A DNA stretch of 10,724 nt from NCBI GenBank assembly GCA_035939715.1, contig DASZFN010000971.1, forward strand, positions 1 through 10,724, given 5' to 3'. The position numbers and the translations under genes are program-made. Each line of letters starts with the position of its first letter. Positions within the stretch are counted from its first letter, which is position 1. The stretch comes from Gemmataceae bacterium (GTDB lineage Bacteria; Planctomycetota; Planctomycetia; Gemmatales; Gemmataceae). Positions 1 through 10,724 of the stretch are shown here, in pieces. The notes below the pieces were generated by a model that saw only the letters and a list, made by a program, of their open reading frames with translations, made no database searches and had not been told where the DNA came from.

Positions 1-58
1 GCAGTGACGCTCGGATTTTTGTCGTGTCCGGAGCCTCGGTGCGGTACACTCCCTGGTT

Positions 59-601
59 ATGCAAAGCAAAGCGACGACCGTGGAACAGTATCTTTCCGAA
101 TTGCCGGCGGAGCGGCGGGCGGCGCTGGAAGCCGTGCGCAGCGTTGTTCTGGCCAACCTCGACAAGGATTACGAGGAGGGGATGCAGTACGGCATGATCG
201 GCTATTACGTGCCGCACCGCGTCTTTCCCGCCGGCTATCACTGCGATCCGAAGCAGCCCTTGATGTTTGCCGGGCTGGCGTCGCAGAAGAACCACATGGC
301 GCTCTATCTCATGTGCGTCTATGGTCAGGGGCCGTTGGCCGAGTGGTTCCGCGAGGCCTGGGCGAAGACCGGCAAGAAACTCGACATGGGCAAGGCCTGC
401 ATTCGCTTCAAAAAAGTCGAGGATCTGGCGCTCGACGTGATCGGCGCGGCGGTTCAGCGCGTGCCGGTCAAGAAGTATGTCGACAGCTACGTGGAGCTCA
501 GGCGCATGATGGATGCGCGCACGACGAAAGGTCCGCCTGGAAAGAAGACGCGCGGAAAAGCGGGCAAGCAAGCAGCGAAGCCGGTGCGGAAGAAAGCATA
601 A
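59..601 (+). CDS. DUF1801 (YdhG-like) domain protein with Lys/Arg-rich C-terminal tail
   Basis: 180-aa ORF. The N-terminus TTVEQYLSELPAERRAALEAVRSVVLANL...GMQYGMIGYYVP matches the pattern I recall for the DUF1801/YdhG family. The C-terminus is a basic tail (GKKTRGKAGKQAAKPVRKKA). Ends in TAA at 599-601. No clear Shine-Dalgarno (SD) upstream. Confidence 0.8.
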   Translation: MQSKATTVEQYLSELPAERRAALEAVRSVVLANLDKDYEEGMQYGMIGYYVPHRVFPAGYHCDPKQPLMFAGLASQKNHMALYLMCVYGQGPLAEWFREAWAKTGKKLDMGKACIRFKKVEDLALDVIGAAVQRVPVKKYVDSYVELRRMMDARTTKGPPGKKTRGKAGKQAAKPVRKKA

Positions 602-602
602 C

Positions 603-827
603 TCAGCTTGTGGCCAAGCTCTGTTCAGCGAACTCCAACACAGTTACGACTTGCTCGCGGCCGACGCCTGAAAACCAATCGAGGAAGTCATCGACCGTAG
701 CGCCGTCCTCAAGGTTTTCAAAGAGCGACTTCACGGGCACACGAGTCCCGCGGAATACCCACGCGCCACTCATCTTGTCGGCGGAGCGTTCGACCGCTGC
801 ACAATGACGCCAATCAAGCATCGGCAT
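603..827 (-). CDS. DUF433 domain protein (small HTH-like, antitoxin-type fold)
   Basis: The ORF track gives 603..929. I trimmed it to the internal Met (MPMLDWRHC...) because a GAGGTG SD (complement of 832-837) lies 4 nt upstream of the ATG at 825-827. The sequence GAWVFRGTRVPVKSLFENLEDGATVDDFLDWF carries the DUF433-type GTR(I/V)PV core. Stop is TGA at 603-605. Confidence 0.7.
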   Translation of the reverse strand: MPMLDWRHCAAVERSADKMSGAWVFRGTRVPVKSLFENLEDGATVDDFLDWFSGVGREQVVTVLEFAEQSLATS

Positions 828-962
828 GGAACACCTCAGGTTCATTCGGCAGCCACAAAATGACATTATTACAAGCCGACGACTTGCATGCGAGGGAATC
901 CAGCGGCAGGCCAATCTGATGCTCGTCATCGATTCTGCTACGGCAGCAATGGGAATCAGGCA

Positions 963-2639
963 CTAGGCCGGCAATCGTCCCTTCGCTGACAGCGGAGCGG
1001 CTACAGTCTCCGCAGGCGGGACTGCCGGCCCCGGCTTCACGGAAACCACGGTCGCCTCCTTCTGGTCTGCAGCCTTCTCCGGTGTGAGCTTGCCAAAGAA
1101 ATCGGGCAGCTCCACGCCGCCGATGTCTTTCATGACCTGCATGATGGGCGGCATGGTGCGGGCCAGGCCTTGCAGGAAATGCGACGTGGCATTGGCGCCG
1201 TTGCCGTTCGTGCCGTTTTCCCAGACGACCACTTTATCAAACTTGATCTGCGAAATGGCCTGGGCCGATGCCTGGGTGAGGGCGTCGAGATGCTCGAGCA
1301 AGAGCATTTGGAAAGCCGCCTGGGCGCCGCCGCAGGCCTCGATGATCGAGCGCAGACCCTCGCCTTTCTTGGCCAGGATTTCATATTGACCGCGCGCCTC
1401 GGCTTCCAGCTTGGCGAAGATGGCCTTGGCCTGGCCCTCGGCTTCGATGCGGCGTTTTTCCGCCTCGGCCTCGGCTTCCACGATGACCCTGGCCTTTTCC
1501 GCCTTGGCGGGCGCTTCCACGGAGGCACGGCGCTCGGCCTCGACGCGCTCGGCCTGGGCCAGAGCAGCCTTGGCCATGGCGCGGTTCTGCGCCTCCTGCA
1601 CGGCGGCCTCGGCTTCACGCTTGCGCGTTTCGCCGAGCTTGTAGGACTCGGCTTGCTTGACCTGCAAGGCCGCCTGGGCCGCCGCGACCTGCGCCTGGGC
1701 CTCGTTCTCGCCGACAATGGCTTTGGCATTGGCATCGGCCGTGGCGATGCGCATGGCGCGCTCGGCATCCTTGACCTGGGCATCGCGTTCGTAGCAAGCG
1801 GTTTGCTCGCCGACTTTCTGTTCCTTCTCCAGCTGGGCCACGCGCACCGCTTGCTCGCGCTGCGCCTCGCGCATGCCGATCTCGCGCAGCTTGTGGGCGT
1901 TGGCGACCTGGATGGTCTTCTCGCGGTCGGCCTCGGCAACGCCGATCGAGCCCATTTTTTCCTGCTGGGAGACGTCGATGGCGGCCTGCTGGATAGCCTG
2001 CGAAGCCGCTTTCTTGCCGATCGCGGCAATGTAGCCCGACTCGTCGGTGATGTCGGTGATATTCACATTGATGAGCACCAGGCCGATCTTACGCAGCTCG
2101 GGCTCCAGGGAAGTCAGGATCTTATGCAGGAATTGCTCGCGGTGCCGATTGATGTCCTCGATGCACATGGAGGCAATGACCTGGCGGAGCTGGCCGAAGA
2201 TGATGTGCTCGGCCTGGGTCTTGATGTCCTCGGCGCTCAGCCCGAGGAGGCGGATGGCGGCATTATTCATGACCTCGGTCTCGGTGCCGATGGCCACGGT
2301 AAAAATGCTCGGCACATTGACGCGGATGTTTTCGATGGACAGAGCGCCCTTGAGCGGGATCTCGATCTGGATCGGCTCCAGGTTGAGAAAGGCGTGGTCC
2401 TGAACGAGCGGCCAGACAAACGCCGCGCCGCCGCTGACGCATTTGGCGGCGTCGCCGCGACGCACCTTGCCGAATATGACCAGGACGCGGTTAGGCGGAC
2501 AGCGGCGAAAGCGCTTGGCGACGAACGTCAAGATGCTGAACGCGAACAGCGCCAGCGCCACGACGGCGATGACCAGATAGTGCTCGGCGACAAAGCCGCC
2601 CACAGTGGGAACCCTGGCAAGGAGCGCGGTGTACGACAT
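963..2639 (-). CDS. Flotillin / SPFH (band-7) family membrane-microdomain protein, YqiK/FloT-like
   Basis: 558 aa from the Met at 2637-2639 (MSYTALLARV...), with GGAGG (complement of 2648-2652) 8 nt upstream. It has an N-terminal TM helix (HYLVIAVVALALFAFSILTFV), an SPFH core (VLVIFGKV...LNLEPIQIEIPL...) and a long Ala/Glu/Gln/Arg-rich coiled-coil flotillin region. The length is similar to E. coli YqiK (recalled as about 550 aa). Confidence 0.9.
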   Translation of the reverse strand: MSYTALLARVPTVGGFVAEHYLVIAVVALALFAFSILTFVAKRFRRCPPNRVLVIFGKVRRGDAAKCVSGGAAFVWPLVQDHAFLNLEPIQIEIPLKGALSIENIRVNVPSIFTVAIGTETEVMNNAAIRLLGLSAEDIKTQAEHIIFGQLRQVIASMCIEDINRHREQFLHKILTSLEPELRKIGLVLINVNITDITDESGYIAAIGKKAASQAIQQAAIDVSQQEKMGSIGVAEADREKTIQVANAHKLREIGMREAQREQAVRVAQLEKEQKVGEQTACYERDAQVKDAERAMRIATADANAKAIVGENEAQAQVAAAQAALQVKQAESYKLGETRKREAEAAVQEAQNRAMAKAALAQAERVEAERRASVEAPAKAEKARVIVEAEAEAEKRRIEAEGQAKAIFAKLEAEARGQYEILAKKGEGLRSIIEACGGAQAAFQMLLLEHLDALTQASAQAISQIKFDKVVVWENGTNGNGANATSHFLQGLARTMPPIMQVMKDIGGVELPDFFGKLTPEKAADQKEATVVSVKPGPAVPPAETVAAPLSAKGRLPA

Positions 2640-2690
2640 AGGTGATACCTCCCCGGAAGTAGGACGGATTGGCAATCCGTCCCACAGAAT

Positions 2691-3284
2691 TTAGGCTTCG
2701 GCGACCTCAACGGTTCCGGGGCTGACCACCCCGAGCACAACGACGTCGGCGCCGGTGGGCAGCTCCCGTTGCGCAGTCACCGCTTGATATTCCATGAGCC
2801 GATTTTGCACCTTGACGTGCACCTTGCCCGCGCCGCCTCTTTGGCCGGGGATGGTCAGGTACACCTTGGCCGGGGCGCCGACCGCCCGTTCGATACGGAC
2901 GGAGCCGTCACTTTGCAGCTTGGCCAGGGTTTGCATGACCCAGGCGACCGTCACCATGGCTGCGCCGCCCGCGGCGACGGCGATCGCCAGGGGCAGCAAG
3001 GGTCCCTGCGTGACGCGCGCCGAAGCGGCCACACCGGCCAGGCCGAAGAACAAGAGCGCGGCGACAATGGTGCGAAAGGTCAGCAGCTTGAAAAACCACG
3101 AGCCTTCTTCGTGATGCCCAGGTTGGTGATGAAAGTGGCCGGTCTCGTGCTGCGTGTCGCCGGCGTCATCGGCGTGATCGCCGCCGAGATCGTGATGCCC
3201 GCCCAGGCCGATGAGTGCCAATACGAACTGGCAAAGCATCAAGGTTCCGCCCAGGATCGCACAGATCAGGTAGACGGTTTCCAT
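2691..3284 (-). CDS. NfeD-like / YqiJ-type membrane protein (flotillin partner) with His-rich loop and C-terminal OB-like beta domain
   Basis: 197 aa. It has an N-terminal TM helix, a His/Asp-rich loop, two further hydrophobic helices, and a C-terminal soluble segment (GAPAKVYLTIPGQRGGAGKVHVKVQNRLMEYQAVT...) typical of the NfeD C-terminal OB-fold. It sits 51 nt upstream of the flotillin gene on the same strand, the canonical nfeD-flotillin arrangement. A purine-rich AAGGGG lies 7 nt upstream of the ATG. Confidence 0.75.
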   Translation of the reverse strand: METVYLICAILGGTLMLCQFVLALIGLGGHHDLGGDHADDAGDTQHETGHFHHQPGHHEEGSWFFKLLTFRTIVAALLFFGLAGVAASARVTQGPLLPLAIAVAAGGAAMVTVAWVMQTLAKLQSDGSVRIERAVGAPAKVYLTIPGQRGGAGKVHVKVQNRLMEYQAVTAQRELPTGADVVVLGVVSPGTVEVAEA

Positions 3285-3693
3285 GACTGCACCCCTTGCA
3301 TTGTCTGGCAGGCTGCATGATGGACCGCCGCCAGAGCGCTGTCAACTAGTTTGACGCATGTTTTTCGCCCGGAAATACGCCATTCCAGCGACCGGCATAC
3401 CGTGCGTGCCACCTGTGTCGGTTAATCGGCATCGAGTTGTTCGGACGGCTCGCAGGTTGCAGCCGTATCGTTTCCTTGTTATTCGCTCGGCTAAGTGCCT
3501 GATTTGAGATCCACTCGCATCCGCTTTCATTGCTTTCCTCCAAGCGTCTTATCGCTTCATTCTAGCCGCGATTAGGAACCGGCGAACCCAAGATTCACTC
3601 CCGTCGCGATCGTTCAAACTGTTTCCGCTCTTCCCCGTCTAACTACTGGACGCAATAATCCATGCGCTGAAGTTGCGCGACGCCTGTACATAC

Positions 3694-3698
3694 GGAGG
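3694..3698 (+). promoter_or_regulatory. Shine-Dalgarno (GGAGG) for the alpha-2-macroglobulin gene
   Basis: GGAGG at 3694-3698, 5 nt upstream of the ATG at 3704. Confidence 0.6.
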
Positions 3699-3703
3699 TT
3701 CCC

Positions 3704-6700
3704 ATGCTACAAGGTCGTTTCTCACCCGTGACTCGCGGCAGCCTGGCGATGACCATGCTGGCTGTTGCGGCCGTGGTTTCTCTGAGCCGGCCGGGTAATC
3801 AAGGCGAAGCAGCTTCCGAGAAGCCGGCAGCGGAGTTTGCTATGAAGGGTCATGAGACCTCTGTGGACGTCGGCCAGGAATTCTTTGCCGGCACCTCCGC
3901 GTCCATTCGTTGCGCCGTCCGCGCCGTCAAATCCATCAGCGAAACCGTGCCGCTGCCCGATTCCGAAGTCAATGTGCAACTGCGTGCGAAGGATGGACAG
4001 GCCTTCCCACTGGCGGCCGGGAAGACCGATGCCGGTGGCAATCTGGACGCAACCTTCCGGGTGCCCGAAGTGCCGGCCGGGCAGTACACCTTGGCGGTCG
4101 CCACCCGCTCAACGCTTGGCCAACAAAAGTTGGAACGCACCGTGCAGGTGAAGACCGGCGCGAAGATTCTGCTGGTCACCGATAAGCCGCTCTACCAACC
4201 GGGGCAGATCATGCACATTCGGGCTCTGTCCCTGCGGCCGTTCGACTTGAAGCCGGTGGCCGGCTCGGAGCTGACCTTTGAAGTCGAGGATTCCAAAGGC
4301 AACAAGGTCTACAAACGGACACAAAAGACGTCCGACTTCGGCGTCACCTCGATCGACTTCCAGCTTGCCGATGAAGTCAACATGGGCGATTACCACATCC
4401 GCGCCCTGGTCGGAGATCATCAGACGGACAAAACCGTCACCGTCAAGAAGTATGTGTTGCCCAAGTTCAAGTCGGAACTGTCCGTGGACAAGCGGTTTTA
4501 CATGCCCAAGGAAATCATTCACGCCGATTTGCAGACGGACTATTTCTTCGGCAAACCGGTGGCCAACGGCAAGATAAAGGTGGTTGCCAGCACTTTCGAT
4601 ATCCAGTTCCGCGAGTTTCAAACCTGGGAGGGCCAGACCGATGCGAACGGGCATACCAAGTTTGAAATCAAACTGCCGGATTATTTCGTCGGCCAACCGC
4701 TGCAGAAGGGGGACGCCCTGGTGCGCCTGGAGGCAAAGGTGACGGACACGGCCGATCACATGGAAACCATCAGCAAATCGTACACGGTCAGCGATCAGCC
4801 GATTCGCGTGAGCCTGATTCCCGAGGGCGGCAGGCTGGTGCCCGGCATGGAGAACCGCATCTATGCGGCGGCAATTTACCCGGACGGCAGTCCGGCCGCC
4901 TGCGAGGTCAATCTCTGGATCGGCAGCCAGGCCAAGGATGAGCCGTTTGCTACCGTCAAGACCAACGAAGCCGGGTTGGCGGAGTTCAAGCTGACGCCCA
5001 AGGCGGAGCAGTTGCGGCAAGGTCCGTGGGAACAGAAACCGCTGGAAATGCTGGGCGGCCAGGCCGCCAACGCCTGGGGGCCCAAAATGCTTTTCGATGT
5101 TTTCGTCCAGGTCCGCGACGGCAAGGGCAGCAGCGCTCGCGCGCACGCCGAGATCAACAGCGATCCTCTGGGCGAGAATATCGTCCTGCGGCTCGACAAG
5201 GCGATCTATCGCGCCGGAGACACGCTTAACATGGAAACGCGTTCCTCCGCGGGCTTGCCGACGGTTTATTACGATGTCGTCAAGAATGGCCAGGTGCTCC
5301 TCACGAAATGGCTGGATTTCAAGGACGGCGCCGGACATTACCAGCTCGACCTGCCGGCGGACCTCTTCGGCACGCTGGAAGTGCACGCTTACCAGATGCT
5401 CAGCACCGGCGAGATCATTCGCGATAGCCGCGTGATCTATGTGCAGCCGCGCGACGATCTCAAGATTGCCATCAAGCCGGACAAGGAAGTCCATGTGCCG
5501 GGCGAGAGCGGGCGGATTCATTTCCAGGTGACCGACGCGGAAGGCAAGCCGGCCGCGGCGGCGCTGGGCGTGCTGATCGTGGACGAGGCAGTCTATGCCT
5601 TGCAGGAGATGCAGCCCGGCCTCGAGAAGGTTTACTTCACGCTGCAAGAGGAATTGCTCAAGCCGAAGACAGAGGTCATCTTCAAGCCGCGCGCTTCGAT
5701 CGACACACTGGTGCGCGAGTCTGAGATTCCCGCGGACAAGCAGCAGATCGCCCAGGTGCTGTTGACCTCGGTCAAGCCGAAGCTGCCGAGCCGCTGGCAG
5801 GTGGCGCCGGAGATCGAACGCCGGCAAAAGGTCGAGGAGCAGGTGCAGCAAATCGGCTTCGCCCTGTATAGCTTTGCCGCCAATCAGAATCAGCCAGTGC
5901 TCCGCTACGATGCAGCCGCCAGGCGCTGGGACTTTGACCCGAAGCTGCTGGGGACGGTCCTGAAAGCCCAATATGTGGATGCGGCCGCTCTCAAGAACCC
6001 GCTCGGCGGCCTGTGGACGTTGCAGGACCTGGCCAAACTCGAAAAGGAATTCACCCCCAATCATTTGGCGCGGGCAGTAACGCAAGCGCGGATGCAGCAA
6101 GTATTCTGGACGTTCATCAACTATACGAACGCCAATAAGGGGAACTACTTTCAGAACGGCGAATGGTCCTTCCCCGAAACGGTGCTGACGGCCGCTGCCC
6201 GGAGCCAGCGCCTCGCCGGCTGGTGGCTGAAGGACGCCTGGGGAAAGACGATCAAGCTGGCCAAGCGTGACAAGAAGTCCGAGCACCAGACGGGCTGCAC
6301 GCAACTTGATTACTACGACTTCGTCTCGGCCGGGCCGGATGGAGAGTTCGGCACTGCCGACGATGTGAAACTGCCACCCATGAATGAGTGGCAAAATGCC
6401 ACCTTTTGGTGGAGCAGCGCGGCGCGGCACGGCCAACAGCAAAATTGGCGTAGGCGAGACCTGGCCGGCCGGTGGGGCGGCGGCCCCCGCTTTCGAGGAG
6501 CGGCCTTAGGAGGCATGGGCGGAGGCATGGGTGGCATGAATGCCCCGGGCGCCGCAGCGCCGATGCCCATGGCCGCCTTGCGCATGGAAGTAATGGACAG
6601 AGTTGCGAAGAACGGCGGCGCGGCGAAGCCTGACACCGCTGGCGGCGCCCCACCAGCGACTCGAATTCGCGAGTTCTTCCCTGAGACCATGCTCTGGCAA

Positions 6701-7327
6701 CCCGCCCTCATTACCGATGATCAAGGCAACGCCGAGCTGCCCGTCAGCTTTGCCGACTCCATCACGACGTGGCGGTTGACCGCTTCCGCCTCTTCGCGAT
6801 CTGGGCTGCTGGGCGGCGTGACTGCTCCCCTGCGAGTCTTCCAGGACTTCTTCGTCGATCTCGATCTACCCGTCACGCTGACGCAGAACGATGAAGTCGC
6901 CTTTCCGGTGGCGGTTTACAACTATCTGAAGACTCCGCAAACCGTGAAGCTGGAACTGCAGCGCGAGTCGTGGTTCGACTTGACCGATTCCGCCGACTAC
7001 ACGCGCTCCCTCGAACTTCAGCTCAATGAAGTGACGGCGGTCAAGTTCCGTATCAAGGCCCGGCGCATCGGCGCCCAGCCGCTCCTCGTGAAAGCCTCCG
7101 GCTCCAAGATGTCCGATGCCATCAAGCGGACCATCGAAGTCGTGCCCGACGGCAGCCGCGTGGAAAAGGTCGTGACCGACCGCCTGACGGGAAAGGTCAT
7201 GCAGGTGATCGAAATTCCGGAAGGCGCCATTGCGGACGCCTCCAAGATTCTCGTGAAGCTCTATCCCGGCGTCTTCAGCCAGGTCATGGAAGGGATGGAA
7301 GGCATGCTGCACATGCCGTTTGGCTGA
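3704..7327 (+). CDS. Alpha-2-macroglobulin family protein, N-terminal segment (signal peptide, MG domains, long bait-position insert, A2M domain), ending at the in-frame TGA on the thioester Cys position
   Basis: 1207-aa ORF. It has an N-terminal hydrophobic signal-like segment (MTMLAVAAVVSLSRPG) and repeated beta-rich MG-type modules (e.g. ILLVTDKPLYQPGQIMHIRAL). LIVDEAVYALQE and FFPETMLWQPALITDDQGNAELPVSFADSITTWR are hallmark A2M/C3 family motifs. It ends ...GMLHMPFG-TGA. Confidence 0.9.
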   Translation: MLQGRFSPVTRGSLAMTMLAVAAVVSLSRPGNQGEAASEKPAAEFAMKGHETSVDVGQEFFAGTSASIRCAVRAVKSISETVPLPDSEVNVQLRAKDGQAFPLAAGKTDAGGNLDATFRVPEVPAGQYTLAVATRSTLGQQKLERTVQVKTGAKILLVTDKPLYQPGQIMHIRALSLRPFDLKPVAGSELTFEVEDSKGNKVYKRTQKTSDFGVTSIDFQLADEVNMGDYHIRALVGDHQTDKTVTVKKYVLPKFKSELSVDKRFYMPKEIIHADLQTDYFFGKPVANGKIKVVASTFDIQFREFQTWEGQTDANGHTKFEIKLPDYFVGQPLQKGDALVRLEAKVTDTADHMETISKSYTVSDQPIRVSLIPEGGRLVPGMENRIYAAAIYPDGSPAACEVNLWIGSQAKDEPFATVKTNEAGLAEFKLTPKAEQLRQGPWEQKPLEMLGGQAANAWGPKMLFDVFVQVRDGKGSSARAHAEINSDPLGENIVLRLDKAIYRAGDTLNMETRSSAGLPTVYYDVVKNGQVLLTKWLDFKDGAGHYQLDLPADLFGTLEVHAYQMLSTGEIIRDSRVIYVQPRDDLKIAIKPDKEVHVPGESGRIHFQVTDAEGKPAAAALGVLIVDEAVYALQEMQPGLEKVYFTLQEELLKPKTEVIFKPRASIDTLVRESEIPADKQQIAQVLLTSVKPKLPSRWQVAPEIERRQKVEEQVQQIGFALYSFAANQNQPVLRYDAAARRWDFDPKLLGTVLKAQYVDAAALKNPLGGLWTLQDLAKLEKEFTPNHLARAVTQARMQQVFWTFINYTNANKGNYFQNGEWSFPETVLTAAARSQRLAGWWLKDAWGKTIKLAKRDKKSEHQTGCTQLDYYDFVSAGPDGEFGTADDVKLPPMNEWQNATFWWSSAARHGQQQNWRRRDLAGRWGGGPRFRGAALGGMGGGMGGMNAPGAAAPMPMAALRMEVMDRVAKNGGAAKPDTAGGAPPATRIREFFPETMLWQPALITDDQGNAELPVSFADSITTWRLTASASSRSGLLGGVTAPLRVFQDFFVDLDLPVTLTQNDEVAFPVAVYNYLKTPQTVKLELQRESWFDLTDSADYTRSLELQLNEVTAVKFRIKARRIGAQPLLVKASGSKMSDAIKRTIEVVPDGSRVEKVVTDRLTGKVMQVIEIPEGAIADASKILVKLYPGVFSQVMEGMEGMLHMPFG

Positions 7328-8782
7328 ATGGAGCAGACGTCATCCGCGGCCTACCCGAACATCCTGGCCGTGGATTACCTCAAGAAGGCCCGTGTGGCCT
7401 CTCCTCAGATCCTCATGACCGCGGAGAATTACCTGAACGTCGGCTACCAGAAGCTCCTCACGTTTGAACGGCCAGGCGGCGGCTTTGACTGGTGGGGCAG
7501 CGGCCCGCCCATCGTCTGGCTCAGCGCCTACGGCTTGCAAGAATTCAACGACATGGCCAAGGTCTATCCCATCGACCGCGGCGTCATCGACCGCACCCAG
7601 CAATGGCTCATGAAGCAGCGCGAAGCGGACGGCGCCTGGTCCAACATCGGCGCCACGCACAGCGAAACGATCGCCCAGATGGGCAATCCCAAGCTGCTGC
7701 TGACCAGCTACGTGGTCTGGTCCCTGGTTGATAGCGGCATGCGCATTCCCGAGCTGGAGAAATCGATTAACTATATCCGCAAGCACGTGGACGAGGCGGG
7801 CGACAATGCCTACATCCTCGCGCTGGCTGCCAACGCGCTGGCTGCGTGGGATGCCAAGGACGACAGCACCCTCGTGGTCCTGCAAAAACTGGACAAACTC
7901 AAGGCCGCGAAGCCCGAATGGAAAGCGCTCAGCTTCCCGACGCGAGGCCAATCGCTCAGCTATGCGCACGGCGACAGCCTCACGGTGGAGACCACCGCCC
8001 TGGCCGCCCTGGCCATGTTGAAAACGGACCAGTTCACGAACAGCGTCAACGAAGCGCTGACGTTCCTGGTGAAAAGCAAGCAGTCGAACGGCACCTGGGG
8101 AAGCACGTCGGCGACGATTCTATCGCTCAAGGCCCTGGTCGCCGGCATGAGCGGCACGAAACAGGAAGGCAAGGCCGAGTTTGTTATCAAGGTGAACGGC
8201 AAGGAGGCAGGCAAAGGCGAAGTCACCGAGCAAAACGCCGACGTCCTGCAGGCGTTCGACCTCAAGGAATTCACCCAGCCCGGCCACAACGAAGTCCAGA
8301 TCGATGTGAACGGCAAGACCAACCTTATGTACCAGATCGTCGGCCGGCACTTCGAGCCCTGGAAGCTGCAGCCCGGCATTGCCGGTCAGAAGCCGCCGCT
8401 TGAGGTGACCGTCGATTATGACCGCACCAGTCTCTCGACGGCGGACCTGTTGCGCGCCAAGGCAACCTTACGCTACCATGGCGATCGGCCGACCTACATG
8501 GTGATCGTCGATCTCGGCATCGCTCCCGGTTTCACGGTGGACGCCGGCGATTTCGCGGAAATGGTGAGCCAGAAAAAAATCCAGAAGTTCAGCGTCACGG
8601 CCCGCCAGGTGACCCTCTACCTCGGCGACATCAAGCCGGGCGATGTGAAGACGTTTGAGTACAGCCTGAAGCCGAAATACCCGATCAAGGCCAAGACACC
8701 GGCGACCGTGGCATATGAGTATTACACGCCGGCCAACCAGGCGACGGCTCAACCAGTCGAGTTGGTGGTTGGCGACAGATGA
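3704..8782 (+). CDS. Proposed single alpha-2-macroglobulin gene (1692 codons including one internal UGA): candidate selenoprotein, or else a nonsense-interrupted pseudogene
   Basis: 3704 and 7328 are both congruent to 2 mod 3, so a single TGA (7325-7327) separates the two ORFs. The joined length (1207+1+484) is close to known full-length bacterial A2Ms (E. coli YfhM, recalled as about 1650 aa). The domain order is complete only when the two are joined. Confidence 0.6.
6461..6670 (+). other. Gly/Met/Ala/Pro-rich low-complexity bait-like segment of the A2M
   Basis: GRWGGGPRFRGAALGGMGGGMGGMNAPGAAAPMPMAALRMEVMDRVAKNGGAAKPDTAGGAPPATR lies immediately N-terminal to FFPETMLW, the position of the bait region in characterised A2Ms. 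It contains the tandem DNA repeat ggaggcatgggc/ggaggcatgggt/ggcatg at 6509-6538. Confidence 0.55.
7325..7327 (+). other. In-frame UGA at the thioester-cysteine position of the G-C-x-E-Q motif (candidate Sec codon / nonsense codon)
   Basis: The translation reads PFG-[TGA]-MEQTSS. The family consensus is G-C-x-E-Q (human A2M GCGEQ, E. coli YfhM CLEQ). The Gln partner is retained. Confidence 0.5.
7328..8782 (+). CDS. Alpha-2-macroglobulin family protein, C-terminal segment (thioester domain from x-E-Q onward plus C-terminal beta domain); probably not an independent gene
   Basis: 484-aa ORF in the same frame as 3704..7327, starting MEQTSSAAYPNILAVDYL (continuation of the CxEQ motif). An alpha/alpha-toroid-like TED region follows (GGFDWWGS..., DGAWSN..., NGTWGSTSATILSLKAL), then a C-terminal beta-sandwich region. 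There is no SD within 5-12 nt of the ATG and no signal peptide. True stop is TGA at 8780-8782. Confidence 0.85.
   Translation: MEQTSSAAYPNILAVDYLKKARVASPQILMTAENYLNVGYQKLLTFERPGGGFDWWGSGPPIVWLSAYGLQEFNDMAKVYPIDRGVIDRTQQWLMKQREADGAWSNIGATHSETIAQMGNPKLLLTSYVVWSLVDSGMRIPELEKSINYIRKHVDEAGDNAYILALAANALAAWDAKDDSTLVVLQKLDKLKAAKPEWKALSFPTRGQSLSYAHGDSLTVETTALAALAMLKTDQFTNSVNEALTFLVKSKQSNGTWGSTSATILSLKALVAGMSGTKQEGKAEFVIKVNGKEAGKGEVTEQNADVLQAFDLKEFTQPGHNEVQIDVNGKTNLMYQIVGRHFEPWKLQPGIAGQKPPLEVTVDYDRTSLSTADLLRAKATLRYHGDRPTYMVIVDLGIAPGFTVDAGDFAEMVSQKKIQKFSVTARQVTLYLGDIKPGDVKTFEYSLKPKYPIKAKTPATVAYEYYTPANQATAQPVELVVGDR
7339..7378 (+). other. mRNA hairpin downstream of the UGA (candidate bacterial SECIS-like element)
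   Basis: 7342-7351 (AUCCGCGGCC) pairs with 7366-7375 (GGCCGUGGAU), giving 10 bp (9 Watson-Crick plus 1 G-U) and a 14-nt loop at 7352-7365. Two further pairs (7339-7340 with 7377-7378) follow a 1x1 mismatch. The structure starts 11 nt after the UGA. Confidence 0.4.
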
Positions 8783-8799
8783 AGTGTTGCAGCTAACAT

Positions 8800-9207
8800 T
8801 TAATACTCGAAGGTTCTGAGGGATCGCTGTTTGTCAAACTGGACGACAAAGGCATCGAAGAACCCGTCACGGCCTAACAACAGCGGGGCATCGCCTTCGG
8901 CGAAACAAATTGGAAGAAGAATTTCTTTGCGTGCCTCGGCAACAAAAACTGTAACCTCGTGTAGCCTCGCGAGGACGACGCATTCGTCTCGTTGGGAAAC
9001 GCCTCGGATTTCAGTGTGAATTCCTGCATTCCACGTGAGCCCCAGAAGTTCGCACAGTTTCCGAGGGCCGACACTGGTATCCGCGCCAGAGTCTACGACA
9101 AACAACCTACGGGTTCTTCTGCCCTTCGTTCTCTGAAACGACACATAAAGAACCGGGGTGAGAACACCGTTCTCTTCCAGCAATGCCCATGGTTTCGTGA
9201 ACTTCAT
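8800..9207 (-). CDS. Retropepsin-like (clan AA) single-domain aspartic protease
   Basis: 135 aa. It has the catalytic D-S-G-A signature in hydrophobic context (LFVVDSGADTSV) and the C-terminal LLLGRDGFFDAFVVQFD motif typical of prokaryotic retropepsin-like proteases. Its start codon overlaps the stop of the upstream gene (ATGA, 9204-9207). Confidence 0.8.
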   Translation of the reverse strand: MKFTKPWALLEENGVLTPVLYVSFQRTKGRRTRRLFVVDSGADTSVGPRKLCELLGLTWNAGIHTEIRGVSQRDECVVLARLHEVTVFVAEARKEILLPICFAEGDAPLLLGRDGFFDAFVVQFDKQRSLRTFEY

Positions 9208-9482
9208 CGGTAGACAATTCGTCCAGGTCTTTCTAAACGCGCCACCACAATTCTATCCTGATCAATGTCGCCCAGGTTTTTGTAGAGGTCCTCCATCGTA
9301 TCCCCGAAGGCAACAATCTGGCAGTCCTTTGCAGCGATCCACTTACCCCGATACTGGCGCAGAATGTCGGATGGCAGGTGGGTAAGCCAGTCAGCAGTGG
9401 AATCGGTCGCGCGGATGATCTCTTCTTCCTCCGGGGTCGGATGCCAATCCTTGATGATCGCCTTGGTAGTCTTTCTAATCAT
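9204..9482 (-). CDS. Small protein resembling DUF5678-type partners of retropepsin-like proteases
   Basis: I trimmed the 124-aa track ORF to the Met at 9480-9482 (MIRKTTKAIIKDW...), which has GGGAGG 6 nt upstream. The longer form would overlap the upstream DUF433 gene by 65 nt. The C-terminal half (YRGKWIAAKDCQIVAFGDTMEDLYKNLGDIDQDRIVVARL) matches the Y-x-GKW-[VI]-A...V-A-x-G-D pattern I recall for DUF5678. The family assignment is from memory, not from a search. Confidence 0.6.
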   Translation of the reverse strand: MIRKTTKAIIKDWHPTPEEEEIIRATDSTADWLTHLPSDILRQYRGKWIAAKDCQIVAFGDTMEDLYKNLGDIDQDRIVVARLERPGRIVYR

Positions 9483-9513
9483 GGGTTGCCTCCCGCGCCG
9501 CGAGTTTATCAAC

Positions 9514-9795
9514 CTATTCGTCATCCTCTTCATTCGCGCGAATTGCCTGTTCGATTTCCCGCGAGTTATGCCGAGCATACTCCCGCGCTGCTGCCAGGTC
9601 TGCCCGCGTTAGCGAGGGGTAGTTGTCAAGTATCTGTTGCTCCGTCAACCCCTTTCCCTTTAGGGAATTCAGCAACCATACCATGATTCGCGTGTTTCGG
9701 ATACACGCGTCGCCACCGCAGACTCCGGCTGTCTTCCGAATCAGCGGCTCTCCGGCCGCGTCTACCGCTACTGCTTTTGACTCTAAAGCGCTCAT
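9514..9795 (-). CDS. DUF433 domain protein
   Basis: 93 aa. GVCGGDACIRNTRIMVWLLNSLKGKGLTEQQILDNYPSLTRADLAAAREYARHN is a good match to the DUF433 pattern (GxCGGxPxIxxTRIxV...YPxLxxxDIxAAxxY). A GAGGA SD lies 7 nt upstream of the ATG. It has an acidic C-terminal tail (EEDDE). Confidence 0.85.
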   Translation of the reverse strand: MSALESKAVAVDAAGEPLIRKTAGVCGGDACIRNTRIMVWLLNSLKGKGLTEQQILDNYPSLTRADLAAAREYARHNSREIEQAIRANEEDDE

Positions 9796-9908
9796 GCGAC
9801 GTTCCTCTAATTGCCCTTCTCCAGCGCTAGGATATCAGAAAAGCAATAAGGACGCCAAGTTGCCTTGACGTCCCTTGAAATTCAGTAGTGGCTAAGTCCG
9901 TGTTGATT

Positions 9909-10226
9909 TTAGGCAGGGCTAATCCTCAGACTGCCTGCACTATGGAACACGGCAAACCGCCCGAAGCAACCAAGGTTCCGTAACGCCGTGGCGGCTGCTT
10001 TAATTCTGGCCGGAAAACGAGATTCATCACGCTCCCATTCTGCCTCAAACTTATCGCGGTTGTTTCCGTCGATAGTGACTCTGACATCTCCGGTATAACC
10101 GTCCCTTGGCGCCTTAAATGCAAGCTCGACCAACCGGCCAAGCCTAGCGTCTCGCATGCCTGACTTGATGGCCTTCTCACACGGCGCGACAAATCTAGAC
10201 TGCTTCACGTTAAAGCGAATCTTCAT
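9909..10226 (-). CDS. Hypothetical protein (105 aa), no recognisable family
   Basis: The ORF has an AGGAGA SD 8 nt upstream of the ATG at 10224-10226 and a balanced, non-shadow amino-acid composition. It lies 39 nt downstream of the EF-G-like stop on the same strand. I recognise no motif. Confidence 0.55.
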   Translation of the reverse strand: MKIRFNVKQSRFVAPCEKAIKSGMRDARLGRLVELAFKAPRDGYTGDVRVTIDGNNRDKFEAEWERDESRFPARIKAAATALRNLGCFGRFAVFHSAGSLRISPA

Positions 10227-10265
10227 GGCAAAGTCTCCTGGGCGAATTCGGACGGGATGTAGTAC

Positions 10266-10724
10266 TTAGCTCGCCGCCCGCAAATCCGCCAGCTCTTCCT
10301 TCACCGACGCGTAATGGCTCGGCTCCATGCTGAAGCTGGCCGTGCCGCTGGTGAAGTTGCGGAGTTCGCTCGTATAGCCGAACAGCTCGGCCAGCGGCAC
10401 GTAGGCGTGCAACTGGCAGCGGCCTTTTTCCAGGCTGGAGTCGAGGATCTCGCCGCGCCGCCGGCTGACGTCGCGCGTCAGGTCGCCGATGTACTGGCCG
10501 GGGGCGTGCACGACCACGTTCATGATCGGCTCCAGCAACACCAGACCGGCTCTGGCTTGGGCGTCGCGGAAGCACTCCATGGCCGCCAGCTTGAAGGCGT
10601 CCTGGGAGCTGTCCACTTCGTGCGACTTGCCGTCGAAGAGCGTCGCCTGGATATCCACGCACGGGAAGTTGTACTTGGCGCCCTTGGCAGTCGCCAGGCG
10701 GAAGCCCGCCTCGACCGCCGGGAT
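10266..10724 (-). CDS. Elongation factor G family GTPase, C-terminal part (domains IV-V); 5' end lies beyond the window
   Basis: The frame is open to the window edge (IPAVEAGFRLATAKGAKYNFPCVDIQATLFDGKSHEVDSSQDAFKLAA...LLEPIMNVVVHAPGQYIGDLTRDVSRRRGEI...). It aligns by eye to the EF-G domain IV/V motifs (YHEVDSS, LLEPIM, GD(V/L)xxRRG). The divergence from canonical FusA suggests an EF-G paralog. The M shown in the track at 10658 is an internal GTG (Val). Confidence 0.85.
   Translation of the reverse strand: MPAVEAGFRLATAKGAKYNFPCVDIQATLFDGKSHEVDSSQDAFKLAAMECFRDAQARAGLVLLEPIMNVVVHAPGQYIGDLTRDVSRRRGEILDSSLEKGRCQLHAYVPLAELFGYTSELRNFTSGTASFSMEPSHYASVKEELADLRAAS

Follow-up and report, generated by a model that had tools for sequence, protein, structure and literature searches.

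Tandem pseudopilin-like modules in the bait slot of a planctomycete alpha-2-macroglobulin family

Proteins of the alpha-2-macroglobulin (A2M) family are textbook examples of spring-loaded traps. They are triggered between the two halves of the MG6 domain, where A2M carries its bait and the complement proteins carry the anaphylatoxin (ANA) domain and the convertase site. Bait regions are known to be hypervariable, and A2M-type traps generally work without recognition of their target. In C3 the slot is roughly 130 aa long, and the ANA domain within it helps to hold the native conformation. Here, we describe a planctomycete gene in which this slot is far longer and differently built.

A macroglobulin gene with a 355-residue slot

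The window (the whole stretch of DNA analysed, 10,724 nucleotides from a Gemmataceae bacterium; contig DASZFN010000971.1 of assembly GCA_035939715.1) contains a gene whose first reading frame runs from a signal-like N-terminus, with no evident lipobox, through MG domains, the slot and MG7 to the start of CUB (Table 1). Pfam matches above cutoff in this frame were MG2 (88.2 bits), A2M (75.1), A2M_BRD (44.7) and MG3 (29.1). When the AF2 model was compared with solved structures using Foldseek, it matched C3, CD109, C5, CVF, A2ML1, A2M, TEP1 and ECAM at E values of about 1e-44 to 1e-33, over about 1150 aligned columns. We conclude from the MG-domain matches and the overall 3D similarity that the protein belongs to the alpha-2-macroglobulin/thioester-containing superfamily. 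Its neighbourhood, in the window and in two related loci, gave no functional clue, and no PBP1C, protease or T2SS gene lies near the A2M gene in any of the three. The genes upstream encode an SPFH/Band 7 protein and a YqiJ/NfeD-like protein, a pairing present in one relative and absent in another.

Table 1. Features of the A2M-family gene, in window coordinates
Feature	Position	Strand	Remarks
A2M-family gene, first frame	3704..7324	+	1207 aa
Upstream flank LIVDEAVYALQE	5573..5608	+	last strand of MG6 first half; end of Pfam A2M_BRD
Slot part 1, conserved linker	5609..5731	+	insert aa 1-41
Slot part 2a, pilin-like module A	5732..6052	+	insert aa 42-148; pLDDT 84-96
Slot part 2b, pilin-like module B	6044..6421	+	insert aa 146-271; homologue of GspG head domain (profile comparison)
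SAGPDGEFGTADD motif, candidate Ca2+-binding loop	6326..6364	+	insert S240-D252
Slot part 3, candidate bait	6422..6673	+	insert aa 272-355; ends TRIRE
Downstream flank FFPETMLWQP	6674..6703	+	start of MG6 second half; alpha'NT-like motif
In-frame TGA, candidate Sec codon	7325..7327	+	thioester cysteine position, PFG-[TGA]-MEQ
Same-frame continuation after TGA	7328..8782	+	484 aa; thioester domain (TED) and receptor-binding/MG8 domain
Two conserved hairpins, candidate SECIS	7337..7399	+	14-bp stem 7337-7380; GGCC-CGUGU-GGCC 7387-7399

Translation of positions 5570-6710 places exactly 355 codons (5609-6673) between LIVDEAVYALQE and FFPETMLWQP. The original prediction had put an insert of about 355 aa at 5613-6673; its length and end stand, whereas its start lies one base out of frame, the in-frame start being 5609, and both peptide segments that it quoted are found in the slot. 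Its assignment of the flanks, and with it of the slot to the bait/anaphylatoxin position, agrees with Pfam: A2M_BRD spans residues 495-633 of ORF1 (profile 3-140 of 140), A2M (PF00207) begins at residue 995, and the slot between them is not made of ordinary MG domains. The upstream flank is nearly invariant (entropy 0.12 across 115 homologues), and in alignments the (R)xxFPE[TS]W motif of the CD109, C3, A2ML1 and human A2M chains falls on the downstream flank. The insert also proved to be very long, as had been claimed, when set against the roughly 92 aa of CD109 (VDKSV ends at 617 and HFPETW lies near 710 in 8s3o_A; the upstream alignment is weak and motif-based), the sole solved relative whose slot length we measured. 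Because homologues are 40-79% identical across the slot, this stretch is coding and conserved rather than a chance ORF.

Folded modules and a variable tail

The slot divides into a linker of about 40 aa, a folded part of about 230 aa and a disordered part of about 85 aa. The first half of the linker (aa 1-20, MQPGLEKVYFTLQEELLKPK) is nearly invariant, with an entropy of 0.14-0.17, whereas the second half (aa 21-41) is variable (entropy about 1.55 for aa 21-40) and modelled with moderate confidence, and cleavage might occur there instead of, or as well as, in the tail. Linker pLDDT in the context model is 56-73. Insert residues 42-271 are predicted to fold, with a pLDDT of 84-96 in the AF2 model built in context from a 115-sequence alignment, and modelling the insert on its own gave the same picture. 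These models accord with the earlier expectation of a folded, partly helical module making up most of the insert. The accompanying claim that the insert is mostly not low-complexity also holds: low complexity is confined to the last 85 aa or so, and the other 270 or so are ordinary sequence.

Within the folded part, module A comprises a short helix and strand, a 26-residue helix, a beta hairpin and short helices. Aligned with hhalign, modules A and B match at a probability of 97.7% (E 2.2e-12, 61 columns), and their HMMs cross-match each other; module A corresponds to a truncated copy of module B that lacks the calcium loop. Module B in turn matches E. coli GspG (97.3%, E 1.6e-11), with 40% identity over 42 columns, and by this profile comparison it is a clear homologue of the major pseudopilin of the T2SS. 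Profile alignments and structural models together indicate that the slot holds two tandem, mutually homologous head modules of the pseudopilin type.

This homology is visible only profile-to-sequence. Pfam T2SSG (PF08334) matches 12 of 42 relatives (best E 3e-5) and does not match the window segment itself at E up to 10. Searches of Pfam and NCBIfam with the insert alone returned nothing meaningful, an NCBIfam match to TsaB (E 0.03) being noise, and the insert profile matched no PDB sequence at E up to 10.

The motif SAGPDGEFGTADD of module B aligns with SAGPDGEMGTEDD of E. coli GspG, and its D244, D251 and D252 have the D-x6-DD spacing of the calcium ligands of PulG/OutG, which are D117 and D125, potentially also D124 (PMC13081927). 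These loop positions are invariant or nearly so in 42 diverse members, and it is from motif conservation alone that we infer calcium binding by this loop. The residues conserved family-wide (DxWG, SAGPDG, DD) are those that build the pseudopilin fold and its calcium loop. With GspG, PulG and EpsG the modules share the fold of the pilin head, in which a long helix (the C-terminal half of helix alpha-1) packs against a small antiparallel sheet, as well as the DPWG-like (DxWG) strand and the SAGPDGxxGTxDD calcium loop. Unlike these pilins, they have neither a prepilin leader nor a hydrophobic N-terminal helix; the sequence leading into their long helices is polar (…SRWQVAPEIERRQKVEEQ…), and the A2M protein has no Pfam match to N_methyl. 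They also differ in lying within a much larger chain, of about 1690 aa, and in being tandemly duplicated, with a first copy that has no calcium loop. P0121, a protein of 4137 aa with 22 matches to the calcium-loop motif, was considered as a second home of the module and rejected, because the resemblance of this SdrD-B-like repeat protein is limited to a short calcium-loop-like motif.

The last part of the slot is predicted to be disordered (pLDDT 29-59 in the context model) and is rich in G (18%), A (17%), R (10%) and P (9%). Across the 115 homologues it is indel-rich, with an entropy of 2-3 bits, a column occupancy of 0.3-0.8 and a length of 68-112 aa (median 92), and it leads into an invariant R-x-R-E-[FY]-FPET motif. 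Since it combines the highest entropy with many indels and this length, we consider the tail, insert aa 272-355, to be the likely bait, in which cleavage is predicted.

The slot resembles the bait-region domain of A2M, A2ML1, CD109, TEP1 and ECAM in lying between the two MG6 halves, in being bracketed by a VDxxV strand and an FPETW motif, and in containing a flexible hypervariable stretch. It is unlike them in its size, which reaches about 670 aa in relatives, and in its two autonomous modules of predicted pilin fold, found in no solved member. As with the ANA domain of C3/C4/C5, the domain that fills this position is compact and folded, and it directly precedes the activating cleavage site and the FPESW motif. 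The two are nevertheless non-homologous: there is no ANATO (PF01821) match in Pfam, the insert has a single non-conserved cysteine where ANA has six, and the predicted alpha/beta pilin fold contrasts with the disulfide-locked helical bundle of ANA. Unlike C3/C4/C5, the protein shows no evident furin-type chain-processing site.

The insert is present in all 119 closest homologues, with slots of 340-408 aa. A profile search extended the set to 543 cluster representatives; the long ones with a complete gene call are all macroglobulin-like proteins, with slots of 323 to 670 aa and 1-4 detected modules, and the recovered genomic loci (35/35) come from Gemmatales or other Planctomycetota. We conclude that a large planctomycete A2M subfamily shares this arrangement as a fixed feature, with differing numbers of modules. 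The original prediction had named a slot length universal in the subfamily, together with a known fold, as a finding that would count against it. Half of this applies: the insert is universal in the subfamily, whereas its fold, although identifiable as GspG-like, had not been described for an A2M. No curated family covers pilin-like modules in the macroglobulin slot, and literature searches on pseudopilins with macroglobulins and on planctomycete A2M bait regions found nothing relevant, the one match, a preprint on the CAGE complex, being unrelated.

A TGA codon at the thioester position

The first frame ends in ...MLHMPFG, directly before the thioester position, and the gene calls of about 100 of the 119 closest homologues end exactly at this TGA. 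The thioester and receptor-binding domains continue in the same frame beyond it; Pfam identifies TED_complement from residue 2 of the continuation (profile 31-310, 131 bits), followed by A2M_recep. In the thioester motif CxEQ, xEQ is conserved and the window carries TGA in place of the Cys codon, so the match is full only if TGA is read as Sec. Across 34 loci, the window included, this codon is TGA in 13, TGC or TGT in 21, and TAA or TAG in none. A split gene restarting at an ATG after the TGA was rejected, because the next codon is TTY, not ATG, in 5 of the 13 TGA loci. Extra stop codons in the insert of fragmentary homologues, from very long contigs, were considered and not adopted; judged from the protein sequences, the C-terminal tails of these homologues look like frameshifted translation, and clean homologues stop only at the thioester TGA.

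Downstream of the TGA, the window can form hairpins with an MFE of -28.3 kcal/mol (z -2.4). They occur in all 13 TGA loci and not in the Cys loci (mean MFE -27.1 vs -16.7), pairing is kept in 93.6% of cells against 28-45% in slid controls, with one compensatory pair, and third-codon-position identity is 0.75 in the hairpin region against 0.51-0.55 in controls. By the bSECIS consensus (PMC13188914), the apical loop should lie 16-37 nt past the UGA, measure 3-9 nt and have G in its first two positions. The loop found here sits on a strong stem and starts 24 nt after the UGA, but it is 14 nt long and begins with UA, which departs from that consensus; a search of the whole window against Rfam gave no match. 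Because relatives have either TGA or TGC/TGT at this position and the TGA loci share a conserved hairpin, comparison of the loci indicates that the TGA is likely decoded as selenocysteine. A literature search on Sec and the macroglobulin thioester found nothing relevant.

A composite bait-region domain and its alternatives

On balance we hold it probable, if only somewhat so, that the slot is a composite bait-region domain made of a linker, two pseudopilin-type modules and a bait tail, rather than one long bait. A cut in the tail would divide the chain immediately before MG6 resumes with its second half, comparable to the convertase cleavage of C3, and the pilin-like modules would occupy the position of the anaphylatoxin in C3/C4/C5. 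They would most likely form a rigid, calcium-stabilised, protease-resistant body that holds the long bait out into solvent and packs on the MG ring, keeping the native state spring-loaded until the bait is cut. Docking on the ring, exposure of the modules and the latch role are put forward here by pure inference. The modules are not expected to form filaments, because they lack the hydrophobic N-terminal helix of polymerising pilins.

The same folded body, adjoining the candidate bait, might instead be, as the original prediction proposed, a decoy or recognition (exosite) domain, one that binds particular target proteases, or other proteins, and brings them to the bait and the trap. A copy number that varies between lineages might suit a specificity element, and a variable loop of the T2SS major pilins PulG and OutG affects secretion specificity (PMC13081927). 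Yet the residues conserved family-wide are those of the fold and calcium loop, with no obvious ligand surface, and no protease or partner gene is conserved beside the A2M gene in the window and the two related loci. Given also that traps of the A2M type generally need no target recognition, we regard this role as unlikely. A slightly smaller chance goes to modules that mediate self-association or attachment, with no part in presenting the bait, for example in a dimer or tetramer as in human A2M, or by docking onto a pseudopilus or another envelope structure. Pilin heads do make subunit-subunit contacts in the PulG and OutG pilus structures (PMC13081927), and with a signal-like N-terminus and no evident lipobox other means of localisation are plausible; but the helix that drives pilin polymerisation is absent, and the window and two related loci contain no T2SS or pilus genes.

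More doubtful still is that the modules are an independently acquired functional analogue of ANA, a calcium-dependent latch that keeps the macroglobulin loaded, is freed or re-exposed after the bait is cut and gains an activity of its own. Freed modules might, for example, bind a partner in the cell envelope or in a secretion system; as with C3, two functional products would then arise from activation, and module number would tune this step between lineages. Almost no weight is left for mis-assigned flanks around ordinary MG domains, or for 355 aa of a single unstructured bait. The final 85 or so residues are indeed low-complexity, and we found nothing else in favour of either; against them, the Pfam boundaries bracket the slot exactly, the predicted long helices and small sheets are not an MG beta-sandwich, and a confident fold with homology to GspG extends over about 230 aa. 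Pfam boundaries, AF2 model and hhalign alignment to GspG thus refute both.

Returning to the composite domain that we favour, pseudopilin modules in the bait slot of a macroglobulin are a new architecture for a well-known family. The module is currently invisible to annotation because no curated family describes it. The probable Sec at the thioester position of the same genes adds to the family's interest for expression and structure work. A large branch of the family, from uncultured planctomycetes, fills the trigger slot with repeated domains derived from the T2SS pseudopilin, and offers a natural system in which to ask what a folded domain beside the cleavage site contributes. The slot thus tolerates whole folded domains, a tolerance that evolution has used more than once.

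Gene structure and flanks of the insert

The window carries one long plus-strand gene for an alpha-2-macroglobulin (A2M), in which a single TGA is the sole break between two open reading frames. Pfam assigns MG2, MG3, A2M_BRD (residues 495-633) and A2M (995-1085) to the first frame (ORF1), and TED_complement and A2M_recep to the second. By domain content and structure, the protein belongs to the A2M/TEP superfamily, and its closest solved relatives are of the eukaryotic type (CD109, C3, A2ML1 and A2M), with ECAM behind these.

Features of the A2M gene and of the TGA at its thioester position
Feature	Positions	Strand	Remarks
A2M gene, first ORF	3704-7327	+	1207 aa
A2M gene, second ORF	7328-8782	+	484 aa; same frame as first ORF
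In-frame TGA	7325-7327	+	exact site of the thioester cysteine of CxEQ; context PFG-[TGA]-MEQTSS
Candidate selenocysteine (Sec) region including hairpins	7325-7399	+	TGA and downstream conserved structure
TGA in related genomic loci besides the window (L001, L002, L010, L016, L019, L020, L024, L026, L028, L029, L032, L035)			homologous position

Translation of positions 5570-6710 places the end of the upstream flank LIVDEAVYALQE at 5608 and the beginning of FFPETMLWQP at 6674. Exactly 355 codons lie in between, in agreement with the very long insert of about 355 codons that had been read from the sequence; the start proposed for it, 5613, is out of frame and was corrected to 5609. On the downstream side, the flank lines up with FPE[TS]W of the CD109, C3, A2ML1 and A2M chains. 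These two landmarks are only about 92 residues apart in CD109, where the upstream match is weak and motif-based.

At its start (3704-3850), the 1207-aa window protein lacks a domain of about 95 aa that precedes the KAHETS motif in most homologues of about 1300 aa (P0179-P0296 compared). Homologues P0178, P0192, P0196 and P0208 lack it likewise, and tblastn found no remnant upstream in the window; two N-terminal variants seem to exist in the family. Upstream of the A2M gene and divergent from it (963-3284, minus strand) are an SPFH/Band 7 (flotillin-like) gene and a small membrane protein. The same upstream pair occurs at the locus of P0187, a 63% identical relative of the cysteine type, where the small membrane protein is YqiJ_N/NfeD-like. 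It is absent from the P0208 locus, and synteny is partial.

A folded body of two pilin-like modules and a variable tail

Column statistics on alignments of 19 and of 115 homologues divide the 355-aa slot between the MG6 halves into three parts (aa 1-41, 42-271 and 272-355, numbered from 5609). Residues 1-20 (MQPGLEKVYFTLQEELLKPK) match the MG6 strands in invariance (entropy about 0.15 bits), the central part is moderately conserved and nearly devoid of indels, and the tail reaches 2-3 bits with a column occupancy of 0.3-0.8. This tail (G 18%, A 17%, R 10%, P 9%) is 68-112 aa long across homologues, with a median of 92, and terminates at a conserved R-x-R-E-[FY]-FPET. AlphaFold2 confidence follows the same division: pLDDT exceeded 88 for aa 70-268 when the insert was modelled alone (14 sequences), and in ORF1 residues 37-1207 (115 sequences) it was 56-73 over aa 1-40, rose to 84-96 over aa 42-271 and fell to 29-59 over aa 272-354. 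Together, alignment statistics and pLDDT bear out the original prediction of a largely folded insert, of which the tail alone looks bait-like.

The predicted secondary structure of the folded body, partly helical as anticipated, shows one unit twice over: a 26-residue helix and, after it, short strands and helices. HMMs built from its two halves match each other, and hhalign of module A (aa 62-148) against module B (aa 146-268) gives a 97.7% probability of homology (E 2.2e-12, 61 columns). Foldseek ranked the GspG structures 3g20, 3gn9 and 4lw9 at the top, with non-significant E-values. Among 42 diverse module-B segments, 12 matched Pfam T2SSG (best E 3e-5), and the module-B segment profile matched E. 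coli K-12 GspG with 97.3% probability (E 1.6e-11, 40% identity, 42 columns), aligning DAWG…VSAGPDGEFGTADDV of the window to DPWG…LSAGPDGEMGTEDDI of GspG. The invariant or near-invariant residues of the family (insert D209, W211, G212, S240, G242, P243, D244, D251 and D252) coincide exactly with the GspG-aligned DAWG and calcium-loop positions. At the level of sequence, the evidence settles the question of homology to GspG.

The calcium ligands of PulG and OutG are D117, D125 and potentially D124 (PMC13081927). Their D-x6-DD spacing is that of D244, D251 and D252 in module B, from which it is reasonable to infer that this module binds calcium. Although homologous to GspG, the inserted modules are not pseudopilins: the prepilin leader and hydrophobic N-terminal helix are absent from the translation, the Pfam search gave no N_methyl, and the modules are head domains only. 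A separate match of the profile, P0121 (4137 aa), is an SdrD-B-like repeat protein with 22 matches to the SAGPDGxxGTxDD segment; at the motif level, then, the pseudopilin calcium loop is similar to the loops with which SdrD B repeats bind calcium.

Distribution and possible role of the insert

A search with the insert alone returns A2M fragments only. The comparison of insert length and presence across A2M homologues, proposed with the original prediction, found it in 119/119 of the closest ORF1 homologues (57-98% identity), with a slot of 340-408 aa. Searching 1.84 billion cluster representatives with a profile gave 543 matches, 219 of them below 1e-10. Where long proteins have a complete N-terminus, they are A2M-like and carry the module near residues 600-1000, and the divergent matches checked still have MG2 or the full set of A2M domains; across representatives, the slot spans 323-670 aa with one to four detectable modules. 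A literature search for pseudopilin and macroglobulin together found no paper. Given its homologue-wide presence, the origin of all 35 recovered genomic loci from Gemmataceae, Gemmatales or other Planctomycetota MAGs, and the lack of a Pfam or NCBIfam family covering the module, the insert is a defining, unannotated trait of a large planctomycete A2M subfamily and not an oddity of this gene.

Five homologues on ENA contigs of 100 kb-2 Mb (P0005, P0013, P0014, P0015 and P0032) break off in or near the insert, some in the Gly/Ala-rich tail, and their C-terminal protein sequences resemble frameshifted translation; they may reflect frameshift errors of long-read assemblies rather than pseudogenes. 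P0019 (581 aa, 3.8-kb contig) passes from a Lactamase_B_2 metallo-beta-lactamase-fold protein into VLIVDEAVYALQD and module A before diverging, and looks like a chimeric contig or gene-fusion artefact.

As true bait, the disordered, hypervariable tail is the strongest candidate: it evolves fastest, has the most indels and stands directly ahead of the second MG6 half. Most economically, the folded modules would be a rigid, calcium-stabilised, protease-resistant body presenting this long bait, and, until bait cleavage, they may act as a latch packed onto the MG ring. In position, just ahead of where the activating cut falls, they are the counterpart of the C3, C4 and C5 anaphylatoxin domain, but they are unrelated to it, with no ANATO match, one cysteine only and another fold. 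Less likely is the earlier idea of a folded decoy or target-recruiting module, which nothing we found supports: conservation is centred on residues of the fold and the calcium loop, and no partner gene is conserved in the gene neighbourhoods.

The TGA at the thioester position

In Pfam, the thioester domain profile picks up again at the residue right after the TGA. Across 34 loci, the thioester cysteine codon is TGA in 13, TGC or TGT in 21, and TAA or TAG in none. Of the 119 closest protein homologues, roughly 100 have gene calls that stop at ...RLPGG or ...RMPFG, and 15 have CFEQ or CMEQ there; NCBI annotates the truncated frame as "MG2 domain-containing protein". Restart at an ATG cannot be the source of the second frame, since 5 of these 13 TGA loci have TTY right after the TGA.

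A hairpin beginning 11-12 nt after the UGA and a second, invariant hairpin are present at all TGA loci and at no cysteine loci (mean MFE -27.1 vs -16.7 kcal/mol). One compensatory pair is seen, and 93.6% of cells are paired where slid controls reach 28-45%. Downstream of the TGA, identity at third codon positions is 0.75, whereas all controls lie at 0.51-0.55. The hairpin fits the spacing rule for bSECIS elements but not the loop rule (PMC13188914), and an Rfam search gave no match for it. The alternation of TGA with TGC/TGT, the TGA-only hairpin and the raised synonymous-site conservation make selenocysteine the probable residue at this position. Neither a 2026 review of prokaryotic selenoproteins (PMC13188914) nor the other literature searched mentions macroglobulins or thioester proteins among selenoproteins. 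If this reading is true, an A2M with selenocysteine as its thioester residue would form a bond of the selenoester type.

Follow-up and report, generated by a model that had tools for sequence, protein, structure and literature searches.

The window analysed here, the whole 10,724-nucleotide stretch of contig DASZFN010000971.1 from a Gemmataceae bacterium, carries on its forward strand a gene of the alpha-2-macroglobulin (A2M)/TEP family whose 1692 codons contain a single internal stop, a TGA (Table 1). In the part before this TGA, Pfam recognises MG2 (E 4.7e-25), A2M (3.8e-21), A2M_BRD (2.2e-11) and MG3 (1.2e-6), and in the part after it (7328..8779) TED_complement (5.7e-38) and A2M_recep (3.3e-12); the domain order of the A2M/TEP proteins (MG domains, bait-region domain, A2M, TED, receptor-binding) is present. 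The PDB matches of the protein are CD109, C3, A2ML1, A2M and TEP1, with E-values from 2e-16 to 1e-6. Its N-terminus is signal-peptide-like, the most hydrophobic 19-mer being residues 9-27 with a Kyte-Doolittle 19-residue average of 1.65. The neighbouring ORFs in the window encode an SPFH/Band_7 protein, a DUF5678 protein and unannotated products, and there are no gsp or pil genes among them. Between the Pfam limits of A2M_BRD (ORF residues 495-633) and A2M (995-1085) the protein has a long insert, and it is this insert and the internal TGA that concern us here.

Table 1. Features of the A2M-like gene and of its insert (window coordinates; residues in ORF numbering).
Feature	ORF residues	Position	Strand	Basis or remark
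N-terminal 1207 codons, A2M/TEP-family gene		3704..7324	+	ORF list, translation, Pfam; C-terminus ...EGMLHMPFG directly before the thioester position
361-residue insert	634-994	5603..6685	+	Gap between Pfam A2M_BRD and A2M, the bait/anaphylatoxin position of the superfamily
Partial first pilin-like unit	~677-777	5732..6034	+	Long helix, short hairpin, D/N-P-x-G-G strand
GspG-like head module, confidently modelled	759-912	5978..6439	+	26-residue helix (ORF 785-810), alpha-beta loop, two strands, calcium loop
Core aligning to E. coli GspG residues 64-139	819-892	6158..6379	+	hhalign, PDB profile matches
Motif DAWG...VSAGPDGEFGTADDV	844-888	6233..6367	+	Translation and BLASTP; within the BRD-A2M gap
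Predicted calcium-binding loop SAGPDGEFGTADD	875-887	6326..6364	+	Correspondence to PulG/OutG ligands, column conservation
Disordered low-complexity Gly/Met/Ala/Pro/Arg linker	925-994	6476..6685	+	AF2; ends at alpha'NT-like REFFPETMLW
In-frame TGA at the thioester Cys position, G-[TGA]-M-E-Q, candidate selenocysteine codon		7325..7327	+	Sequence
C-terminal 484 codons, TED and receptor-binding (MG8-like)		7328..8782	+	Pfam; frame shared with 3704..7327
SECIS-like hairpin downstream of the TGA		7338..7379	+	Folding energy -28.3 kcal/mol, z -2.4

A sequence-only reading of this DNA had drawn attention to a pattern inside the insert which it took for the hallmark of GspG-type major pseudopilins. 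The motif is certainly there: the forward strand at 6233-6367 translates as DAWGKTIKLAKRDKKSEHQTGCTQLDYYDFVSAGPDGEFGTADDV, residues 844-888 of ORF 3704..7327, and BLASTP finds 13 identities in 18 positions with E. coli K-12 GspG (YDFVSAGPDGEFGTADDV / YDLLSAGPDGEMGTEDDI; E 5e-8, a value valid for that pairwise comparison only). Among the homologues, D-x-W-G, S-x-G-x-D and D-D are the sole invariant columns of the insert, and this pattern, together with the BLASTP match, places the resemblance far above chance. Its calcium-loop part alone (GxDGxxGTxDD; profile positions 101-123) also matches giant SdrD_B repeat proteins, and the loop by itself is not specific to GspG. Moreover, the motif covers only the C-terminal third (two strands and the calcium loop) of a folded module that extends over about ORF 785-892, and for which an alpha/beta pilin fold is predicted, with a long helix packed against a C-terminal antiparallel sheet.

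The relationship of this module to GspG was assessed with several insert profiles, A2 being restricted to Gemmataceae, A3 spanning phyla and A4 being A3 rebuilt from database proteins. The Pfam model T2SSG (PF08334), against which the earlier reading had suggested searching, recognises 21 of the 43 insert segments from orthologues (best E 7.1e-9) but not the window's own copy, which lies below every Pfam and NCBIfam threshold in direct scans of the insert; consequently, the link to GspG rests on the orthologues and on the profiles. Against the PDB, A3 retrieves five GspG/PulG/XcpT chains (E 8.5e-9 to 6.8e-5), with alignments spanning profile positions 42-130 and chain residues 21-114, and its top eight matches all belong to the GspG family. 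Compared by hhalign with E. coli GspG, A3 gives a probability of 98.0% (E 2.9e-13) and A2 one of 96.2% (E 2.4e-9). The GspG chains among the top five PDB matches of A2 (E 0.34-0.57) are non-significant taken alone, and significance there came with A3. A single-sequence phmmer search of the insert against the PDB yielded no GspG, merely noise (cubilin, cullin-7 and NLRP4 at E 0.5-0.9), and the Foldseek matches were non-significant (E 0.36-1.7). Significant similarity to GspG was nonetheless obtained in three ways, from T2SSG, from the PDB and from hhalign, and the idea of a pseudopilin-derived head withstands the comparison that might have undone it.

The absence of a prepilin N-terminus, which had also been remarked upon from the sequence, is borne out. 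There is no Pfam N_methyl match at E up to 1, a regular-expression search of the ORF for the prepilin motif G[FMLIVY][TS][LIVM][LIVMT]E (G-F-T-L-I-E-like) finds none, and the hydrophobic N-terminal alpha1N helix is missing, the highest Kyte-Doolittle 19-residue average in the insert being 0.65 (compare 1.65 in the signal peptide). Having lost both the prepilin leader and this helix, the module cannot assemble into a filament. We regard it as very probable that the gene encodes an A2M-like protein with a leaderless GspG-type pseudopilin head lodged between the two halves of its MG6 domain.

The calcium ligands of PulG and OutG are D117, S/T122, D125 and possibly D124 (PMC13081927). These correspond to D880, T885, D887 and possibly D886 of the window protein, and all four equivalents are present in its GPD-G-EFG-T-A-DD segment. 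All four family alignments (A1-A4) keep the Asp of GPDG without exception; three of them do so for each of the two C-terminal Asp, which in the remaining one is still conserved to at least 90%; and the Thr column is conserved to at least 90% in A1, A2 and A4 and to at least 70% in A3. Such conserved ligands fit a module that would act as a calcium-binding structural element.

Of 81 related loci, which come from many phyla, 76 are matched by an HMM of the module, and three of the other five are truncated contigs; other A2M-family proteins do therefore carry it, a point on which the earlier reading had proposed a survey. The locus L037 shows four such HMM matches, L055 and L062 none. Full-length relatives have MG2, MG3, BRD, A2M, TED and receptor-binding domains, and the clade consists of secreted bacterial A2M-like proteins from Planctomycetota, Armatimonadota, Hydrogenedentota, myxobacteria-like MAGs and other phyla. 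While the capture of a pseudopilin head is well in keeping with the T2SSG, PDB and hhalign matches, it is old and family-wide and was no event private to the window gene. The same leaderless module also exists on its own. In an exhaustive profile search, the head-only tandem proteins P0131 and P0159 match T2SSG at E 2.8e-25 and 1.9e-23, and these two along with P0117 and P0140 match the insert profile at E ~1e-16 to 1e-10. Unlike the window protein, these four are small and free-standing, with two or three tandem modules, an N-terminus that is signal-peptide-like or a membrane anchor, and no A2M scaffold. The occurrence of leaderless GspG heads in both settings, the A2M insert and the tandem-head proteins, bears on how the pilin fold has evolved outside filaments.

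The module is preceded in the insert by a partial pilin-like unit, in which AF2 places a helix at ORF 702-727. A profile of the N-terminal half of the insert (A5) aligns with the module profile A3 over 98 columns (hhalign probability 97.8%, E 7.6e-13) and has no similarity to E. coli GspG by the same method (probability 0.1%), so that it matches the module profile only. A partial HMM match (profile positions ~35-95) is found upstream of the full match in nine related loci. Either the module has been half duplicated to give this partial unit, or the unit corresponds to the N-half of the single module that the short-type relatives have. The cassette as a whole runs from a conserved flexible segment through the half pilin-like unit and the full GspG-like head to a 70-residue disordered linker and finally to REFFPETMLW.

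The linker has AF2 pLDDT values of 32-41. Its equivalents in 62 relatives vary from 48 to 244 residues (A 17.6%, G 15.8%, P 9.6%, R 7.7%, M 6.8%) and are so variable that they cannot be aligned between homologues. Probably, this disordered, hypervariable stretch is the true protease bait. The earlier reading had placed the pseudopilin-like motif itself at the bait position; the motif does lie in the BRD-A2M gap, but the separate linker beside the module is the better candidate for the bait. Where the linker ends, REFFPETMLW (ORF 989-998) aligns with RSQFPESWLW of C3 (alpha-chain residue 93, C3b alpha' residue 16), and in the alignment with human A2M the first aligned residue is 726. On the evidence of this alignment, the segment is homologous to the alpha'NT of C3.

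The second peculiarity of the gene is the TGA, which occupies the codon of the thioester cysteine; because of this, the C-x-E-Q thioester motif is complete only if the TGA is read as selenocysteine. Gene callers split the gene at this point. Among 80 thioester sites, 16 have TGA (that of the window and 15 in related loci, two of them in the single locus L041) and the other 64 have TGC or TGT. The MAGs JBGQKZ01, DATLYH01 and CAWDRY01 are examples with TGA, and the L008 gene of chromosome OY969623.1 is an example of a full-length Cys-type orthologue. The hairpins downstream are on average more stable in the TGA genes than in the Cys genes (-22.5 versus -13.7 kcal/mol; Mann-Whitney p 6e-8), and this is also the case when TGA and Cys genes with the near-identical peptide TSS[AS]AYPN[IV]L are compared (8.9 versus 6.85 of 10 core pairs; -19.7 versus -11.8 kcal/mol). 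Pairing is seen in 81.5% of cells as against 28-51% in slid controls, and there are three compensatory pairs. When the 16 sequences downstream of the TGA codons were folded together with RNAalifold, no consensus structure emerged, and the lineages L033 and L041 place the hairpin in another register. The hairpin loop shows no obvious E. coli-type GGUC, and an Rfam scan of the window returned no family. A global reassignment of TGA was rejected, there being only one internal TGA in the 1692 codons and the gene's own terminator being a TGA; a pseudogene or a sequencing error was likewise rejected, as the codon recurs at 15 further related sites in several lineages. The alternation of TGA and Cys codons among the related loci, together with the stronger hairpins of the TGA copies, makes a selenocysteine site likely, and we hold this candidate assignment with fair assurance. 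If some members of the family have indeed exchanged Cys for selenocysteine, this would be a rare case of the residue in a covalent-capture warhead instead of a redox site.

Our preferred reading combines the homology of the head with a calcium-stabilised structural role beside the bait, and as a whole we give it somewhat better than an even chance. The hypervariable disordered linker would be the protease bait, and the GspG-like head a calcium-stabilised, protease-resistant domain at the position that the anaphylatoxin domain holds in C3/C4/C5, where it would keep the cassette compact and confine cleavage to the linker. After cleavage, the head would stay on the N-terminal fragment, and the C-terminal part would rearrange to expose the reactive (seleno)thioester. 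The functional component of this proposal, namely that the head sits beside the bait as a structural stopper stabilised by calcium, is more tentative and in our view has rather under an even chance of being correct. Since the placement of the module relative to the MG domains is unreliable in the AF2 model of 616 residues (pTM 0.46), either a stopper or an anaphylatoxin-like role is deduced solely from position in the sequence. That the head might work as a conformational wedge in the manner of the anaphylatoxin domain (ANA) seems doubtful. It is unlikely, a shade more so, that the entire cassette does in bacteria what the anaphylatoxin/alpha'NT switch does in C3, with a calcium-dependent head wedge displaced by bait cleavage and thereby firing a selenocysteine selenoester; were it true, this would be an activation module of a thioester protein made from a part of a secretion pilus, combined with a non-redox use of selenocysteine.

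Other roles for the head have to be considered. It could itself serve as the bait, or as one of the bait's parts under calcium control, unfolding at low calcium and then becoming sensitive to proteases, which would give a calcium-dependent trap. PulG does become disordered and is degraded without calcium, although OutG is stable without it and the dependence is thus not universal (PMC13081927). In the insert no residues are better conserved than the calcium ligands, and the module lies within the bait gap; nevertheless, bait regions are normally hypervariable, whereas the module is strongly conserved, and the disordered, hypervariable linker that comes after it is separate and has the properties typical of a bait. 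We find this explanation quite unlikely. Alternatively, the head could be a decoy that imitates exposed pilin or pseudopilin surfaces and lures pilus-attacking proteases, as the earlier reading had imagined. The pilin-head homology is its one argument, and the subunit contacts of real filaments bury a large part of the head surface, along with the N-terminal helix that is missing here; furthermore, the conserved positions are residues of the fold and of the calcium site, not of surface loops. With a generic low-complexity bait alongside the module, and that linker being the better bait candidate, the decoy idea is left without support and is improbable. Just as improbable is a docking or export function, in which the head would bind the type II secretion (T2SS) or type IV pilus machinery, or a pseudopilus, and so route or anchor the A2M protein. 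Contacts of pseudopilin heads with T2SS components and with substrates are on record (PMC13081927), and a signal-peptide-like N-terminus marks the protein for export, but gsp and pil genes are absent from the window, very dissimilar phyla have kept the module, and it is inserted at the functional bait/ANA site and not at a terminus. Finally, a generic calcium loop of the SdrD_B type, similar to GspG by coincidence or convergence, would account for the match of profile positions 101-123 to SdrD_B repeats and for the want of a Pfam match in the window's own sequence, but is contradicted by the T2SSG matches of the orthologues, the 98.0% hhalign probability and the GspG chains in the PDB, and is hardly credible.

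A pseudopilin-derived head in this place has a wider significance in that the activation of A2M, complement and TEP proteins depends on the insertion point in MG6, which is occupied by the bait in A2M and, in C3/C4/C5, by the anaphylatoxin domain. A pilin-fold domain from a type II secretion pseudopilin, conserved across many bacterial phyla, is a third solution at this point, and with the cassette comes a model, open to testing, of how calcium might control a protease trap. Annotation at present calls these proteins no more than 'alpha-2-macroglobulin family protein', and in many copies the module is below the Pfam threshold. The literature that we searched contains nothing that joins 'macroglobulin', 'pseudopilin' and 'bacterial', and the arrangement is undescribed there; nor did that search find a selenocysteine-containing A2M or a non-redox use of selenocysteine of this kind. 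The selenoproteome papers that it listed do not mention macroglobulin, and neither thioester nor A2M occurs in the main texts that were consulted. A preprint on the CAGE complex speaks of bait regions and of Planctomycetes but has no connection with the present proteins.

Compared with the head of GspG/PulG/EpsG (T2SSG, PF08334), the module has no prepilin leader, N-methylation motif or hydrophobic alpha1N helix, it has about 10 extra residues between the strands (KRDKKSEHQTGCTQ), and it is internal to a protein of 1692 codons that, judging by its neighbours in the window, lies outside any gsp operon. With the baits of human A2M and of the bacterial ECAM / SaA2M the insert shares the site between A2M_BRD and A2M and the presence of a disordered, hypervariable stretch. 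Known baits are short and unstructured, with some 30-40 residues; here, in contrast, the gap measures 361 residues and contains one and a half folded pilin-like units. Among the PDB matches listed for the module profile at E up to 1 there is no A2M, TEP or complement chain. In C3/C4/C5 the topological position is the same: a small, folded, largely helical insertion in MG6, then a scissile segment, then R-x-x-F-P-E-(S/T)-W/M-L-W. From this we infer that the GspG-like head may be functionally analogous to ANA, but the two are unrelated in fold and origin, one being a pilin head and the other a disulfide-rich four-helix bundle, and, in place of an evident specific convertase site, the bacterial protein has a long low-complexity linker after the module.

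The motif that the sequence-only reading had noticed at 6233-6367 is real and lies where it was said to lie, although the domain to which it belongs proved larger than this span. The plus strand there encodes DAWGKTIKLAKRDKKSEHQTGCTQLDYYDFVSAGPDGEFGTADDV, residues 844-888 of ORF 3704..7327, and the Pfam domain layout (see the table) puts this translation inside the A2M insert. By these domain boundaries, the motif falls in a 361-residue gap, which is where an A2M/complement-like thioester protein has its bait. The host protein belongs to the A2M/TEP family. Its neighbours in the window include, on the minus strand, genes for a 570-aa SPFH/Band_7 protein (963-2675) and a small DUF5678 protein (9204-9578). 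The remaining flanking ORFs in the window had no Pfam match, and neither secretion-system, pilus or PBP1c-type partner genes within the window nor gsp genes near the A2M gene were found.

Features of the A2M-type gene and its bait cassette (ORF residues are those of ORF 3704..7327)
Feature	ORF residues	Window	Strand	Remarks
ORF 3704..7327		3704-7327	+	1207 codons; MG2, MG3, A2M_BRD, A2M (Pfam)
A2M_BRD	495-633		+	Pfam
Conserved flexible segment	633-662		+	MQPGLEKVYFTLQEELLKP...; pLDDT <50
Insert gap	634-994	5603-6685	+	361 residues, between A2M_BRD and A2M
First helix-hairpin unit	~677-777	5732-6034	+	partial pilin-like, helix to D/N-P-x-G-G strand
Full module	759-912 (confidently folded part)	5978-6439	+	after first unit in cassette; pLDDT 90-97
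Disordered linker	925-994	6476-6685	+	pLDDT 32-41
A2M domain	995-1085		+	Pfam
In-frame TGA		7325-7327	+	exactly at thioester Cys position of C-x-E-Q; reads PFG-TGA-MEQ
Hairpin		7338-7379	+	SECIS-like, downstream of TGA
Next ORF		7328..8782	+	TED_complement and A2M_recep (Pfam)

The window's own insert copy gave no match in Pfam and NCBIfam scans, nor in a PDB search as a single sequence, so the evidence for homology rests on its relatives. Searching a database with the insert brought up 48 homologues; in their alignments, no insert columns other than those of D-x-W-G, V-S-A-G-P-D and T-x-D-D are invariant or nearly so. Scanning one genome per species yielded 80 related loci in many phyla, about 60 of which match the regular expression of the motif; in distant loci its first element reads DPWG, as in GspG. 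Although Pfam T2SSG (PF08334) does not match the window copy, it matches 21 of the 43 orthologous insert segments in the cross-phylum alignment A3 (E up to 0.01, best 7.1e-9). The best eight PDB matches of the A3 profile are all of the GspG family; EHEC GspG 3g20_A was matched at E 8.5e-9, 29jd_A at 6.5e-8, PulG 1t92_A/5wda_A at ~5e-6 and 2kep_A at 6.8e-5. The PDB matches span profile positions 42-130 and chain residues 21-114, nearly the whole soluble head, and no A2M, TEP or complement chain occurs among those of the module profile with E up to 1. In hhalign comparisons with E. coli K-12 GspG (reference sequence from NC_000913.3), A3 matched GspG residues 64-139 with 98.0% probability (E 2.9e-13), and the Gemmataceae-only alignment A2 gave 96.2% (E 2.4e-9); pairwise BLASTP of the window's module against E. 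coli GspG found 13/18 identities (E 5e-8).

The AlphaFold2 model of ORF 759-912, with the 50-sequence alignment A4 as input (pLDDT 93.1, pTM 0.84), shows a helix of 26 residues, after which come short helices and two strands. In a Foldseek search of the PDB, pseudopilins took seven of the top eight ranks, but at E 0.36-1.7. OutG/PulG bind calcium through the side chains of D117, T/S122 and D125, possibly D124, and through two backbone carbonyls (PMC13081927). These side chains align with D880, T885, D886 and D887 of the window's GPDGEFGTADD, and the ligand-equivalent columns are exactly the invariant or near-invariant ones of the insert family, a conservation that leads us to predict a calcium site in the module. 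Sequence profile, predicted fold and calcium ligands assign the module to the T2SSG head-domain family, which supports the earlier proposal that a pseudopilin globular head had been captured.

The absence of a prepilin N-terminus is likewise borne out: Pfam found no N_methyl domain in the A2M ORFs, the A2M ORF has no G-F-T-L-I-E-like motif, and the insert is without any hydrophobic stretch (maximum 19-residue hydropathy 0.65). Lacking leader, hydrophobic helix and gsp operon context, all of the features that define a functional pseudopilin of the GspG type, the module amounts to a bare head, unable to serve as a filament subunit. Nor is it private to this gene: the A3 HMM found it in 76 of 81 loci, and its capture is family-wide and ancient. 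The five misses are three truncated contigs and the Verrucomicrobiota loci L055 and L062; these last two (Limisphaerales) hold full-length A2M-gene relatives that are negative with the module HMM and may represent natural controls without the module.

When the A2 profile was run exhaustively against 1.84 billion representative proteins, 523 of them matched at E up to 1e-3. Some are A2M-type proteins of full length that carry the module between BRD and A2M, others are free-standing and made up of two or three T2SSG heads without a leader (Pfam T2SSG E 2.8e-25 in P0131 and 1.9e-23 in P0159), and a third group comprises giant SdrD_B repeat proteins in which only the calcium-loop part of the profile is matched. 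The tandem-head proteins P0131, P0159, P0117, P0140 and P0186 have no prepilin leader and score above the Pfam T2SSG cutoff; signal-peptide-like N-termini are seen in P0131 and P0159. Such leaderless pseudopilin-head repeat proteins appear to be an uncharacterised class. In P0107, P0168 and other giants, many SdrD_B-protein repeats match GxDGxxGTxDD alone, so this loop is shared beyond pilins and is not by itself diagnostic of GspG homology.

The remainder of the cassette was examined in a 616-residue model of ORF 495-1110, built with alignment A6 (pLDDT 77.8, pTM 0.46). Near its start, MQPGLEKVYFTLQEELLKP (window ~5609-5665, ORF 636-654) is among the most conserved stretches of the insert across homologues, yet is predicted to be disordered. 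The first helix-hairpin unit matches the module profile (97.8% probability, hhalign), and a partial HMM match lies upstream of the full one in nine loci, with four matches in L037; the long-type insert thus holds about 1.5 modules. Unit number varies among the relatives: one in short-type inserts, about 1.5 in the window and more in some. The linker (…GGMGGGMGGMNAPGAAAPMPMAA…) is of low complexity, rich in Gly, Met, Ala, Pro and Arg, and ranges from 48 to 244 residues among 62 relatives, between which it cannot be aligned. Disorder, hypervariability and unalignability are classic properties of a bait.

The bait cassette of this A2M clade, then, includes as a conserved and integral part a GspG-type head that lacks a leader and has conserved calcium ligands; a separate disordered, hypervariable linker comes after this head. 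The head does lie inside the bait gap, as first described, but it is probably the linker next to it that acts as the true bait. We propose that the linker would be the protease bait and the head a calcium-stabilised, protease-resistant structural element, positionally equivalent to an anaphylatoxin domain, which would confine cleavage to the linker and remain with the N-terminal fragment once the trap fires. That the head is itself a calcium-gated bait would make use of the same predicted calcium site; we consider this unlikely, the bait-like properties being those of the linker. Quite improbable, and equally so, are a pilin decoy, for which we found no support, and docking of the head to a secretion machinery, partner genes for which were not seen in the window. 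A coincidental motif match is scarcely credible, contradicted as it is by the T2SSG matches in orthologues, the hhalign result with E. coli GspG and the A3 matches to PDB GspG chains.

Of greater interest than the module itself is the locus as a whole, on account of the probable selenocysteine at its thioester site. The two A2M ORFs (3704..7327 and 7328..8782) are one gene in one frame, split by a single TGA, and all ten database homologues that reach the thioester point stop at the same residue. Among 80 sites the thioester codon is TGC/TGT in 64 and TGA in 16, namely the window and 15 sites in related loci (L001, L002, L009, L013, L014, L015, L022, L025, L027, L029, L033, L036, L037 and, twice, L041). 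Mean folding energy of the 70 nt downstream of the codon is -22.5 kcal/mol in TGA genes versus -13.7 in Cys genes (p 6e-8). In a near-identical-peptide control (TSS[AS]AYPN[IV]L) at equal GC, TGA genes form 8.9/10 core pairs at -19.7 kcal/mol versus 6.85/10 at -11.8 kcal/mol in Cys genes. Across 12 TGA genes, 81.5% of the hairpin's cells are paired, versus 28-51% in slid controls, with three compensatory pairs. No Rfam family matched the window, no structure common to all TGA lineages was found downstream of the codon, and no E. coli-type motif is obvious in the apical loop. As read from the sequences, the TGA/Cys pattern with its hairpin is characteristic of a Sec/Cys pair accompanied by a SECIS-like element, and the TGA is probably a selenocysteine (selenoester) site, a candidate for which we found no report in the literature searched; the selenoproteome papers among it yielded no mention of a macroglobulin, nor, in the main texts examined, of a thioester or A2M. 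Many database homologues of the insert are fragments even on 100-800 kb contigs (e.g. P0006, P0014, P0016, P0025), and some end in frameshift-like garbage tails; gene prediction for the family often breaks at the TGA and probably also where the low-complexity linker has been misassembled.

What is new here is a pilin-type domain at the activation site of the well-known A2M scaffold; no report treating macroglobulin and pseudopilin together in bacteria was found in the literature searched. In C3, the LNK segment occupies the position equal to that of MQPGLEKVYFTLQEELLKP. The linker terminates at REFFPETMLW, with which RSQFPESWLW of C3 aligns at alpha-chain residue 93 (alpha' residue 16), the first aligned residue of human A2M being 726. 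By this alignment, the cassette takes the position held in C3 by LNK, ANA and the scissile site, and in A2M by the bait.

What the first reader, a model, noticed from the sequence alone, without database searches (positions are those of the whole stretch)
7339..7378. GC-rich stem-loop positioned like a bacterial SECIS just 3' of the UGA
Seen directly:
- AUCCGCGGCC (7342-7351) pairs with GGCCGUGGAU (7366-7375), giving a 10-bp stem (one G-U) around a 14-nt loop UACCCGAACAUCCU.
- The stem extends by two pairs (7339-7340 with 7377-7378) after a single mismatch.
- The structure begins 11 nt after the UGA, and the loop starts 27 nt after the U of the UGA.

Established knowledge:
- Bacterial Sec insertion needs a SelB-binding hairpin immediately downstream of the UGA, inside the coding sequence.
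- In E. coli fdhF the essential upper stem-loop lies about 11 nt from the UGA.
- Published bSECIS descriptors allow an apical loop a few tens of nt downstream. I recall this range only approximately.

Inference:
- The position and stability fit a SECIS.
- The loop is large, and I cannot confirm the loop or bulge determinants (a G near the 5' side of the loop, a bulged U). GC-rich coding sequence also forms fortuitous hairpins.
- This is therefore supportive, not decisive.
Basis: partly seen in the sequence, partly recalled or inferred. Interest (0 to 1): 0.7.

Follow-up and report, generated by a model that had tools for sequence, protein, structure and literature searches.

The report
Selenocysteine signal in a macroglobulin gene
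The hairpin is real and is one half of a two-hairpin RNA signal that most likely tells the ribosome to read an in-frame UGA as selenocysteine, at the reactive thioester cysteine of a bacterial alpha-2-macroglobulin-type protease trap; I found no published report of selenium at that site.

Summary
The stem-loop exists exactly as described: 7342-7351 pairs with 7366-7375, with a 14-nt loop.

It is more than chance. It is far more stable than synonymous recodings of the same peptide (z -3.3, 0 of 200 as stable).

The UGA at 7325-7327 sits at the thioester Cys (CxEQ motif) of a 1,692-codon alpha-2-macroglobulin-family gene. Across 161 homologous sites the codon is TGA (66) or TGC/TGT (95), never anything else.

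TGA-bearing orthologs keep the hairpin with compensatory changes (RNAalifold -22.4 kcal/mol). Cys orthologs of the same phylum, with almost the same peptide, do not (-0.9).

The hairpin's loop has no conserved G, and its wobble sites vary freely. A second, small hairpin at 7386-7400 (GGCC CGUGU GGCC) is invariant in 23 close TGA orthologs and covaries in other clades, with G-first loops (GUC, GGC, GGA, GGU, GGUC). A hairpin of this G-loop type occurs in 59 of 62 TGA sequences and 11 of 88 Cys sequences.

My reading is a two-part SECIS. The reported hairpin is a structured spacer or recoding helix. The distal hairpin is the probable SelB site.

Literature searches found no report of a macroglobulin selenoprotein.

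The parts
3704..7324 (+). N-terminal 1,207 codons of an alpha-2-macroglobulin-family gene (MG2, MG3, bait-region and A2M domains). It ends at the UGA.
   Evidence: ORF list, translation, Pfam. Public annotation calls it a separate gene.
7325..7327 (+). In-frame UGA at the thioester Cys position (G-U-M-E-Q). Inferred selenocysteine codon.
   Evidence: It aligns with the Cys of CGEQ in CD109 8s3o; complement C3, TEP1 and A2M chains are also among the hits. The homologous codon is TGA 66, TGC 66, TGT 29, nothing else. The true stops at the gene ends use TAG, TGA and TAA.
7328..8782 (+). C-terminal 484 codons in the same frame: thioester domain (TED) from profile position 31, and the receptor-binding domain.
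   Evidence: 88 of the 120 best database clusters are 477-497-aa proteins that start exactly at MEQ[T/A]SS, which means the gene was split at the TGA.
7336..7381 (+). Hairpin H1, the reported finding. Core 7342-7351 with 7366-7375; loop 7352-7365; lower pairs 7339-7340 with 7377-7378 and 7336-7337 with 7380-7381.
7386..7400 (+). Hairpin H2: A GGCC CGUGU GGCC U. A small GC stem whose loop contains G and U. Probable SelB-binding module.
   Evidence: Columns 61-75 are invariant in all 23 clade sequences. Synonymous entropy is zero at codons +20 to +24. It covaries in other clades. A hairpin of this type is present in 59 of 62 Sec and 11 of 88 Cys sequences.
7328..7402 (+). Zone of suppressed synonymous variation (codons +1 to +25). 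This marks the extent of the RNA element.
   Evidence: Mean synonymous entropy is 0.62 bits here against about 1.0-1.1 bits in the flanks of the Sec clade. The Cys clade shows 0.98.

Best explanation
The hairpin at 7336-7381 (H1) is the proximal half of a two-hairpin bacterial selenocysteine insertion signal. The signal serves the UGA at 7325-7327, which replaces the thioester cysteine of an alpha-2-macroglobulin-type protein.

Shown:
- The UGA/Cys alternation at the site.
- Both halves of the gene are intact.
- H1 and a second hairpin, H2 (7386-7400), are selected at the RNA level only in UGA-bearing genes.

Inferred:
- H2 has a small loop containing G and U. [quoted passage not shown]
- H1 is selected only for pairing. 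It folds the roughly 45 intervening nucleotides away, so that H2 lies about 12 unpaired nucleotides from the UGA. The E. coli fdhF hairpin lies 11 nt from its UGA. H1 may also slow the ribosome at the UGA.
- The product would carry Sec next to the conserved Glu-Gln. It would therefore probably form a selenoester in place of the thioester.
For: 1. The site.
- The TGA aligns with the thioester Cys of CD109; A2M, TEP1 and C3 chains are also among the hits.
- Of 161 homologous sites, 66 are TGA and 95 are TGC or TGT; no other codon occurs.
- TGA occurs in Planctomycetota, Chloroflexota, Myxococcota (a Haliangium MAG) and a deltaproteobacterial MAG.
- The in-frame ORFs have medians of 1,192 codons upstream and 481 downstream, the same as in Cys forms.
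- The identical gene is found on 6 contigs; the four shown come from four samples.

2. H1.
- Synonymous-recoding z is -3.3.
- 33 of 62 Sec sequences have z below -2, against 3 of 88 Cys sequences (Mann-Whitney test on the z-scores p=2e-12).
- With matched peptides, MFE is -20.3 vs -10.2 kcal/mol, p=2e-9.
- 85% vs 71% of helix cells are paired.
- RNAalifold on 14 diverse Sec sequences recovers H1 and H2 at -22.4 kcal/mol, with 10 of 15 pairs compensatory. Fourteen Cys sequences give -0.94 and no helix.

3. H2.
- It is invariant in 23 sequences and has zero synonymous entropy.
- Covarying versions occur in other clades: CACCC-GUC-GGGUG, GACCC-GGC-GGGUC, AGGCC-GGUC-GGUCU, GCGGC-GGA-GCCGC, GGGGCA-GGU-UGCUCC.
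- The Fisher test for the Sec vs Cys difference gives p=2e-26.

4. Spacer logic.
- 15 Sec sequences have no H1. Their G-loop hairpin starts 10-11 nt after the UGA, as in fdhF.
- In the 47 Sec sequences where the G-loop hairpin is 50-70 nt away, the intervening RNA folds into one (occasionally two) stable helices, the H1 region. Folding it leaves a median of 13 exterior unpaired nt; the window has 12.

5. Sec capability. Gemmata obscuriglobus has selA, selB, selC and selD (PMC4807772).
Against: - No SelB, tRNA-Sec or other Sec gene can be shown for this organism. There is no tRNA in the window and no tRNA-Sec in 50 related loci.
- No Rfam family matches; no Rfam family reached even E=10 at this site.
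- I know of no described bacterial SECIS whose SelB hairpin lies about 60 nt from the UGA.
- The exterior-distance estimate ranges widely, from 2 to 21 nt.
- In a 301-nt folding context, H2 is predicted to pair elsewhere (probability 0.06).
- The peptide alone gives H1 about 70% pairing. One Cys ortholog (L008) keeps a -16.6 kcal/mol hairpin.
- A few TGA loci have short upstream frames, probably from frameshifts.
- No selenoester has been observed.
Confidence: 0.7

Rival explanations
1. H1 itself is the SelB-binding SECIS hairpin. H2 is then an auxiliary or unrelated conserved element.
For: The H1 core starts 14 nt after the UGA. This is close to the 11-nt spacing of the fdhF upper hairpin. 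It is the most stable and most robust local structure, and it is specific to Sec forms.
Against: The loop is 14 nt with no conserved G. In several Sec orthologs (for example L011, L014, L084) the loop has no G at all. Synonymous sites in the loop vary freely (about 1 bit for Tyr, Pro and Ile codons), whereas H2 is frozen. Sec clades that lack H1 altogether still have a G-loop hairpin.
Confidence: 0.18
2. The hairpin is a by-product of GC-rich coding sequence for the conserved peptide SSAAYPNILAVDY and has no RNA function.
For: Cys orthologs show 63-71% pairable cells in the same register. Dinucleotide-shuffle z is only -2.2 to -2.5.
Against: None of 200 synonymous recodings is as stable. Cys orthologs with matched peptides fold at half the energy. 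Synonymous variation is suppressed only in the Sec clade. In other clades the amino acids themselves change so as to keep the pairing, for example RA with ALD, and FT with VKE.
Confidence: 0.03
3. The UGA is a true stop. Either the gene is a pseudogene, or it is expressed as two polypeptides, with re-initiation at the adjacent AUG 7328. The hairpins would then serve translational coupling.
For: UGA-AUG adjacency in the window and in most close relatives. Annotation pipelines call two genes.
Against: The internal codon is TGA 66 times out of 66, while the true gene ends use TAG 33, TGA 16 and TAA 13. The split falls exactly on the reactive Cys. Many clades have UUC, UUU or CUG after the UGA, so there is no start codon. 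Both halves are conserved across phyla. A split there would destroy the thioester motif, yet Glu-Gln is kept.
Confidence: 0.04
4. H1 and H2 stimulate SelB-independent read-through of UGA, with insertion of Trp, Cys or Arg by a near-cognate tRNA.
For: Stable structures just 3' of stop codons can promote read-through (general knowledge). No Sec machinery is visible in the window.
Against: A UGA/Cys alternation at a reactive Cys is the classical signature of selenoproteins (PMC1088965). The G-loop hairpin 10-11 nt from the UGA in 15 sequences matches fdhF geometry. The lineage has Sec machinery (PMC4807772).
Confidence: 0.05

Closest known systems
E. coli fdhF SECIS (bacterial selenocysteine insertion sequence)
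   Same: It is an in-frame UGA followed, inside the coding sequence, by selected hairpin structure. H2 and the 'near' hairpins have a small loop that starts with G followed by G or U, closed by a GC-rich stem. The myxobacterial GCA-GGU-UGC compares with fdhF GCA-GGUC-UGC. In 15 orthologs the hairpin starts 10-11 nt after the UGA, as in fdhF.
   Different: In the window and in 46 other orthologs, the G-loop hairpin is 50-70 nt from the UGA, and a separate 10-bp hairpin with a large loop fills the gap. There is no bulged U equivalent to U17. The UGA is not drawn into a lower stem.
[quoted passage not shown]
   Same: A stable stem-loop lies downstream of a TGA that pairs with Cys in homologs, and several independent sequences conserve the TGA.
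   Different: H1 fails the small-loop and conserved-G feature. H2 meets it, but lies further from the UGA than I recall the published descriptor allowing (16-37 nt to the apical loop; from memory, not checked).
Eukaryotic selenocysteine redefinition element (SRE) of SEPN1
   Same: As recalled, not tested here: a hairpin a few nucleotides 3' of the UGA that aids recoding, while the factor-binding SECIS lies further away. H1 may work in this way.
   Different: It is a eukaryotic system with the SECIS in the 3' UTR and different factors. Here both elements are within 75 nt, inside the coding sequence.
Thioester proteins: alpha-2-macroglobulin, CD109, complement C3, insect TEP1
   Same: The same domain order (MG domains, bait region, A2M, TED, receptor-binding domain) and the same G-x-x-E-Q motif in the same place.
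   Different: The reactive Cys codon is UGA. There is also a roughly 350-residue stretch without a Pfam match between the bait-region and A2M domains. It includes a Gly/Met/Ala/Pro-rich segment.

Membership tests
Bacterial SECIS element | In-frame UGA at a position occupied by Cys in homologs, with the reading frame conserved on both sides | tested here: met
   TGA 66, TGY 95, no other codon. The peptide is conserved upstream and downstream.
Bacterial SECIS element | Stable stem-loop immediately 3' of the UGA within the coding sequence, more stable than coding constraints explain | tested here: met
   (z -3.3 against synonymous recodings).
Bacterial SECIS element | Small apical loop containing a conserved G (G23 and U24 in fdhF) | tested here: not met
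   This row concerns H1, the reported hairpin. Its loop is 14 nt and has no conserved G; some orthologs have no G in the loop at all. The feature is met by H2 (CGUGU in the window; GUC, GGC, GGA, GGU, GGUC elsewhere).
Bacterial SECIS element | SelB-binding hairpin about 11 nt from the UGA (PMC8659212; fdhF) | tested here: inconclusive
   H1 lower pairs start 8-11 nt after the UGA and its core starts 14 nt after. H2 starts 58 nt after in linear sequence, but only 12 unpaired nt away once H1 is folded.
Bacterial SECIS element | Bulged U in the upper stem (U17 of fdhF) | tested here: not met
   Neither H1 nor H2 has a bulge. This feature is documented for E. coli and may not be general.
Bacterial SECIS element | Structure conserved with covariation in UGA orthologs and absent from Cys orthologs | tested here: met
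Bacterial SECIS element | Binds SelB and directs Sec insertion; selA, selB, selC and selD present in the genome | not testable with these tools
   Only a 10.7-kb window is available. There is no tRNA in it. The literature shows Sec genes in Gemmata obscuriglobus.
Alpha-2-macroglobulin / thioester-containing protein family | MG domains, bait-region domain, A2M domain, TED and receptor-binding domain, in that order | tested here: met
   Pfam hits. PDB matches to CD109, A2ML1, A2M, TEP1 and C3 at E=1e-31 to 1e-42.
Alpha-2-macroglobulin / thioester-containing protein family | Cys-x-Glu-Gln thioester motif | tested here: inconclusive
   Glu and Gln are present, and the Cys codon is replaced by UGA. 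Whether Sec is inserted and whether a selenoester forms cannot be tested here.

The most novel reading that the evidence does not exclude
A widespread group of bacterial alpha-2-macroglobulin-type proteins, found in Planctomycetota, Chloroflexota and Myxococcota, encodes selenocysteine at the thioester position. These proteins would carry an internal selenoester as their covalent-capture warhead. That would be a non-redox use of selenocysteine and a bond type I found no report of in any natural protein. The UGA is decoded through a split SECIS: a structured spacer hairpin places the SelB-binding hairpin about 60 nt downstream. That is beyond the range I recall current SECIS search descriptors allowing, which implies that such tools under-call selenoproteins.
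Probability: 0.5. Interest if true: 0.9.

Novelty: new variant of a known kind. Interest (0 to 1): 0.78.

Why it matters
- Most known selenoproteins use Sec for redox chemistry (PMC4807772). Sec at the thioester site of a protease trap points to a different use. A selenoester should be a more reactive acyl donor than a thioester (general chemistry, an inference), which might speed covalent capture of target proteases.
- About a third of the species-level genome loci recovered (26 of 79) carry the UGA form. All of the forms examined are annotated as two truncated genes, so an abundant protein class is systematically mis-annotated.
- The two-hairpin arrangement would widen the accepted geometry of bacterial SECIS elements. 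It also gives a natural series for testing how distance to the SelB site is measured: hairpin at +10-11 nt without a spacer, or at +50-70 nt with one.

Tried and rejected
- **Rfam.** A scan of the whole window at E up to 10 gave only chance microRNA and sRNA hits, none at 7325-7400.
- **NCBIfam.** No relevant family for either half of the gene.
- **tRNA-Sec.** None in the window or in 50 related loci.
- **Neighbouring MsrA gene on the source contig.** I checked it as a possible second selenoprotein. It is the Cys form, GCFWC.
- **Screen for other in-frame TGA genes.** I screened 653 kb of Sec-bearing loci, requiring long open frames and high GC3 on both sides. It returned only gene boundaries and spurious frames, so I obtained no independent SECIS from the same lineages.
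- **Window structure applied to all 62 Sec and 88 Cys sequences at once.** This discriminated poorly (66.8% vs 63.2% for H1). Clades use different registers, and the peptide itself supplies a high baseline of pairing. Comparisons matched by clade were needed.
- **Covariance model built from 14 Sec elements.** In 1.3 Mb, every hit but one marginal one (13.7 bits, E 2.3) lies at a macroglobulin thioester site. It separates held-out close Sec sites (93-99 bits) from Gemmataceae-like Cys sites (about 36-78 bits). Much of that score is coding similarity, so I give it little weight.
- **NJ tree with Fitch count.** It gave 14 Sec/Cys changes. The tree includes partial sequences, so I use it only as a sign of multiple switches.
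- **Literature.** Searches combining selenoprotein or selenocysteine with macroglobulin, A2M, thioester, SECIS or UGA found nothing relevant. The library does not cover most subscription journals.
Full report
**1. The observation**

The sequence shows the hairpin as described. AUCCGCGGCC (7342-7351) pairs with GGCCGUGGAU (7366-7375) around the 14-nt loop UACCCGAACAUCCU. Two more pairs follow after a mismatch, 7339-7340 with 7377-7378. RNAfold returns this as the minimum-energy and centroid structure, and adds 7336-7337 with 7380-7381.

- Against dinucleotide shuffles the excess stability is moderate: z -2.2 to -2.5, with 4-7 of 200 shuffles as good.
- Against 200 recodings that keep the encoded peptide and draw codons from the gene's own usage, it is clear: -24.3 vs -14.4 +/- 3.0 kcal/mol, z -3.3, none as stable.
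- The core helix has pair probabilities of 0.85 or above in 80-, 151- and 301-nt contexts.

**2. What the UGA is**

The ORF 3704-7327 (1,207 codons) and the ORF 7328-8782 (484 codons) are in the same frame, separated only by TGA 7325-7327.

- The first ORF carries MG2, MG3, bait-region and A2M domains.
- The second ORF starts at profile position 31 of the thioester domain (TED) and ends with the receptor-binding domain.
- A search of solved structures aligns MPFG-[UGA]-MEQTSSAAYPNILAVDYL with [23 protein letters not shown] of CD109. It also matches A2M, A2ML1, TEP1 and complement C3.

The UGA therefore stands at the cysteine that forms the internal thioester with the Gln two residues on.

**3. 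The UGA is conserved, not an accident**

- Of the 120 best protein clusters, 88 are proteins of 477-497 aa that begin exactly at MEQ[T/A]SS. These are genes that annotation has split at the TGA. The other 32 read G-C-[F/M]-E-Q.
- I recovered DNA for 159 related loci from species-representative genomes and from metagenomes.
- At 161 homologous sites the codon is TGA 66 times, TGC 66 times and TGT 29 times. It is never anything else.
- The genuine stops at the ends of the UGA-bearing genes are TAG 33, TGA 16 and TAA 13.
- TGA forms occur in Gemmataceae and other Planctomycetota, in Chloroflexota (Anaerolineae), in a Haliangium MAG and in a deltaproteobacterial MAG. That is 26 of the 79 genome loci.
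- The codon after the UGA is AUG, UUC, UUU or CUG, so re-initiation cannot be the general explanation.
- In-frame ORF lengths on both sides match those of Cys forms: medians 1,192 and 481 codons against 1,236 and 483.
- A few loci have short upstream frames that look like frameshifts.
- The window's C-terminal ORF is found, identical, on six metagenome contigs; the four shown come from four samples. It is always called as two genes.
- Gemmata obscuriglobus is reported to have selA, selB, selC and selD (PMC4807772).

**4. Is the hairpin selected?**

With the window's structure laid over Cys orthologs, 63-71% of H1 cells still pair. Three comparisons remove that baseline.

(a) Synonymous-recoding z-scores.
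- The mean is -1.88 for 62 distinct Sec sequences and -0.25 for 88 Cys sequences.
- 33 of 62 Sec sequences fall below -2, against 3 of 88 Cys sequences.
- Mann-Whitney p=2e-12.

(b) Sequences restricted to nearly the same peptide (EQTSS..YPN[IV]L..DY).
- The H1 region folds at -20.3 kcal/mol in 23 Sec sequences and at -10.2 in 27 Cys sequences (p=2e-9).
- 85% vs 71% of H1 cells pair.
- The Sec set exceeds all 500 shuffles on percentage paired and on covariation. The Cys set does not.

(c) RNAalifold, run without any prior structure.
- On 14 diverse Sec sequences it recovers the helix at -22.4 kcal/mol, with 10 of 15 pairs showing compensatory double changes.
- On 14 Cys sequences from the same phylum it gives -0.94 kcal/mol and no helix.

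Other clades rebuild the same helix from different sequence, and even from different amino acids: UCCAGGGCG with CGCCCUGGA (RA with ALD), and CUCCUUCACC with GGUGAAGGAG (FT with VKE).

One Cys ortholog, L008, keeps a -16.6 kcal/mol remnant. This resembles the remnant SECIS structures described after Sec-to-Cys conversion (PMC1794560).

**5. A second hairpin**

Immediately 3' of H1 lies A-GGCC-CGUGU-GGCC-U (7386-7400).

- In the 23 close Sec orthologs, columns 61-75 are invariant at every position, including five wobble sites.
- Synonymous-codon entropy in this clade is about 1.0-1.1 bits in the flanks. It falls to 0.62 over codons +1 to +25 and to 0.35 over +18 to +25. It is zero at Val14 and Val15 (the 3' arm of H1) and at Lys20 to Ala24 (H2).
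- The matched Cys clade stays near 1.0-1.2 bits through codon +17 and averages 0.98 over +1 to +25.
- Other Sec clades have a covarying H2 at the equivalent place: CACCC-GUC-GGGUG, CAGCC-GUC-GGCUG, GACCC-GGC-GGGUC, GGCCC-GUA-GGGCC, AGGCC-GGUC-GGUCU, GCGGC-GGA-GCCGC, GACACC-GGA-GGUGUC and GGGGCA-GGU-UGCUCC.
- I defined this hairpin type as at least 5 bp, at least 3 of them G-C, with a 3-5-nt loop that has G in its first two positions. It is present in 59 of 62 Sec sequences and 11 of 88 Cys sequences (Fisher p=2e-26). The three Sec misses carry the 4-bp version.
- By contrast, the loop of H1 has no conserved G. Its only G is the Pro wobble base, which is C or A in several orthologs. Its synonymous sites vary freely, at about 1 bit for Tyr9, Pro10 and Ile12.

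**6. How it most likely works**

[quoted passage not shown] In E. coli fdhF the 17-nt SelB-binding hairpin lies 11 nt from the UGA, with G23 and U24 in the loop (PMC8659212). I read the fdhF sequence directly: UGA, then 11 nt, then GGUUGCA-GGUC-UGCACC.

- Fifteen of the Sec orthologs (Chloroflexota-type clades) have no H1. They have GUACGUC-GGC-GACGUAC or ACGUC-GGU-GACGU starting 10-11 nt after the UGA, which is the fdhF geometry.
- In the other 47, the G-loop hairpin is 50-70 nt away, and in every one of these the intervening RNA folds into one (occasionally two) stable helices, the H1 region.
- When the intervening sequence is folded, the number of exterior unpaired nucleotides between the UGA and the G-loop hairpin has a median of 13. 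The window has 12, and the range is 2-21.

The simplest reading is that the G-loop hairpin is the SelB-binding module in all lineages. H1 would then be a structured spacer that restores its effective distance. It may also act as a roadblock that gives SelB time to compete with release factor 2.

This division of labour is an inference. What is shown is that both hairpins are under RNA-level selection only when the codon is UGA.

**7. Comparison with what is known**

- The element works like a bacterial SECIS and meets the evolutionary criteria for one.
- The reported hairpin fails the loop criterion.
- The hairpin that meets the loop criterion is further from the UGA than in any bacterial SECIS I know of.
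- No Rfam family reached even E=10 at this site.
- NCBIfam has no model for the protein.
- Six literature searches that combined selenoprotein terms with macroglobulin, A2M or thioester terms returned nothing relevant. That library omits most subscription journals.

I therefore rate the finding as a new variant of a known kind: a SECIS with unusual two-part architecture, serving what appears to be an undescribed selenoprotein family.

**8. Limits**

- Nothing here shows that selenium is in the protein, that SelB binds, or that a selenoester forms.
- The organism behind the window is known only from metagenome contigs.
- The statistical contrasts treat related sequences as data points. The argument rests mainly on agreement across at least eight sequence-distinct clades and on the matched Sec/Cys comparison.

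Noticed in passing
window 6467-6661 (+), residues 922-986 of the macroglobulin ORF: A Gly/Met/Ala/Pro-rich low-complexity stretch (GGMGGGMGGMNAPGAAAPMPMAAL...). It lies inside a roughly 350-residue region without a Pfam match, between the bait-region and A2M domains. It may be the real protease bait. The chance Rfam hit mir-667 (6500-6576, minus strand) falls on it.
   Followed up: partly
L035 9998 and 19707; L109 and L110 3998 and 8805: Some Planctomycetota contigs carry two UGA-type macroglobulin genes about 5-10 kb apart. Each has its own hairpins.
   Followed up: no
L008 1682-1761: A Cys (TGC) ortholog keeps most of hairpin H1 (-16.6 kcal/mol) but has lost H2. It looks like a recent Sec-to-Cys conversion with a remnant SECIS.
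   Followed up: partly
L009, L086, L088, L093, L099 (columns 18-51 of alignment A4): Five close UGA orthologs spell Ser-Ser-Ser-Ala instead of Ser-Ser-Ala-Ala. They rebuild the helix with the 5' arm shifted 3 nt downstream (UCCGCG with CGCGGA) and a small inner helix. This is a register shift that keeps a hairpin.
   Followed up: partly
window codons -5 to -1 (7310-7324): Synonymous variation at the Arg, Pro and Gly codons just upstream of the UGA is lower in the Sec clade (0.59, 0.68, 0.57 bits) than in the Cys clade (1.73, 1.51, 1.34). This may be a context effect on UGA decoding. No pairing partner was found.
   Followed up: partly
L098 position 207: A second in-frame TGA lies 830 codons upstream of the thioester site, at a position that is Gly in the window (IPEGG vs IPA*G). 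It is probably a sequencing error or a mutation in that contig.
   Followed up: no
window 8800-9578 (-) and the source contig L160 7277-8272: A run of small genes lies downstream on the opposite strand: a 135-aa protein without a Pfam match, then DUF5678, then DUF433. The order is the same on all four source contigs. It may be a toxin-antitoxin-like module.
   Followed up: no
window 963-2675 (-): A 570-aa SPFH/Band 7 domain protein lies upstream on the opposite strand, followed by a 197-aa protein without a Pfam match (2691-3284).
   Followed up: no
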